A stretch of 57,132 bases of DNA, filler included, from Ionaspis alba (Eukaryota): NCBI GenBank assembly GCA_964255285.1. It is 4 parts of 4 records of this genome, joined end to end, with 100 filler letters (N's around TTAATTAATTAA, not from the genome) between each part and the next. Parts side by side here need not be neighbours in the genome. Positions count along the whole stretch, not along the records: positions 28,641 to 42,840 come from CAXUUL010000432.1; 3 more parts are not named here. One strand, given 5' to 3'. The position numbers and the translations under genes were made by a program. The notes beneath the pieces were generated by a model that was given only the letters and a program-made list of their open reading frames with translations, had not been told where the DNA came from and searched no databases. Position 1 is the first letter of the stretch, and every line of letters begins with the position of its first letter. Of the stretch, positions 1 through 57,132 are shown piece after piece.

Positions 1-600
1 GCGTTGAGGATGTGCAGGTAGATGTCTTGAGTGATAATGCTGTGCGTGTTGGTCCATGGGGGAAGGAGGCAGACTAATGTCGAAGTCAGTACTGTCTACC
101 AAGGGGTAGCAGAATTAGAAGAGATGACAATGCTAGGGTCTGTGCTCATGTACAGCCGTGTCATGTGCTTTCGAAGCACGCTTTAGTAGCCGCTCAATCT
201 GTGTAAGACTTCTCGCGGGGCCAGCAGCACGTAATAGCCCTAGAGTTATGGTTCATGAAACGCCTGAAGGGTGATTATACCTAGCTATATTAGTGTTCAT
301 CAAGACCGTCCTCGTCACGAAACTCACCGCTTCGGGCAAAATATATTGAAATCATGTGACCTCGACGGCGCAAATTGGGGCACATGGCACTAATGTCAGG
401 CGCAGATCCTCTTTTATCAGATGCGTCGTCTGAGGTCATGTTTCTGTTGCTAAACATGACTCGACAGGATGTTCATACAGCTCAAGGATAATCGAGGAGG
501 ACAAGAGCTCGAGTAATCGCATAGTCACTCTCTGTCTTATAGACCATGGCCTATTTCGATATAGACATTACGCCTCACTTATAGACACAGATCCTTTACC

Positions 601-1659
601 ATGCCATCCCAAGATGCCATCCAGTTTGCGCGTGCAATATCACGGTACCATTTGCTGTAATTCCTCACCGTTAAGCACAGCTGACTCTTTGCAGTCTTCT
701 AGGATGGATTTAGTAACAATTCCCTCCCACCTCTTGTACATTCTCTAACAGTTTCTTCCGCCAGCACACTCGCCTGGTCCCTCTCCTTCTATCCGCAACC
801 TCTCCTTAATCTTCGCCGGAATTCCACAATCGGCACTACCATCGACTTCCCGACCATCAACGTCCTCGGGTTCCTGGCCTACCTCCTCTCCAACGCTCTC
901 CTGTACGCCTCCCCGCTCATCCGTGCTCAGTATGCAGCGCGCAACCCTGTTTCGCCTGAGCCGACAGTGCGTGCCAACGATGTGGCTTTCGCGGCACATG
1001 CGGTTGTTTTGAGTGCGCTGACTCTGAGTATGTTCTGGGGAAAGATTTGGGGCTTTCGCCAGGGTGTCAGGCAGAAGGCGAGCTGGGGCGTCAAGGGCAT
1101 AATGGCCGGATGCTTGACGGGTGTGGGGTGGGTTGTGTTGGTTGTGCTTGTGAAAGGAGGAGAAGACCCGAGAGGGTGGGCTTGGATTGATGTGGTAAGG
1201 ACATCCTCAGAGTAGGGAACTGTTGGGTACGGTGACGGCGAATCAGAGTGGCTGATCAGGACTGCGGCACAGGTATATGCAATGGGATATGCAAAATTAG
1301 CCATCACGGTCGTCAAATACATTCCTCAAGCATGGACGAATTATCAGAGGAAATCTACAGAAGGGTGGAGCATTTCGCAGATTCTTCTAGATGTTACCGG
1401 AGGGGTTCTATCGATCGCGCAGCTGGTCATAGATTCTAGCTTGCAGCAGGACTGGTCAGGAATTACAGGGAACCCTGTCAAGTTAGGGCTTGGGAACGTG
1501 AGCATACTTTTTGATTGTGTATTTATGATTCAGCATTATTGGTTATATCGTGGAAACCGACGTGGGAAGGACCTAGACGAGGGTGAAGGTTTTTTAGAAC
1601 AAGACGGTGAGAGAAGAGGTCTGCTGGCAGATCAGAGGGAGGACGCTTTGTCTCGATAG
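601..1659 (+). CDS. ERS1: Cystinosin/ERS1-like PQ-loop lysosomal/vacuolar cystine transporter (about 4 exons)
   Basis: Two PQ-loop motifs (WSLSFYPQP near 775-800; [21 protein letters not shown]), NDVAFAAHA, and [16 protein letters not shown]...QHY. GT-AG introns at about 645-694, 712-750 and 1195-1272. ATG at 601 is inferred. Confidence 0.88.
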
Positions 1660-1986
1660 AATGGTTTGGCTTAGCTTGTACAAAGACTCTTAGAGCAGCT
1701 AAGCAACACAGATCTATATCCTCTAATCTCATGGCTTCGTCAAAGTGAAAGAAGTAGTTCAGCATTGGGAAAAGAGAATCATGACAACACTAGATATCCA
1801 AATCCCTATCTCCGACCATTGAATTCTACATGGAAATGGCCGCTGATATTCTCGCCCATTGTCGCTTCTCCTACCACCAAAACCCTAGTCGCACTAAAAT
1901 TGAACAAGCGAAGCCGACGACACTTCTAAAAATCCAGAAGGGACAACCACCTCGCATCGACATTACAGCGAGTACACACCGTCGCG

Positions 1987-2424
1987 ATGGCCAGTAAGCA
2001 ATTCCAATCAGCGGTCACTCTAACTCGCTTGATGCTGATTTCTGCTTCCTCATAGAATCAAAGAACTCGTCGCAGCACAATCAGAACAAAAAGGCGCACC
2101 GGAATGGGTGAGTCCATCTACTCTATCATTCTCAATCCGCTTCATTGCATCAACGACTTGCGCGCTGGCTCGTATGGTCTAGCGAAGGTTGCTAATACCG
2201 ATCTTTGTCGATAGAATCAAGAAGCCCAAGACCCACCGTTACCCCTCCCTCAAAGGAACAGACCCCAAGTTCCGGAGAAATCACAGACATGCCCTACATG
2301 GGACGATGAAGGCTTTGGTACGTTACAATTGAACACGGCGCAGCTAGAGGATACTCTTCGGAATTGCATATACTGATGGCTCTTACAGAAGGAGGTGAAG
2401 GAGGGCAAGAGAGACGCGGCCTAG
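1987..2424 (+). CDS. RPL29: 60S ribosomal protein L29 (eL29), 4 exons
   Basis: Spliced translation [65 protein letters not shown], with three canonical introns (gtaag, gtgag, gtacg). Missing from the ORF track because the exons are short. Confidence 0.97.
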
Positions 2425-2983
2425 ACCAGACCTTGCATATGAATTTGGCTCGACGGAATGCGTTACGATTCTGATCTCTGATGGTTGCAATAATGTTACT
2501 ATCAGAGTTTCACATAAGTTCGTGATGTAACCCCTCAATTGAGCTCCCAGTCCTGGGCAGAACAGTACTTGGAGATTACAATTGAACATTGGCTGTGCAA
2601 TCCGCCTGTCCCAAGCAAACCTGCTTTTCCTTATTGCACTCCTCCGCGTCGTTCTATAAAAGGCATATGTGTGTACAGCTCCGCTTGCTCTCTCCATGCA
2701 CGGCTGCTGAAGGATTATTATCTTTATCGTGCCGAAATTGACCTCGGCTCTCTCATTACCAAACACCCTCCTTCTTTCTCCTGTGGTGCGAGGGTGCATG
2801 GAGATTGGGCCACACCGCCTATATGGTGTATCTACTTCCTGAGTCTCTGTTGCGTGCCATTCTCTCTCTTTTCAACTTATCCATGAGCAACGTGAAGTCA
2901 ATCTTGACCATTTCACTTAGACAAATCCTGACGAAGAGGTCTCCATCGACCTTTCGATACCTATTCATCTGATCATCTATACC

Positions 2984-4590
2984 TCAAGTTCTCCACACAA
3001 CAATCCTGTGATCAAAACCCCCACTAACCACCCATTCCTGTTCTGCCACATCACCTGCCCACAGACTCCTAATCTTACATCCGCTTGCATGCCCACCGCT
3101 CAGCACCTGCACTACCTTCCCTGAACTAGCCTCCACGCCCCTCACAAGGCCATCCTCACCGTTAACCCACACTCCAGTACCATCTGGCCGCCATACCACC
3201 ATTGGCGTCGAATACGCCGTTTGCAGTGCCATCGTACTAACGCTGATCTGGATAGCTGCATCCTCGCGATTCTGCATGGCCAGCTTGGCCCCTGCTTGCT
3301 CTGCTTGCGTTACTGCTTCATATGGACCAGTGGCCTGAGGAACCAGGAGGCGTACGATAAGGAGTTTGAGGTGCGGGATTGAAGAGGTGGCGACTGCGAT
3401 GAGGCTGGGATCGATGGGTGAGAGGGCAATACAAGAGGGGGAGAAGGTCACCCAGGCATTAGAATGGGGGGCTAGATTTTGCGTGCCGAGGGGAACGAGA
3501 GTCGTGGGGCTGCTTTGGACGTGGTAGTAATGCAGACAGGTGGAGTCGCGGCGCGTGACAATAAGGAGGAGGCGAGCTGAGTCATCAGGGTCCGTGACAA
3601 AGAGGAGGTCTTCCGGATTGGTGGGAAGGCTGAGTGTTGCACGGGGCTCAGTGAGGGTAGGTATGCCTCGAGAGGTCTCGGCAAATAAGTAGAGATGCAC
3701 AGTGGCGTCCCAACCGGCTGTTGCGACATAAGTCTCGTTGGCGAAAACGTATGCTATGACTTTTACAGCGTATTTCTTGTGGTCCTGACGGATGGAAATG
3801 GGTACGTTGCTAACATGGTCGTAGAGGACCAGGTGGCCTGACATACTACATGTGAGCGATACGCCACGGGAGAAGATACTGTGACAGCAAAGCACGGGGG
3901 AATCATGTATCGAGGTGTAGCAGCTCTGAAGGTCGAGTGTGGGTGTTTCCAAGATGTACAGACGGCGCGCGGCTGTGGTAGCGAGGACAACGGGTGGGAA
4001 CTCGGGATCCAGAGATGGGGCCACAGAGACATGGAGGATGTTGGAAGAACAATCGAGGGTTTTGATCATCATTGGTTTCGAAGGCGCTGTCAGGGAGGAC
4101 ATGTCAGCGCATTGTTCCGATTTGGATAAAATCGAGAAGAAAACAACTCTCTCAAAGACGATATACGTTCCATAAATGTCGTAGCTCTACGCATGAGAGC
4201 AAACTGTTGCAAGAATAGTGTTGTCAAGGTAACTCGAACGGAACGATCAGACTTGCCTGGCAGGCTCCATGGCTTTGTACCCTCTCCGTCAACCCTTTCA
4301 AAACTTATACTAGTATCATAAGCACGCTTCTCTTTGAGTATCGTCTCGATCGTGAGATCGTCTCCTTTCTTAATGGTACCTGCATCACGTGGAAGGCCAG
4401 CTTCTTGCAGGAAGGTGTAGAATGTCTATAAGACCCTTTAGAGAAGGCATATTTCCTCGATCAAAGCGAGAAAGATAATAGGAATCGAACAAGACGAGAG
4501 GAGGCACATGTTGCGTAGGTTACGTACGTGGGTGTAGTGGTTTGCTTTGAGGAAACGAGCAACCAGATGGGCAGGATCGGGTAATGGCAT
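2984..4590 (-). CDS. LisH + WD40-repeat protein (multi-exon)
   Basis: N-terminal LisH-like MPLPDPAHLVARFLKANHYT followed by introns. The main exon 2984-4102 has WD-type repeats (VATAGWDATVHLY, VVSGGFDHRIVVW). Confidence 0.75.
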
Positions 4591-5001
4591 GATCAACGAT
4601 GCGGAAGTCCGTGAATGCAAGATATCGGAGTTGGGAGCGAAGTATTCATCTTCTGAGGCTTGGATTGAAGTTCATGATGAACATACTAGACGGACTAGGA
4701 AGGCACGAAGCATATATACGCATGATGTCAATACTAAAGGAAGGCGAGGTAGGGTCTATCGAGTCGTGTCTAACGCAGTTCAATTGTACCACCTTAAGAG
4801 TCATCGAGTAGTTGATTTCAGAGCTGTTCTTGATAGCTATCCAAGCCGGCTCTAGAATAAGAGCTCTGCTAGCTATCGAGCACAATTCCACAAACAATGC
4901 ATGCGTACCACAAACTAGACCGCAAAACGGGGTATCCCTCGCAAAAACAGCCTCCTAAATTGCAGCCAAATGTGTGTTTCGCAAATCATGATAATCTAGA
5001 T

Positions 5002-6526
5002 TCAATAAAACATGTCCGCAGCTAGATTCCTCTTTCCACCCCTGCCTTGCAGCTTCTCGGCGAACAATTCCTTCCCAGCGTTCCCAGCTTTTGCAGGGAA
5101 AAGCTCCTTCACTGTACTTGAGGATGCGGTGCCGCGAATCGAGATACCTCGATCTACCTGCGATGCAGCACCACGAATTGAGATTCCTCGGTCAACTTTC
5201 TTGGCTGCACCACGGATACTGATTCCTCCTTGTTGTAGATTCTCCAGGTCTTCGGGGTCTGGGTCAGGATCCGAAGCTTTGAGCCGACCGTGTTGAGGTA
5301 GCGAGTCGTGAGCTCCGTCGATGAAAGGGACAGCCATCCCGGAGGCGAAGAGGTCGGCGGTCTCATCTGCTGCATCGAAAGCGTCAGAACGGCGATGATT
5401 GCCAATACCTGTCTTGAGTGGGAAGAGTTCTTTTTTTAGGTTCGTAGCTGCTTGCTTGTTGGGGAAGAGTTCTTTGGTATCGGTAGTAGCTGAGATTCCA
5501 CGAATGTCGTCGCCGATCTCCCGAGGCACTGCTTTGGAGGGAAACAACTCCTTAACGGCATTGGCTCTTGGGAAGGGATGTGGGTCGCGAGTATTGTAAC
5601 GGGGTGGAGGAGTTCTGCGTCGTTCTCGTCGACCGTTTTGACCATTACTCTCTCTGGTTGGTGAAGCACTTCGATCTCTTAACCGCCTGCGGTCACCGGA
5701 TCTCGGCCTGTACGAGTCCCCACGAAAACCCTCCGACCCGAGATCAGATGAGAAAGATGATCGGGAATTGCGTCGGTTACTGGCCGCCTGATTTCGTGAT
5801 TCAACGGCGTCTGCATCGTCGTCGTACATAGAAGCCGTAAATCCTTCGTCATTATCTCTGCGTCTCCTTCTTCGTTCTTCGTCGTCCCCGTACCGCGCTT
5901 TTCGGTCTCTACCGTGTTGACCATGCCTGCTCGATCTTCGGCGCTTCTCTCCCGGATCGAGCTCGGGATGTTTCAAATAGAACTTGCTAGCTAGGCGAGC
6001 CATTGGTTGCTTTTTATCTGTAATGACAGCTGTTCGTACTTGCAAGCTGGACTCGGGATGCGCCGAATATCGCTTTGCAACACGTAGTTGCAAACCGTGC
6101 ATATCTGTCAGATCGCCGCTGGTGTCAAGTGAGAAATGGAACAAGGCATCTGCAGCGGTTTCTGAACTATCGTAGATGATATTTGCTGAAGTGTCGTCAA
6201 TCCATTCGATCTTCACTGGTAACTGAGTAGGATAATGCTCCATGGCAAATGAGCGAATATCGTCGGTTTTCAGTTCATCAACACCTCGAATGTAAATTTT
6301 GTTGCGCACAATCTCTTCAGGTGGAAGATCATTGAGCGGTGAAGTGATACCGTCATTTGCATATGAGTTATGGGTAGGGATTTTGTTGTATACCTGAGGC
6401 AGAGATCAATTAGCTGTTCAGAAGAGAGCTTGGCCGGTGACTTACTGATGGATCTACCTGAGGAATATCGATCTCTGGTCCCAGGTCGATGTCAATATCC
6501 ATGTCAATATCCATGTCCATCACCAT
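5002..6526 (-). CDS. NCBP3/DUF2414-like RRM-type cap-binding protein
   Basis: KIYIRGVDELKTDDI...IEWIDDTSANIIY motif, an Arg/Asp-rich tail and repeated KELFP motifs. Start MVMDMDIDMDID at 6526 and an intron at about 6394-6445. Confidence 0.82.
5128..5232 (-). repeat. Coding tandem repeat of about 39 bp, 3 copies (GISIRGAA unit)
   Basis: GGISIRGAAKKVDRGISIRGAASQVDRGISIRGTA in the translated ORF. Confidence 0.85.
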
Positions 6527-6721
6527 TGGTTGATTAGTGTGTGAAAGAACCTCCATCGTGTCGTAAGCCTTGTAGATATGTTGAAGGTATAAAAGAGAAG
6601 TTAAAGCTCAGCGCGAGGACAAGAACGTTGCAATGATCGGAAACAATAAACGCCGATAGTCCGAAGCCAAATAGCCGCGAAGTCAAAACCCAAAACGCCA
6701 GACGCCACATATGAAACTCTC

Positions 6722-8611
6722 TCAAGAACGAAGCGCCTTAGCAGAACGTGCTCCTGCATCCTCGTCGTCATCCTCAGTCCGCTTCCGCTTTCCAAGCCCG
6801 CGTTCTTCCCAGAGTGAGATCGATGGGCTACGACTGGGCTCATGTTGAGACGTAGAGAGGCGATTGCCGGTGGATGGGCCTGGAGCTGATGCCAACTCAT
6901 CGTCCGAGATCTCGATGATCGGCTGTTGTCTAGCTGGTCGTTTCGACGGCCCTGGAGCATAGTCGTCTTCATTGTCAACTCGGTCCTCGTAATCGTCGTT
7001 GCCGTATAAATCGTCATCATTATCATCTTCGTCATAGTCCTCGACATCCTCTCCCTCGGCATCCTCGCCTTCAAGTTCTTCTTGATATCCTTCGTTGTTG
7101 ATGATCTCCTGGTGCTCCTCATTCTCGTACCCCTCTTCATTCTCTACGCTTTCATGCACTTCTTGATTTACCTCCTCAGCTATCTCCTCGTACTCATTCT
7201 CATCTGCTTCATCTTCCTCCAGTTGCTCCTCGTCCTCGTCCTCTTCCTCCTGCTTCACTATCTTCTCTCTCTTGCTCTTGTCTCTCAAGCCCGTCTGCAG
7301 ATAAGGTACTCGTCTGTGGATTCTCTCATCGAAATTGTGTTTCTTTCGTCCTTCTCGATTCCAGTGGTTCTTGACGCTGTTCCACGTACGATTGGTGCCA
7401 GTGGCCTCGGTAAGACGTCTTGCGATCTCCACGAATTTAGCTTCACCCGTGATCTCCTTTGCCTCAACGATCTCTTTCATGTACGTCCCAACAAGGCGCT
7501 TCTCGCGATCTGACCATGGAACTTGTTGCGCTCTTCGTCGTGATGGCCCGGAGGTTTGGGCTCCAGGAGTAGCATTCGGATCTGCGGAAGTGGTGTCTGC
7601 AGGCGCTAACTCCGAGTCCTGAGGCGCTCCCGCGGCGCTCTGGGTGGCTGGCGTCGCTCTCCAGGGCTCCTTTCGAGCTGTTGTGGGTCGATTGCTTGTG
7701 GCTGCAGGCGCTTGGCTTGTGGCTGTAGGGCGACTACTGGAGGGGGCAGGTCTCTTCCCGCCTTTCGCTGGTCGGTTGCGACGTCTTGGTAGCAGTTCAA
7801 ATGTCTCGGAGACAGTCTGCTCTGAATTGTAATCTTCATCATTTTCGTCGTCATTGTCATCATCTTGATCATCGTCCTCATTATCATCCTCATCTTCGTC
7901 CTCGTCCTCGTCTACGTCTTCGCGCTCATGCTGATGGTCATGCTGATGCTCAAACTCGAGCTCGTCCTCGTCCTCGTNNNNNNNNNNNNNNNNNNNNNNN
8001 NNNNNNNNNNNNNNNNNNNNNNNNNNNNNNNNNNNNNNNNNNNNNNNNNNNNNNNNNNNNNNNNNNNNNNNNNNNNNCTCGTCCTCGTCCTCGTGATGGT
8101 CAGATGAAACGAGTCTTGGGTGGAGCCGTCGTGCCTGCGGTTGACGCACTCGTTCCGATGTTTGCTCTACCGCTTCCATCTGGCGATTGGCTTCTTCCAT
8201 CTGGCGATTAGCTTCTTCCATTTGGCGATTGGCTTCTTCCATTTGGCGAGTGGCTGCGTCCATCACCTCGTTTGCTTCCTTCATTTGCAATTTTCCGGCC
8301 TCCAAAAGCTCTTTGCCCTCCTTTCTTTTACGATCCAAAAGCTCTTTCTCTGCGTCAAGTCCAGCATTGTAACCAGCAACGAACCAACCGTCACGTGCCG
8401 CACGGATTCGCCACTCAATATAATCGTTCAGAAGTGTGTCCTCGCCAATCTCATTGGCTGGTTGGGGAGGAACGTCAACGAAACCGGTAAAAGCCTCATG
8501 GGTAGTATCTCCAAGGGTCAGTGCTGTCGGGAGTCTACGATTGCGGTCTTGGAATCTTGACATGTTGCCATGCGAATTGATCATGGAGGGGTGTGAACCG
8601 GTATTGCCCAT
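6722..8611 (-). CDS. Orphan acidic low-complexity protein with coiled coil and a single Myb/SANT-like domain (spans an assembly gap)
   Basis: Long ORF with WSDREKRLV...KFVEIARRL...RTWNSVKNHWNR, which fits a Myb/SANT helix-turn-helix pattern. It also has D/E tracts, RQMEEAN heptads and an NLS-like GKRKR. A 100-N gap at 7978-8077 makes frame continuity uncertain. Confidence 0.65.
   Translation of the reverse strand: MGNTGSHPSMINSHGNMSRFQDRNRRLPTALTLGDTTHEAFTGFVDVPPQPANEIGEDTLLNDYIEWRIRAARDGWFVAGYNAGLDAEKELLDRKRKEGKELLEAGKLQMKEANEVMDAATRQMEEANRQMEEANRQMEEANRQMEAVEQTSERVRQPQARRLHPRLVSSDHHEDEDEXXXXXXXXXXXXXXXXXXXXXXXXXXXXXXXXXXEDEDELEFEHQHDHQHEREDVDEDEDEDEDDNEDDDQDDDNDDENDEDYNSEQTVSETFELLPRRRNRPAKGGKRPAPSSSRPTATSQAPAATSNRPTTARKEPWRATPATQSAAGAPQDSELAPADTTSADPNATPGAQTSGPSRRRAQQVPWSDREKRLVGTYMKEIVEAKEITGEAKFVEIARRLTEATGTNRTWNSVKNHWNREGRKKHNFDERIHRRVPYLQTGLRDKSKREKIVKQEEEDEDEEQLEEDEADENEYEEIAEEVNQEVHESVENEEGYENEEHQEIINNEGYQEELEGEDAEGEDVEDYDEDDNDDDLYGNDDYEDRVDNEDDYAPGPSKRPARQQPIIEISDDELASAPGPSTGNRLSTSQHEPSRSPSISLWEERGLGKRKRTEDDDEDAGARSAKALRS
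8176..8250 (-). repeat. 21-bp coding tandem repeat (RQMEEAN x3-4, coiled-coil heptad)
   Basis: catctggcgattggcttcttc units repeated on the + strand. Confidence 0.9.
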
Positions 8612-8663
8612 TTTGAGGAAGGAAATGGGTAGCCTGCTACCCGTGATATATGCACCAGTTGAC

Positions 8664-8819
8664 GATGTCCTGCCAGAGGACCAGTTTGATTAAGAATAGC
8701 TGAATGCTGATGTCCTGCCAGAAGACCAAAGTGGCAAAGGAAGCGATGACAATACTGTCCTACCAGAGGAACAGCTTGAAAGAAGGTGCGACGAATGATG
8801 CTGTCCTGCCAGAGGAGTA
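8664..8819. repeat. Array of four palindromic GTCCT-GCCAG-AGGA(C) motifs at 45-46 bp spacing
   Basis: Motif cores start at 8667, 8712, 8757 and 8803. The intervening 25-26 nt are diverged, but spacers 1/3 and 2/4 resemble each other. Confidence 0.85.
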
Positions 8820-8942
8820 AGTGGAAGGAGGAGAGTATGCAATGAAAAGGGCAACTGGATGAGAAGGAAAGAGGGTAAAGAATAGAAGAGAAGACGGAGA
8901 TATGTCTCTTTCTAGCATGTCCATCTTGGGTGGCTGGGACAT

Positions 8943-9215
8943 CAATAGAGACATCTTTCAACGGATATCCAGACATCAATAGGTTTGCGCGCATGCTCAA
9001 TAGGAGCAGTGTTGTGACAATAGGAACATAGCCTAGTGGCATTGTGCAGTGTGTTTCGTCAATAGCCAAATGACCCATGACAATAAGTGTGTGATGCTCT
9101 CTCAATATCAATGAATCAAATTTGATCAGTCTCCGAAATAGCCATCGTTACTGTTGATGGAGGTAGTTGAGAACGCCATCTTTCGCGCACCTATTGTCAA
9201 TAATTTGCACTATTG
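8943..9215. promoter_or_regulatory. Cluster of CAATAG/CTATTG motifs (MAT1-1-1/HMG-like binding sites) upstream of the orphan Myb-like gene
   Basis: Exact CAATAG at 8943, 8977, 8998, 9018 and 9060; CTATTG at 9191 and 9210; a full CTCAATAG at 8996-9003; near matches at 9081 and 9101. Confidence 0.55.
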
Positions 9216-11921
9216 ACATCTGCCACCACCAATCACACCTTACGAAAAAACAGACAGCTCGAAATATTTTTGCCAGCACTTTATGCAGCATCTACAGCAT
9301 ATCTGACTGTATTCCTGTAATTACACACCAAATACCTCCCATACCAAATGCTCGAAATGGGCCTCCGTAACATTTGTCGCAAACGACCTTTTCGAGTCTA
9401 GCCTGCTTCGGCTTCCTCCCTCGCTAAGCTCCGAAGGCGTCTGCCGGTGCGAGCCGCTGTCAAAACCTTCGCGCGCCGTACCTTAAGTGCACCCTCCATC
9501 ATCCAAGGAACATCATTGAGGCAGATCCAAGACTAAGGGAAGTCCACTAGTTTCCTTGATATCAGCTGCACATCGAACCGGATTTTGCAGCGGTATTTTC
9601 CAGCATCTAACTCTGCCATGGGGTTTGGTTTTCTTACTTCTAGTGCCAATTTTCCGTGGTAGAAATGCGCGATTTTTGTGAACTCTTTTGAAGGATATTT
9701 CTCGTACCAGGCTGAGGTCGGCATTGAGTTTGGGCTCGACCGGTGCACAACCATGGTTCAAGAGGACCGCTATCGGCATGGAATGCCGTATCGAAAGGAT
9801 TGCGAGTAGGTGAGTAATAGAATCGGTCCTCAATGATAGGCCAGTGAGATAACTGTTCTTTAGCAATGATGCTGTCTAAATTTCCTCACGCGACCCGACC
9901 AGAAGGCTAAGCGCTGAACGGTCTTGTGGTCATCTCGATGCCGTTTGAAGTCGAGGAAATCGTTCAAAGCACCTGCGAATTACCTGGAAAAACCTCCTTT
10001 GGCCCTTTTTGTCCAATTTTGCCACTGTATTGTACTCTTTCCTTCTGCCCAACGCGCGACGGGTCTCCCCACCCGATGTTCTCTCATATATCCCCTGGCA
10101 AAGCATCCAGACAGAAAGTTAGCTTCTCGGCCAAGCCTTCAGGCCCCACAATAGTCTCGGTGCCAGGCAATCTCGTTTTAGCAAAGCTTCTAGTCGCCTT
10201 AGTGCGATCATTGCTCAATCGTTCGTGAGTGCTTCTAGGAGCAAAGCTCCACCCCACAATGCAGATCATACCCCTCAGCACCAATATCCGCCAGCGCCTC
10301 CAATATGACGGTCTACGGATAGCAGGTTTTGCAAAGGCACGGAACGAGGCAACTCTCTCCTACCAATGCGCTTGCCCCTTTCCAAGATCCAAAAAAGTAC
10401 ACTTCCAATGCCTTCCACTGCCACCTGAACTAACCCACCCAAATGATGGGTTCCACTCCGAAAGCAGGCAAAGAATACTCCCCTAACAGGTTCTCCACAC
10501 TCTACATTCTGACAGACAGTACACCTAACTCCCGATATGTCCCGCAAGCACTATCTTCCTTCCAATCGGCGCCTAAGAGTCAATCTGCCAAGTCAAAATT
10601 GCCCATCACAAATACCCTATCCTAACTCAAACCCACGGTGTCTGTCCTGCCCACTGGGCTCAAGACCCTACCTTATCTTGCCCTGTCGATCAGGCACCAA
10701 TCCGCTCCGCCCTGCAGATCATCCGTTGGCCTCACATCGCCCTGCCAGGTTCACTCCTCTATCGCCCAGAAGACCACCGCCACAAGCCCTCTCGCTGCTG
10801 CCCTCTTTCGGCCGCACTCCACCTCCTACTCAGGCCCATACCCCACTGCCAACTCCCGGCGGAGTCACCCGTCCTTTACCCATGACGCCTTTGCCTAGAT
10901 CAAACTGTGGGTTGAGAGGCACCGAGACAGCCCTGGTGTGAGTGGATCAGCCCAAGCTCCCTTATGACGGCTAGACTTTCCGTTTGAGCCAGTCTGGGCT
11001 AGCGAGCTAGTGTGCCTGACTCGTTTGAATTCGGCTACATGGAGGGATTGGGGGGTGGTGTTTGTTGGGGGTCAGGGCTATGCCCACTTTTGAGGGAGGT
11101 TGGTGTGTCCCTCGCGCTTTCTGTGGGTACGAGGAGTTGGTGATGAGCAATTACGTAGCTGTCGCTCGATGCGCTCATAGCAAAACTGGAATCGTTAGTC
11201 GATGGGTGGACTGAGTTCTATGGCTTCCCAGCACGGATGAAATGACGAGTGAGTAAGGACGCCTTGAAGGAGGGTGAAACAGATCGTTGGGGAAGTGAAG
11301 AATGACATTCGTAGTTTGGAGAATCCCCATCGCGCTCACAGAAATCTTACCTTCACTCGAGCGATCAATAACGAGTGTAGAGAGCGAATGGATAGCGAGA
11401 GTCAATCAAGGAAGGATGGATGGATGGATGGACAGAGAGACAGAGGGAACATAGGCACGGAGGAGGGAAGGAGCCTGCGACCGATCGCTGTCGCACACAA
11501 TCATCATGACAATCAATTACTCAAATGAAGAAAGAAGTTCAAGTAAATATAACTCCATTGTAACTATGAATCTCTAAGTCAAACCACCCGAACGCCTCAA
11601 TCCCTCAAATACCTGCAACGCAATGCGATCCTGTTCTGCCCCCCGCAAGAGTATGCCCACACAGGCCCATCCATGCCCACCCATTCCATTCCAGAGTAGT
11701 AGTAGTATTCATGGGTATCTATACACAAACAAGAGAACGGAGTGTGACCCTCGGGATTTTTAAGCAAGCCTTTCCAAGGCCCCTGACTCCCCAAAGAAAT
11801 ATACACAACTCAGAGCCGTCACACTCCCTAGGATAATGCGGATAAACATAGCGAAGAACCAAGTTCTCCCGCGACCGAGCAGAGAGCTCACAGCGGAACT
11901 GGCTACTTTCCTTCTCTTCGA

Positions 11922-12779
11922 TCAGTTGATGATATTTGCGACCGCCATGCACGCTTTCCCCGCAGGCTGGCTCCGTTCCTCCCGTGGAGCGACTAATTCG
12001 CGACGGTCGTAGAAGCCCACAGCACTCGGACACGGATGCGCCATTTCGGGCGACACCGGATACCGTTCGCGGGAAACAGGACGCTTTCCCTCCACGCGCG
12101 GGGTAACGCTGACAGGGCCTTCTCGTAGATAAAGGTAAGGCGGTGACGGGTGCGGGATGTTGGGGGAGGGATGCGGAATATTGGGGGAGGAGGAATCGGT
12201 CATGAGGGAAGGAGGGTGGCCGTCGGAGAAGGGAGAGATCTGCGGGGCTGCGATCGGCTGCTCGCGCGAGAAGTTGAGGTCGAGCATCGAGGGGAGGGGT
12301 CGTTGCTGCGTGAGTAGCGAAGGGACGGGACTTTGCTGGGTACGGGATTGACGCCTGCGGGGCCGTTCCTCCTGCTGCTGTTGCCGCTTTGGCTGCCTGC
12401 CTGCCATGGCGGAGGCGGTTTCGGCACCGGCTTCCTCGAAGCCTCGCTTCTGGTTGGCACGCTCCAGTCGGTTCTTGCGTAGGTTGAACCAGTTCTTGAC
12501 CGAGTTGTCGCTGCGGCCGGGGAGCATCCGCGCGATCTGCGCCCAGCCTGGCCCGATGCTCCGGTGCATTTCAAGGATTAAAGCGGCTTCCTCTGGCCGT
12601 ATTGGCCCTTCTCGTAGGTCGGGGCGCAGGTTCTGGTGGTACCGTTCCCGGCACTGCTTCGCGTTCCGTGAGCCAACTTGGTCGGCGATCTTGACCCAGT
12701 TTCGGGGCTGGCCACCATTGAGGTAGATAAAGTGGCGGAGACGATTGTCTTCCTCTGCTGACCAGGATCCTTTGGCCAT
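11922..12779 (-). CDS. R2R3 Myb transcription factor, FlbD-like, intronless
   Basis: MAKGSWSAEED...NWVKIADQVGSRNAKQCRERYHQNLRP...PIRPEEA...WAQIARMLPGRSDNSVKNWFN. The RERYHQNL and PI-x-PEE substitutions are typical of FlbD. It ends in a C-terminal MAVANIIN motif. Confidence 0.9.
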   Translation of the reverse strand: MAKGSWSAEEDNRLRHFIYLNGGQPRNWVKIADQVGSRNAKQCRERYHQNLRPDLREGPIRPEEAALILEMHRSIGPGWAQIARMLPGRSDNSVKNWFNLRKNRLERANQKRGFEEAGAETASAMAGRQPKRQQQQEERPRRRQSRTQQSPVPSLLTQQRPLPSMLDLNFSREQPIAAPQISPFSDGHPPSLMTDSSSPNIPHPSPNIPHPSPPYLYLREGPVSVTPRVEGKRPVSRERYPVSPEMAHPCPSAVGFYDRRELVAPREERSQPAGKACMAVANIIN

Positions 12780-14238
12780 CTTGATTGGTGGTCTTATTGG
12801 TAGACTATGCGACGATAGATTGATTAGATAGTGTTCAGAATGATAGATGTTCAATATGTTTGGGGACCAGTGCGTGAGAATGACTTCTATGTGCGGAGGC
12901 GAACTCTTTGAAGATGATGCATATATAGGGAGATTTAGATAGTGCTAGATGGTGGCATATATGTTGGCAGAAGACACAGGGCAAGGAAACACATTGATGT
13001 ACTAAGGAAGAGTGCCAGACCATACTAAGTGTATGCGTGAAGGATGTGTGTCATGGCACGACAATGCAATATATGACTTACCAAAGATTGCTCTTTATGT
13101 GTTTTAGCGGAGGTTGCTGAAGAGATAACAGAAGTAGGTCTTCTTCACAGATACTATGCCTCAACGTACGTTAGTATCTGTCACGCTATTTGTAGATAGT
13201 TATCGTTGGAGGATGCTCATGAATCTCACACGATCAAACTGGTTCAAGGGCGCTGTACGCTGGAGGTTGCTAGAGCACGAATAAAGAAGAGGACTTACAC
13301 AAATCTTGGGATTTGCTAGTGCTTGTTGGATAAGATGAGGGAAGATGATGGAGAACAAGAGTAGAGGGTGGAGGCCGATTTATGTGCGTTTTCTGAGAGC
13401 ACTATCCAGCATCAAATCGGCGAGAAACACCGACACTGGTCCAAACCGAGATCTCGATAATCCGGTTCAATATCGATATCCACAGTAACTTAGAATTGTG
13501 GGACCATTGGCGTTGCTGAACGAGAGGCAACTCAAGACGACCAAGAAGAATATGTCGATAGCATGAACGGTGGTTGAGAGCAAATAGCGACCTTGGGTGA
13601 GAGAATTGGCACCAGGAGGGTACTATAAGGCTCGATGGGCCGTGGGGTCTGGGGCCGGGAATTGACAAGTAAGGTGGGGAGTAAGGCAGGAGCCACTTAA
13701 GAAGCTTAAAGCGATTTTTTGTACGTTGAACTCGAAGAGGGGCCTGATAAGAAGGTGTTGTTTTAAAGTTTTAGATCGACAAGAGACCGAGCCGTGGATG
13801 AGGAAGTCGTGAACCACAGAAAGGTAGGTCTTGGATTGTGGAGTGAGGACACACTCAGGAAAAAAAGTGACGGAACAATGCTGCGCTCTTTTTCCTAACG
13901 TTCACGAGCAGGCGACGACGATGAGAGGGAGGAAAGAAGAAGAATGATACGCCATTTTTTGGAGGGAGGGGTGGCAGAAGAGCAGGAAAGGTAGTGGTTA
14001 GGAACAGGCAAGCCTGGCGCCCGCTGACGAGGCTCAGATGAGAACATACAGACTATCTAGGAAAGAGGGACAGCGGCTCGTCGAGGAGCTAAACGCTTTG
14101 TGGCCGACGGGGAAGATGGAGGCGTCGATGAGGAATCGATCTTGGACCTCTTCTGGGAAGAAGGTCCGTTGGGTGAAAGCAATCTAGCCACCAAGGGACA
14201 GAACAGCATGACTCGGCCCTAGGGGGGGGGAGGGACGG

Positions 14239-14338
14239 NNNNNNNNNNNNNNNNNNNNNNNNNNNNNNNNNNNNNNNNNNNNTTAATTAATTAANNNNNN
14301 NNNNNNNNNNNNNNNNNNNNNNNNNNNNNNNNNNNNNN
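14239..14338. other. Artificial contig linker N44-TTAATTAATTAA-N44
   Basis: Six-frame stop 12-mer at 14283-14294, flanked by 44 N on each side. Confidence 0.97.
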
Positions 14339-14562
14339 ATGTGATCAAACTGTATTATGACCCTGCTGTTCATGTTCCTCAGATTCGTATAAGGGTCTGG
14401 AGGCCAAATATATGTTCGAACCCTAATTCTCTGGGGGGAGGGGCAGAAGAATAGTCTCGGTCACCTGATTGATTCTATTTTAACTTTCTGGCGACTTGAT
14501 TTGGCTTGTACAATATAGTACTATTTCTACAATGTATCACGACTGACAAGTCTTCCCCTCAG

Positions 14563-15298
14563 ATCGACCTACCCGTGAAGCAGCTCTCAACTCCTTGCGA
14601 ACCTTCCTCCTCTCCAATCGACAATTCGCAGACCTCGAACTGCTGAAGCTATGGAAAGGCCTCTTCTTCTGTAGATTACACAGCTCTCATTGGCATCACA
14701 CTCATCTAACACGTTTTTCCACAATCTAGGCATGTGGCACTCCGATCGGCCCATCCCTCAGCAACGTCTCGCTTTAACTCTATCGCATCTCCTCCTCCCC
14801 TTACCAGAGTCCCTGTTCCTTCCCTTTCTTACAGCTTTTTGGACGACTATCGCCCGTGAGTGGACATCGATTGATGCTCTCCGTCTCGACAAGTTCTTGC
14901 GTCTCGTCCGGTTTTACGTCAATGCTGCTTTCACTTACTTGGCCCAACGAGCATGGAGTATGGAGCTCTTGAAGGGCTATCTAGAGCTGATAGAACGGAT
15001 TCCACTTTCAGCTGTCAATGGGGGAGTGAGCGATGGATTAAGGTATCATGTACTGGATATCTGGGTTGATGAATTGGATGCCGTCGATGAAAAGAGAGAG
15101 TCCCCGGTTGAGGTGATCATGGGACCGGTTGAAAAGTTGAGGAAGGAGGGGAAGGGGAAGATGGCTAGGGAGCGGGCGAAGGAGTGTGCCGGGGATCAAC
15201 GGTTGATGGATTGGAGAGATAGTTCGATGAAGGATCAGGGCAAACGGGTAGAAAGTGGTGGGGACGACGACGACGAGTGGAACGGACTCGAAGATTGA
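14563..15298 (+). CDS. RRP1: rRNA processing protein RRP1/Nop52 (5' exon not found, probably off-contig)
   Basis: DRPTREAALNSLRTFL...LLKLWKGLFFC, then an intron at about 14671-14729, then MWHSDRPIPQQRLA...REWTSIDALRLDKFLRLVR. Confidence 0.9.
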
Positions 15299-15532
15299 GT
15301 GCGAATACAGTTTGACCACGTCGATCGAGGTGTAGTGTGGTGCTTAGGGATTGGGGACTGAGCTTGATATCCAGAAAGGGTAATGAGTGATAGCCATGAG
15401 ATATTGATTCAAATTCACACATGTTCGTGTACGCCAAACTTCCGCCCGGAACATGCAGCCCAAACGCCGAGCCAACTATCTAAGGTCGTGCAGTAAAAGC
15501 AAAGTTCAGACTACCAGTGGGTATCATGATTT

Positions 15533-17206
15533 TCAGATGCCATTTCCTCCCGAATCGCTATGCCCAGCCTGAGAGACTCCAGGACCCTCATATAAATGCC
15601 CACTTTTCGATAACACTGTTCCAAGACCACGATGGACTTCTGCTTGAAAGGGAGCGAATGGAAAGCTCTCGCCATCTATACTGATATACCCGGTCTTTTG
15701 ACCTTTAGGAATGATACGATAGCCAGAAATCTTGCGATACATGACATGCGACATATCAAAGAAGGTGTTGTTTTCGACAGCAAGGAGTGACTTAATGGCT
15801 GTCACTCGACCAATGTCGCCGTCAACAGTGACAAGATCGAGGCAGCCATCATTGGGTAGCGCAGCTGGGAAGAATGGGGCATCGGGGGCCATATAAACCA
15901 TGTTTCCCGCATAGAAGTTTCCGAGCTTGTCGTATGGAACCAAAGTCCACCCTGCCGGAAGACTATCACCAGCAGAACCGTAGCGCAGGCTAGGTAGCCC
16001 GTCATCATCTCCTGATACGGAGGACTCCGGACCTCCTGGTACTCTTCGACGCTCTTCCATTGACGAACGAGGGCTTGATCGCGCCAGATACTGATCCCTG
16101 ATCCCGGCTTTAGTACCAATCTCGACTTTCACTGCGATATCGCAAGGATAGATGGTCTTCCTCAGCAGTCTGACCAAGAATCCGTACGTAAATCTCGCAC
16201 TACCCAGCCACCGAATGTGCTCTGTACCGAGATCAGTTTCAGCCACAATCCCAACAGACTGGGACAAGAAGGAGAGCGTTCGTCTGTCCCCTTGAGTGAT
16301 TGACGTTAGGTCCATAGGCGTTCGAATCCCTTTGACCACACATAAGGCGGCGAGACTCGTGCTGTCCGTACCATTGAGACTCCAACTCATAGCATTCCCG
16401 GTGCCACAAGGTAGCTGAGCAACAGCAATCTTCGACAGTGCTATTTTAGCATCTCGCTTTCTACCTAGCCCATTGAAGACCTCATGTGGTAGTCCGTCTC
16501 CTGAGCACGTAGCTATAACATCGTACAGACCAGTATCTAGCTTCTCCGCGATTTCCATGGCATGCCCTTGGAACTGTGTTCGCTCAACGTCGACCATACA
16601 TCTTGCCGCTGTAAATATTGGCTCAATGTCTCGAGTGTACCATTTCTGAGCCTTTCCTTGGCCGCCAAAAGGATTTATCAAAATCTTGATGCGCTTGTTG
16701 CGTTGAGCCTCACCATAAGCACGGTCGAGTAAGCGGGCGATCCATGCTGTAACATGCCGCTGATACGGCTTGTCGACTAAGTATTCAATGACGGCAACTC
16801 GCACAACGTTCTTAGACGTTGGTTGTGCATAGTGAACGGTTACACCGAACTTGGAGAGCTCTGCCCACAGAATGTTGAAGAAGGGTATAGCTTTCGTGGT
16901 CTTCGACTCTAGGTAATGTCAGCATGCTGTTCAAAGAGTATAGCAGCCGGATACTTACCACTTCGGATGATACCACAGCAGTTGCTGGTTTCTCGACTTG
17001 TGAAGCCCTCATCTTTATCTATTAGCATAAGAAACGTCAGACATTCGGCAGATAAGTCTACCGAGAACAATCAACGAGTCGGTGCCTAGAGTGAGAGACG
17101 CATTGCGGCCAACAATCAAAGTAGCTTCTTGTGTGGAATCATGCTGCTCTAAAGCAAGACTTGGGTCCGCAAAGGGATTACTCTCAATTTGGTCACCGGA
17201 ACTCAT
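15533..17206 (-). CDS. LCB4: Sphingoid long-chain base kinase (LCB4/LCB5 family, DAGK catalytic domain)
   Basis: ILINPFGGQGKA, CSGDGLPHEVFNGL, LPCGTGNAM and YISIDGE motifs. Start MSSGDQ at 17206 with two 5' introns. Confidence 0.93.
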
Positions 17207-17482
17207 AGTAATACACTGTAGATAGCATAACGAGGGTGGGGGTGGCCAGAAAGAACGAGCTGACCGGAGGATCGTTGGATTCAATCCGTCCAAACAGCTC
17301 TCGGACGAGCATATCTTGGCACTAACCCTGGATCGGCACCATTTTCGCCGACGCATTTTCCGAATTTGGCTACCAAAACTAAGTCGATATATTTACACCA
17401 AAAATCCTTACTGCACCAGGCTCATGATCCACGCAATTCGGAGAGGCATTGACCATGAATTCACAAGGCCAGTGAAAAGGTT

Positions 17483-20400
17483 ATGGAACTGCCTGTGTTC
17501 AACACGGACGCTCTATCGAGCTTGACACAGAAAATCGAGAGCAGTTTCAAAAAGCCCAACCCTGGAGCTTCGAAGCCAATCACCAAAACTAAGGATCAAT
17601 CGGTCGCGAAGGGAACGAACACCAACGGCTCCTTGTCATTGGTCAATAATGAAAAGGAGTCCAAGGGAAAGAAGCGATTGCGGAACGGGCATTTGAAAGA
17701 CCAACGTTCTGAACCCTTGCAGGCAAATCGAACAAATAGAGGCGGAGAACATACTGCAGCGCCTGTTAAGTCCTTCACAAAATCCGCGAACCCAAAAAGT
17801 GATAGGATCAAGGTATCAGGGGTTTCTGTTCCGACGAAGTCTGCGGGCAATCTCGCAAAACCAGTGCTGCAAAGGCCGAATCTTGAGCATAAAGGGCGAC
17901 GAATACCAATATCCAACGACAGCGGACGAAATGGAACCAATTCTTTGCATCAACTGTCCAGCAAGGGATCGAAGAGCATCGAATACCTGAAGAACGAGGT
18001 ATTTGCCCTTGGAGGCACGGAGGAGGATCTTGCCCTCGTTGAAGAGGTAGAATCAGGCTCGGAAGTTGAGGGCACCAGCTCCAAAATTACGCATGGCCTC
18101 CTAAAACACGACATACAACGCTTCGTGAAAGACCTCGGGATACAGAAAGCAGGTGTGCTAGAAGAAGATACCACTTCCGACGAAGGAGAAGAAGCTGAAC
18201 AAGGGAATGAGGAAGATTTATCTAATCCCAACCAAATCGTGATACAACCTAGGAAACTTACCGATAGAAAAGCTCACGATCCGGCACGAGGTGCAAGTTA
18301 CCTTGTTTTTGAGCCACTGTCAGAATGGCATGCTGCTCAACTACCATCTATACCAAATCCTAGTCATCCGTCTTCAGGAGCGGCAGATGAAATCTTCGGT
18401 CGTATACATGAACATGCTAAGCATCTGCTCGAGGAGAACAATCATCAATATGCTCTACAGAACAGATCCTCATCATCCGCCCACCAGTTCTACTCGACAA
18501 TCATGTCGTCTGGGACACTATCGGATAAGATCTCCGCCTTGACACTTTCCGTACAAGAGTCTCCAGTGCACAACATGAAGGCGCTTGAGACTCTAATCGG
18601 CCTAGCTAAGAAACGCAGTCGTACCCAGGCAGTGGAAGTGCTCGGAGCGTTGAAAGATCTATTCGGCCAAGGGTCTCTTCTACCGTCTGACCGAAGACTA
18701 AGAGCATTTCGAGCCCAGCCCGGTCTTTCTAGTATCTCTACCAAGACATACAAGAAGTGGGAGCCTGGCCAATCTCTTCCTCCACCGCTCGAGAAGGGGC
18801 ATCTAATCTCTTGGGCTTACGAGGATTGGCTGAAAACAACCTATTTTGAAATCCTCAAGATCTTAGAAACGTGGTGCAATGATGAGATAGCCTTTGCAAG
18901 AGGGAAAGCTGTTGACTACGTCTACGAGCTGCTCCGAGACAAGCCGGAGCAGGAAGCGAATCTCCTCCGATTGCTAGTCAACAAATTGGGCGACTCTGAC
19001 AAGAAGATCGCCTCTAAGACTTCATACAATATCGTTCAACTGGAGACATCTCATCCTCTCATGAAGCCAACCATTATTGATGCCATTGAGTCAGATGTGC
19101 TTTTCCGGCCCGGTCAGAGCATGCATGCTAAGTATTACGCGGTCATCACCCTCAACCAAACGGTGCTGAGCGGAAAAGAGGAGGCTGTGGCTAGAAAAGC
19201 ATTGGATATATATTTCAGCCTCTTCATCACTTTGCTGGCGAAGCCAGAACCCTCAAAGCCCTCATTGTCTTCAGCCAATGGGGTCACGTACAACAAGAAA
19301 GGGGAAAAGCAAGGAGGAGGAGGCGCTGCTGGCAAGAAGGCACAGAAGAAGCTTGAAAAACAAGCCAAGAATTTTACCGTCGACGAAGAACTCCGCGAGA
19401 AGATGCTGTCCGCGGTTCTGACAGGTGTAAATCGAGCCATTCCATATACAAAAGCCGACGACGAGTTCTTTGAGAAACACCTTGACACCTTATTCAGAGT
19501 TACGCATTCGTCAAATCTGAATACAAGCATTCAAGCTCTGATGCTTATTCAACAACTTTGCGGATCGCATCCAGCTGCTTCCGATAGGTTCTACAGAACG
19601 CTGTACGAATCACTTCTCGATCCTAGGTTATTGACATCTTCGAAACATGCCATGTATTTGAATCTCTTGTATCGAGCTCTGAGAGCGGATCTAAAGGTCA
19701 AGAGAGTGCAAGCATTTGCGAAGCGGTTGCTCCAGGTAGTGGCAATGCACCAACCTCCCTTCGTTTGTGGCGTGATCTACCTGCTCCGAGAGCTAGAAGG
19801 CGTCTTTACCAATCTCCAAGCTTTTGTCGACCAACCCGAAGAGGAAGACAGCGATGACGAGGAGGACTTCCGCGACGTTGGAGAGGATGGGGAGATGGAG
19901 CGACCTGCGAGAGCTATCGCAATCCAAACAGCGAAGCTAAAAGGTACTCCAAGATACGACGGAAGGAAGCGCGAGCCAGAATACAGCAATGCTGAAAGGA
20001 GCTGTCTATGGGAGCTTGTAAGAGGATAAATCTGTTTCTGAATACGAAGGAGTTGCTAACCGCTCATCCAGGACCCGTTCCTCAAACACTTCCATCCATC
20101 AGTTGGGTTGTTCGCCTCGAAACTCATGAACCATGCGCCGATGCCAGAAAAGCCAGATCTAGCTTCTCACTCGCTCATCCATTTCCTCGATCGCTTCGTC
20201 TATCGAAACCCAAAGAAAGCTGCTGCCGGTCTACGTGGTGCTTCTATCATGCAACCTCTGGCAGGAGGAGACGCGAGTGCCCTTCTCGTATCAGCTCAAG
20301 GCAAGAAAGGCATGTTGGCACCGGTCAATACCGAAGCTTTCTGGCGGATGGAGAGTAACAAGGTCAATCCTGATGAGGTTTTCTTCCATCGATATTTCAA

Positions 20401-20899
20401 CACTATGGGCAGAGGTAAGGGGAAGAAAGCGGATAAGAAGGAGAAAACTGCCCAAGGGAGCGAGGCTGATGACGGAGAGGACGAAGAAGAGATTTGGAAA
20501 GCACTTGTGGATTCACGGCCGCAGCTCGAAGCTAGTGAGAGTGGTGATGATGTGGATATGGATGACCTTGAAAGTGCAATTGGAGGGAGCAATGGAGGCA
20601 TCAGCGGCGATGAAGCGGATGACTCTGAAGGAGTTGTCATTGACAGTGGAGACGGTGATGATGAAAGCATGGACTTTGACGACGATGACGAAGCGCTTCT
20701 GGGCAGTGACGACGAGGTCCCTAGTGATCTTGATGGGCCTTTCAAGAACGAGTTGCAGTTTGTGACTGGTATGAAAAACGGTGGTCCTGTCCCAGAGAAG
20801 CCACGGGAGAAACGGAGAAGACTCAAGAATCTGCCGACCTTTGCCTCGGCCGAGGATTACGCTGCTATGCTGGCTGGTAGCGATCAGGAAGAGACCTAG
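17483..20899 (+). CDS. MAK21: Ribosome biogenesis protein MAK21/NOC1 (CBF/Mak21 family)
   Basis: SGTLSDKISALTL, KPEQEANLLRLLVNKLGD, DRFYRTLYESLLDPRL, YDGRKREP...SCLWEL, an intron at about 20018-20070, then FLDRFVYRNPK and LPTFASAEDYA. Confidence 0.95.
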
Positions 20900-21397
20900 G
20901 TACAAGGGCATTGACCCAGAAACTGAAAATCCTTCGCTAGTCCTCGATCCCGAAGCTCGTCCATCCTTCCCATGCAGACCGGGACCGATGCGCCTATGTG
21001 ACCTTCACGTTGTGAATAGCATAAACAGGCGAATTTTGTGTTCGAATCGTTATCCGGTCCAAATAGGGGTGCGCTTGAATGTCGATGACTAGTATAGTGG
21101 TGCGAATCATCATCATTATCAGAGCAAGAATTCACGACCAGCTTAGTGGGATAGAAAACATTGTGGGAAGAGTGATTATCACAACTAGCATAATGTGCCC
21201 TCAGTAGCGGGTTCTGACCCGCACAATACTCGACCCTAATTCAAGTCAACCAACTCTTCGCTAACCGCTGAACCGAGGCTACTTGCTAGCACCCGATTCA
21301 ATGCCGGAGGAACTTTCACCGCCGTCACCGTACGTAAAGTCAAGATAGACGTTGCAAATGACGAGTTAGAGCTTATGGCTCTTGCCAGAAGGCATCA

Positions 21398-22423
21398 ATG
21401 CTTCCACTTCGCTATTCCCTCAGGAGTTTCTTCCTCCCCCGAGAGCTTCTTCCTAGATTTCGTTCCGCCTTCTTTTCTCACAGTATATCCCCAAAACTCC
21501 CAACCGTCTCGACCCTCAAGCAATATAGTACCACCCCAGGTTTGCGCCCCTCAGCTCCAATGGGGCCATTGCGCTATAATTTCGACCAGCTCGAACTAAT
21601 GGCTTTGACACTTAGTTTCTAGCATAACGGTCGATATTCCGCATTCGAAACTCCGCCGCTTCATCTCCTTCTGCGCCATCTCCATCGTCTTCACAACTAC
21701 AGGCTTCCTCATGGCCGCCGCACCTGCAATTCCCGCCATAAATGGCATCCTCACACCTGCTACAGATGCGGAATCTCTTACTCTATTCTCCCCGTCAGAT
21801 GATCGCACTGCCGAGATAGACGACTTCATAAAAAACCATCCCGTCGCTCAGTCACTACGTCAAGACCCACGCTTCCAAGAGTCTCGTCCCCATATGAAGA
21901 TTCCGGAAGGTGCTCGAGCACATAACCTTACTGGCGGGACGTTGACAGGGCCGGGCAAGATCTGGGTGCCGCCACTCTCTTTTGGCGAGGAGGGTGGAAA
22001 ATCAATGACCATTCTATATTATCTGGGTAAAGACCTATGCGGACATCCAGGCATAATACATGGGGGCCTACTGGCTACGATATTGGATGAGGGAATGGCA
22101 AGGTGCTGTTTCGCGGCTCTGCCAAATAAGGTCGGCATGACAGCCAGTTTGACAATGGATTATCGGGCTCCACTTGCGAGTAACAGCTATGTTTGTTTGA
22201 AGGCTACGACTACGAAAGTTGAAGGAAGAAAGGCCTGGGTTGAGGGGAGGATCGAGAGCTTGGTCGAGGAGGGAGAAACGCCGAAGATTTTTGTCGAGGC
22301 GAAAGCTTTGTTCGTGGAGCCGAAGCAGGCGGCGGTAAGTACTTCTGAAGTTGCGAGGACAGCATGGGCATGGCTAATGGAATTTAGACAATGGCAAGAT
22401 TATATCCGGCCGTTCAGGGCTAG
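21398..22423 (+). CDS. Mitochondrial hotdog-fold (PaaI/THEM4-like) thioesterase, 3 exons
   Basis: LCGHPGIIHGGLLATILDEGMARC signature and an Arg/Ser/Leu-rich presequence-like N-terminus. Introns at about 21540-21615 and 22335-22387. Confidence 0.85.
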
Positions 22424-23008
22424 AAAAGAAGAGATAGAGATAGAGAATAGGTCTCGGCAAATAGATGAATGATAGACCAAGGCNNNNNNNNNNNNNNNNN
22501 NNNNNNNNNNNNNNNNNNNNNNNNNNNNNNNNNNNNNNNNNNNNNNNNNNNNNNNNNNNNNNNNNNNNNNNNNNNNNNNNNNNAAGAGATAGAGATAGAG
22601 AATAGGTCTCGGCAAATAGATGAATGATAGACCAAGGCGGATTCTAGCATCGCTGGAAACCAATTCAAGACCTATTATAGATGATCGCAGTTCATGAAAG
22701 ATCTCTCTCCGAACCGTGCTTCACCACAGAAGACGCCTGGTCCGTGTTTCTTTCACAATCGACTCACTGGTCTGACCTGATAGATGTGGATGGAAGGCCT
22801 GTCAAATTAATATACACAAACATATCTACACCCAAGTCATTCTTTGGATCCAACAATCCTATTATCTAGCCTGGTGGGGTTAGAGCATTTTCTACGCCGA
22901 GCCCCGCGGTCCAAAGACCGAGGAGGGCTTGGCATGACTCATTCCGCCCGCGGTATACCTCCGCACTCTCTCTTATCGACTTAAACCCCTTCTACGACCT
23001 CAAGAGAG

Positions 23009-25434
23009 ATGAACAACCATGGATCTGATATCCAGACACCAGAAAATGATAGGCAAGGGCAGTCAAAGAGGAAAAGTGACGAAGGTTCGGCACATACCAG
23101 AGCAAAACGGAATCGTTACACACCTGTTGCGTGGTGAGTATACGTCGTTCTAGTATTGTATGCGTTGACTAAAGTGGAATCTACCATAGTAATGAGTGTA
23201 AGAGGAGAAAGATAAAGTGTAACGGAGAAACGCCATGCCAACGCTGTGGGAATCTTTCCCTCAACTGTGTATATGCACCCAATTGCTGTAGCAATGGCTT
23301 CAAGGACTCCGAGTAGGTACTCGAAGACCATCCATTGTTGCCCACTAACATTGCCTCAGCGAGTTCCAGCAGATGGAGGCGCATCTGCAATTCCTACAAC
23401 GACAAGTTGATGATCTATATGCTAGCGTGAATGCTCTGCATAGTAGATCAAATAGTACTCCACATCTAAACTCTGCGCCTTATGCTCAGCATCAAGGCTC
23501 TGCCCGTTCCAATTCTCAAGCTTCTTTCCAAAGTGTAGCATCTCCTTCCAGTACACGAGCGAAGGTGATGCATTACAAAGGACCTACCAGCTCTGCTTTC
23601 AATTTTGATGTCGCCAATTCGAGCCTACAGACAATGGGGATCACCCAGCCAGACTATCCAATCGATGAAGCGTTGACTCTACCGGAAGAGCCTTCTATCA
23701 CGTCTCCCACGCCCAGTCGAGTACCTACTGCCCAGATGGCGAAGGTTTGTACGGAAGATCCATTATGGTCTCTTACCAGGGAAGAAGCAATCCGTCTTTG
23801 CCGCCTCTATGACGAGGAAATGGGAATGATGTATCCCATGATCGATATTGAGAAGACCATTAAGAAGGCAAACCGCCTCTTTCAATTCATGGAATCTGCC
23901 AAACGCACTGGACTTCTCAATGATCAAAGAGAACGGGGAGACTCCTTTAGTGATAGCGACTCGAATATATTGAAAATGGTTTTGGCGGCAGCATTGACCG
24001 TGGAGGGAGGTGGGCAGAGTGAGTTGGGTCGTCGATTCTTCATGAGTGCCCGAAGCTCGTTGGAATTTGCAATGTGGCAATCTGTTGATATTAAAGGACT
24101 TATAGTGCTTGTCATCATAGTTAGACAATTTGGAACAGCCTTCGGTAGGAGCAGACTGACAAATGTTGCAGGCACAATATCATTTCCATCTGGACGAAGA
24201 GACACAAGCTTATATCACAATTGGCTTAGCTGCGCGGATGTGTTTTGAGATGGGTCTTCATCGTCGTGACGCACTCGTGAAGTTGTTCCGATCTAAGGAA
24301 GACTGGATCTGGGCGGTCAGACTCTTTTGGTGTGTATATGTTCTAGATCGACGATGGAGCTTTGGTACAGGAATGCCGTTCGCCATACAGGATGCAGATA
24401 TCGATCCGATGCTGCCACAGCCAGTAAGATCGCCTTGTGCCGATATTGTGAATACGACTGATTTCGAGAAATTATAGGACGAAGGGGCACCTTATCTAGC
24501 AGCCATGGTACTATATAGTCGGATATCATCCAAGGTCTGGCGCTCAGTGGCGGGGCTAGACAGTACAGTCCCTGAGATCAAGGAAGACGAGTTGGGATAT
24601 CTCGATTATCAAATTCAGCAATGGCAAAGTGCCATTCCGCCCCAGCTGCAGTTCCAGCATTCCGACAATTCTCTGGATCAGGAAGGCCTTAGTCGAGCAA
24701 TGCGCCGTCTTCGAATCCTACTCTACCTCCGCGCAAATCAAATGCGAATATTGATCTTCCGACCAGTCCTTCAATCTGCCACAAATATCATGGAGTATCG
24801 AGGACATGCTCAAAGAGCTGTTGAAGTCGCAAAGGATACTATCAGGGTCCTGACTGCCCTGAATCAAACTTCAGACATATATCGGACTCAGCAGGTCTGC
24901 TTCAACTATTTTCTGATCTCAGCACTCGCTGTACTATTTCTGGCGGTCTCTCACACTCCTGTGGAGTTCAACCGCCAAGTTCGAGACGAGTTCTACATGG
25001 CCCTTGATCTGGTCAAGGGTTTCAGTACCAAATCCTACATATCTCAGCGTCTATGGCGGACCATCAGGGGTCTGAAAGAAATTGGACCGAAACTTGGCCT
25101 TGTCTCTCGACAAGCTATGCAGGATGACAACGACCCTCACTCTTCTGCAGCAGTGGCTATGGCAGGGCTAGCAGGGCATCGAATGGATGATCTGACCGTG
25201 CCGCAAAACTCGTTGGGAAACAGTCCTATGAATGGACAGCAGATGAGCTATGAGTTGACGAATCTTTTCGAAGCGATGGGGGCATATGGTTCGATGTTGC
25301 CCCCTGATGGATCGGCAGAAGGTATGACTGGATTTGTGGGAACACCAGCAGACCTGCCTACGGGGACAGATGGTATTTCTGCAATGTACGGGAATGAAGA
25401 GGCATTTTCAAGGATTATGAGGGATTGCTTTTGA
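23009..25434 (+). CDS. Zn(II)2Cys6 fungal-specific transcription factor
   Basis: Spliced AC|NECKRRKIKCNGETPCQRCGNLSLNCVY binuclear cluster and a Fungal_trans region (MGLHRR...RLFWCVYVLDRRWSFGTGMPF). Four introns. Confidence 0.93.
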
Positions 25435-26356
25435 CCGTGTCAAGAGCCTTAGAAGGACTCGTTCATGAATACATTTTATCGGCATTAGCATATGAATTCT
25501 GGAAAATTTGGTTATAACGACTATTCTTTTGCTAGGTGATTGTTTTGTTACCTATCTCTACAACATAGAATACTCAGAGCTAGGCTTGTTGCATATGTAA
25601 AGACTGGCACCGGCAGGAGGCTGCAAATAATGACCCGATGTGGCCTGCTGAGCCACAAGGCGCTTCTACCGGCAGGCCACATGCGGCCCCACTAAGCCCA
25701 CTGCGTATCCGAAGTTACATCCCAACTTCCAACAAAACTGGTCGCAAGAATAAAAAGAGGCTCAAAAGACCTTTATGGAGATATTGGCAATATACAGACC
25801 ATTTAGGGAGCTCTAATTTCAAGGTAATTGCACTTTAGACACAGCCTGAATACTTGGCACAGAAGCTAACTCTATGAATTTGATAGCAACGGAAATCTCG
25901 ATTGAGGCAGTTACAGATGGCAGCCACATCCATCTAATATTTGATCGTTGTCATACCGGTCATACTGGTCACGCTGCTCACAAGACGATGGCTGTCAACG
26001 ACTAAAGAGGTCTATAACTTTATCTTGGGAATGCGCGCATCTCTACGTTTTGCCTCAGTTGTTGCTGTCATCGTTGAGTAATCAGGAACACACTCCTTAA
26101 GAACACATAGAGGCAGTCGGACAGCTTACAAACGACGCCATTGGTATTAATCACTCCTTTGGAGACCCACACCAATTCAATCACACTGGCTTACGCCGGC
26201 TCGAACCAGGGGACCCCACTACGTCAGCTCAACCAGCAAGCCCCAGCTGTGGTGCCCAATAGCGACCTGAGCTCCTTGCTACAAATACAAAATCTGAGGA
26301 TAGCAGCATCCGAGGAATCAGCATCTCGGCTCTCTGCTTCTCTCTCCACTAGCGCC

Positions 26357-27553
26357 ATGTCATCCTCTGATTCTGCAGTTCCAGAATCTTGGATATCATC
26401 CTTCTGCTCCCTACTAGGCCACGAATACTTCGCCGAGGTCTCGGAAGACTTCATAGAAGATGACTTTAACCTCACTGGTCTTCAGTCGCAAGTACCGATG
26501 TACAAGGAAGCGCTGGAAATGATACTGGACGTCGAGCCAGAGGAAGACGAGGATGAGGAAGAGGAGGATGAAGAGGAGGAAGATGATGACGAGGATGGCA
26601 TAATGCGAGATGAAAATGGTGATCGGATAGATTCGGGCTACAGGCGCGCTGCTGGAGATCGAAGACATATGCGGATGGCCAGCGATCTGAGCGTTATAGA
26701 AAGTTCCGCGGAGCTTCTCTATGGTCTGATACATCAACGGTACATCACATCACGGCCAGGCATACAACAAATGGCGGAGAAATATGATGCGCAACATTTC
26801 GGCGCATGTCCGCGGGTCTTCTGCAACGGCGCCAAGGTTCTGCCAGTTGGGTGCCACGACACGCCAGGAGTGGATACCGTCAAATTATTTTGCCCGAGCT
26901 GTCTGGACGTCTACACACCACCAAACAGCCGATTCCAATCCGTCGACGGCGCCTTCTTTGGCACCACATTCGGCTGCCTCTTCTTCATGACCTTTCCCGA
27001 ATTCGAGGTATCCACCAAAGGGGATCCTCTTAACCTCGCCACAACACACTCCATCTTCTCCAACCCAAACAACTCGCAAACAGCCATGACACCCGCCGAT
27101 TCTACGAAATCCCGCTCCTCCTCCCTAACGTCCAATGTTGCGCCCTCTACCGCCAATCTCATACCTCCAGAATACTTGCCCCCACCCAACCAACCCACCA
27201 GCATAAACGGCATTTCAACCATCAATCTCGCGCCGGGACTCGGACCCGGCAAAATCCACGAACCGCGAATCTACGGCTTCCGGGTAAGCGAGCGGGCGAA
27301 GACAGGGCCGCGGATGAAGTGGTTACGGATGAAACCGGTGGATGTGACGGAATTGGATGAGGCGAAATCATATTACGAACTGCATGGCGGTAACGGCGAG
27401 GACGAGTATGAGGGCGGGAAGAGGGTTAACGGAACTGGAGCTGGGGCGTCGCAAGTAGTGGAGAGGAGGAAGAAGGCTGTGGCGAGGCGGAGGAGACAGG
27501 GAGCAGGGAACGTGGAAGCGATGGATACGAATGGGTTGGGGGAAGGGGTCTGA
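26357..27553 (+). CDS. CKB1: Casein kinase II regulatory subunit beta-1
   Basis: SWISSFC...EDFIEDDFNLTGL, an acidic loop, LYGLIHQRYI, a CPRVFC...CPSC zinc finger, DGAFFGTTF and PRIYGF. Likely ATG at 26357. Confidence 0.96.
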   Translation: MSSSDSAVPESWISSFCSLLGHEYFAEVSEDFIEDDFNLTGLQSQVPMYKEALEMILDVEPEEDEDEEEEDEEEEDDDEDGIMRDENGDRIDSGYRRAAGDRRHMRMASDLSVIESSAELLYGLIHQRYITSRPGIQQMAEKYDAQHFGACPRVFCNGAKVLPVGCHDTPGVDTVKLFCPSCLDVYTPPNSRFQSVDGAFFGTTFGCLFFMTFPEFEVSTKGDPLNLATTHSIFSNPNNSQTAMTPADSTKSRSSSLTSNVAPSTANLIPPEYLPPPNQPTSINGISTINLAPGLGPGKIHEPRIYGFRVSERAKTGPRMKWLRMKPVDVTELDEAKSYYELHGGNGEDEYEGGKRVNGTGAGASQVVERRKKAVARRRRQGAGNVEAMDTNGLGEGV

Positions 27554-28540
27554 ATACGTCGACCCGGCACGGGAATTGCGATTGAGGATAAGGCGCTGGC
27601 TGAGGAGCGCCACTGGCCGGGAGGAGGTCCCGGTGGGGAGGAAAGGGACATGCTTGCTAGCGATGATATACACAACAAGAGGGCAAAATAGCGTTTTGAC
27701 TCCTCGCTTCTTCCTCTACTTTTCTCTTCTCTTGTCGTGTGGGAACTGGACATCATACAAGGTTGGGCTATTGGGAGGGTGGCGGCTTCTTTTTCCAATC
27801 AGATTTCTTGCTTTTCACTTTCCACTGCATGGACAGCGGCGTTTGTGCGTTTCGTAGGATGGGCTGTGGAATAAGCATTACCAATTCTGGCCTCGGCGCT
27901 TGTCTATAAGATTGATCTAAAGCTCTACCGATCATATGCTTGGAAACGAGCTCAGCATTTCGATAACAGTTCTGTTTGACACTCACTCCTTTCATGGAAC
28001 TAACCCACCCTTCCACGACTTCCGGTATACCTCCTATCTCTTGTCTATTGAAGACGTGCTGTCTTGCTTCGGCACACGTTCGCCAAGCTAGTATGTAAAG
28101 ATCCTGATAGAACCGTTGTTAGTTCATGGAGACAACTGAGCGAAAAAGCACATACCAGAAACATCGTTGGGCATTCAACTAACATTCGTGTTCAGCCAAC
28201 CAGACAACTTCCAGCTTGGGAAACGGAAGCTCGTCCCTCGACATCGAGTTTAGTCTGTGCCATCAGAATTTATCGCAATAACGACACGAGAACCAATACT
28301 AGCCTCGATTGGCCGCCAGGGAGCATGTATAGGGACCTTGGCCTCCTTTACTAGCACACCACGCACATCTCACTCTCCCATCCGCCGTAATGCACGGCTG
28401 GTTGAACCGATTGCAGTTTGTACATCCCTGGTCCACAACGCTCGACTTTCGAGTTGGTAGATGCCACAGGTTGCGGGTGGCCAGGGCGTCGCGTCCAGGT
28501 CCGTGCATGTACAAAGGCATTCTCTCTATCGCAGATGCCG

Positions 28541-28640
28541 NNNNNNNNNNNNNNNNNNNNNNNNNNNNNNNNNNNNNNNNNNNNTTAATTAATTAANNNN
28601 NNNNNNNNNNNNNNNNNNNNNNNNNNNNNNNNNNNNNNNN
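28541..28640. other. Artificial contig linker N44-TTAATTAATTAA-N44
   Basis: Same structure as the linker at 14239; 12-mer at 28585-28596. Confidence 0.97.
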
Positions 28641-28853
28641 CAGACCCATTCCGGAGTATCTCAAAGCATTCTAAGTGCCGGATTCCAAAGCTCTCCCACA
28701 CTCTGACACACAGGCTATGCAAGGTTGTAAAGGTTAAAGTACATCAAGCATCGTCAAGCCTTTTTCGTCAAACGCGATCTTTCCCCGAAGTAGAGAAGTG
28801 AAGCTTCATGTAAATTGCTCCATGAACATATGCTTTTATACCCCTTCTCCAGA

Positions 28854-29567
28854 TCAATAGCCAACACCGACGAGGTAGTCGGCCAACTGCTCTACGGTCG
28901 TGGCTGCGGCACCAGGCTGGACGGTTTCGGGGTAGTGGGTGATGAGGATGGCTTGGGTGGTTTTGACGATCATGATGCCCTCTTTGCCCTATAGTCCCAA
29001 ATTATAAGCTTAAAAAACAGTTAGGGTTTTAGTTCAAGGATTGTACCTTCTTGCCGTATATACTCCGGTCCTCGGCCTTAATCACCACATATCTTTCCCC
29101 GGCCACATGCACTCCTGTGCTCTGGACCTTCTTCACATCGCCAGTGTCCTTGTAGGCGCTGACGATCTCCTTCAACTCCTCTGGTTTCACCTGTCATCAG
29201 AACCTGTCAGACCATTCTTGCCAAGCCCGTCATCTTCGGACAGCTCTCGAAGGTGCATGGAAGCAAAATTCCCTCTTATCTGACGCATGAAGTACTTCGT
29301 GGTAGTGTCATACGTACGCTGAATCCTTTTGAGGATGCCCACTCGCTATCCCCCGCTGCGCTGAAAATGGCCGCCTTGTCGATGTTGCCTGTCCCGACAA
29401 GACCGTAGGAGAGTTTAGCTTCATGCTGCGGAGCAGGTCAAGGGGAGGGAGGTGGTACCTGGTATCGACGTATGCTGTACGATGAGGGTGAGTCAGCCTT
29501 CTCCACGAAAAGGAAGAGGGTGATGGGACTCTGGAACGGGGGGTTGCTCCGTACCTTGCCACGACAT
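28854..29567 (-). CDS. PFY1: Profilin (5 short exons)
   Basis: Spliced MSWQ|AYVDT|...[36 protein letters not shown]...[62 protein letters not shown]. Missing from the ORF track. Confidence 0.96.
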
Positions 29568-31658
29568 TGCAAATTACTACTTCCTTGTTCTGGCTTGACG
29601 GCGCAGGAGATCTTATGGTTTCCCTAAAGTAGCCTTTGGTTTGAGAAGAAAAAAGCAAGTTGATGGTGCGCTTGTTATTGGGTGGATAGGCTTGCAGGAG
29701 ATGGGGCAGCCTAAATGCAGATGGGTATGATAATGTGGAAGCTGGGTTTTGGTTTTGGTGGGGGTTTTTTTACGAGCAGAAAACAACCCCCCCGCCGCCT
29801 AGAGAATGAGGCATCCTTGGTTCAACGCACAACCCCCCGCTGCCTTTCGCAGAACCATGCAATCGATCAGAGGACGGTGCCTTATCACGCATGCAGCTTA
29901 CATACATCGACTGCATGACGGTAATAGTAACGACAACATCAGACTCGGATCCTCTGGGAAGTATCTATCGGGTGACCGTCACCTGGACTTGAGCGCCATC
30001 AGGTCAAGTTGCTCCACACATTTCCTCCATTATTGCGCAATAAGCCGCCGGGACCGTTGGTACCTTGAACTTATGGGTGACGTGACAGCGGTAGCTTACA
30101 GCAGCAGAGACAGCACGAGGAGGCCGTTGCGTGACCACCAGGATACCCATTCCTGGCCACAGGATCCATCATCTCACGAGAACAACGATGCTTCTAGGAC
30201 AGAATTGCCGTGCAATCTCTCTCTCCGGCATAAGAGTTCGAAGTTTCGGACGAACTGACTCTGCATGCTCCAATGTAGCACGCATAGATTGGTACCTTTC
30301 GTGGCTTTTTCAGCAGTCCCTGCCTTGTATGCACAACGTCCACATGGCTTGAATCTTGTCATCTTCCCTGCCGGATACGACGATAAGCAAAGCGACATTC
30401 GCCTTCGACGTCGATGCAGCTCGAGCATCACGCTCTTCCTCCACATGCACACGCCGCTCAAGTCGGTGGAAGCTTATTGATCCATCAAGGCCGTGCCCCC
30501 TTCGCTCTCATTTCGGTGAAGGGGCCGTCTCATCAAAGGCCAACAGCTGAAACACCAATGATAGAGCCTGCCATACAACCCTTCCACCACCTCGTGTGCT
30601 TTATCCTCCAACATTTTGACCTCTCCCGCCCATGTCTGACCGTGTCTACTTCCCTAGATTTCCTTCGCTGGCGAATCTCTGTGGCTTTTCCTCCACACCA
30701 TTCGTCGGCTCCCGGCCATTCTAAGTTCCACCTTGTTTGCTTCAGCCCTCACTAGGCACAGCTGAGGTGGAGGTCAAATTTCTACAGCAAACGCGCAAAA
30801 GACAGTGGAAGTGTGGAAGACTTCGATACGGCGTACATGCCCTGCCATCAGGTCCAGTCTGTGCTGACGCATACACACCAGGGAACTGCCCAGCGGTGTA
30901 GTTTCATCTTCATTTCTCTAGCCGCTTCATGCCTACCATTGATCGTCCGGAGTTTTGCCAATCCCCCTCCTGCATTGTGCCAATCTCTCCGTTCCTGCGG
31001 CCCTGGGCCGAACCCAATGCTCCATTTCGTATTTCCATCAATCTCCGCCATGCTTTGCCTGCATCGTTGGGTTGCCGTTGCGCCTCTACCTTCCCTGCGA
31101 ATATCAAGCAGCACTGCTCCTTGTGGCGATCCCTCCCCCTCAAATTATCCTTTCATCTATTCTCACTAGATCGCAGCTTAGATCCTAGCTAGGATTCGTC
31201 CCTTCCTGCTGACTTCACTCTGTTCTCTCNNNNNNNNNNNNNNNNNNNNNNNNNNNNNNNNNNNNNNNNNNNNNNNNNNNNNNNNNNNNNNNNNNNNNNN
31301 NNNNNNNNNNNNNNNNNNNNNNNNNNNNNAGCTTAGATCCTAGCTAGGATTCGTCCCTTCCTGCTGACTTCACTCTGTTCTCTCGACGTTCGTTCTCTTG
31401 GATGTACCTTCGTAGCGAATTCGTTCTGTTACTCCCTTACGACATCACGAAGTCCTCCCACGCCTAAAGACATCGATTACATTTTTTACCCTGCAATATT
31501 CTTATTTATGGTTTGCGAGAGACATACAGAAGCCCCACAACGAATCCTCTCAGAGATTACCATGCCCATTGCTCTAATTCTATAGCTGCTACGAACGTAC
31601 ATAAAGAGCAGTCCTCAGACCCGATATCTATATTGACCTATTCTTTGTTGGGTTGAGT

Positions 31659-33703
31659 ATGGTGAAGGGATCCGGTGCGCTTGCTAGAGTACGCTCTTTC
31701 CGTTCGAAACCAAGCAGAGAAGCCTTCGACAAACCAGATGAAAATCCAGCAACTATCACTGTTTCCACAGTTGTTCATACCGAGGCGGAACCGAACACCC
31801 AACAACAGGACTCGTCGCGGACATCACCCTCTTCCAACCATTTGGGTAACAGCAGCCCTCGACGAGGCATGGCGATAGATCAGGAACCTACATTTATGTC
31901 TCCACAGAAGATAGCGGCTCAACAGAGGAACCTCGATGCTCAACGACCGCCACACCTGCAGTTGTCGAAGAATCATCATGTAGTGGAGGAGGATATGATT
32001 GGAATGGCGCTGGGAAGTCCAAGTCAGGGTCCTTTCCCTATACTGCCCAGTAGTGCTCCGACTACCAGGCCTTCGTTCACCGACAGCACGTTGGGTTCTT
32101 CTGCTTCCAGCCAAGCATGGCCTGGCGATTCACCATATACGGAGGAAGCTATCAAATTGAAAGGGAAATGGAAGATGTTCGGAGGCATTTTTGGAAAGAA
32201 AGGTGTCGCATCACCCACATCGCCATCTTCACAGTTCTATCAGTTGCAGCTCTCTCCTGCTTTGTCGGATCAAGATTCTCAAGCTAGTCCAGCTCAGACT
32301 CCATCTCCTCGAGGAGCTCGCGGTTTCCTTCACCATGGGGACTCTGGTAGTGCCAATGGAGATGCTACAAGGAAGAAGTTGAGGAGCCGAAAGGAATCTC
32401 GTCCAGAAGTCAAGCCAGATATTGTACGAGCAAAGAGTACACCGCTAATCCGAAATGAAAGACAACTGCCCACTCCTCCACCTAAAGATTCTCAGCCAGA
32501 TAGGAGAAGTCCACAGCTTTGGACAGATGGAAAGCCCATGATGCTCCAGGTGGAGATACCAGACGTTGCAATGGAACGTTACAGCATTATGTTTGGAAAT
32601 GTCCTACAGCAAAGGCCACCCTCGTTGATGGTACGGAGGCAAGCGCCATTGGAGAAGCTAAAGTCGCTCGGCAATGACAAACATGAAACGGTACAGAAAA
32701 TTGCTCTCTAATTGCCCGAGACTAGTGTATTGATCTTCAATAGCCTGAATATTCGGCTTCGAGCGATAGCCTGCTGAGACCGACCCGACGAGCGACTTCG
32801 CCCTCGCCTAGGGCCAAATCACCTTGTTTCTCTCTCTTCCCACCGTCCTCTCCAGATCCCAACCGAGGTGCATCGCCACAACCTTCTCGTAGAGCAATAC
32901 CACTCTCTCGCTCTGCTACAGCTCCTGGATCTCTTTCCCCTGCTCGGGCCACTTTTGATTTCGCGACGCCTACTTCTCGAGATAACGACAGCCACGAGAT
33001 CAAATTGCACCACCCGAGGCTACCTTTCGGCCCGCCAGACCACTCAAATGAGAGTATAGACTCTACGACTATTACTTCAATATCGGGCGATTTCAAGAGC
33101 GCTCACGCTGCCCCTACTTTCCCTGACGAAACGCTCGTTACGCCTCAGATCATTACATCACCGCCGCCATACAGTTCTTCTATATCACATGATACCCGTT
33201 CTAATGATTCACATTCGAGTCAACCATCCCCGAGAAGTTCATCGCTTCCTGAGAACCACCCAAGCCATATCCAGCACAAGACCGCCAATGTCGTAGATCA
33301 TCCAATCAACAGCAACACAAACCCGCCTCACGCACCTGTCCAGAAAAGTTCTCCAAAAAAACAATCTGACAGACCCGTCTTCAAACCACGCACAAGCTCT
33401 CAAAGTCCCAGAGATCTCCCTAGACCTATCAACGCACCCCATAGCATCTACAGCCCTCATATCCAGAATCCGTTATCCTCGTCTCCACCATCTGCGGCCG
33501 AAATATCTGTTGCGCGACAGATCTCGGTGTCGCGTCGACAGCAGCAACTCTTGGTGCCTATAACGCCAAAGACAGTGCGGCCGCCGAAAAGAGCTACGAT
33601 TGTGGATGTGGATGCCCAGGCTGATGGGGATGCGGGTGGGAACGGAGGCAAGACGGGGCATGTGAGTCGAAAAAGTCATCATTTGATTGTTGAAGAGGCT
33701 TGA
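31659..33703 (+). CDS. Uncharacterised Ser/Pro-rich fungal protein (2 exons)
   Basis: ORFs 31653-32711 and about 32743-33703 can be joined by a GT..AG intron at about 32691-32742. Short conserved-looking islands: IGMALGSP, WKMFGGIFGKK, LQVEIPDVAMERYSIMF and EISVARQISVSRRQ. Confidence 0.7.
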
Positions 33704-34598
33704 TTGGGTGGCGATCTTTTCGGGTCTTGCTTCTTCGTGCTTTGCGTTGGGGAGAATGGGCAGCAGGGTTCTAGGATTTCGCATGTGTGTAGGCATTTTC
33801 TTGTTACAGCATCTTGGGAGGAGAAGCTTGTGGTTGATGGGGATGTGAGATGCATAGCGAAACTTTGGCTGGAACATCGTCACGCTGTGCTGTTCTTCGA
33901 TTGGATTGTTTGTACTGCATCGCTTTGGATGGGTGACGATGTTTGACGGGAACTCGAGACCGATAGTGTTCTTGCTGGCGATTTCTCCATGGCTTTTTAA
34001 GTTATATTATTCCCCCATTGTACAGGATTGGAGAAATTGAGAAGACTTTGTGCAGATATCTGATCACCGTTCTTTGCACCGTTTCATTCTGCTGGTCCAT
34101 TAGAATCGTAAATTGATATAAATTTAAATCTATGGACAGTACGTGGAAGTACTGCGATTATTGGCCTAGATTCTGTCATCTGTAGCTTCAAACGCAAAGC
34201 TTTACCAATCTCTGGTGCAATATGATACCCAATGTTGAAGAAAAGATATATTGCAGAGCCGCACATGATTGCAGCTAGGCACGTGACACTTGTAGACCGC
34301 ACACCCACTAGTCGTCCGCGGCATAACATGCTCGGGATCTATGTTCCATCAGCTTCCCTCACAGGTATGTATAGAGTCTTGCCCTCATAGATGGCGCCTC
34401 CTTGCTAATAAGAGATAGTGTAAATATGTCATGCCATAGCACTGCATCTCTTCGAAGGACAATTGAGCTGTTCAACCGCTAAAGACTGGACCCACGCAGT
34501 GCGTCCCACACATATTCGAAGCTCGTCAGAGAAGAAAACATTCAGCCCAACGTGCAGGCTTGAGTGACCTGTGAACATATGAAAACCCGTCTTAGATC

Positions 34599-36503
34599 AT
34601 GGAGGACATGCCATTCGCTGCCAATGGCATCACAGAGGCGGAAACTTTAGCCAATGCTCCCTCAGGAACCAAATCTCCCCACGATGGAGGAGTCGAAACC
34701 GAATCGAACAATCCTCCGCCAGAGATGAGCTCAGAAGAACTACCAGTACCAAAACGAGACATTAGTGATCTGCGCAACCCATTGCCCAACCTTCTAGAAA
34801 TGCGCCGGCGCCTTTTCGAAGTCAGAGAGACGATCGAGCTCAAGGTCGATGAGTTCGAGCGATATTGGCCCTATGTCGATAATGTATGGGTGAGGCAGCA
34901 CAGAGCCGGCACAGACAAAAGTGGTCGGATCACTACGGATTACTATGCTTGTCGCCTGCAACGGCCAACCTATACGCCGCGAAAAGCGCCGCAAGAAAGA
35001 CCAGATGGCAAGCCATTGCGCAAGAAACAGACCAGGGAGGGCGGCACATGCCAAATGCGAATCAAAGCCGTGCGCTACGAGGGCGGGTTTTCCAAATACA
35101 CCATCACCAAAGTCGGTGCCCACGAACATACACACGATCTGGACCACATGGACAGCATCAAGCGCAATACCGTGGTCATGGAAATCGCCCGCGCGGAAGT
35201 CATGAAAGGCTTCATGCCCGCCTCCGTCTTCACCATTATGAGCGAAGACGAAGCCAAGCTCGCCGCAGCAGGTGGCCGCCACCTCAATCGCAACGACGTC
35301 CGCAACGCCTCCCAATCCTGGCGACAAACCCACCGGGACGCACTGAACGTCCACCCAGGCTACAAATACGACCACGGTAACGGCATCGTGCGGGACGAGT
35401 CCTTCCCTCCACCTCCGATACCACAGGCTGCACCCGACCTCAGTATGCTCGACCCAGCTCTAGTCCCGTCTCCACCGCTCCCCACACCACCCACCTCGAC
35501 ATCCACCTCTCTCCTCCCTCCAAATGCGCTACACTTCCCACCCCAAACCGCCTCTCTCCTCGACCCCTATCTCCCACCCACCGACACAGCCCTCTCCCCT
35601 GGTAGCCTCCCCTTCGTAACCCTCACCTACGCCACCTCCCTCGACTCCTTCCTCGCCATAGCACCCGGCACCCAAACCCACCTCTCAGGTCCCGGGTCCA
35701 AAGCACTAACGCACTACCTCCGCGCCCACCACGACGCAATCCTCATCGGCGTCGGCACAGCACTAACCGACAACCCCACCCTCAACTGCCGGCTCGCCGG
35801 CGCCGGTGGCTATGGCGGTGTCGGGTGGGACTCACAGCCGCGCCCCATCATCATCGACCCCGGGGCACGCTGGCTTCTGACGCCCGACTCCGCGGTCCTG
35901 CGGGCCGTGGCAGAGGGGCGGGGAAAAGCACCGTGGATAATCATCGCGCCGGGCTTCGCGATCGATCCCGCGCGACTGGAATTGCTGAAATACTACGGTG
36001 GGAAGTACGTCGGCTTGCCGGAACTGGATAAGAAATACCGGCTCAGCTGGGAAGGCATTTTCCGGGCTTTGGCCGCCGAGGGGATCAGAAGCGTGATGGT
36101 TGAGGGCGGGGGCGTGGTGATTAATGAGTTGCTGCAGCCGGAATACAAGGAATTGATTAGGAGTGTGGTTGTTACGGTTGCGCCGACTTATCTTGGCACT
36201 GGGGGGGTGGTGGTTTGTCCGAGTAGGAATTTGGATGAATTGGGGAGGCCGAGGCCGGTGGTTAGGTTTAGGGATGTTAGGTGGGTGCCCCTAGGGGAGG
36301 ATGTGGTTATGTGTGGGAGGCTGGGCAACGGGGAGGCAAACGCGGGAGAGCGGGGCCAGGTGAATGAGGTGGAACAGCGAGTGAGGGAGGAGGATGGAGT
36401 GCAAGATGGACAGGAGGCTGAAGGTTCTAGGGGGATGGATGAGCAAGGGGGAGAGCTGGGTGCGGCGAATAATGTTGTAATGGGCAAGAGCTTGACGCTG
36501 TGA
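34599..36503 (+). CDS. Fusion protein: N-terminal Mutator/FAR1/WRKY-like C2H2 DNA-binding domain + C-terminal RIB7/RibD_C pyrimidine reductase
   Basis: Single 634-aa ORF. The C-terminal half has PFVTLTYATSLD, THYLRAHHDAILIGVGTALTDNPTLNCRL, PRPIIIDP and SVMVEGG. The N-terminal half has YYAC-x32-C-x25-HTH. A Pro-rich linker joins them. Confidence 0.85.
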   Translation: MEDMPFAANGITEAETLANAPSGTKSPHDGGVETESNNPPPEMSSEELPVPKRDISDLRNPLPNLLEMRRRLFEVRETIELKVDEFERYWPYVDNVWVRQHRAGTDKSGRITTDYYACRLQRPTYTPRKAPQERPDGKPLRKKQTREGGTCQMRIKAVRYEGGFSKYTITKVGAHEHTHDLDHMDSIKRNTVVMEIARAEVMKGFMPASVFTIMSEDEAKLAAAGGRHLNRNDVRNASQSWRQTHRDALNVHPGYKYDHGNGIVRDESFPPPPIPQAAPDLSMLDPALVPSPPLPTPPTSTSTSLLPPNALHFPPQTASLLDPYLPPTDTALSPGSLPFVTLTYATSLDSFLAIAPGTQTHLSGPGSKALTHYLRAHHDAILIGVGTALTDNPTLNCRLAGAGGYGGVGWDSQPRPIIIDPGARWLLTPDSAVLRAVAEGRGKAPWIIIAPGFAIDPARLELLKYYGGKYVGLPELDKKYRLSWEGIFRALAAEGIRSVMVEGGGVVINELLQPEYKELIRSVVVTVAPTYLGTGGVVVCPSRNLDELGRPRPVVRFRDVRWVPLGEDVVMCGRLGNGEANAGERGQVNEVEQRVREEDGVQDGQEAEGSRGMDEQGGELGAANNVVMGKSLTL

Positions 36504-36770
36504 ACGACTGGGAGCTAATCTATTGGGCCGGGGGTTTCGAAATTCATGGTCTTTGCAGCGGGAGTTGAGAGATGTCTTAGTTGCAGAGCTTCTACTTAGA
36601 TGCTACTGACTTCTTGCTCTAAGAGCTTTACGATATCCATCATACGCTTGCAAACAGCCGTAGCTGATTGCTGGGTATCTCTGAGAACATAATCAAAGCC
36701 ACATGCGCCAGTTCGCTGTGAGCGTCACCCTCCTGAATCAAGCTGCCAGATAGGTGAAGATACGGACAGC

Positions 36771-38498
36771 TCAGTCCTCTTTGACCTCAGTGTCCTTCGC
36801 ATCCACCATCTCAAAATCATGCTCTGCATCCTTCTCCTTGTTCTTTGCATCCTCTTCCTCCTCATCGTCAGTATCCTTCATCTCTTCGTCCCCATCAACA
36901 CGAGCTCTGTGCTTTCCACGAAGCTTTACCTCCCCAGGAAGAATCTCACGCAGGCTCAAATCAACCTTGTCAACCGTTTCTTCTTCAGCACCAGGGGCAT
37001 TAGCCGCCAATCCGAGTTGAGCCAAGTGCTTGCCACGACGAGGTTTGAGCTGGATCTTCGATTTGATGGGATAGAAGTAGGCAGCCTTCTGGCGAGGAGC
37101 AGGTCCTTCTTCGTCTCCAACGGTGGCAGCGTGGGCGATATCATCCTCGTTCTCGGAGTCGTGGAGCGCAATGACGACTTCCTCATAGGGATCCTTAGCC
37201 TGAGTGCGTAAGCCGGTTTCATAGTCGCGGACGAGATCGTAACGGAAAGAGTCCTTCTCGCCGCCCTCGGAAACGTTGGTGTACAGCGCGGGATCGGTAT
37301 GGTCAGGATCATGCACATCAAACTTCTTCTTGATGTTCTCCACCTTTGCGTCCTCGTTTGGAAGATAGAAGCTGTAGGTGAAGGGCGGAGGACCAGGGTG
37401 CGGAACGTGTTCGCGGTCGGCTTTGTGAGCTTCGTGCTTGGTGGTCCATTGCGCGATCTGCTCATCACCGAGAGCGTGGTGACGAAGCAGTCCAACATCC
37501 ATGCGCTCATCGTGTTTGTCAGTGACGTCGGTGGGCTGACCAGCGATTTTCAGGACAGTGTAGCCTCCATCATCAGTGAAGCCATCGAGATCGGGAATGA
37601 GAGGATAGAAGTCGACGGGCTTGAGGTGAGGTTTTGTGGGATGAACGGGATTGTTCCATGCATCGAGCTCTGCTGGAGTGGGGTTGGCTCCACGCACGTT
37701 CTCCTTCGTGTCTGGCCCTTTGTACGCGTCTTCGGGGTTGGCAATGTCGAAGCTTTTGATCACTTCGCGTAGCATGTTCTGAGGGTCATCTTTTGAGTAA
37801 TGCTTGGCCGGACGACGCTTTGGTGGATTGGCAGCATTCGCAGCAGCTGCTGCTGCACGACGTCCTGGATCTTCTGCCACGTATTGAGTGCGACGTAAGA
37901 AGCTGATCCCACCGGCTTCGGTTTTGGGTTTGCCCATAGACTTGAGAGGTCGTAGCAGCTTACGGTCGCGTGGATGGACGGGAGGTGGAACGAGCGGTGC
38001 TTGAATAGCTATATATATACGATCAGTAAAGTGAACGTCTGGTCGAGTTTTGCAATGGCCAAGTGCATTGGGTCACATACAGCTCTCGTCACCATGAAAG
38101 ATGCCGGGCATCCCAACCAAATCGATCGGCATACCCAAAAAGGCATCAGCTTCAATGTTCGGAGGCTGCTCGCGGATGAGACGGTTGGCGTAGGCCGGTG
38201 AGGTATACTTCGAGAGACCTTCATACGGAATCTCGAGAAGCTTCGGAGCTCCCGGTGGAGGTGGAAGAGCATTGCTGTAGCGTTGACGAACAATGTAATC
38301 TTGGTGGACGACGCGCTCTTGACGTTGACCTTTGGGGTCAGCCATGGTATCAGTATCCTCGAGAGTGGGCTCGGGCGGAGTGTAGTGTTCGTCGTTCTCA
38401 AGAGTCTGGTCTGAAGGTGTGATCTCTCCTTCGTCGAACTCGATCTCAAACACACCTTCGACAGGAATCGAAGCTGCTTTGCCGGTGTTGTCCGCCAT
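36771..38498 (-). CDS. PAF1: RNA polymerase II-associated factor Paf1
   Basis: HQDYIVRQRYSNALPPPPGAPKLL, DAFLGMPIDLVGMPGIF and SFLRRTQY. Intron near 38000-38077. The start is either 38498 or 38345. Confidence 0.92.
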
Positions 38499-38817
38499 TT
38501 TTCGAAGCACTATGGAAGAAAGACGGACCGGAACGCTTGGCTCTGTCTGAGTGGAGGGTGAAGCGAACAGGCTAAAACTTTTGTGTGTGGACATTAGGGT
38601 TCAGCAGAGGCGCGCATGAAGTCTTGGCGATCTACGCGACTTCAAAGACTATCAAAGCATTCAAGGCAACACAGCTTTAGAATAGAGTCCAAAGCCCGTG
38701 TAAATCGGTTTGAGAGCTCAGCTCTTGGGTACTGCAATGATTCAGATTGTTTGCTGAATTATCTTTTGCACCAAATCTAGTATGTTACCTAGAACTACCG
38801 ATTTGTAAAGCAAATAA

Positions 38818-41151
38818 CTACCATGACCACATACACTTATATGGCAAGAGTCTTGCTCCCAGCCTATCATATTCCATCCGACTAATCCAGCTATCGTTCG
38901 TTCCTCTCAGCTTGCCAAAAACACTTGCACCTTTCCAGACTACACCCTGAGGATCTAATTCCCTTGGTGGAGTACCAATCATAATGTCCTTCGCAAATCC
39001 AGGTCGCGTAAGCTTCAACTTCTCCTCAAGAAATGTGTAAAAGCCCGGGATCTGAGACCCGCCTCCAATGACCATAATGCCGCCGAGGAAATCTCGGGTC
39101 TTTCGTTCCTCGTTTCGTGCACCGTGTAGGATAGAAGTCAGGATAGCAGTATCGAGGCTGATGATCGGGAGGACGTCATCTCTGACAGAGGCGGCAAGAG
39201 TATTGACCGAGTCCTTCACATTTCCCTCATTCGCTGGTCCTGGTGTCTCGTCGCCTTCTGGCGCTGGGGAGCCAAGATTGGAGGATGGCAGATTCTCTGG
39301 TTCGGCAAATCGGCTGAGCGAGCCAGGAAGTTGACGAACTGGAGTCGACGCTGCGAAGCTGCCACTAGTATCACCGTTCGTAGATGTGTCTTGCCCATTA
39401 GTGCGTATTTGTGGACTAATCATCTGCATGATGGCAGACTGAGCAGATGATACGGGATCATTTGGCGATCCGTCATAAAGGTCCTGAGATGGCCCTATGA
39501 GCTTCCGCCGGCCCTTAAGCTTCTCTGAATGATCAAACAACGAGGGCTGGAAGAAGCCCTGTGGTGCTAAGAGGACTTCGTCGTATGTTTTGAAGGTGTA
39601 TTTTCTGGTATCCTGACCAAAAACTCTGAGGTGAAAGTCGAATAGCTGGACACTTATGTCGGTTTCATTCATGGTGAGAAATTTGGATTTGATCTCTTCG
39701 GCGAGTAGGAAATCGTAACGGCGCTTCAGATTGATGTCTGAATATGGAAAGTGATCAAAGAGCATCATTCTCATGAACGTATCAGTGACATCCCATCCAC
39801 CATATTTGATGTTTACTCGAGAATTCTCGACACACATGCCTTCTTCGACACAGCATACTGAGGTCTTCTGAGCTCCAATATCTACCACACAAGCCTGGGT
39901 ATAGCCGGCACCGAAAGTAGCAGCAAGACTCTCCTGGATAAAACACACCCGGCCAAACCCAAAATCTCGCATAAGCATTTCGAGGATTTGAATCACATAC
40001 TGTCGTTCGTATAGATCAGGAATCACAAAGACACAGCCGCACTGAGCCCAGTCCCTCTTCTGCCGAAGATTCAACTGTTGTTTGATTGCCTCCTCTATGA
40101 TAGTCGATATGTCCTCATACAGTAGAGTCTTGCTGTCGTAATCGTTTTCATTGTACCAGCCCCTTTGTAATGGCCAGAAAAGTTTGTACCTTGGTCGAGA
40201 ATCATCTGGGATCCTCAGAGCCTCTTTCCCTGTGAATACCTCGGGTGCTTCCCTAGGATTCTTTGGAATCTCCGTCCAATCAATTCGCAATGGATCGTTG
40301 TGCTCGGAAATTATCTCTGGTACTGTCCGCTTGTTATAGTTGACCACAAGCTCTTTAGAATTAGGTAAGACTCTCCGCTTGTTAGCCCGCATGTGTATCT
40401 TCAGGTCAGCGCACATTGTGTTGTATTGTGTTGCGAACTGCTCTAGCATCAGCATATACGTTCAGCCTCTGGAAGTTGGTACCATACATCCTGACCAAAC
40501 AGTTTCTCCGGCTCGGGATAAGATCCATTTTCTAGCTTTTGCCTTTTTGGGAGAGGTTCTGCGCCGTGCTCCTCAGACTCGCTGCATTTCCATTTCCTAG
40601 CAACCACCATTGGTACTGTCTTGGGAAGTGCATCACTTGCAAGCCCAATTCGTAGGTTCTGACTACCAGGATGTATTACAATAACTTTGCTTCCCGAAGC
40701 GTCTTGATCGCCAGATGTACCTCCGAGCTCATCCAGACCAGCCTCATCGTCGATATCCATGTCAACATCAGGAGGAAGCTCATTTGGTCGTGCTTGAGCA
40801 AGTGCTCGATCTCGGTCCTTCGCATTTGCAGTCATACGGTTTCGACGCTCCTCTTGGAGCAGACGTAGTGGTAGTATCTGGTCGTCACGCTTCAGGTACT
40901 CCCTATGGCGCAGAGCAATCAGCATCATTCCAAACTCGTGAAGCAGCAGTACTGCGCAAATACTCTAGGCGTACTCACGTGTAATAATTCTTCTGGTTGA
41001 TCATGTTGACCTGAGGCCAGGAGGTGAGGTCCATATTATTGTCAGTCCTCTCAAGACCTATAGCCCTTCTGTTAGATTTAATTTTGTAGCGAATTGAGTT
41101 GTTCTTACCCTCCTCCCGTAGGAGGGCCTTTCCAGATTTTTTGCCCACCAT
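38818..41151 (-). CDS. ARP8: Actin-related protein 8 (INO80 complex)
   Basis: MVGKKSGKALLREEG, INQKNYYT, IVIHPGSQNLRIGLASD, IQESLAATFGAG, VVDIGAQKTSVCCVEEG and WKGASVF. Three introns. Confidence 0.95.
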
Positions 41152-41704
41152 ATTGAAAATGACATGAGCTTCTGGCGACTCGAATAATGCCTCAGAAATA
41201 TCTTATTGACTGAGTGTTCTCACGTAAGTGCACCCCCACCAAAGACGGCTGTATGTTTGTGACAGTCGCGCTCGGAATACTAGCAGGGTCCACATGCATG
41301 TCGTTCAGCGCCAAGAGCCACTCCCCGTAATTTACAGAGTGTAAGGGTCGTCGAGACTACGATATTCGCGTACGATTACCAGATATCTTAATGATCTTTT
41401 TCTAGTATGGTATCTCTATACCCGAAGCACTTGACTGGTTGTCTACGTATGACTATTTCTACACGTACAATGTTCTCAGAAGCAGGAACTCCAAATGACA
41501 GAAAGTAGATTATAGCCGCAGGTCAATGGGCAGTAAACGTCGAATGGATGGAGTAGGATCAAGATAGACTAAATAAACCACAAAAGCTACGCAAACCTCG
41601 ATACAGATACCCGCAAAAGAGCTGCAAATTGAGCGACCAGCGCCTTCCGCACAGAGGAATAAAACCCACTACTCTCACACATAGTCTCACAATTTTTCGG
41701 GCCA

Positions 41705-42840
41705 CTAAATGTCCTCTGGCGCCTCCACATCCGGACTCATGGGCAGATACCACAAACTGATTCTCGTCGCCAACTTCCAATAATCCTTCGGATCTGTCGC
41801 TCCAGCCTCGGGCTCCGACGACTCATGCGAGAACATCACCCCATTCCAGATATCGAAATGGCCCGATGCCGGCGCAGTACCACCAAACGCAATATCAAAG
41901 GCGATGATGCCGTTATGATTGACTAGCTCAGGATGATCGGCAGGGTTAAAATCCTCGCCAGATCTTTTGTTTTTGATGTCGAAGTCAGGCTCGCCCCAGA
42001 TGGTTGTGAGATATTTGCGCATTTCCTTGACGCGGATAGCGTATGGACGGCCGTCTTTGCAGATGATGGTCAGAAGGCCGTTGAACTTGCCGGGCTTCGG
42101 CAGGAGAACGCCAGAGTAATTCAAGCCGCGGGAGATACGCATGGTGCACGTGTTAGAGAACGCGCTGTTGTTGACCCAAGCGTCATTGAGAGCCCTGAGA
42201 ACTTCTGTGCTATTGGGATGCGAAGCATAGTCCCAATCTTCTCTCTGGAAAGTTTGGAAGTCTGGACGCGGTCGCCTTGCCCCGTTCGCAGCCACGTTAG
42301 ATGCTAAAATAGCACTTTCGGGCATTCCAAAGTTGAGAAGCACGGAACCTTCTGTGGTCGAAGCCTCGAGAGACGTCGGAGCACCATTGTCAGATGCTTC
42401 TTTGGCTGATTTGATGATGCTTTGAATGGCTGGGTCCTCGTGAGGGGCTTTGGCGGGCTGGGAGCCAGACATGTCCTGGAGCACTTGGACGGCTTGTTTC
42501 TCAGCTTCGGCATTAGGAATAAGTTGCTTGTCCTTCGCACGAGCAATGGAAGCCAACTTCTTGTCAGCGTCCGCGACAGCCTGCTGCTTGCCAGCGGTGT
42601 CGGCCATCTTGAGCGCTGCAGCAGATGCGCCAAAGCTGGTGGCGAGCGAAGTGGCGGCTGTCAGTCCCGCTGTAGCTAACTGCTGCGTTCCGGCAAGGCC
42701 AGCCATGTCACGGAATGCATTGGCGTTCTGCACAGCATTCAGGGCACCTGCCACCCCTTGAGGTCCAGGAGCAGGTGTAGCGTTGGACAGATTGATGATC
42801 GTGGATGGGAAGGGTGTGGGATCTGTCTTCGGTGGATCTG
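41705..42840 (-). CDS. 5'-truncated large protein ending in a Tae4-family (T6SS amidase effector, NlpC/P60-like) peptidoglycan endopeptidase domain
   Basis: The frame is open to the contig end. The C-terminal ~180 aa read RPDF...FSNTCTMRISRGLNYSG...DGRPYAIRVKEMRKYLTTIWGEPD...GIIAF...ASGHFDIWNG...ISLWYLP. This is collinear with the Tae4 pattern as I recall it (RPSF...NAC-x-IRMS...Y-x-x-RV...YL...G-x-PD...KGII...GH-x-x-LWNG...LW-x-LP). Confidence 0.85.
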
Positions 42841-42940
42841 NNNNNNNNNNNNNNNNNNNNNNNNNNNNNNNNNNNNNNNNNNNNTTAATTAATTAANNNN
42901 NNNNNNNNNNNNNNNNNNNNNNNNNNNNNNNNNNNNNNNN
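42841..42940. other. Artificial contig linker N44-TTAATTAATTAA-N44
   Basis: Same structure as the other linkers; 12-mer at 42885-42896. Confidence 0.97.
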
Positions 42941-43219
42941 CAAATAATGAATCGTTTAGGCTTGACTTGCGCCAACGACTTCTTGAGCAGCATATCCTGT
43001 AGCAAGATGACTAAGTCTGACGTTCCTAGGAGCTGGCTGTCTTTGAATATTGTCATCGAGCTGTGTGACTCATGTCTTCTCACGTAGGCCATAGCTCAGC
43101 TCCGCCGAGCGGAAACCAGTCTCAGGAATGTTGTACAGCGACAATTTCATATCTGATTCCATCTGGTAGACGAAGAGGCTTGGTTCTTCGTGTCCGTAGT
43201 GTAGCAGTCCGCGACAGCT

Positions 43220-43957
43220 TCAGGTTTTCTTCTTCATTTCACCCATCCAGATTCGCATCGCCTTTGAGCTGTCATGGGCAGATCGGAATACTATTGAGTC
43301 AATGTTCAGCCCAGGAGACCCAAGATAGTCAGCGTCTAGTCTACATACATTGCCTCTCCATCTCGTCCAGCCCTCTAAGAAATTCAACGCCTTGCCCCAG
43401 TGCTCCTTGAGTGTTGTGTGCGTGATCTGCTATCTGAGCAGCTCGTTTGCCAAAACTCTGAAGCACAGAGCATAACAGTCAATCCAATGTCCCTAGAACG
43501 ATACCCAAGAGCGTAGGGCATACCTCACTCAGAATCTCCGTCAACTCATCAATGACGTCCTCCTCTTCTTCGAACTCCAACGCCCTAGCCGCCAACTCGT
43601 AGAAATGGGGTGCCAAGGCTCGGAGATCCACAGTCCGTGAATCGGCTTTCAGCGCATTGAGCACTCGGGGGGCGAGTGAGGCCGGCAATTCGGATTTGAC
43701 GAACGTTGATGGCCCTACCTTTTGAAGGCCAAGGAAGCCCCCGAGCCATAATGGGATTGAGACATGGCTGCCCTTCTTGATCTGGAAGCAGTCAGTATCA
43801 TACTAAAGAACGAGCCTAGACAGTGTGCTTTAGAGAGACAGACATCACCACCGGCATTTCCATTTATGTTACCCAAGCCAGGTACGTCAAATTGGAATGT
43901 ACATGGAACTTTCTGCGCGTCTGTCAGAATTGCGTCGATGTTGTAATACGAGCCCAT
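43220..43957 (-). CDS. PSF3: GINS complex subunit Psf3 (4 exons)
   Basis: MGSYYNIDAILTDAQKVPCTF, IPLWL, RVLNALKADSRTVDLRALAPHFY, KRAAQIADHAHN, FLRGLDEMERQ|LFRSAHDSSKAMRIWM. Confidence 0.93.
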
Positions 43958-44321
43958 CTTCTAGAGGTAGTGCAGCTCTCCCTGGTCTTTTGTTTCGGAC
44001 TTATTCTTCAACTGATAGGCTGCATTGTCCATAAGAACGCGTCTATTGGGTACGCACACGACGTCCGTATGATGTCGAAATTGAAAGCCATCCAGGGGAG
44101 GCTTGGCATGTAAATTTGGCAGAACTGAATTCTTGGTCGGTATAACATCTGTAGAACTAGAACTTCGGACACCAATTTCATACGATGTTAAAGACGCCTC
44201 AATGATTTTCAGCATTTGTTTACGGTGAATTTCTTGCCTGCATAACTGGATCGTCGGAAGGCCATGTCATGAGATCCAATCTCTCCTCTAAAATCAGCCT
44301 TGAGGCACATCCCACGGAAGG

Positions 44322-45781
44322 ATGACACGCTATGTGAATACTGCATGGACAAAAATTCCACTCGAATATCCAAAGTCATCCCTAACAGCGTTTTATGTTC
44401 TCTGGAAGTTTTTGTTACTTCTTGTGGCCATTGCTAGCCCTGGAGCCGGCTACGACACTTCGACTACTCTATTATCTCAACCTCAAAGTCTATTGACCAG
44501 CAAACTGGTCAGATGGGATGCCATTTACTTCACCGAAGTTGCCCATAGAGGCTACTTATTCGAGCAAGAATGGGCATTTGGCTGGGGTTATACGCACATT
44601 CTGAAGCTTCTGACTGACAGTATGTGAGATTGTTTCGACCATTGTTCAGGAGGCTTCTGACTTTATAGACTTATCGGTAATTGTGATATCGAGCCATATC
44701 TGGTCTGAAGCTTGGGTTGGATTGTTTTTGTCCTACAATAGTCATCTGGCTTCGGTCCTCATACTTCATGAATTGACTAAGGAGCTCTTCTGCTCACATG
44801 CCAGAGCTCCTCAGATTGCTTTCATCTCTGCGGCATTACATGTCATCTCTCCTGCTGGCATGTTCCTTCTTGCACCTTACTCTGAAAGTGTTTTCTCTAT
44901 GACACAATTTGCGGGCTACTTTTGCTATGTCAAAAGCCACTCGCAACAAGGAGCTAAGAATTTTCTCCGGCGAGAGGTATACATGCTCGCATCGGGATTG
45001 CTCGTTGGGTTGGCAACCACTCTTCGCAGTAACGGTCTGTTAAGTGGATTGGTCTTTGCGTACGAGGCGTTCGTGGATGGCATGAAGTTGCTGCAGGATG
45101 ACCTGACCGCTGCTAGACTGCGCAAGCTTATGGCCGTCGTACTTGCAGGATCGTTCGTAGCATCTGGCGCAGTCTTCCCTCAATATCAAGCCTACCAGGA
45201 GTATTGCCTCAGCAACAATGATCAGCTCAGGCCATGGTGCAGTCGAGCCGTGCCTAGCATATACCAATTCGTTCAAGCATACTATTGGTGAATACTCCAT
45301 TCTCATCCTGCGCGTATTACTAACAAGACATAGGAACAACGGCTTCTTACGCTACTGGTCCATCTCAAATATTCCTTTGTTTATTTTGGCTGCGCCCATG
45401 CTGGCAATTATGGTGAAGTCGTCCTTATGGGTCTGGGCGGAGAATGAACCAAGATTTCCGCCCGCTTCAGATACAGGACTAAGCCAGGAAGATGCCCTTG
45501 AAAGCAAAGGGTCAGACGTTTGGCACCTACTCCGCCGACTTTCGCTACCCCAAGTCGTTCTAGCTGTCATGGCTTTGACAAGCTCCCATGTGCAGATTAT
45601 CACGAGGCTTTCTTCCGCCTATCCGGTATGGTATTGGTGGTTAGCCATATCAATGGTTGATCGTCATAAAAGACCAACATCAGAAAAGAGTCAGATCTTT
45701 CCTTCAATAATAAACAAGTGGATGGTCATGTATGCTATAGTTCAGGGCGGTCTCTTTTCGAGCTTTTTGCCACCAGCCTAA
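44322..45781 (+). CDS. GPI18: GPI mannosyltransferase 2 (PIG-V/GPI18), 3 exons
   Basis: YDTST...RWDAIYF...GYLFEQEWAF, SPAGMFLLAPYSES, RSNG, VQAYYW|NNGFLRYW...NIPLF, HVQIITRLSS and FLPPA*. Confidence 0.94.
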
Positions 45782-46473
45782 TTTTACGGTAGATAGTGCC
45801 CGAGGAATAGGTGCATTTAATTACAATTATAAGCTCTTTCATGTAGTCCCATTGGTCTGATTCGTACTCGCCCCATCTCGACGTAGCAGAGCGGGCATCT
45901 GACGTACATGAGTCAGGAACCTTCTGGCTGCTGTGTAATCAGGCCGTAACAGCTTGCGTATGATTGGTGCCTGCAAATGTATAGGTAAATAGAAGCAGCA
46001 CACTTCTCAGAAATTTCCCTATTAGCTTTGAGGCGTAAACTCGAACATTTGAGTGCTGCGATTTCATTCTTATGAGTCGTTTGAGCGTTGCTCCTCTGCC
46101 TTGAACCTAGCAAATCGATCGTCCTGTTAAACGGCGCAGCAGATCGCGCTTGAGCCTCATCGGGCATCCCAGGGTCCGACACGCTTTCGGGCACCTGCAG
46201 CTTACATTCGTCGACGAACTGCGGCCAGCCGCTCCCACGTCGTTGTCTGAAAGAACCGAGAGTTACGGTTCGGAGGTCATCTGCACTTATCTCGGGTTGC
46301 ATCCACTTGAAGGACGGTAGATTACAACTTCCCCAATTACCTGTTGGTTATGAACTCAAACATTACAGTAGCTCGTGACATGTAGCTAACAGCTCTTACA
46401 GCTCTACAACAACCACTTTGTCCAAATTCGAACAAATTATCCCCGTCCCGCTTACTTCGAGAACCGCCTTGTC

Positions 46474-49400
46474 ATGGAGAATGGAAGGGAGAAATATGCA
46501 GAGATCCTCTCTTCGCTGGAAGGCACACGAGGCAATGACATGTCTAGAGCAACATCACCTGGTGGTGGACCTCGAGAGACTAATGGAGAGTCCGAGAGCG
46601 ATATGAAGCATACGCGCAGTCGCCCGCGAACTTATCCTTACTTTCGATACCTGCCTTACGCCGTAGAAGACGAATCGGAACGGCAAAGTAACTTCGAAGA
46701 GATATTGAAGCAACTATATATTGCAGTCGAAGCTGGAGACTTTCAGCCCGGTGCTATTCACTGGACGAGGGAGCTCAGAAGCTGGCTAGGTCTCAAATTC
46801 GATCCGACTAGAGAGCAAAGAATTAAGTTGGTGAGATTATACTATGAGCTTGCATTGGCGCCAGGTATAGACATCACGGTCTCCGAAAGATTCGCCAGCA
46901 TGTTCATGGTTTTGACCAAGTGAGCATTCTTCATGCATTCTGAGAACCAATACTGATGACGCTCTAGACGCAAGCATTACCTGCGGCCTGTCAAAGATAT
47001 CACTCTCGACTGGAGACCACTCTTCCGTGAACTCAAAGTCTTCGTTCTGCCTTCTGAGTCAGGTTTGATACAAGCTACAAACGTCAAGAGAAATTTCAGG
47101 ACGTTGACGAAGTTATGTACATTTGCTCAATTGTATTTCGACCCCAAAGAAATACCTGCTATTCTTGAGGAATTTCTCCCATACTACAACACCTCCTTCG
47201 TCGAAGGCGCATTCGTTGTGTCTGGTCTGCTCAATCTTCTACTCCCTACCTCGACTCCTCCTCCGGGAGATGACAGTCTTCAACCGCAGAATCACTTGCC
47301 CACCTTTTTCCATCTTTGGTCTTTGGTCAATCGATCTAAGGTCTTTGACACAACGTTCTTAGACCTATTTTCTAGACTGGCAAGAGACTCATTGCCTGCA
47401 GCTCATGTTCCCTTCTCCGAATATGGCATCTTTACCAAAGATCAATCAGCTCTCATTTTTACAGCTATCCTCCGACTCCTCGAGATTCCGGTTGGCCAAG
47501 CGACTTCACCTTATAGTTCCGCTGTCGACGCTGGTGCCGGACTAGGCATAATGCTAGAGAGAGACCCAAAGAAACATCCCATTGGCCATCAGATAGCGCG
47601 ATGGATAATCATGTCACTCTCCCCGGCGTGTCTTGATAAACAAGATTCCATCCTGTCCAACCTCGAAGGGTTGATTCAAGCGGTTGAGACATTCTTCCAT
47701 CCTTCGAACTCTGGTGCCTGGACCAGGACATTGTCCCAATTAGTCTATTACCTAGCCGATTTCTTTGTCATGAGATGGAATCGCGAGAAGAGTGGTGAGA
47801 TGGAGGTGCCCGATGATCGAAGATTGAACGGTGAACTGAAACGAAGGTTTGTTTTATGCCTCAGAGAAGTCATCTTCATGGGAATATACGCGAAGAGCGG
47901 AACAGCCATGAATTTCTCTTTATCGACTCTACAAAGTTTGGCGTATCTCGAGCCAGAGCTCATTCTACCTGGAGCACTCCAGCGAATATATCCGTCAATG
48001 CAGGGACTTGTCGAAGTACATCGGACAACGTCTTCACTACGAGCGTTGCAAATCCTATCGAGAATAATGGTCCGTACTAAAGGCTTCCGCTGCCACGTGA
48101 CTACTATGCTCGGGCTCGCGCTTCCAGGCATTGACGCCAACGATTTAGAGAAGACGCTGTACACTTTATCCTACCTGCAGTCGGTATGCTACAACATACC
48201 TTTTCATGACCTTACCAAGGGCAAGGACGAGATGAGTGGTAGTATGCTTGCTGTTGACTGGATTACTTCCGAAGTGGGACGAATGGAGCAAGAGGGCGCA
48301 GGCGTGGAGCTCGACTACACCAATGGTCTGAGTGAGGCTGACGAAGAAATGATATTAAGATCCTCAACGGCTAGCTTGTCCGAGTTCTTGAGCTCGTTCT
48401 TGGGTAGAGTCTTCACCTTGTTAGAAAACCTGCCTGATGCCTCAAGAATTCGCTCTGGCTCACCCGAAGAAAATGTTGTAAATACATTACCCGCGACATT
48501 TACACCGTTACTTGCCACACTCTCTCCGGAGCTGTACGACCTTGCCTTGAATAAGATCGCTGACTTTGTGGGAAATCATGTTATACACCAAGCCCGCGAT
48601 GCTATGGCCTTCATTTGTAATTCGCTTTGCAAGATCAATCCCGAGAAAGCACTGAAGCGCTTGGTTCCAATGCTAATCTCCTCGATATATACGGAGATAG
48701 ACGGAAACGGAGCAGCTTCAACTCGGAACACTGGGTCGGATGTTCTGCCAAGAGATCGAGGTCTTGTTTGGAATGTCAGTATGCTCAGCATGTGCGTGGT
48801 GCACGTTGGTGATGCTGTTCTGCCACATCGAAAAGAGCTGTTCGATATTGCGGTCTATATGCAAAAACATTGCAAGGGTATTCCAACTGTTCACGTCTCG
48901 AACTATATCCATCACCTTTTACTCAACCTCACAGGCACTTACACGGTGGATTTCTCTGTATATGAGGATGACGTTCTCAAGAGAGGGCTTGGACCTGCAG
49001 ACTGGGGACGAGCACCTGATCCAGACCAGCTGAACATCAAATGGCACGTCCCACGGGAAGAGGAAATCGAGTTCGCCATGCAGCTGTTCACGACTCAAGG
49101 GCAAGGTGCAATGCAGTCTTTGACCTCACTAATCGATGGGACTTCAGCTATCAAGAGAGACGGGACCAACAAAGCGTGGTCCGATGAGGTGTCTAGGAAT
49201 CTCGTTCTTCTACGGCTCTTACTTGCGGGTGTTGCTGTGCTATTCGACTCGAAAGCGGTATCTTCTGAAAGCCAAGAGCAATCCAACCAGGTCAATGGCG
49301 ATTCTGAGATGCTCCATGCTAATGGCCATGCACCTGAGGACATCGAGGACACTGCCACAGAGCCGAGTCTTGAAGTCAGTGAGGACGAAGAAGTTAGACC

Positions 49401-52400
49401 TACATTCCATTACAGTGATGGTTACGCCTTGAGCAACGACAATCCTCTCTACAAAGAAGTGCACGATCTCAGAAAGCGTATGGGAGTCCTGCTTCATGAA
49501 GTGCATGGGTTCCTCGTTGAGAAGCAGCCTGACGACGTTGCATGCTTCACTCCGCTTTACACAGCGTACAAATCCTGGTTCATTGACCTTGGAATAGAGA
49601 AATCGGCTCACGTTTTAGATCGTGTCGCCAGGCTGTTTACCGTAGACATACATCCCTACAAAGTCAGCGGATTGCGCAAAGAATATCCTCGATCACTTTT
49701 ACTTCGAAGGGCAAACGTCTATCACCTCCAGCGCCTGCGTCACAATGCGTCTCCTCGTCCCGCTTCAGAAATGGACAAAGTGCTTCTCCTTGATTTGGCT
49801 CAATCGAGTGTTTCTTCATATACCGAAGTTCGCCGCAATGCTCAGAATGCGTTGGAGTCTGCTTCAAAGGTTATTATCGGGGCCCGGCCACTGCTGATTG
49901 CTCCTCTTTTACGAGCTTTCGAGCTGGGACTGAAGGAGAACGATTTTGCACGTATCAAGGGTGCCATGTACACCCTGCTCTTTGGTAGCCTAGCAAAGAC
50001 TATCGGTCGGGACTGGCGGTATGCACCGGGCATGATCAAAGCTTACCTGGAAGCAAGTGAGGTCGACAGGCCGTCGATACAAAAGCTTTGCTCTTCTGGC
50101 ACGTTTCAAGTCATGGAGTTCGGACGAGCAACTGAACGCATGGTCATCTTAGACCGTGACATAGTCCAGGCACTTGCGCCTTCAAATGACGATCTCGAAC
50201 CGAAGATAGAGAACAAGAAAAGGAAAGTGCAGAAGAAACGCCTTGCCGTTGAGGCAAAAAAAGCTAGGCTCTCCGAGGAACTGGTCATCGTCGCTGGGAA
50301 ATCGCATTGGAAGAAGGCAAGCAGGACGGCAGCTATAGTCGTCACACTTGGATTCAGGTTCCAAACTCTCGCATCCAACGCCCTCATCGATCTGCTCACC
50401 AAAGGTGCAGTCGACTCCCATCCAGGGCTTAGGGGAATGTTCTCGGGTGCACTGGTAGCTCTGTTCTCCTTAGTGGAGACCCGCATTGTTTGCCAGCACA
50501 GCTACGAAAATTATTTGCTGGACAAGCAGCTCATCCTCGAAAAAATAGAAGTTACAACTAGGCGAGATGAATCAAGCTGGACCAGCAAGTATCTTGAAGG
50601 CTTTGCAAAGGCTGACACATCGTATTATGTCGACCACGAATATCCCGGTTGGCTCGTCTGGAACAGAACGATGCCTGCCTACAATTCAAACCCCAAGCAA
50701 AGGCCAGATATTGACGAGGAAGAGAACAGAGTGATCTCGCAGGTCGGCAAAGCCTTGGATCGATCGTGGTTCTCTACTTTCTTCGAATACCTCAAGCAAG
50801 AACCTCGTGATGCTTCAGCCGATCGGTTCAGGGTCTCTAGTGCAATGATGCTTGGTTATGCATTCGATCAGATGCACGAAGGTCGATTGGCAGTTACGTT
50901 CGATGATATCAAGGAACAAGTTGCCTCCACATTCGGTGATGGGAGTGACAAGCATCAACATAGAGCCACGGCTGAGATCCTTGGTGGGCTTCTCGGCTCC
51001 GTTCACGACAAGTCCATCAAGACGAGGGATGCGGTGTGGGAGTTCTGTATGTCTGTGGTATTGAAAGTCTTTACTGATGGCCTGACACCTGAGAACTCTG
51101 GCTACTGGACTACGTTTCTGCATCTTTTGCTGCAAGGCAAAGATCCAAGACGGTCATGGCCGTTACTCGAGTGGCTCGCAGAGTTCAGACTTGACATGTC
51201 CTCGAATGCAGCATTCAAGGAGAGCTCCAAGATTATGCTCTTGCAACAGTGTGTGACGGACGCTGGATGGCACTTCCAATTGGAAAAGCCTGTGCTTAAA
51301 GATTTCCTGCAACACATCGACCACCCTTACAAAGGCGTTCGCGAGGCTATGGGACAGACTCTTGCTGCGATATATCGCACAAGGTACCACGAATCATACA
51401 AAGACATTGAATCACTTATCACAACTCAGAATACGGCTTCTTCCATTGGAACACCTCCGTATCAACCAACCGAAGAATTCGTCAGCACAATCCATGAAGT
51501 TTTCGAGCGACTAGAGGAATGGAGAAAAGAACGCACACCCGGCCAGCAAACACCCTCCTCCTACACCTCCGGCAGCAAAACTGTTCTGTTATGGCTCGAT
51601 TCCACCCTCTCCTCCTATGAATGCACTCAACTCCTCCAATTCTTCCCCGACATCTTCATGGAGCAGCTCCTGCACATGATGGACGTCAAAGAAGACCAAG
51701 AACTACAAGGCCTCGCCTACCACGTCTTCCGACACATCCCCAACATCCCCCACCGCATCGGTGAAGACGCTGCCCTCATCACTTCCCTCATCCGCATCGG
51801 CACGACCTCTCCTTTCTGGCACCAACGTCTCCGTGTCCTCATCAACATGCAAGTAATCTACTTCCGCCGGCTCTTCCTTCTCTCTCGCGCTCAACAACAA
51901 AGTCTTTTCGACTGTGTCGCCAGCATGCTTAACGACTCACAACTCGAGGTCCGCTTAGGAGCTATGACTTCTCTCTCTGGCATGATTCGTTGCTCACCTC
52001 TTGCTCTCCGCACAACTATCGTCGACACCCTCAACAAGAAATTCACAAGCATGCTTCTCAGCAATCCACTTCCGAAGAAACCTCGTAACAACCTCTCGGC
52101 CACCAGCACCGGTACCAGCACCCCGACTCCCGAACACACGAAGCTTGTCCTTACACGCCACGCCGCTGTTCTCGGCCTTGGCGCCCTGGTTCAGGCATTC
52201 CCGTACTCGAGTCCGCCGCCCACATGGATTCCGGGCGTGCTGACTACGCTGGCGAATAAGGCGAACGCTGATCCGGGAATGGTGGGGAAGAGCGTAAAGA
52301 GTATTTTGGCGGACTTTAAGAAGACGAGACAGGATACTTGGCATATGGATCTTAAGGTATTTTATTCTCTCTCTCGATTTCGGTGACTGTGATGAGCGGC

Positions 52401-52481
52401 GGAGCTAATGTCGTCTAGGTATTTTCGCCGGAGCAAGTTGAAGACTTGGAGGGGGTGTTGTGGAAGAGCTATTTTGCGTAA
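46474..52481 (+). CDS. BLM10: Proteasome activator Blm10/PA200 (3 exons)
   Basis: ETFFHPSNSGAW, LALPGIDANDLEKT and FKKTRQDTW. The terminal exon VFSPEQVEDLEGVLWKSYFA* ends in a YFA HbYX-type tail. Introns at about 46920-46967 and 52357-52419. Confidence 0.95.
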
Positions 52482-53013
52482 TTGACGCCAATGGTAAAAT
52501 CTGCAATGCGGTCTCAGGTGGGGCCTCAGGTGTTGGTTTATGGTGGGATTGCGGCGAGTATAAACCGGTGGCTTCTTGTTGTATCCCTTTGGCTTGCATT
52601 CACGACTGGTGTGAAAAGATCCGAAGCAAGTTGTATAAGCATTGACAGTGCATTGAGCATTTCGGCGTTTCTTTAGACTGTCCTTCTCATTGTGTATAGA
52701 GCATGCACGGTATTAGTCGTAGCCATAATGTATGCTGATTACTTTCGCGATGCTCGTTCTACACTTCTGTAATTGAGAGCTGTAAATCACGCAATAAAGA
52801 CATACCAATGGCCACCACTAGCAGGGGACGAAAAAAGAAGCTCGAGGAAATGAGATATTGTTAATCTGCTACAAAGGCTCGAAAAGCTCCGGATGCCCTT
52901 TCTTCTTACGAAGACAAACTGACAATATCACGCCAGGACCTCCACGGTACCGTAGTGATGGTAATCGCTAACAAAACATGATTCAAAAAAACATCCGCTA
53001 GCCCCTACAACTC

Positions 53014-55752
53014 TCATAACTTCGCCCCTGGCCCCCCAGTCGGTCTTGACGGATCGTCCGTTCCTCCCGGTGGAGCCCCCGACGTCCCTGGTACCTTTCC
53101 ACCCAGCCCCGGCGGGATCGCTAAATCCGGCAGCTTGATCGGTACGGCAGGTAATGCTTTGATTTTTTCGAGCTTTTCGCCCCTGAGCACTCTTTGCATT
53201 TCATCCAGGTTCAGAACCTCGTATTCGACCAAAGCATTCGCCAGCACGTCGAGCTCTTTGCGCTTCTCGGTCAAGAGCTTGGTGGCACGTTGTCTGCCCT
53301 CGTCGACGAGACGCTGGACCTCGCGCTCGATCTTGCGTTTTGTTTCGGAGGAGAGGAGATTGTAGTTTGAGTTTAGGTCGACGTCGCCGAGAAGGTCGGA
53401 GAAGCCCATTTGGGTAACCATTGCGTAGGCGAGGGAGGTGGCTTGTTGGATATCCTGGACAGAACATTAGTGGTGGGGGGTATAAGAAAAGGGTTGGTAC
53501 TGCTTACGGATGAGGCGCCACTGGACACGTTCTCCGCACCATAGATGAGTTCCTCTGCCACTTTGCCACCCATGCAGATGTCGATGTTGGCGAGGTATTG
53601 CTTCTTAGATTTCGAGACTTGGTCCATTTCGGGCATGAAGTGCGTGACTCCGAGAGATTGGCCTCGAGGCATAATCGTCGCTTTATACACTGGATCTGCG
53701 CCTGCGGTGAACATGGCGACTAGTGCGTGGCCGCCTTCGTGATAGGCGGTCATTATTTTGTCCTTGTCCTGGATGATGGCACTTCGACGCTCGGCGCCCA
53801 TCATGATCTTGTCTTTAGCCCATTCGAAGTCGAGCATACCAACTTTCTTTTCTTTGTTCCTGCTTGCTCTGACGGCGGCTTGGTTTACCAGGTTTTCAAG
53901 ATCGGCGCCGGAAAAGCCCGGGGTTCCCCTTGCAATGGTGGACTCGTCCACGTCAGTTCCGATTTGAACGTTCTTCATGTGATGTTTGAGAATCTCCATT
54001 CGTCCTCGGACATCTGGTAGCGGGACCACTACGTGTCGGTCAAATCTTCCAGGCCTTGTCAAGGCCTTGTCCAGAAGTTGAGGAAAGTTTGTGGCGGCGA
54101 GGATAATAACACCAGTCTGCTGAGAGAACCCGTCGAGCTCGGTCAGGAGTTGATTGAGAGTTTGCTTGACGTAAGCGGCATCCCTCTCGTTTCGCTTCCC
54201 ACCGACGGCATCCAGTTCGTCAATAAAGATGATTGCTGGAGCCTTTGCCCGAGCCGAATTGAAAAGTTCTCGTATCCGCTTTGCCCCCACGCCAACATAT
54301 ACCTCGTCGAACTCCGAGCCGGACATGAAGAAGAAGGGAACGCCTGCTTCTCCAGCCACGGCTCGGGCTAGCAGTGTCTTTCCGGTACCAGGAGGACCAA
54401 CCAGTAGAACGCCCTTTGGTAGCTTACCGCCAAGAGTTGAGAACTTTTCTGGTGCCCTCAGGAACTCTACTAGCTCTTGCAATTCCTCTTTTGCTTCATC
54501 ACAGCCATGTACATCTGAGAATCGTACGTTCTGGTGTTGCGGCTGTGCTTCGTTGTTCTGAACCGCTCCGACCTTCTTCAGAATACCGGTCGTCTCGATC
54601 ACGAGCGTGATGAAGACCAAGGAGAGGTAGGTGACCAGTCCGAACCAGAAAAGGAATTTCGCCCATTTGAATACCGTAGAGCCAAATGACTCCTCCACGA
54701 TTACATAGACCGGACTTTCTTTGGCACCCGTCCCGGCCGGAGCGCCCTTGCCTCGTGCGATAGAGATATTGCCGCCTCTCGTCTGCGCTGCAACTGCTTG
54801 CCCAATAGCCTGCAGCTGTTCGTTGTTCATGGTCGTATTTTGCCCTTGCAGCTGAGAGCCCGTACCCAGGCCTGATACACTTTCACTTTGTCCTATCCTT
54901 TCAAGAGCTCGCAGATACGTGGCTTCACATGCAGCATTACTTGCATATCTTCCGGTTTGGTATCTCTCCACCACTATCGCAGGCATGTTGGCGCGAACGA
55001 GAGCCGAGTAGAAGGCGTTTTGAGCCGTAGCACTCGTCGGATTATTGTTCGCTGTTTGCTCCATATGGGCAAGGAGATTTTGAGAAGAGGCCCCACCGAG
55101 GAACGTGCGTTGCTGAGAAAAGCTGATGAGCTGGTTCGGCCGCCGAGAGTAGATGTATTGTAAACGAAAAGGAGAAAGGGTTGAGAACAGCCGACTCGAT
55201 CTGGATGTCGAAGAATGTGATACCGATAACGGCCTTCGGAGGAGAGGATTCGTGGACCGAAGGATATTTGAAGGCACTACCGAAAGATCAACATATGTGT
55301 AGAAGAACTTGTATCTGATAGATAGACCAACCATTTGCGAATGGTCTAAGCATGCCTTGATCCAAAGGAAGAGCAGCGCATGGTAACCCTCTCAACGATG
55401 CCATGGGAACTTCTCGCAGGCACTCAGGGAGTTCGACCGGAGTACGTGCCTTACTCAGGTCAGTGACAGACCAGCAGTTCATCCAGACGGGACTACCCAC
55501 TATGTGAGAAGAAGACGAAAACGCCGCTTTCTGTTCCGCCCGTCCCCTTGACTGCTGTTGAGATTGCTCCCGGACATTTCTAGCAGGGTGCCGGAAGACC
55601 CTCAAGGGTGAGACCAGGTTAGACTTCATCGAGGGCCAGAGCTCTGTAGTCACAGAAGCGATACTCTGTAGACAGAATGTCAGCGCTGTAGCAAATGTTC
55701 CGTGTCACGGCGTACTGACCGAGATGGAGGTGGGAGCCTGAAAGGCCATCAT
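53014..55752 (-). CDS. YME1: Mitochondrial i-AAA protease Yme1 (FtsH family)
   Basis: Walker A GPPGTGKT, Walker [21 protein letters not shown] and the Zn motif HEGGH. Start (M)MAFQAP at 55749/55752. Introns near 55670-55719, 55280-55332 and 53456-53507. Confidence 0.95.
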
Positions 55753-56103
55753 GATGGGAAGGAAAAGAAAATAATACAGATTAGGAAATGAACATCAGCC
55801 TGAGAAAAGCATGATGTTTAAATTAGACAAGATATACACTGCAGCTAGCAATGTCGAAGGAGTGTGTGATCGTTACTGCGCTTGTAGAAGAATGGCAACA
55901 ATATTTCTCGACCGATATGATGATGAGGCGGTTTGACCATTTGTAGGGCTTAGCTTCATCGATCAGCTCATGCCAAGGGATCACCGGCCGAAGCTCGGCA
56001 GTCTTCTGCCGATGTCTTTGAGTCACTTTTGAGTATGTAGTCAACGAATCTATAGAGGATTCTCAATGAATCTACCAACTCTGCGAGCTCAATCACCTAC
56101 AAC

Positions 56104-56874
56104 ATGGCGAGGAGAAGAAGTCACAGCCCCCTAACATTCATCTCACTACCGCCTTTCAGCACTTTGATCGCAGGAGCGCATACGCAACCCTGGGAAATCG
56201 ACAACCTCGTTATCACATATCTCAACTCTAGGTCGTCCTCCACAGATCCCGAGGGCAGCATGTTGGCAGCACCTCTCAAACACGAGCTGACTCCTCAGAT
56301 CTCGCGTGGTGTGACTCCTCCCATCTTGTGGGGAGGAGACCCATCTTGGTCCAAACAAGAGTACCGGTCGTGTTTTGTGCATGCATCGCTTCTAGGGCGA
56401 GCTTTTGCTCTGTGTCATACCATGTGTGAAGAGACCCCAGCGGAAGCTCTGACTAAGGAGTGCGAAGAGCTATGGAAAGTGATTCAGGATGTCTTCATCA
56501 AAGGATTATTCTCCGAGGACCCGGAGGTCGGCGCCTGGTATGCTGCTGGAATCCTGATATTGACCTGTTCAGATGCATTACAAAAGCAGGGTATCATGGG
56601 GAAGGGGAAAGGATGGTTCTTCTGTGACAACAAACTGGATAAACCGGATGCTACTTGGTCTTGGAATGATCTACGGCAAGCCGTGCTTGCTACGGAGCAT
56701 CTGCCTCGTGATATGACGCGGACGGGTTACACCGATGAAGAGTATAGGACTAGAAAAAACCTTGTGTATGTTCCTGAGGAGGTTTTGCACGTATTCGATC
56801 TGGCCAGAAAGAATCTACATGCCCACAATCCGGACTGGAATTCATACGATATTGCGCGAGCATTTGATGATTGA
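56104..56874 (+). CDS. Hypothetical protein (256 aa, no family recognised)
   Basis: ATG-initiated 256-codon ORF in a good context (caacATGG) with globular-looking composition. Confidence 0.6.
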   Translation: MARRRSHSPLTFISLPPFSTLIAGAHTQPWEIDNLVITYLNSRSSSTDPEGSMLAAPLKHELTPQISRGVTPPILWGGDPSWSKQEYRSCFVHASLLGRAFALCHTMCEETPAEALTKECEELWKVIQDVFIKGLFSEDPEVGAWYAAGILILTCSDALQKQGIMGKGKGWFFCDNKLDKPDATWSWNDLRQAVLATEHLPRDMTRTGYTDEEYRTRKNLVYVPEEVLHVFDLARKNLHAHNPDWNSYDIARAFDD

Positions 56875-57132
56875 AGTCCTCCTGCTGGCCTAATTCAATG
56901 TGTATGGAGACTTTCGGAGATTGCAGGGACGACCAAATGCAGCAGTCCAGAGCCCCACAACCCGCTTGACTGCTTCTCCGTGGCGTGAACGAACTGAATT
57001 ATTGCTCCATCAATTGTTGGAATGAACATGGACCCGTAAAGCCGTCATGATCGATCATTGTCTTTGGCGTCGAGAATTTGCATGTAGGAGCTCTCCGTAC
57101 CACAACGACCAAAGGTGGCATGGCCACGGGTA

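Follow-up and report, generated by a model that had tools for sequence, protein, structure and literature searches.

A putative MULE transposase-derived Zn/HTH module joined to the riboflavin-pathway reductase Rib7 in Ionaspis alba and other fungi

The fused gene and its reductase domain

The window analyzed in the present study is a stretch of 57,132 nucleotides, filler included, from the lichen-type fungus Ionaspis alba (GCA_964255285.1), in which positions 28,641 to 42,840 come from record CAXUUL010000432.1. Positions 34599..36503 of its plus strand hold one unbroken ORF of 634 aa with zero internal stops, in line with the single uninterrupted frame of the original prediction, which had been made from the sequence alone. 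An in-frame stop lies immediately 5' of the ATG, and the stop-to-stop frame begins at 34596. The motif positions of that prediction were exact to the nucleotide: the codon of C118 at 34950, that of C151 at 35049 (C-x32-C), H177-T-H179 at 35127-35135, and LNRNDVRN at aa 229-236. The gene consists of the following parts:

34599..36503, plus strand: whole fused gene, with the stop codon at 36501-36503
34599..34760, plus strand: N-terminal tail, aa 1-54, little conserved and of varying length among homologues
34761..35138, plus strand: predicted N-terminal helices and four-stranded WRKY-GCM1-like Zn module, aa 55-180
34950..34952, plus strand: Cys118, predicted Zn ligand 1, conserved in at least 90% of the 64-member family alignment and invariant in 54 fused homologues
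35049..35051, plus strand: Cys151, predicted Zn ligand 2, invariant in the 64 family members and the 54 fused homologues
35127..35135, plus strand: His177-Thr-His179, predicted HxH Zn ligands, conserved in at least 90% of the 64 family members and invariant in the 54 fused homologues
35139..35393, plus strand: helical (HTH-like) sub-domain, aa 181-244, ending LNRNDVRN..WR, together with the conserved beta-hairpin GYKYDHGNGIV, aa 254-264
35394..35522, plus strand: Pro/Ser/Thr-rich disordered linker, aa 266-308, with pLDDT <50 in the whole-protein model
35523..36338, plus strand: Rib7 domain, aa 309-580 (2,5-diamino-6-ribosylamino-4(3H)-pyrimidinone 5'-phosphate reductase), by Pfam RibD_C and PDB matches
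36339..36500, plus strand: acidic/Gly-rich C-terminal tail, aa 581-634, unconserved

The C-terminal tails of the homologues are missing or dissimilar, and Q/P-rich in Exophiala. The genes flanking the locus are housekeeping genes, with Paf1 adjoining the fused gene both here and at the locus of a 63%-identical homologue, and no flavin genes were found near the locus.

The reductase half was matched by Pfam RibD_C at aa 338-570 (E 9.8e-31, with a score of 107.5 bits where the cut-off is 24.1, reaching over positions 1-196 of the 197 in the profile), in agreement with the span of 35608-36325 assigned earlier, and its PDB sequence matches were 4ha7 (E 4.8e-37) and 9l1f (E 1.4e-36). The SLD, IGVGT..DNP and VEGG motifs, which had been recognized by eye, are present and align to the solved yeast Rib7 (4ha7). 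For ScRIB7, an NADPH pyrophosphate motif G76-x-G78...G181-G182 has been described, along with T79, D83, E180 and G182 as residues needed for activity, a homodimeric state, and a fungal/archaeal substrate preference conferred by Thr instead of Lys at the position of Thr35 (PMC3631187). The equivalents of T35, G76, G78, T79, D83, E180, G181 and G182 are all kept in the alignment to 4ha7 (chain numbering offset +5), where the key residues of the fused protein are T343, G384-x-G386-T387, D391 and E502-G503-G504. G384, T387, D391, E502, G503 and G504 are invariant in the 54 fused homologues, and T343, which aligns to Thr35, is conserved in at least 90% of them; G386 aligns to 4ha7, yet lies outside the invariant and near-invariant columns of the same alignment. 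The fused protein thus shares with the yeast and mould enzymes (ScRIB7; PDB 4ha7/4ha9) the NADPH motif G-x-G-T...D / E-G-G and the substrate-specifying Thr, and to judge from these residues its Rib7 domain is complete and apparently catalytically active.

Compared with Aspergillus Rib7 (~270 aa), the C-terminal 270 aa are orthologous and 53-57% identical. Plain Rib7 proteins begin ~4 residues ahead of the conserved L-x-F-P motif, whereas the fused protein has ~300 additional N-terminal residues, made up of the tail, the Zn/HTH module and the linker.

Fold and ancestry of the N-terminal module

The module (aa ~55-265) was predicted, at high confidence, to adopt a four-stranded, antiparallel WRKY-GCM1-type Zn sheet (strands at aa 97-105, 111-118, 154-160 and 166-172) with the C-C-H-H ligands C118, C151, H177 and H179, followed by the helical sub-domain. 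With each of the four ligand columns either invariant or conserved at 90% or more among the 64 family members, and all four invariant in the 54 fused homologues, the ligand pattern cannot be put down to chance. A basic insert of 32 aa separates the two Cys, and six basic residues (R69, R141, K188, R189, R235 and R242) are invariant in the fused homologues.

When aa 45-270 alone served as the query, an exhaustive HMMER search retrieved 402 relatives at E<=1e-3, of which 130 were scanned with Pfam. RibD_C was found in 12 of these 130, and another count of 12/130 was obtained for relatives in which MULE and/or the ZSWIM RNaseH-like transposase core follows the module at a distance of 60-90 residues; a sub-threshold FAR1 match occurred in one. 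The transposase-bearing relatives match the query at E 1e-11 to 1e-20, examples being P0150 (1.9e-20), P0156 (1.4e-19), P0204 (2.9e-14) and P0240 (Ascobolus immersus). Sequence-related modules are fused to unrelated enzymes (RibD_C, GFA, isochorismatase, GST, DAO and HD), and among non-enzyme proteins the module is closest to transposases and short solo proteins. The homology of the N-terminal ~210 aa to the N-terminus of fungal MULE transposases, as originally proposed, is therefore borne out by the HMMER relatives.

The finer typing as WRKY/GCM1/FAR1/Aft1 stood only in part. The module alone matched no DNA-binding family in Pfam, FAR1 (PF03101), AFT (PF08731) and WRKY (PF03106) included, even at E<=10. 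Among 64 relatives, two touched FAR1 (best 2e-4, 22.4 bits against 28.1, below the cut-off) and four touched AFT (best 0.043), and WRKY was absent among the best 25 of the 36 Pfam families matched by these relatives. When PDB sequences were searched with a profile of the family alignment, only insignificant bromodomain rows came up (E of at least 0.24), and Foldseek of the module against the PDB gave no match at E<=1e-3; the best-matching structural chain was 5w3x_D, the RRS1 WRKY domain. The ESM Atlas, taken as a source of leads only, returned for the most part fungal clusters without a name (0.94), besides one cluster in which GCM made up 12% (0.90) and FAR1/ZSWIM3_N clusters (0.85-0.86). 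The module is accordingly assigned, by its predicted fold and transposase ancestry, to the superfamily as a domesticated MULE transposase N-terminus, and to none of the FAR1, AFT and WRKY families in particular.

Distribution, origin and constraint of the fusion

A survey of the fusion, suggested along with the original prediction, found it conserved in Lecanoromycetes and Chaetothyriales. Both halves were present in full-length homologues in 120/120 of the matches listed across Lecanoromycetes, and they were fused in all 60 Chaetothyriales matches, including those from Exophiala, Fonsecaea and Cladophialophora, so that the architecture occurs in tractable, medically relevant black yeasts. The Exophiala dermatitidis orthologue, P0423, has 706 aa. 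The fusion was absent among the listed matches from Eurotiales, Dothideomycetes and Leotiomycetes; in these groups, with Aspergillus and Penicillium for the Eurotiales, Rib7 is a plain protein of 265-290 aa, which accords with the earlier description of ordinary fungal Rib7 as a single-domain enzyme of ~250-300 aa. In a search for shorter Rib7 proteins, the best 120 of 1616 matches included no named plain Rib7 from Xylographa or any other lecanoromycete, Bachmanniomyces excepted, and the fused gene is probably the only Rib7 of the fungi that bear it.

In a module tree of 132 rows, the Rib7-fused modules fell into one clade (SH-aLRT 99), consisting of 32 fused rows and one 364-aa protein without a Pfam match, with the MULE-bearing rows dispersed over the remainder. 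Because the Rib7-fused modules form one clade, the fusion appears to have arisen once, and, being common to two fungal classes or subclasses, it is ancient.

Within 20 Lecanoromycetes, identity was 75% for the module, 69% for the Rib7 domain and 24% for the linker, so the module is more constrained than the essential enzyme to which it is joined. In all 54 homologues the linker (~14-95 aa) never breaks the frame and contains no conserved Met, and the frame across it is open too in three independent metagenome contigs. The substitutions among three near-identical metagenome alleles are too few for per-domain dN/dS, and densities of variable codons are given instead: 5/218 in the module, 8/259 in Rib7 and 14/95 in the tails and linker. 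Maintenance of the fusion under strong purifying selection in both Lecanoromycetes and Chaetothyriales is strongly supported by these alignments. As no internal start is conserved, the fused protein itself must supply the Rib7 activity.

These data bear directly on the notion that the fusion is an artefact, in which neighbouring genes or exons are in frame by chance, or in which a short Rib7 begun at an internal start is the sole functional form, the sequence ahead of it being left untranslated or in decay. Some short Rib7 forms do occur (P0278, 308 aa; P0279 from Bachmanniomyces, 335 aa; P0282, 321 aa). However, P0278 is probably truncated, as it is nested inside the fused Lecanoromycetes and its source contig is 2.1 kb; the linker frame stays open in all homologues and metagenome contigs despite its large differences in length; an internal Met is not conserved; and the upstream module is better conserved than the enzyme. 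The artefact is already largely refuted and is regarded as very improbable.

Descent of the module from MULE transposases also raises the question of a MULE transposon, still active or only recently dead, in which a fragment of host RIB7 was captured in the manner of a Pack-MULE. As the original prediction had it, neither a DDE domain nor TIRs could be detected: RibD_C was the sole Pfam family in the 634-aa protein at E<=1, with no MULE/DDE family (PF10551), and no TIRs were found flanking the gene, the interval 33000-38000 holding only five inverted repeats, each short (14-20 nt) and imperfect (75-93% complementary). The housekeeping neighbours with the shared Paf1, the complete Rib7 part with all catalytic residues, and the orthologues in two fungal classes (or subclasses) that form one clade likewise speak against such an element, and this exceedingly improbable reading can be considered already refuted. 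It is very probable that, taken jointly, Rib7 is made here as one polypeptide with a domesticated MULE DNA-binding module whose transposase core and ends are gone, that the fusion had a single origin and is held by purifying selection, and that the catalytic residues have been kept; it would be a clean case of transposase domestication.

A possible enzyme-regulator and its alternatives

Sequence-specific DNA binding by the module is suggested by the transposase ancestry together with the invariant basic residues, and on this basis a bifunctional protein, Rib7 plus a DNA-binding regulator of transcription that is perhaps tuned by ligand, is offered tentatively as the best explanation. The N-terminus very probably comprises a C-C-H-H WRKY-GCM1-type zinc beta-sheet and an HTH-like helical bundle taken from a MULE transposase, the catalytic domain and transposon ends of which have been lost. 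A Rib7-type homodimer would present two such Zn/HTH modules, and this pair could recognize particular DNA sites and control transcription, the likeliest targets being flavin-pathway or linked genes; NADPH or the first committed pathway intermediate, when lodged in the enzyme domain, may tune DNA binding or regulation. Vitamin B2 synthesis may thereby be linked to gene control. Taken as a whole, the ancient MULE-module/Rib7 fusion combined with the bifunctional regulator is an explanation that we consider evenly poised between right and wrong. In the 700 nt upstream of the gene compared with the 63%-identical homologue, L003, shared 9- to 11-mers were no commoner than in 200 shuffles, and so no shared promoter motif emerged.

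The module may instead have kept its fold and no longer bind DNA, its target now being the enzyme or partner proteins; an intramolecular regulatory or stabilizing domain, a metal- or redox-sensitive Rib7 switch and a docking site for riboflavin-pathway enzymes are possible roles of this kind. WRKY-type domains are also able to act as protein-interaction decoys, and the best structural match, 5w3x_D, is an RRS1 WRKY domain that was solved with effectors and not DNA and is a known protein-binding decoy. The whole two-domain model reached pTM 0.78 over 541 residues, which would exceed the expectation for independently placed domains; it hints at a fixed interface and could reflect packing of the module on the enzyme. 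The flexible, unconserved linker argues against an obligatory tight coupling of the halves. Strong conservation proves only some function, and the presence of the module on several unrelated enzymes could equally mean generic modulation of enzymes. Against this stand the many invariant residues that are basic and the basic insert that is kept, as expected of a nucleic-acid-binding surface, the similarity of the HTH-like part to transposase DNA-binding domains, and the role in DNA recognition of the nearest non-enzyme relatives, which are transposases and short solo proteins (PMC1702500). A role without DNA binding is accordingly considered somewhat unlikely; even if it were true, the fusion would stand as a conserved domain architecture that is well documented and had not been annotated before.

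A further alternative retains DNA binding, or at least tethering of the enzyme to chromatin or the nucleus, and makes of Rib7 a dimerization scaffold and housekeeping enzyme only, without metabolite sensing or a link to flavin genes. Domesticated transposase DNA-binding domains usually need a dimerization partner; the linker, which is long and disordered, lacks conservation; and the neighbourhood of the locus is free of flavin genes. ScRIB7, moreover, is a stable homodimer (PMC3631187). The recurrent pairing of such modules with small-molecule-binding enzymes (RibD_C, GFA, isochorismatase, GST, DAO and HD) is left unexplained by a mere scaffold, which is judged quite improbable. The bifunctional regulator can also be extended to a ligand-gated one-component eukaryotic transcription factor, in which the active Rib7 dimer would report the intermediate level and/or the NADPH/NADP+ ratio to its own Zn/HTH modules and so switch flavin (perhaps iron- or light-stress) genes; such a circuit would go back to a single invention in the ancestor of the lichen-forming Lecanoromycetes and the rock-inhabiting black yeasts and would be one of a wider, so far unrecognized class of sensors with the same MULE module on GFA, isochorismatase, GST, FAD-oxidoreductase and HD. 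This extension is distinctly speculative and unlikely in its full form.

To our knowledge, the control of riboflavin synthesis in filamentous ascomycetes is largely unknown outside flavinogenic yeasts. Fusions of enzymes with DNA-binding domains are common in bacteria and archaea and rare in eukaryotes. No description of Rib7 fused to such a module was found in the literature searched, in which subscription journals were poorly covered, and the accessible text of a 2025 review of riboflavin regulation mentions no fused Rib7 (PMC12542839). Rib7 has been discussed as an antifungal target (PMC3631187), and a lineage-specific extra domain on it is therefore of practical interest. Archaeal RbkR joins riboflavin kinase to a winged-helix DNA-binding domain as an enzyme/regulator fusion (PMC5397151), and B. 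subtilis RibR joins a flavokinase to an RNA-binding part (PMC12542839). The logic would be the same as in the present fusion, a riboflavin-pathway enzyme joined to a nucleic-acid-binding domain through which the state of the pathway could control its genes, but the domains are unrelated, the enzyme step is another and the hosts are prokaryotic, so that the likeness is functional only. By this analogy, a bifunctional Rib7 fusion would be a eukaryotic counterpart of enzyme/regulator fusions such as archaeal RbkR.

Within the superfamily of the module, the transposase-derived transcription factors Aft1/Rcs1, Aft2 and Rbf1 of yeast and FHY3/FAR1 of plants carry no fused enzyme, unlike the Rib7 fusion, the module of which has no Pfam AFT or FAR1 match at threshold. 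In FHY3/FAR1 an inactive transposase core persists along with a SWIM finger, both of which are missing from the Rib7 fusion. A precedent for the concept is the analogous WRKY-GCM1-isochorismatase fusion of filamentous fungi, for which Babu, Iyer, Balaji and Aravind (2006) proposed the enzyme as a sensor (PMC1702500). The shared principle is a MULE-derived module placed N-terminal to a small-molecule enzyme without a transposase domain, whereas the partner here is Rib7, an essential biosynthetic enzyme that is probably the only copy, and the text of that report mentions neither riboflavin nor reductase. An isochorismatase fusion, P0172 from Pseudogymnoascus, is a sequence relative of the Rib7-fused module (E 1.5e-17), and in the module tree the Rib7-fused clade lies apart from the isochorismatase row.

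The fused reading frame and its enzyme domain

The gene at window 34599-36503 (+) proved to be a single ORF of 634 codons with zero internal stops, as the original prediction had held, and its ATG directly follows an in-frame stop. The positions assigned there to the N-terminal motifs were all exact, and the Pro-rich linker indeed leads into a RibD_C domain (Pfam, aa 338-570, E 9.8e-31, 107.5 bits versus a cut-off of 24.1).

Motifs of the N-terminal module (window positions or residues, strand, feature)
34950, +, C118, first Cys of C-x32-C
35049, +, C151, second Cys of C-x32-C
35127-35135, +, H177-T-H179, HxH motif
aa 229-236, +, LNRNDVRN, end of the helical segment

The nearest solved structures by sequence were yeast Rib7 reductases (4ha7, E 4.8e-37; 9l1f, E 1.4e-36), and residues were mapped using the 4ha7 alignment and passages of a mutational study of S. 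cerevisiae RIB7 (ScRIB7; PMC3631187). In this alignment, G384-x-G386-T387, D391 and E502-G503-G504 correspond to ScRIB7 G76-x-G78-T79, D83 and E180-G181-G182, and T343 occupies the position of Thr35; according to those passages, ScRIB7 activity needs T79, D83, E180 and G182, while Thr35 sets the fungal/archaeal substrate preference (PMC3631187). Across 54 aligned fused homologues, G384, T387, D391, E502, G503 and G504 were invariant and T343 was at least 90% conserved. The domain shares 53-57% identity with the plain Rib7 of Aspergillus, Penicillium, Dothideomycetes and Leotiomycetes, which at 265-290 aa is as small as had been expected of the ordinary fungal enzyme. Given the retained catalytic residues and this identity, the Rib7 half appears to be an orthologous Rib7 that is fully competent.

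In the same 54 homologues, the linker varied from approximately 14 to 95 residues, was never interrupted and contained no conserved Met; therefore, judging from these sequences, the enzyme can be made only as the fusion in most species. Chance joining as an artefact was largely ruled out by these uninterrupted linkers and by three metagenome contigs that hold the same fused ORF uninterrupted (572 aa, 63% identical, Paf1 adjoining). A transposon was ruled out, since the protein has no DDE domain and the locus no TIRs, both as predicted. The neighbours of the fused gene are housekeeping genes (Paf1, actin-related protein, CK2-beta, Nop52, Mak21, PIG-V, Blm10 and Yme1). At L003, the metagenome locus of the 63%-identical relative, Paf1 lies on the opposite side and in the opposite orientation relative to the window, and a 191-aa ORF at 1031-1606 (-), beginning MAQFLTDAFEVKVHQSTISRTLKKYGIV, is located between Paf1 and the fused gene. 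This ORF resembles the HTH end of a Tc1/mariner-type transposase and may be a remnant of one.

The otherwise unconserved linker carries the motif [MIVF]-x-D-P-x-L in Lecanoromycetes (MLDPAL, aa 283-288, window 35445-35462) and GVFGRLEP at the same place in Herpotrichiellaceae (Exophiala, Fonsecaea and Cladophialophora); they possibly act as short linear interaction motifs, or as hinges where the two domains touch. The tail after the Rib7 domain (window 36339-36500) is acidic, Gly-rich, unconserved and of low complexity, and that of the Exophiala dermatitidis orthologue (P0423) is an unconserved, Q/P/S-rich stretch of approximately 100 aa. Activation domains typically have tails of this kind, which are nonetheless no proof of one.

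Origin, fold and conservation of the N-terminal module

When aa 45-270 were used alone, no Pfam family was matched even at E ≤ 10, and an exhaustive HMMER search of 1.84 billion representatives gave 402 relatives at E ≤ 1e-3, of which 131 reached E ≤ 1e-10. The Pfam scan covered 130 of the 150 relatives listed: 96 had no Pfam family, 12 had RibD_C and 12 had a MULE transposase domain and/or the related ZSWIM RNaseH-like core 60-90 residues after the module, in line with the predicted MULE-type N-terminus; FAR1 was sub-threshold in one, and C2H2 matches were weak in two. A named MULE transposase of Ascobolus immersus was among the relatives. The HMMER matches to transposases cover both the beta and the helical part, so that the entire module is, by these matches, inherited from a transposase N-terminus.

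Seven of the 130 carried other enzymes: GFA in three (P0138, P0163 and P0221, C-terminal to the module), and isochorismatase (P0172, Pseudogymnoascus), GST (P0202, Morchella), a DAO-type FAD oxidoreductase (P0205) and HD (P0223) in one each. Beyond RibD_C, no fewer than five small-molecule enzyme families from other fungi have the same MULE-derived module at the N-terminus, which points to "module plus enzyme" as a recurrent architecture; short contigs are the source of some of these fusions, and their gene models are provisional.

The AlphaFold2 model of the module, based on a 64-sequence alignment in which C151 was invariant and C118, R119, H177 and H179 were at least 90% conserved, was confident (pLDDT 91, pTM 0.82). 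It comprises short N-terminal helices, strands at aa 97-105, 111-118, 154-160 and 166-172, with a basic 32-residue insert separating strands 2 and 3, a helical bundle at aa 181-244 and a conserved hairpin. The proposed WRKY-type fold was borne out in part: Foldseek found nothing in the PDB at E ≤ 1e-3, but its high-probability rows were WRKY domains (5w3x_D 0.99, 7z0r_B 0.96, 6j4e_B 0.96 and 6j4f_B 0.94), and AFT2 on DNA (4lmg) reached a probability of 0.41.

Mean identity to the window protein was 75% for the module, 69% for Rib7 and 24% for the linker among 20 Lecanoromycetes, and 40%, 52% and 15%, respectively, among 33 more distant fused proteins. Twenty module positions, including R69, R141, K188, R189, R235 and R242, were invariant across both classes. 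Among three near-identical alleles, variable codons numbered 5/218 in the module, 8/259 in Rib7 and 14/95 in the tails and linker. On sequence grounds, the module is clearly functional.

Distribution and history of the fusion

All of the best 120 of 199 module matches at E ≤ 1e-3 contained RibD_C (437-724 aa), and those named were all Lecanoromycetes (Xylographa, Trapelia, Ptychographa, Lignoscripta, Lecanora, Mycoblastus, Hypocenomyce, Icmadophila, Circinaria, Xanthoria and others), with 83-85% module identity between the window protein and Xylographa and Trapelia, which places its source among the lecanoromycetes close to these two. The module of a more distant fused protein, from Lithohypha guttulata, retrieved RibD_C in 60 of 60 proteins, the named ones being Chaetothyriales (Exophiala dermatitidis and other Exophiala, Capronia, Cladophialophora, Fonsecaea, Rhinocladiella, Phialophora, Cyphellophora, Knufia and Neophaeococcomyces).

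In the module tree (132 rows, after 38 of 170 candidates with too little profile coverage were dropped), all 32 Rib7-fused rows formed one clade (SH-aLRT 99) together with a 364-aa protein that has no Pfam match and is possibly truncated; MULE-bearing rows were scattered over the tree. In the Rib7-domain tree (74 rows, 20 of them plain), 17 plain Rib7 formed one group (SH-aLRT 97) apart from every fused one. The single module clade and the separate plain Rib7 fit one fusion event. The remaining three, all short forms (308 aa, on a 2.1-kb contig; 335 aa, Bachmanniomyces; 321 aa), are probably truncations or secondary losses; in the tree, two fall within the fused Lecanoromycetes and one joins a pair of fused proteins.

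The Bachmanniomyces protein (P0279), whose Rib7 domain nests among fused Lecanoromycetes, was the sole named lecanoromycete Rib7 without the module among the matches listed; its N-terminus (..GELKQLTLAAGVAGHQLK..) is faintly like the module stretch ..EAKLAAAGGRHLN..; the module may have decayed here, or the gene model may be truncated. Eurotiales and Chaetothyriales are both Eurotiomycetes, but plain Eurotiales Rib7 grouped with Dothideomycetes, Leotiomycetes and Sordariomycetes (SH-aLRT 97), not with fused Chaetothyriales. Possible reasons for this split are that rate or constraint shifted once the fusion had arisen, or that the history was more complex.

Possible function and relation to known proteins

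The architecture, ancestry, conservation and catalytic intactness of the fused protein are established; its mechanism we infer throughout. The transcription factors FHY3/FAR1 belong to the same superfamily as the module. According to passages of the survey by Babu et al. (2006; PMC1702500), the ancestral role of the WRKY-GCM1/MULE module was DNA recognition by transposases, and Aft1/Aft2 and Rbf1 arose from this superfamily; yeast Rib7 is described as a homodimer (passages of PMC3631187). From this ancestry and dimerization, the simplest model would be a dimeric, bifunctional protein whose two Zn/HTH modules bind DNA while the same dimer stays a riboflavin-pathway reductase. DNA-binding regulation is quite possible, if tentative, and ligand-gated regulation of flavin genes is doubtful; DNA binding without sensing is a weaker alternative. 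In the two-domain model (aa 45-585, 54-row alignment, pLDDT 84, pTM 0.78, linker disordered), the pTM appears too high for independently placed domains, so that a defined module-Rib7 interface, and hence coupling, is possible. The main rival to DNA-binding regulation, that the module has a non-DNA role (for example modulating the enzyme or docking proteins), is rather unlikely.

The passages of Babu et al. (2006) catalogue stand-alone fungal WRKY-GCM1 proteins and an isochorismatase fusion, the only one of the enzyme fusions found here that is listed there, and suggest the enzyme as a sensor; the paper mentions neither riboflavin nor a reductase (PMC1702500). Public databases label the fused proteins just Rib7 reductase or hypothetical protein, and no description of an extra N-terminal domain on Rib7 was found in the literature covered, which mostly excludes subscription journals, or in the available passages of a 2025 review. 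In principle, a domesticated MULE DNA-binding domain is ordinary; unusual are its partner, an essential vitamin-pathway enzyme, its age and the conservation of the module above that of the enzyme. The fusion is directly testable in Exophiala.

Elsewhere in the window, a 395-aa open frame at 41708-42892 (-) matches Pfam Tae4 (type VI secretion amidase effector 4; residues 245-356, E 4.5e-19). Tae4 is familiar from bacteria, and its presence in a fungal chromosome is unusual; the frame may encode a horizontally acquired peptidoglycan amidase.

Follow-up and report, generated by a model that had tools for sequence, protein, structure and literature searches.

On balance, we consider it probable that the open frame at the end of one scaffold of Ionaspis alba forms the 3' terminus of a gene of about 1450 codons that was acquired in its entirety from a bacterium by an ancestor among the ascomycetes and that serves as an antibacterial, peptidoglycan-cutting weapon. 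The window, i.e., the whole stretch of 57,132 nucleotides that was analysed, consists of four scaffolds of about 14.2 kb linked by Ns, and the gene-bearing scaffold ends at position 42840, followed by an artificial joint (42841–42940; 44 N, TTAATTAATTAA and 44 N). On the minus strand, a frame of 377 codons is open from the TAG stop codon (41705–41707) up to 42838; at the final scaffold bases (42839–42840) it is not closed, so that only the last 377 codons, about the last quarter of the gene, are visible and its 5' three quarters lie outside the window. Elsewhere in the window, tblastn found no other piece of this gene. The visible translation, P0001, comprises a Tae4-family papain-like amidase domain (41708–42277, minus strand; residues 188–377), recognized by Pfam, PDB and fold matches, and ahead of it a helical linker with the end of a carrier region (42278–42838, minus strand), which phmmer found to be common to bacterial and archaeal homologues with other C-terminal domains and which forms long helices in the model.

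The C-terminal domain is a member of the Tae4 family, has the Tae4 papain-like (NlpC/P60-type) fold and keeps its predicted catalytic residues intact. An initial annotation of this DNA had already named an intact Tae4-type domain here, and both profile and structure searches bear this out. Pfam Tae4 (PF14113) matches residues 227–338 of P0001 with an E-value of 4e-19 and 69.3 bits (cut-off 27), and solved Tae4 chains match by sequence (4hfk with E 9.6e-9, 4j30, 4hff and 4jur) with the N-x-C and G-H motifs aligned. In the AlphaFold model of an identical protein of 776 aa (P0010), pLDDT is mostly 84–97 across residues 590–770; Foldseek gave 11 matches at E ≤ 0.001, every one of them to an effector structure of the Tae4 family and the best to 4hfk (E 2.5e-10, TM 0.78), and VIA-align superposes the domain model on 4jur_A with Z 16.8 (rmsd 2.5, 152 of 161 residues aligned) and on 4bi3_A with Z 15.6. 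The predicted catalytic Cys231 (motif N-T-C, codon 42146–42148, minus strand) and His327 (motif S-G-H, codon 41858–41860, minus strand) lie exactly at the codons first proposed for them, align to the Cys and His of solved Tae4 and are invariant in the 15-row alignment A3; the His is present in all 14 fungal-type rows and the Cys in 13, with Trematosphaeria showing a Ser, then a Cys, at the latter position. A candidate third catalytic residue is Glu339 (motif S-H-E, codon 41822–41824, minus strand), which is likewise invariant in A3 and acidic in 13 of the 14 fungal-type rows. It stands one position past the aligned Asp of solved Tae4, the third catalytic residue there, so that the fungal domain differs from these structures by a Glu offset by one position.

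By HMM family, fold and aligned Cys and His, the domain belongs with the Tae4 type VI effectors of S. Typhimurium, E. cloacae and A. tumefaciens and with Serratia Ssp1, but it is only 21–26% identical to solved Tae4. Moreover, whereas those effectors are stand-alone proteins of 160 aa, the fungal domain ends a protein of roughly 1450 aa whose gene comes with neither a type VI system nor a Tai4 neighbour. The label of type VI secretion, which had been attached to the domain at the outset, fits these solved namesakes rather than its lineage, as no type VI genes were found within 5 kb at four loci of its nearest stand-alone bacterial Tae4 relatives (42–45% identity). In a poorly resolved tree of the Tae4 domain (138 rows, 150 columns), all 14 fungal-type rows fall in a 30-row clade (SH-aLRT 95) and 12 of them in one 14-row group (SH-aLRT 91), a placement that does not establish a single origin of the domain; the fungal domain groups in a subclade of stand-alone soil-metagenome proteins bearing the S-H-E motif. 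As a side observation, a small search of other Marinobacter ORFs gave two weak Tae4-like matches (E 2e-4 and 5e-4).

Downstream, a spacer of 553 bases (41152–41704) separates the stop codon from the start of ARP8 at 41151. Its sole ORF, of 73 codons (41559–41780), overlaps the end of the Tae4 gene and is not immunity-like, and no Tai4-type immunity gene was found next to the Tae4 gene, in agreement with what had been noted before. Since fungi have no peptidoglycan, an immunity protein would be unneeded there.

The initial annotation described a fungal gene ending in a bacterial domain, a view that proved too narrow: judged from its sequence relatives, the whole protein of roughly 1450 aa is of bacterial type throughout. 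Full-length fungal relatives measure 1261–1490 aa and consist of a carrier of roughly 1200 aa, the helical linker and then Tae4, and relatives of the carrier were found in 78 bacterial and archaeal loci. When residues 1–187 of P0001 were used in phmmer, prokaryote carrier ORFs matched as far as about residue 125–184. In the predicted layout, two beta-sandwich domains at the N terminus are followed by a conserved core, in which one stretch is hydrophobic and rich in Gly, then by a PLAT-like beta-sandwich and a long stalk of helices; an exchangeable enzyme, in fungi the Tae4-family Cys-His amidase, forms the C terminus.

The carrier has no known family and no known fold beyond generic beta-sandwiches. 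It matched nothing in Pfam, NCBIfam, PHROGs or PADLOC; a PDB profile search with alignment A2 gave no match at E ≤ 10, BFVD none with E ≤ 0.001, and ESM Atlas returned unnamed bacterial clusters only. Fold searches returned two generic beta-sandwiches (Z ≤ 7.1; weak pilin-like Foldseek matches) as well as a sandwich of PLAT/LH2-like type, with Z 8.4 to LOX1 and Z 7.8 to lipoprotein lipase (Foldseek E about 0.02), all of them at the level of common arrangements. The carrier middle (residues 335–630 of the L008 protein) did not fold, most of it having a pLDDT under 50.

A horizontal acquisition from bacteria, as already proposed from the DNA of this window, gains support from the prokaryote range of the carrier and from the trees of bacterial and fungal homologues, in which the 12 carriers that end in Tae4 all group together in a single clade (SH-aLRT 100 with 69 rows; 100/100 with 42 rows). 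Relatives of the gene occur in six named ascomycetes, i.e., Trichoglossum, Cadophora, Purpureocillium, Pseudogymnoascus, Rhexocercosporidium and Trematosphaeria, in four of them on contigs of 1.6–4.2 Mb. No Tae4 end was found on a prokaryote carrier, neither among 60 ends compared with Pfam nor, by phmmer, among the carrier ORFs of the 78 loci. Among 80 metagenome loci kept (of 275 relatives), the Tae4 fusion is seen in L119 and L142 only, and both are intron-bearing: inside the carrier, L142 and L119 have an intron of the form GTAAGT...CTAAT/ACTAAT...CAG, of about 58 and 50 nt, respectively, in phase 1. Either the donor form, with carrier and Tae4 combined, lies outside the sampled genomes, or the two were fused at a later stage. 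The absence of stops and introns, stated earlier for the last ~180 codons, holds for the 377 visible codons, in which we found no intron, but not further upstream, where these two relatives have a spliceosomal one.

The 60 prokaryote ends carried DUF2272 (19), OmpA-like (10), GH25 (2), beta-lactamase-like (2), M15_4, Amidase_2, C70 and tyrosinase domains (1 each) or no Pfam match (23), so that 33 of the 37 matched ends belong to peptidoglycan-tied families (DUF2272, OmpA-like, GH25, Amidase_2 or M15_4). In bacteria and archaea, the last module is usually directed at peptidoglycan, be it a DUF2272, GH25 lysozyme, amidase, M15 peptidase or OmpA-like domain. The archaea in the range of the carrier include the peptidoglycan-free Nitrososphaeraceae.

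In prokaryotes, the carrier gene stands solitary among housekeeping genes, and its tree is at odds with taxonomy. No type VI, other secretion or phage-tail context was found at L008 (full scan) or upstream and downstream at L033. The best shared neighbour family occurs at 6 of 57 loci, at a blastp threshold of E 1e-8 with which small or fast-evolving immunity genes could be missed. Like the bacterial polymorphic toxins described by Zhang et al. (2012; PMC3482391), the carrier proteins combine a long conserved N-terminal part with C-terminal modules swapped at a fixed junction. In contrast to these, no known trafficking domain (type V, VI, VII, RHS etc.) was recognized on the carrier by Pfam, NCBIfam, PHROGs or PADLOC, and no conserved immunity gene or partner was found. 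A signal peptide was evident neither in five fungal proteins of full length, whose first 40 residues held no strongly hydrophobic stretch in a rough Kyte-Doolittle check, nor in 14 bacterial homologues.

By analogy with Tae4, the fungal protein probably cleaves bacterial peptidoglycan, where it would cut at the gamma-D-glutamyl-mDAP bond, and an antibacterial role of the gene is likely. We infer that the enzyme would be active, that bacteria would be its target and that the carrier would help in reaching them. As first suggested, associated bacteria or cyanobacteria may be among the targets. The host is a Lecanoromycete-like, lichen-type fungus, and the closest named relatives of its ARP8 are from Lecanoromycetes.

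An alternative option, which we regard as unlikely but as the most serious rival, is that the Tae4 domain was repurposed in fungi and acts on an amide or isopeptide bond outside peptidoglycan, e.g., in self/non-self cell death or in intracellular protein processing, with the carrier kept for this role. The lack of an evident signal peptide in the full-length fungal proteins and the conservation of the entire carrier across fungi would suit such a role, as would the few prokaryote ends that are not peptidoglycan enzymes (tyrosinase, Peptidase_C70) and the recruitment of polymorphic-toxin domains for fungal incompatibility (PMC3482391). However, the set of Cys, His and Glu is retained together with the Tae4 fold, the matched prokaryote ends are mostly peptidoglycan-tied, as described above, and the sole tested eukaryotic Tae4 homologue, nvDae4 of Nematostella, still cleaves peptidoglycan and kills bacteria (PMC8713801).

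Domestication of tae as dae genes is already known in animals and protists. Like tick Dae2 and nvDae4 of Nematostella, the fungal gene is of bacterial tae type, is fixed in a eukaryotic genome and keeps its catalytic residues. Dae proteins are short and secreted, and tick Dae2 has a secretion signal; the fungal protein differs from them in that it retains a bacterial carrier of roughly 1200 aa and resides in a fungus, and its full-length fungal relatives show no evident signal peptide. A literature search returned no paper on fungal tae domestication; outside that search stands the founding Dae paper by Chou et al. from 2015, which reportedly does not list fungi. For Giardia muris, a recent lateral acquisition of Tae4 has been reported (PMC7641422). 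In the fungal case, the enzyme would have arrived with an entire bacterial protein, about 1450 aa long and so far without annotation, which was kept, and an intron was gained in relatives. In lichen and soil fungi, the gene consequently stands as a candidate effector against bacteria. As a natural experiment in which the carrier would work without a bacterial partner, it makes a delivery role of the carrier testable. The carriers themselves represent a new protein family that is widespread among soil bacteria and archaea and whose wall-degrading ends appear to be exchangeable.

Going further, the carrier could define a new class of self-sufficient single-gene antibacterial toxins that bring exchangeable wall-degrading enzymes to bacteria unaided, although we hold this idea only tentatively and find it rather doubtful. 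Such a toxin would need neither a secretion system nor an immunity partner nor a signal peptide. Its autonomy, if true, would account for the spread of the gene through bacteria, archaea and at least five ascomycete classes, and lichen-forming and soil fungi would then control resident bacteria with the carrier-Tae4 protein. Pesticin and colicin M are peptidoglycan-targeting bacteriocins built of receptor, translocation and killing parts. The carrier proteins may resemble them in layout only, i.e., in a single polypeptide with binding-like N-terminal domains and a wall-degrading end; no relation of the carrier to pesticin or colicin M was found in sequence or fold. Such a one-polypeptide layout would account for a weapon that works without a secretion machine.

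A further explanation, improbable in our view, concerns Ionaspis alba itself, in which the gene might be a truncated or decaying remnant with only its last roughly 776 codons open and without a working product. All five proteins called in this lineage start at about one internal point and measure 758–793 aa, compared with 1261–1490 aa in other fungi, and the window shows 377 codons only. This shared internal start could reflect a lineage-specific intron or a truncation. The same short calls would, however, also result from an intron just upstream, since a caller of prokaryote style ends its prediction at an intron, as it did for L142 and L119. Moreover, the 776 aa are open and 86% identical to the nearest relative over their length, compared with 88–89% for ARP8 of seemingly the same assemblies, as would be expected under purifying selection.

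The Tae4-ended gene is truly fungal. As the initial annotation had pointed out, it lies about 550 bp from the intron-bearing ARP8 without a gap between them; both are part of an N-free stretch (31330–42840) that also holds Paf1. ARP8 (38821–41151, minus strand) is spread over several frames by introns and matches Pfam Actin and, in PDB, Arp8 (8a5d_U, E 1.6e-191), and Paf1 (36774–38600, minus strand), a eukaryote-only factor, is recognized in two frames (Pfam Paf1, E 1e-40 and 1.8e-19). In run X1, read depth is 108.4 across ARP8 and 112.8 across the Tae4 gene, with allele pairs in between. As for Dae genes, the tae-derived gene is integrated in a eukaryotic genome, on one N-free stretch and at the depth of ARP8 and Paf1. 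Its GC3 of 0.59 is host-like (neighbours 0.40–0.66), whereas six of seven sampled bacterial homologues are at 0.77–0.96 or 0.35–0.38 and the seventh, L033, is at 0.69. Correlation of codon usage (RSCU) proved uninformative, with ARP8 and Paf1 at –0.01. That a bacterial fragment was misjoined to a fungal scaffold, or entered as contamination, could be suspected from the bacterial relatives of the gene and from its position at the extreme end of a short scaffold in a fragmented assembly of an apparently mixed, lichen-type sample, but is highly improbable given the absence of any N between ARP8 and the gene, the equal depth with allele pairs inside the spacer, the host-like GC3, the presence of the gene in six named fungi, the introns of fungal copies (L142, L119), the separate clade that fungal copies form, and the location of relatives of both the Tae4 gene and ARP8 on contigs that agree in length (2,133,853 and 18,230 bases). 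Run X2 contains low-depth, near-identical pieces of both ARP8 and the Tae4 gene.

The best-supported reading of the Tae4-ended gene is that one bacterial gene, which would have encoded a large self-contained wall-attacking protein, passed to ascomycetes, where it would then have taken on an intron and the base composition of its hosts, being retained with the Tae4 amidase as its active end. The gene lies on the minus strand of the third piece (28641-42840) of the window (57,132 bases), which is not a single molecule and consists of four pieces of 14,238, 14,202, 14,200 and 14,192 bases; features are not to be read across the joints (14239-14338, 28541-28640 and 42841-42940), at which each of three copies of TTAATTAATTAA has 44 N on either side. 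Within the third piece, a 100-N gap (31230-31329) is followed by a stretch without any N (31330-42840). From its stop codon TAG (41705-41707, minus strand), the frame runs over 377 open codons to 42838, two bases short of the piece end, and the gene is thus truncated 5' by the scaffold end; no further parts of it were found elsewhere in the window.

The Tae4 domain at the gene end, already proposed in the initial annotation, was confirmed by sequence and structure. Residues 227-338 of the visible translation match Pfam Tae4 (PF14113; E 4e-19, 69.3 bits, cut-off 27), and phmmer against PDB sequences returned exclusively Tae4 chains (4hfk, E 9.6e-9; 4j30, 4hff and 4jur, ~1.4e-5). The structural comparison suggested alongside that annotation gave a fold match: P0010, a 776-aa relative from a public assembly with 100% identity across all 377 visible residues, was modelled by AlphaFold (66-row alignment) with a mean pLDDT of 81, mostly 84-97 across residues 590-770, and in the PDB Foldseek matched the model at E <= 0.001 exclusively to effector structures of the Tae4 family (11 matches; best 4hfk, E 2.5e-10, TM 0.78). 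In VIA-align (48,161 chains), the model scored Z 16.8 against 4jur_A (rmsd 2.5, 152/161 aligned) and Z 15.6 against Serratia Ssp1 (4bi3_A), followed by the first unrelated row at Z 8.4. The predicted catalytic Cys231 (codon 42146-42148) and His327 (41858-41860; both minus strand) lie exactly where first annotated and align to N-x-C and G-H of solved Tae4 (N-T-C opposite N-A-C and S-G-H opposite T/R-G-H in the phmmer alignments). Glu339 of a conserved S-H-E motif (41822-41824, minus strand), one position past the Asp of solved Tae4, is a candidate third catalytic residue. Conservation across the 14 fungal-type domains is 13/14 for the Cys, 14/14 for the His and 13/14 for an acidic residue in the S-H-E motif position; the long-branched Trematosphaeria has Ser then Cys where the catalytic Cys stands in the others. 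Judging from family, fold, conserved residues and the nvDae4 precedent, the fungal enzyme likely cuts peptidoglycan, and we consider it unlikely that the domain acts on a new substrate inside the fungus.

Chou et al. reportedly described in 2015 that tae genes were domesticated in eukaryotes. Such domestication is established (PMC8713801, PMC7641422). We found no paper on fungal Tae4 or on the carrier, i.e., the part N-terminal to Tae4 in full-length relatives, and public fungal records name the Tae4-ended proteins "hypothetical" or, once, "acetyl esterase"; the gene represents a Dae-like acquisition in fungi with a large undescribed bacterial carrier retained.

A search for longer proteins gave 62 relatives, ten of which carry PF14113, including named fungal proteins of Trichoglossum hirsutum (1459 aa), Cadophora sp. 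(1433 aa) and Purpureocillium lavendulum (1860 aa); cluster look-ups added Pseudogymnoascus australis (1490 aa), Rhexocercosporidium sp. (1261 aa) and Trematosphaeria pertusa (1311 aa). In the P. lavendulum protein (P0015, the public "acetyl esterase"), the Tae4 match stops at residue 1387, followed by a low-complexity tail rich in Lys and Glu, and the public annotation apparently merges the gene with an unrelated downstream one. The remaining relatives among the 62 are bacterial (1400-1870 aa), end in DUF2272 or GH25 domains and match the visible translation only over its first ~170 residues. Scanning one genome per prokaryote species, we found the carrier in 78 loci of Acidobacteriota, Actinomycetota, Chloroflexota, Gemmatimonadota, Bacteroidota and many Pseudomonadota (notably Marinobacter), as well as of two ammonia-oxidising Nitrososphaeraceae archaea (L002, L027), a group that lacks peptidoglycan. 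An immunity gene is unnecessary in any host that lacks peptidoglycan, archaeal carriers included, and this speaks for an offensive and against a housekeeping role.

Tae4 was found neither by phmmer in all carrier ORFs of the 78 loci nor among the prokaryote carrier ends scanned with Pfam at E <= 0.001 (0/60; 60 of 77 ends were taken, without 13 loci that were weak or partial and four that nearly duplicated others). These 60 ends comprise DUF2272 (19), OmpA-like (10, six of them over the curated score), GH25 (2, both from one MAG), beta-lactamase-like (2), Amidase_2, Peptidase_M15_4, Peptidase_C70 and tyrosinase (1 each), and 23 without a Pfam match. Since DUF2272 is placed in the papain-like NlpC/P60-CHAP-amidase group (PMC10318531), these counts describe a family in which the carrier is conserved and the end is exchangeable and mostly peptidoglycan-directed. 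Of the fungal gene with a bacterial end described initially, the bacterial Tae4 end stands, but not its being the only bacterial part: with carrier relatives in 78 prokaryote loci, the entire protein is bacterial in type, end to end. Ends other than wall hydrolases, namely tyrosinase, AvrRpt2-like cysteine protease (Peptidase_C70) and beta-lactamase-like, occur at L019:4842-6314, L030:5928-6461 and L001:4296-5588. Weak Tae4-like phmmer matches (L033:16158-17225 and L032:16964 onward; small search, E 2e-4 and 5e-4) lie ~3 kb downstream of the carrier in Marinobacter, within a separate ORF, and may be chance.

As for the Tae4 part, 355 proteins match it at E <= 0.001 among 1.84 billion representatives. 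The best non-fungal-type matches are stand-alone proteins of 164-174 aa (40-45% identity) that keep the S-H-E and "ATRISLW" motifs, one being from a Pseudomonadota MAG. Four of these stand-alone loci are surrounded by housekeeping genes of bacteria, and type VI genes were not seen within 5 kb. Directly upstream of the stand-alone bacterial Tae4 relatives, a conserved ~220-aa ORF without a Pfam family (L084:6648-7307, L088:6814-7485) might encode a partner or an immunity protein. Judged by eye, bacterial toxins of other types end in Tae4 domains too: one RHS-like (P0170) and one with a zincin-like motif (P0171).

In a quick tree built on 916 columns of the carrier, the 12 rows with a Tae4 end (six named fungi and six others) form one clade versus 57 prokaryote rows (SH-aLRT 100). 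A careful tree (42 rows, 638 columns), holding all 12 and 30 of the 57 prokaryote rows picked to span clades, likewise gave a single Tae4-ended carrier clade (100/100; grouped in 200/200 bootstrap trees), the outcome of the phylogeny of bacterial and fungal homologues first proposed as a check. Branching among the fungal copies disagrees with classes, Leotiomycetes standing at three places, and the history thus includes losses, paralogues or further transfers. The prokaryote part is at odds with taxonomy, e.g., an archaeon beside Acidobacteriota; this clash runs throughout the tree (L001-L067, including L002 and L027), and the carrier gene seems to move freely across phyla and domains.

A metagenome scan with the Tae4 part found the carrier fusion only in L119 and L142, among the 80 loci kept of 275 relatives. 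In each of the two, the alignment with the Trichoglossum protein is interrupted between residues 513 and 514 with a frame change, at AAG C/GTAAGT...CTAAT...CAG/GA (L142) and AAG C/GTAAGT...ACTAAT...CAG/GG (L119), a canonical fungal phase 1 intron of ~58 and ~50 nt, respectively, between "TLAPRQTK" and "RIQKIEW"; in the alignment consensus, bacterial carriers are uninterrupted across this site. The nearest relative of the gene shares 86% identity over 776 aa, compared with 88-89% for ARP8 in seemingly the same assemblies, and the frame is open in all close relatives compared, which at the sequence level is the pattern expected from purifying selection. All five called proteins of this lineage (P0010, P0011 and P0248-P0250; 758-793 aa) begin near the same internal point, "VDTEF...RPFTQ", which other fungi read through, reflecting either a lineage-specific intron or truncation. 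A truncated remnant in this lineage would fit the common start of all five gene calls, but an intron would account for it equally, and we regard a remnant as quite improbable.

The fungal location of the gene was substantiated as well. Alongside the gene on the N-free stretch lie an actin-family gene that is split across frames (best PDB match Arp8, 8a5d_U, E 1.6e-191), Paf1, divided between two frames, and RibD_C; the closest named ARP8 proteins (Icmadophila 79%, Lambiella 76%, Xylographa 76%) are all from Lecanoromycetes, which identifies the host as a lichen-type ascomycete. GC3 is 0.59 in the gene and 0.40-0.66 in its neighbours, versus mostly 0.77-0.96 or 0.35-0.38 in sampled bacterial homologues (L033, 0.69). 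In sequencing run X1, possibly that of the source sample, ARP8 (108.4) and the gene (112.8) have even contig depth, with allele pairs (68 + 58.8) in the spacer between them, and near-identical fragments of the two were also found, at depth 2.5-4.5, in run X2 from the same study; these contigs attest presence and even depth, not independent linkage. An assembly artefact is hardly credible. The contigs that carry the gene's relatives P0249 and P0011 have the same lengths as those that carry the ARP8 relatives P0263 and P0264 (2,133,853 and 18,230 bases); they are probably the same contigs, and the neighbourhood would thus be kept in related fungi. At 38332-38571 (49 + 63) and 41431-41731 (68 + 59), X1 holds two contig versions of about half depth each, differing in 15-18 letters and small indels, which suggests that the sample contains two haplotypes or two close strains.

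The carrier family has no match in Pfam, NCBIfam, PHROGs or PADLOC, and no sequence relatives were found in the PDB. The bacterial gene is solitary with unrelated neighbours, no shared neighbour family occurring in more than 6/57 loci. In bacterial as in fungal proteins, the first of two modelled N-terminal beta-sandwiches stands at the very start, and no signal peptide was seen by eye or in a rough hydrophobicity check. A conserved middle that AlphaFold does not fold is followed in the models by an alpha/beta region including a PLAT/LH2-like sandwich (LOX1, Z 8.4, borderline) and a helical stalk of ~60 residues just N-terminal of the enzyme. This layout resembles the binding, translocation and killing parts of bacteriocins, in plan alone. 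Within the middle that does not fold (residues 335-630 of the protein at L008:7988-10267, and the equivalent region in all carriers) lies a conserved hydrophobic, Gly-rich run with the consensus AGGxGFAxGxxVIGGGA and with Ser-rich runs on either side; it could be a membrane-inserting element.

Follow-up and report, generated by a model that had tools for sequence, protein, structure and literature searches.

The window analysed in the present study, i.e. the whole stretch of 57,132 nucleotides from Ionaspis alba (GCA_964255285.1), is composed of four joined contigs, because the same linker, N44-TTAATTAATTAA-N44, was observed at three joints (14239-14338, 28541-28640 and 42841-42940). The core of this linker, TTAATTAATTAA, also occurs at 14283 and 28585 (three matches against zero expected), and the strandless segment at 42841..42940 is an artificial joint between two contigs rather than a biological feature. 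On the contig spanning 28641-42840, a minus-strand frame is open from 42840 to a stop codon at 41705-41707, yielding 378 codons (product P0001). This segment (41705..42840, stop included) is the 3' end of a fungal gene in which a carrier is fused to a Tae4 domain, and the 5' part has been lost beyond the contig end. The frame remains open to that end and reads DPPKTDPTPFPSTIINLSNATPAPGPQGVAGALNAVQNANAFRDMAGLAGTQQLATAGL..., exactly as quoted in the preliminary description of this DNA. P0001 matches the C-terminal 378 residues of P0002 with 100% identity, the latter being an unnamed protein of 776 aa that adds 398 residues upstream of the window product, and it aligns to residues 1086-1458 of the Trichoglossum protein P0004 (1,459 aa). 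Chance does not account for the open upstream frame, since this part is 91-94% identical to its nearest relatives and 50-65% identical to bacterial proteins. Using tblastn with a full-length relative, neither a second copy nor a 5' part of the gene was detected elsewhere in the window, and genes for Paf1 (split between two ORFs), an actin-related protein and RibD_C share the contig. In this lineage, recorded ORFs reach 758-793 aa at most, lengths that may reflect an upstream intron or a truncation of the gene.

Several features can be distinguished along the 378-codon product, all encoded on the minus strand. First, the most conserved block, PTPFPSTIINL...NANAFRDMAGLAGTQ, lies at 42683..42820 (residues 8-53 of P0001) and contains P, G, F, D, L and Q residues that vary little or not at all in the family consensus, PTxFPxTIINLQNAPxAPAPxGLxGxLxAVxNANAFRDMAGLAGTQ; the motif given in the preliminary description is therefore real, and this block is modelled as disordered, with pLDDT below 50 in both models. 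Second, an Ala-rich helical stalk comprising one helix of ~55 residues and two shorter ones is encoded at 42389..42697 (residues 49-151). Third, a small beta-hairpin, TSLEASTTEGSVLLNF, modelled as strands 554-560 and 563-569 of P0002, marks the carrier/cargo junction at 42329..42376; family-wide conservation ends with this hairpin (consensus ...PGSxxxAxTxxGxVxVxxG, with none after it), pairs of nearly identical scaffolds lose their identity here or earlier, and the carrier/cargo break in the window falls at ~42329. A variable linker, GMPESAILASNVAANGAR..., follows at 42275..42328, with low confidence in the model (pLDDT below 60 at P0002 residues 578-586), and the cargo, a Tae4-type NlpC/P60 peptidoglycan amidase domain, occupies 41741..42274. 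Compared with the four nearest relatives, identity reaches 91-94% in the carrier segment, 88-89% in the scaffold core, 67% in the linker and 73-75% in the Tae4 domain, indicating that the stretch initially flagged is the most constrained part of the protein and that the cargo evolves fastest.

The cargo was matched to the Pfam family Tae4 (PF14113) at residues 228-339 of P0001 (E 4.1e-19; 69.3 bits against a cut-off of 27), and the amidase domain conforms to the Tae4 fold. According to the available text of PMC3695027, the catalytic residues of the Salmonella Tae4 are Cys44 and His126. In the alignment, this dyad is kept as Cys232 of P0001 (codon 42146..42148), whose NTCTMRIS aligns with the NACPIRMS of Tae4 chains, and as His328 (codon 41858..41860), whose SGHFDIWNG aligns with TGHVTLWNG. 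The third residue, Asp137, and the flanking Cys135 and Cys139 are not kept: S-H-E stands opposite C-S-D, Asp137 is replaced by His or Glu, and the cysteines are missing. His or Cys serve at the position of Asp137 in other NlpC/P60 enzymes, and Tae4-type enzymes are described as toxic to Gram-negative cells only from the periplasm, as far as the available text of the same source extends (PMC3695027). Solved Tae4 chains comprise 154-176 residues; the fusion, initially regarded as atypical, is indeed so, the domain being preceded by no fewer than 190 residues in the window and no fewer than 588 in P0002. The next ORFs downstream of the fungal gene are unrelated, and no gene resembling Tai4 was observed. 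Tae4 tails were observed only in proteins of the fungal clade described below and in one unplaced protein, P0099, and neither the 76 prokaryote loci considered below nor the collected homologues included a bacterial scaffold ending in Tae4, suggesting that the bacterial donor combination has not been sampled. A search for other long carriers with the Tae4 part as the query matched only the two clusters of the gene itself and is uninformative.

The upstream part of the product belongs to a much larger family. A word-seeded search with residues 1-195 of P0001, restricted to long proteins, revealed 83 matches at E<=0.001 among 5,359 candidates, the tails of which had been assigned by precomputation to Tae4 (10), GH25 (9), DUF2272 (20), other families (6) or none (38). 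HMMER over 1.84 billion representatives returned 459 matches at E<=0.001, 131 at <=1e-10 and 16 at <=1e-30, and a further search gave 340 homologues. In full-length proteins of 1,400-1,900 aa, the flagged segment lies at approximately residues 1015-1200; at least 950 residues precede it in 143 of 220 proteins (median 1,037), and alignments of 30, 117 and 50 sequences each contain ~1,150 well-conserved columns and none thereafter. Thus, the 83, 459 and 340 matches of the separate searches dispose of the possibility that the carrier has no homologues, and these were found in both bacteria and ascomycetes, as the preliminary description had anticipated; however, the 190 residues that it took for the carrier are the last tenth of a scaffold of ~1,150 residues and not the carrier itself. 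The scaffold showed no significant match in Pfam, NCBIfam, PHROGs or PDB sequences, and two look-ups in the ESM Atlas yielded unnamed clusters only. A description of the carrier was absent from the literature searched, the scope of which did not extend to subscription journals and supplements, and the locus tags of five fungal members did not occur in the literature searched either. The carrier family is large and apparently unnamed.

The architecture of the scaffold was examined in an AlphaFold2 model of residues 1-1180 of an Arthrobacter member built from 50 aligned sequences (mean pLDDT 72, pTM 0.50). In this model, beta-sandwich domains occupy residues 1-290, six strands of 20-30 residues each are predicted at 401-605, and an alpha/beta region with pLDDT of ~90 spans 610-1000. 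The outer hairpins formed by the long strands are confident, and the middle hairpin, with its Gly-rich hydrophobic tip, has pLDDT of 30-45. At the carrier end, the disordered motif leads into a helix of 56 residues, which is followed by two shorter helices and a hairpin. In 107 of 117 aligned rows, a Gly-rich stretch lacks charged and amide side chains over at least 18 residues (median length 24 residues, ~36% Gly). The best rows of a Foldseek comparison with the PDB were the pore forms of aerolysin, anthrax protective antigen, lysenin and leukocidins, and these matches are weak (E 6e-4, probability 0.14, TM <0.1); pore-forming toxins were absent from the top 50 of a second look using VIA-align. 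The scaffold was consequently not filed as a pore-forming toxin, given the weak Foldseek matches, their lack of reproduction by VIA-align and the pLDDT of 30-45 in the hairpin. An origin from a phage tail lysin or a tape-measure-like protein is likewise unsupported, as PHROGs match the GH25 tail only, and a viral structure library gave no clear match.

The part of each protein following the carrier match was considered a tail when it comprised at least 100 aa, and BLASTP single-linkage clustering of 207 such tails gave 55 groups, 29 of them singletons, with 39, 24, 13, 13, 12 and 12 members in the largest. A Pfam match in the tail was obtained for 17 of the 55 group representatives. Above the cut-off, these included DUF2272, Tae4, GH25, Beta-lactamase2, OmpA, tyrosinase, Peptidase_M15_4, NlpC/P60, M23, GH75 chitosanase, PG_binding_1 and a Hedgehog-N-like domain (HH_signal, E 4e-39); below it, three further OmpA matches and one PETase-like match were observed, and one tail is an IS66 transposase. 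DUF2272 is placed in the NlpC/P60-CHAP-amidase group of papain-like enzymes in the available text of PMC10318531, and with this classification, the Pfam matches indicate that the recognisable cargo is dominated by cell-wall enzymes and binders. Among 6,441 aligned pairs, unrelated tails were observed on scaffolds up to 83% identical, and the same tail type on scaffolds only 28-31% identical. In pairwise alignments, identity collapses 60-135 residues past the AFRD motif, most cleanly directly after the small hairpin. These results support a polymorphic-toxin-like reading: the proposed combination of a conserved carrier and a variable C-terminus is borne out by 207 tails in 55 unrelated groups, and the homologues clearly do not all share one C-terminus.

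The distribution of the family was determined by scanning 185,579 prokaryote species, each represented by a single genome; 310 stretches matched, 260 of them encoding a relative, and 76 loci were kept. Relatives were observed in Actinomycetota, Acidobacteriota, Bacteroidota, Gemmatimonadota, Chloroflexota, Pseudomonadota (many of them Marinobacter), Myxococcota, Verrucomicrobiota, Planctomycetota, Bdellovibrionota and Thermodesulfobacteriota; two Nitrososphaeraceae relatives come from metagenome bins and should be regarded with caution. All-against-all BLAST of 1,116 ORFs at the 76 loci, based on crude ORF calling, revealed no conserved neighbour, as no family occurs at more than 7 of these loci. 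In addition, no secretion-system, contractile-tail or phage-tail genes were identified by Pfam among 104 ORFs within 5 kb at 10 diverse loci, where the neighbours are scattered mobile and defence genes (IstB, resolvase, HsdM, KAP NTPase, TraG) and housekeeping genes. By the same crude gene calling, an ORF of 80 aa or more begins on the same strand within 250 nt downstream of 26 of 75 genes, and these ORFs are mostly unrelated singletons. Thus, the carrier gene is a single, self-sufficient, stand-alone gene. Two of the observations count against the toxin reading: no consistent immunity gene was found downstream of the 75 carrier genes, and no signal-peptide-like N-terminus was recognised by eye in ten members, fungal and bacterial.

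Fungal members with names were obtained from Trichoglossum hirsutum, Cadophora sp., Purpureocillium lavendulum, Cyphellophora europaea, Pseudogymnoascus australis, Rhexocercosporidium sp., Capronia coronata and Cryoendolithus antarcticus, and the five fungal species that were looked up belong to five classes of Pezizomycotina. The annotated fungal models comprise 1,433-1,530 aa. In an unrooted tree of 101 rows and 573 columns (IQ-TREE quick mode, LG+G4, three short rows dropped), the window protein and all seven named fungal rows included fall into one clade of 19 rows with SH-aLRT 99. This clade is nested among bacterial rows, and its neighbour comprises 14 rows from Actinomycetota, Chloroflexota, Acidobacteriota, Myxococcota and Nitrososphaerota, joined with support of 83; as the tree is unrooted and quick, it is the breadth of bacterial diversity surrounding the clade that gives the direction of transfer. 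In two metagenome relatives of the fungal clade, L077 and L078, the entire scaffold is spread over two frames, with gaps of 58 and 49 nt between them. These gaps start with GTAAGT, contain CTAAT or ACTAAT, end with CAG and interrupt the frame in phase 1 within QTKR|IQKIEW, and they are ordinary spliceosomal fungal introns. Two types of tail occur in the fungal clade, namely Tae4 and an unrelated tail of ~230 residues that is carried by Cyphellophora, Capronia, Cryoendolithus and unnamed relatives and has no match in Pfam or among PDB sequences. As the family is mainly bacterial and the fungal genes form one nested clade in which two tail types were observed, the polymorphism proposed for a fungal effector system is chiefly bacterial. 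Within the fungal clade itself, the presence of two tail types only counts against a polymorphic reading.

Taken together, the segment in the window is probably the 3' end of a resident fungal gene from a carrier-cargo family of bacterial origin, with a Tae4-type amidase as the cargo, and would represent an antibacterial weapon captured from bacteria. Given the cell-wall-directed cargo and the intact Cys-His dyad, the fungal protein was most likely taken from bacteria as an antibacterial weapon by an ascomycete ancestor. Based on the models and alignments, the scaffold would be arranged as N-terminal beta-sandwiches, very long beta-hairpins whose hydrophobic, Gly-rich tip is conserved, a possibly PLAT-like beta-sandwich and an alpha/beta domain, followed by the conserved motif, the helical stalk, the small hairpin and an interchangeable C-terminal domain that, where recognisable, would mostly attack or bind the bacterial cell wall. 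The gene is self-sufficient, its hosts include organisms that lack peptidoglycan (fungi and the archaeal bins), and the scaffold has features suggestive of membranes; for these reasons, we infer, tentatively and short of calling it probable, that the scaffold itself might bring the enzyme to the wall, binding the envelope and inserting the hydrophobic hairpin tip, and thus reach the substrate without a dedicated secretion machine. A bolder and doubtful extension of this proposal is that the scaffold is a self-contained delivery machine, probably oligomeric, that would bind the envelope, insert the hairpin and its Gly-rich tip, and pass or present the cell-wall enzyme located behind the helical stalk, and that ascomycetes and ammonia-oxidising archaea captured it for use in antibacterial immunity. 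As no partner genes are needed, such a carrier could cross domain boundaries, and the two fungal tail types might, in this same speculative reading, mean that fungi have exchanged the carrier tip at least once. As no signal peptide is visible, a still bolder variant can be considered in which the fungal protein might work within the hypha, against bacteria that invade it or reside there.

A simpler alternative to self-delivery, which we consider rather unlikely, is that the scaffold serves as a targeting or anchoring platform and not as a translocator. Adhesion modules, modules that bind the wall or membrane and the stalk would then concentrate an extracellular lytic enzyme on the prey, similar to lysostaphin or zoocin-type bacteriocins and phage lysins with targeting domains. 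However, 1,150 strongly conserved residues and a Gly-rich hydrophobic element exceed what known targeting domains need, no signal peptide is visible, and the available text of PMC3695027 reports Tae4-type toxicity only from the Gram-negative periplasm. Self-delivery was also weighed against the view that the proteins are the cargo of a machine encoded elsewhere, such as a T6SS, an extracellular contractile injection system or a T7SS, with the scaffold as a loading adaptor and the fungal copies as relics that have lost such a machine. Tae4 is a classic T6SS effector, and in the available text of Zhang et al. 2012 (PMC3482391), a PVC-type system delivers toxins with C-terminal OmpA or glycohydrolase domains, consistent with this view. 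It nevertheless appears very unlikely, in that genes for such machines were lacking within 5 kb at 10 loci and a conserved neighbour was lacking at 76, no PAAR, VgrG, Rhs, LXG or DUF4157 match to Pfam was obtained in the family, the family spans Actinomycetota, Chloroflexota, archaeal bins and fungi, and the fungal scaffold is more conserved than its cargo.

An equally improbable explanation concerns the fungal gene itself, which might be a decaying relic truncated to its last ~776 residues, or might have its Tae4 part made alone. The lineage ORFs of 758-793 aa, the Met located exactly at the junction (NFG-M-PES) and the 5' part missing from the window are compatible with decay or separate expression. 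Against these, the frame is open in five related sequences, with identities of 91-94% in the carrier and 88-89% in the scaffold, the annotated fungal models reach 1,433-1,530 aa, in L077 and L078 the complete scaffold is encoded on both sides of a single intron, and the junction Met is not conserved in P0004. Finally, bacterial contamination of the fungal assembly, which a mostly bacterial family and a 1.1-kb intronless part in the window might suggest, was rejected as extremely unlikely on the basis of the spliceosomal introns in L077 and L078 and the neighbouring eukaryotic genes, with Paf1 and the actin-related protein 0.8-5 kb away on the same contig and relatives located on fungal contigs of 0.38-4.2 Mb.

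If the preferred reading of a captured carrier-cargo weapon is true, several consequences would follow. The scaffold would constitute a new polymorphic-toxin carrier that is large, widespread, specialised in cell-wall enzymes and independent of known secretion machines. Beyond one enzyme domain, a whole carrier-cargo weapon would have passed from bacteria to fungi, where introns were then gained and the tip was changed. The carrier could also explain how peptidoglycan hydrolases pass the outer membrane, and would offer a natural chassis for the delivery of lytic enzymes to bacteria. In lichen and rock-inhabiting fungi, the gene would point to an active antibacterial defence.

The capture of Tae by eukaryotes, the spread of GH25 across domains and the polymorphic toxins are already known, and the carrier itself is undescribed in the literature searched. 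Modular bacteriocins, such as pesticin, colicin M, zoocin A and lysostaphin, combine targeting or translocation modules with a C-terminal peptidoglycan-directed enzyme and require no injection machine. These proteins are much smaller than the carrier, use known receptors together with Ton/Tol import or signal peptides, and show no link to the carrier in sequence or fold. Nucleases are prominent among the cargo of bacterial polymorphic toxin systems. The present family resembles those systems, as presented in the available text of Zhang et al. 2012 (PMC3482391), in its constant N-terminal part, its hypervariable and recombining C-terminal toxin and its patchy spread over phyla. Unlike them, the constant part has no known trafficking domain or secretion signal, no regular downstream immunity gene was found, members of the carrier family occur in fungi and archaeal bins, and the cargo consists mostly of cell-wall enzymes and binders. 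For GH25, the available text of Metcalf et al. 2014 (PMC4241558) describes the movement of a lysozyme from bacteria to archaea and fungi, the archaeal muramidase domain being located within a larger gene, the full-length version of which killed E. coli. That gene comprises 1,725 bp, and no carrier family shared with others is described in this text (PMC4241558), whereas GH25 is one tail among many in the present family. The Tae4/Tai4 effectors of Salmonella, Enterobacter, Agrobacterium and Serratia (PDB 4jur, 4hfk, 6ijf and 4bi3) are stand-alone proteins of ~160 aa that are injected by the T6SS and paired with Tai4. In contrast, the fungal domain described here is the tail of a large scaffold. 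A eukaryotic parallel is provided by the Daes, e.g. nvDae4 of Nematostella, which are small proteins consisting of the amidase domain only and were reportedly first presented by Chou et al. in Nature in 2015. Similar to a Dae, the fungal gene descends from bacterial tae and resides in a eukaryote, as judged from the nested clade, the introns and the eukaryotic contig. Dae genes are described, in the available text of bioRxiv 10.1101/2021.05.13.443009, as Tae-derived genes that were taken up by eukaryotes and are used against bacteria. Unlike a Dae, however, the fungal amidase came in, or was added, at the tip of a carrier of 1,150 residues, and another branch of the fungal clade bears a different tip on the same carrier.

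The eukaryotic origin of the window contig that bears the carrier-Tae4 gene was confirmed by a homologue of Paf1, which is encoded on the minus strand in two ORFs, 36771-37937 and 38073-38594, matching profile positions 98-391 and 1-71, respectively, and this division is consistent with the presence of at least one intron. The four contigs of the window are united by N44-TTAATTAATTAA-N44 linkers (14239-14338, 28541-28640 and 42841-42940), and 100-N scaffold gaps are located inside three of them (7978-8077, 22484-22583 and 31230-31329); apparent features crossing either kind of junction are artefacts. Short canonical fungal introns (GTAAGT...CTAAT...CAG) were observed in both metagenome relatives of the fungal clade, at 3241-3298 of L077 and 2579-2627 of L078, interrupting at the identical position one of the most conserved motifs of the scaffold, QTKR|IQKIEW. 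The carrier protein of Purpureocillium lavendulum (P0007; 1,860 aa) is named "acetyl esterase" in the database, a name not supported by the Pfam search of this protein, which returned only Tae4. The C-terminal extra residues of P0007, approximately 470 in number, are of low complexity and rich in Lys, Glu and Asp, and probably represent an adjacent gene joined on by the gene model.

Tandem paralogue pairs of the carrier are the arrangement of one deep-branching subfamily from bacteria, which contributes 26 rows to the tree; they were observed at loci L060, L062, L064-L070 and L073-L075. At L064, for example (5564-9082, 9096-9374 and 9371-13588), the first copy, with a length of about 1,170 aa, lacks a tail and is shorter than the second. 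At seven loci the two copies are separated by a conserved ORF of approximately 94 aa. This subfamily may be a two-component form of the carrier. Elsewhere, the carrier gene of Roseibium has an ORF for an Amphi-Trp domain (91 aa; L036, 8846-9121) as its immediate upstream neighbour.

Carriers of full length, one with 1,863 aa, are also encoded in two metagenome bins of Nitrososphaeraceae, ammonia-oxidising archaea (L007, 9806-15397; L019, 1294 onwards), on separate branches of the tree, with binning errors being possible. Unusual cargos were also detected on this carrier, namely a domain resembling the Hedgehog N-terminal signalling domain (P0128, residues 767-901; E 4e-39), a tyrosinase (P0018, 1369-1556) and a GH75 "fungal chitosanase" domain (P0196, 1312-1428). 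The GH75 cargo hints that some members are directed at fungi rather than bacteria.
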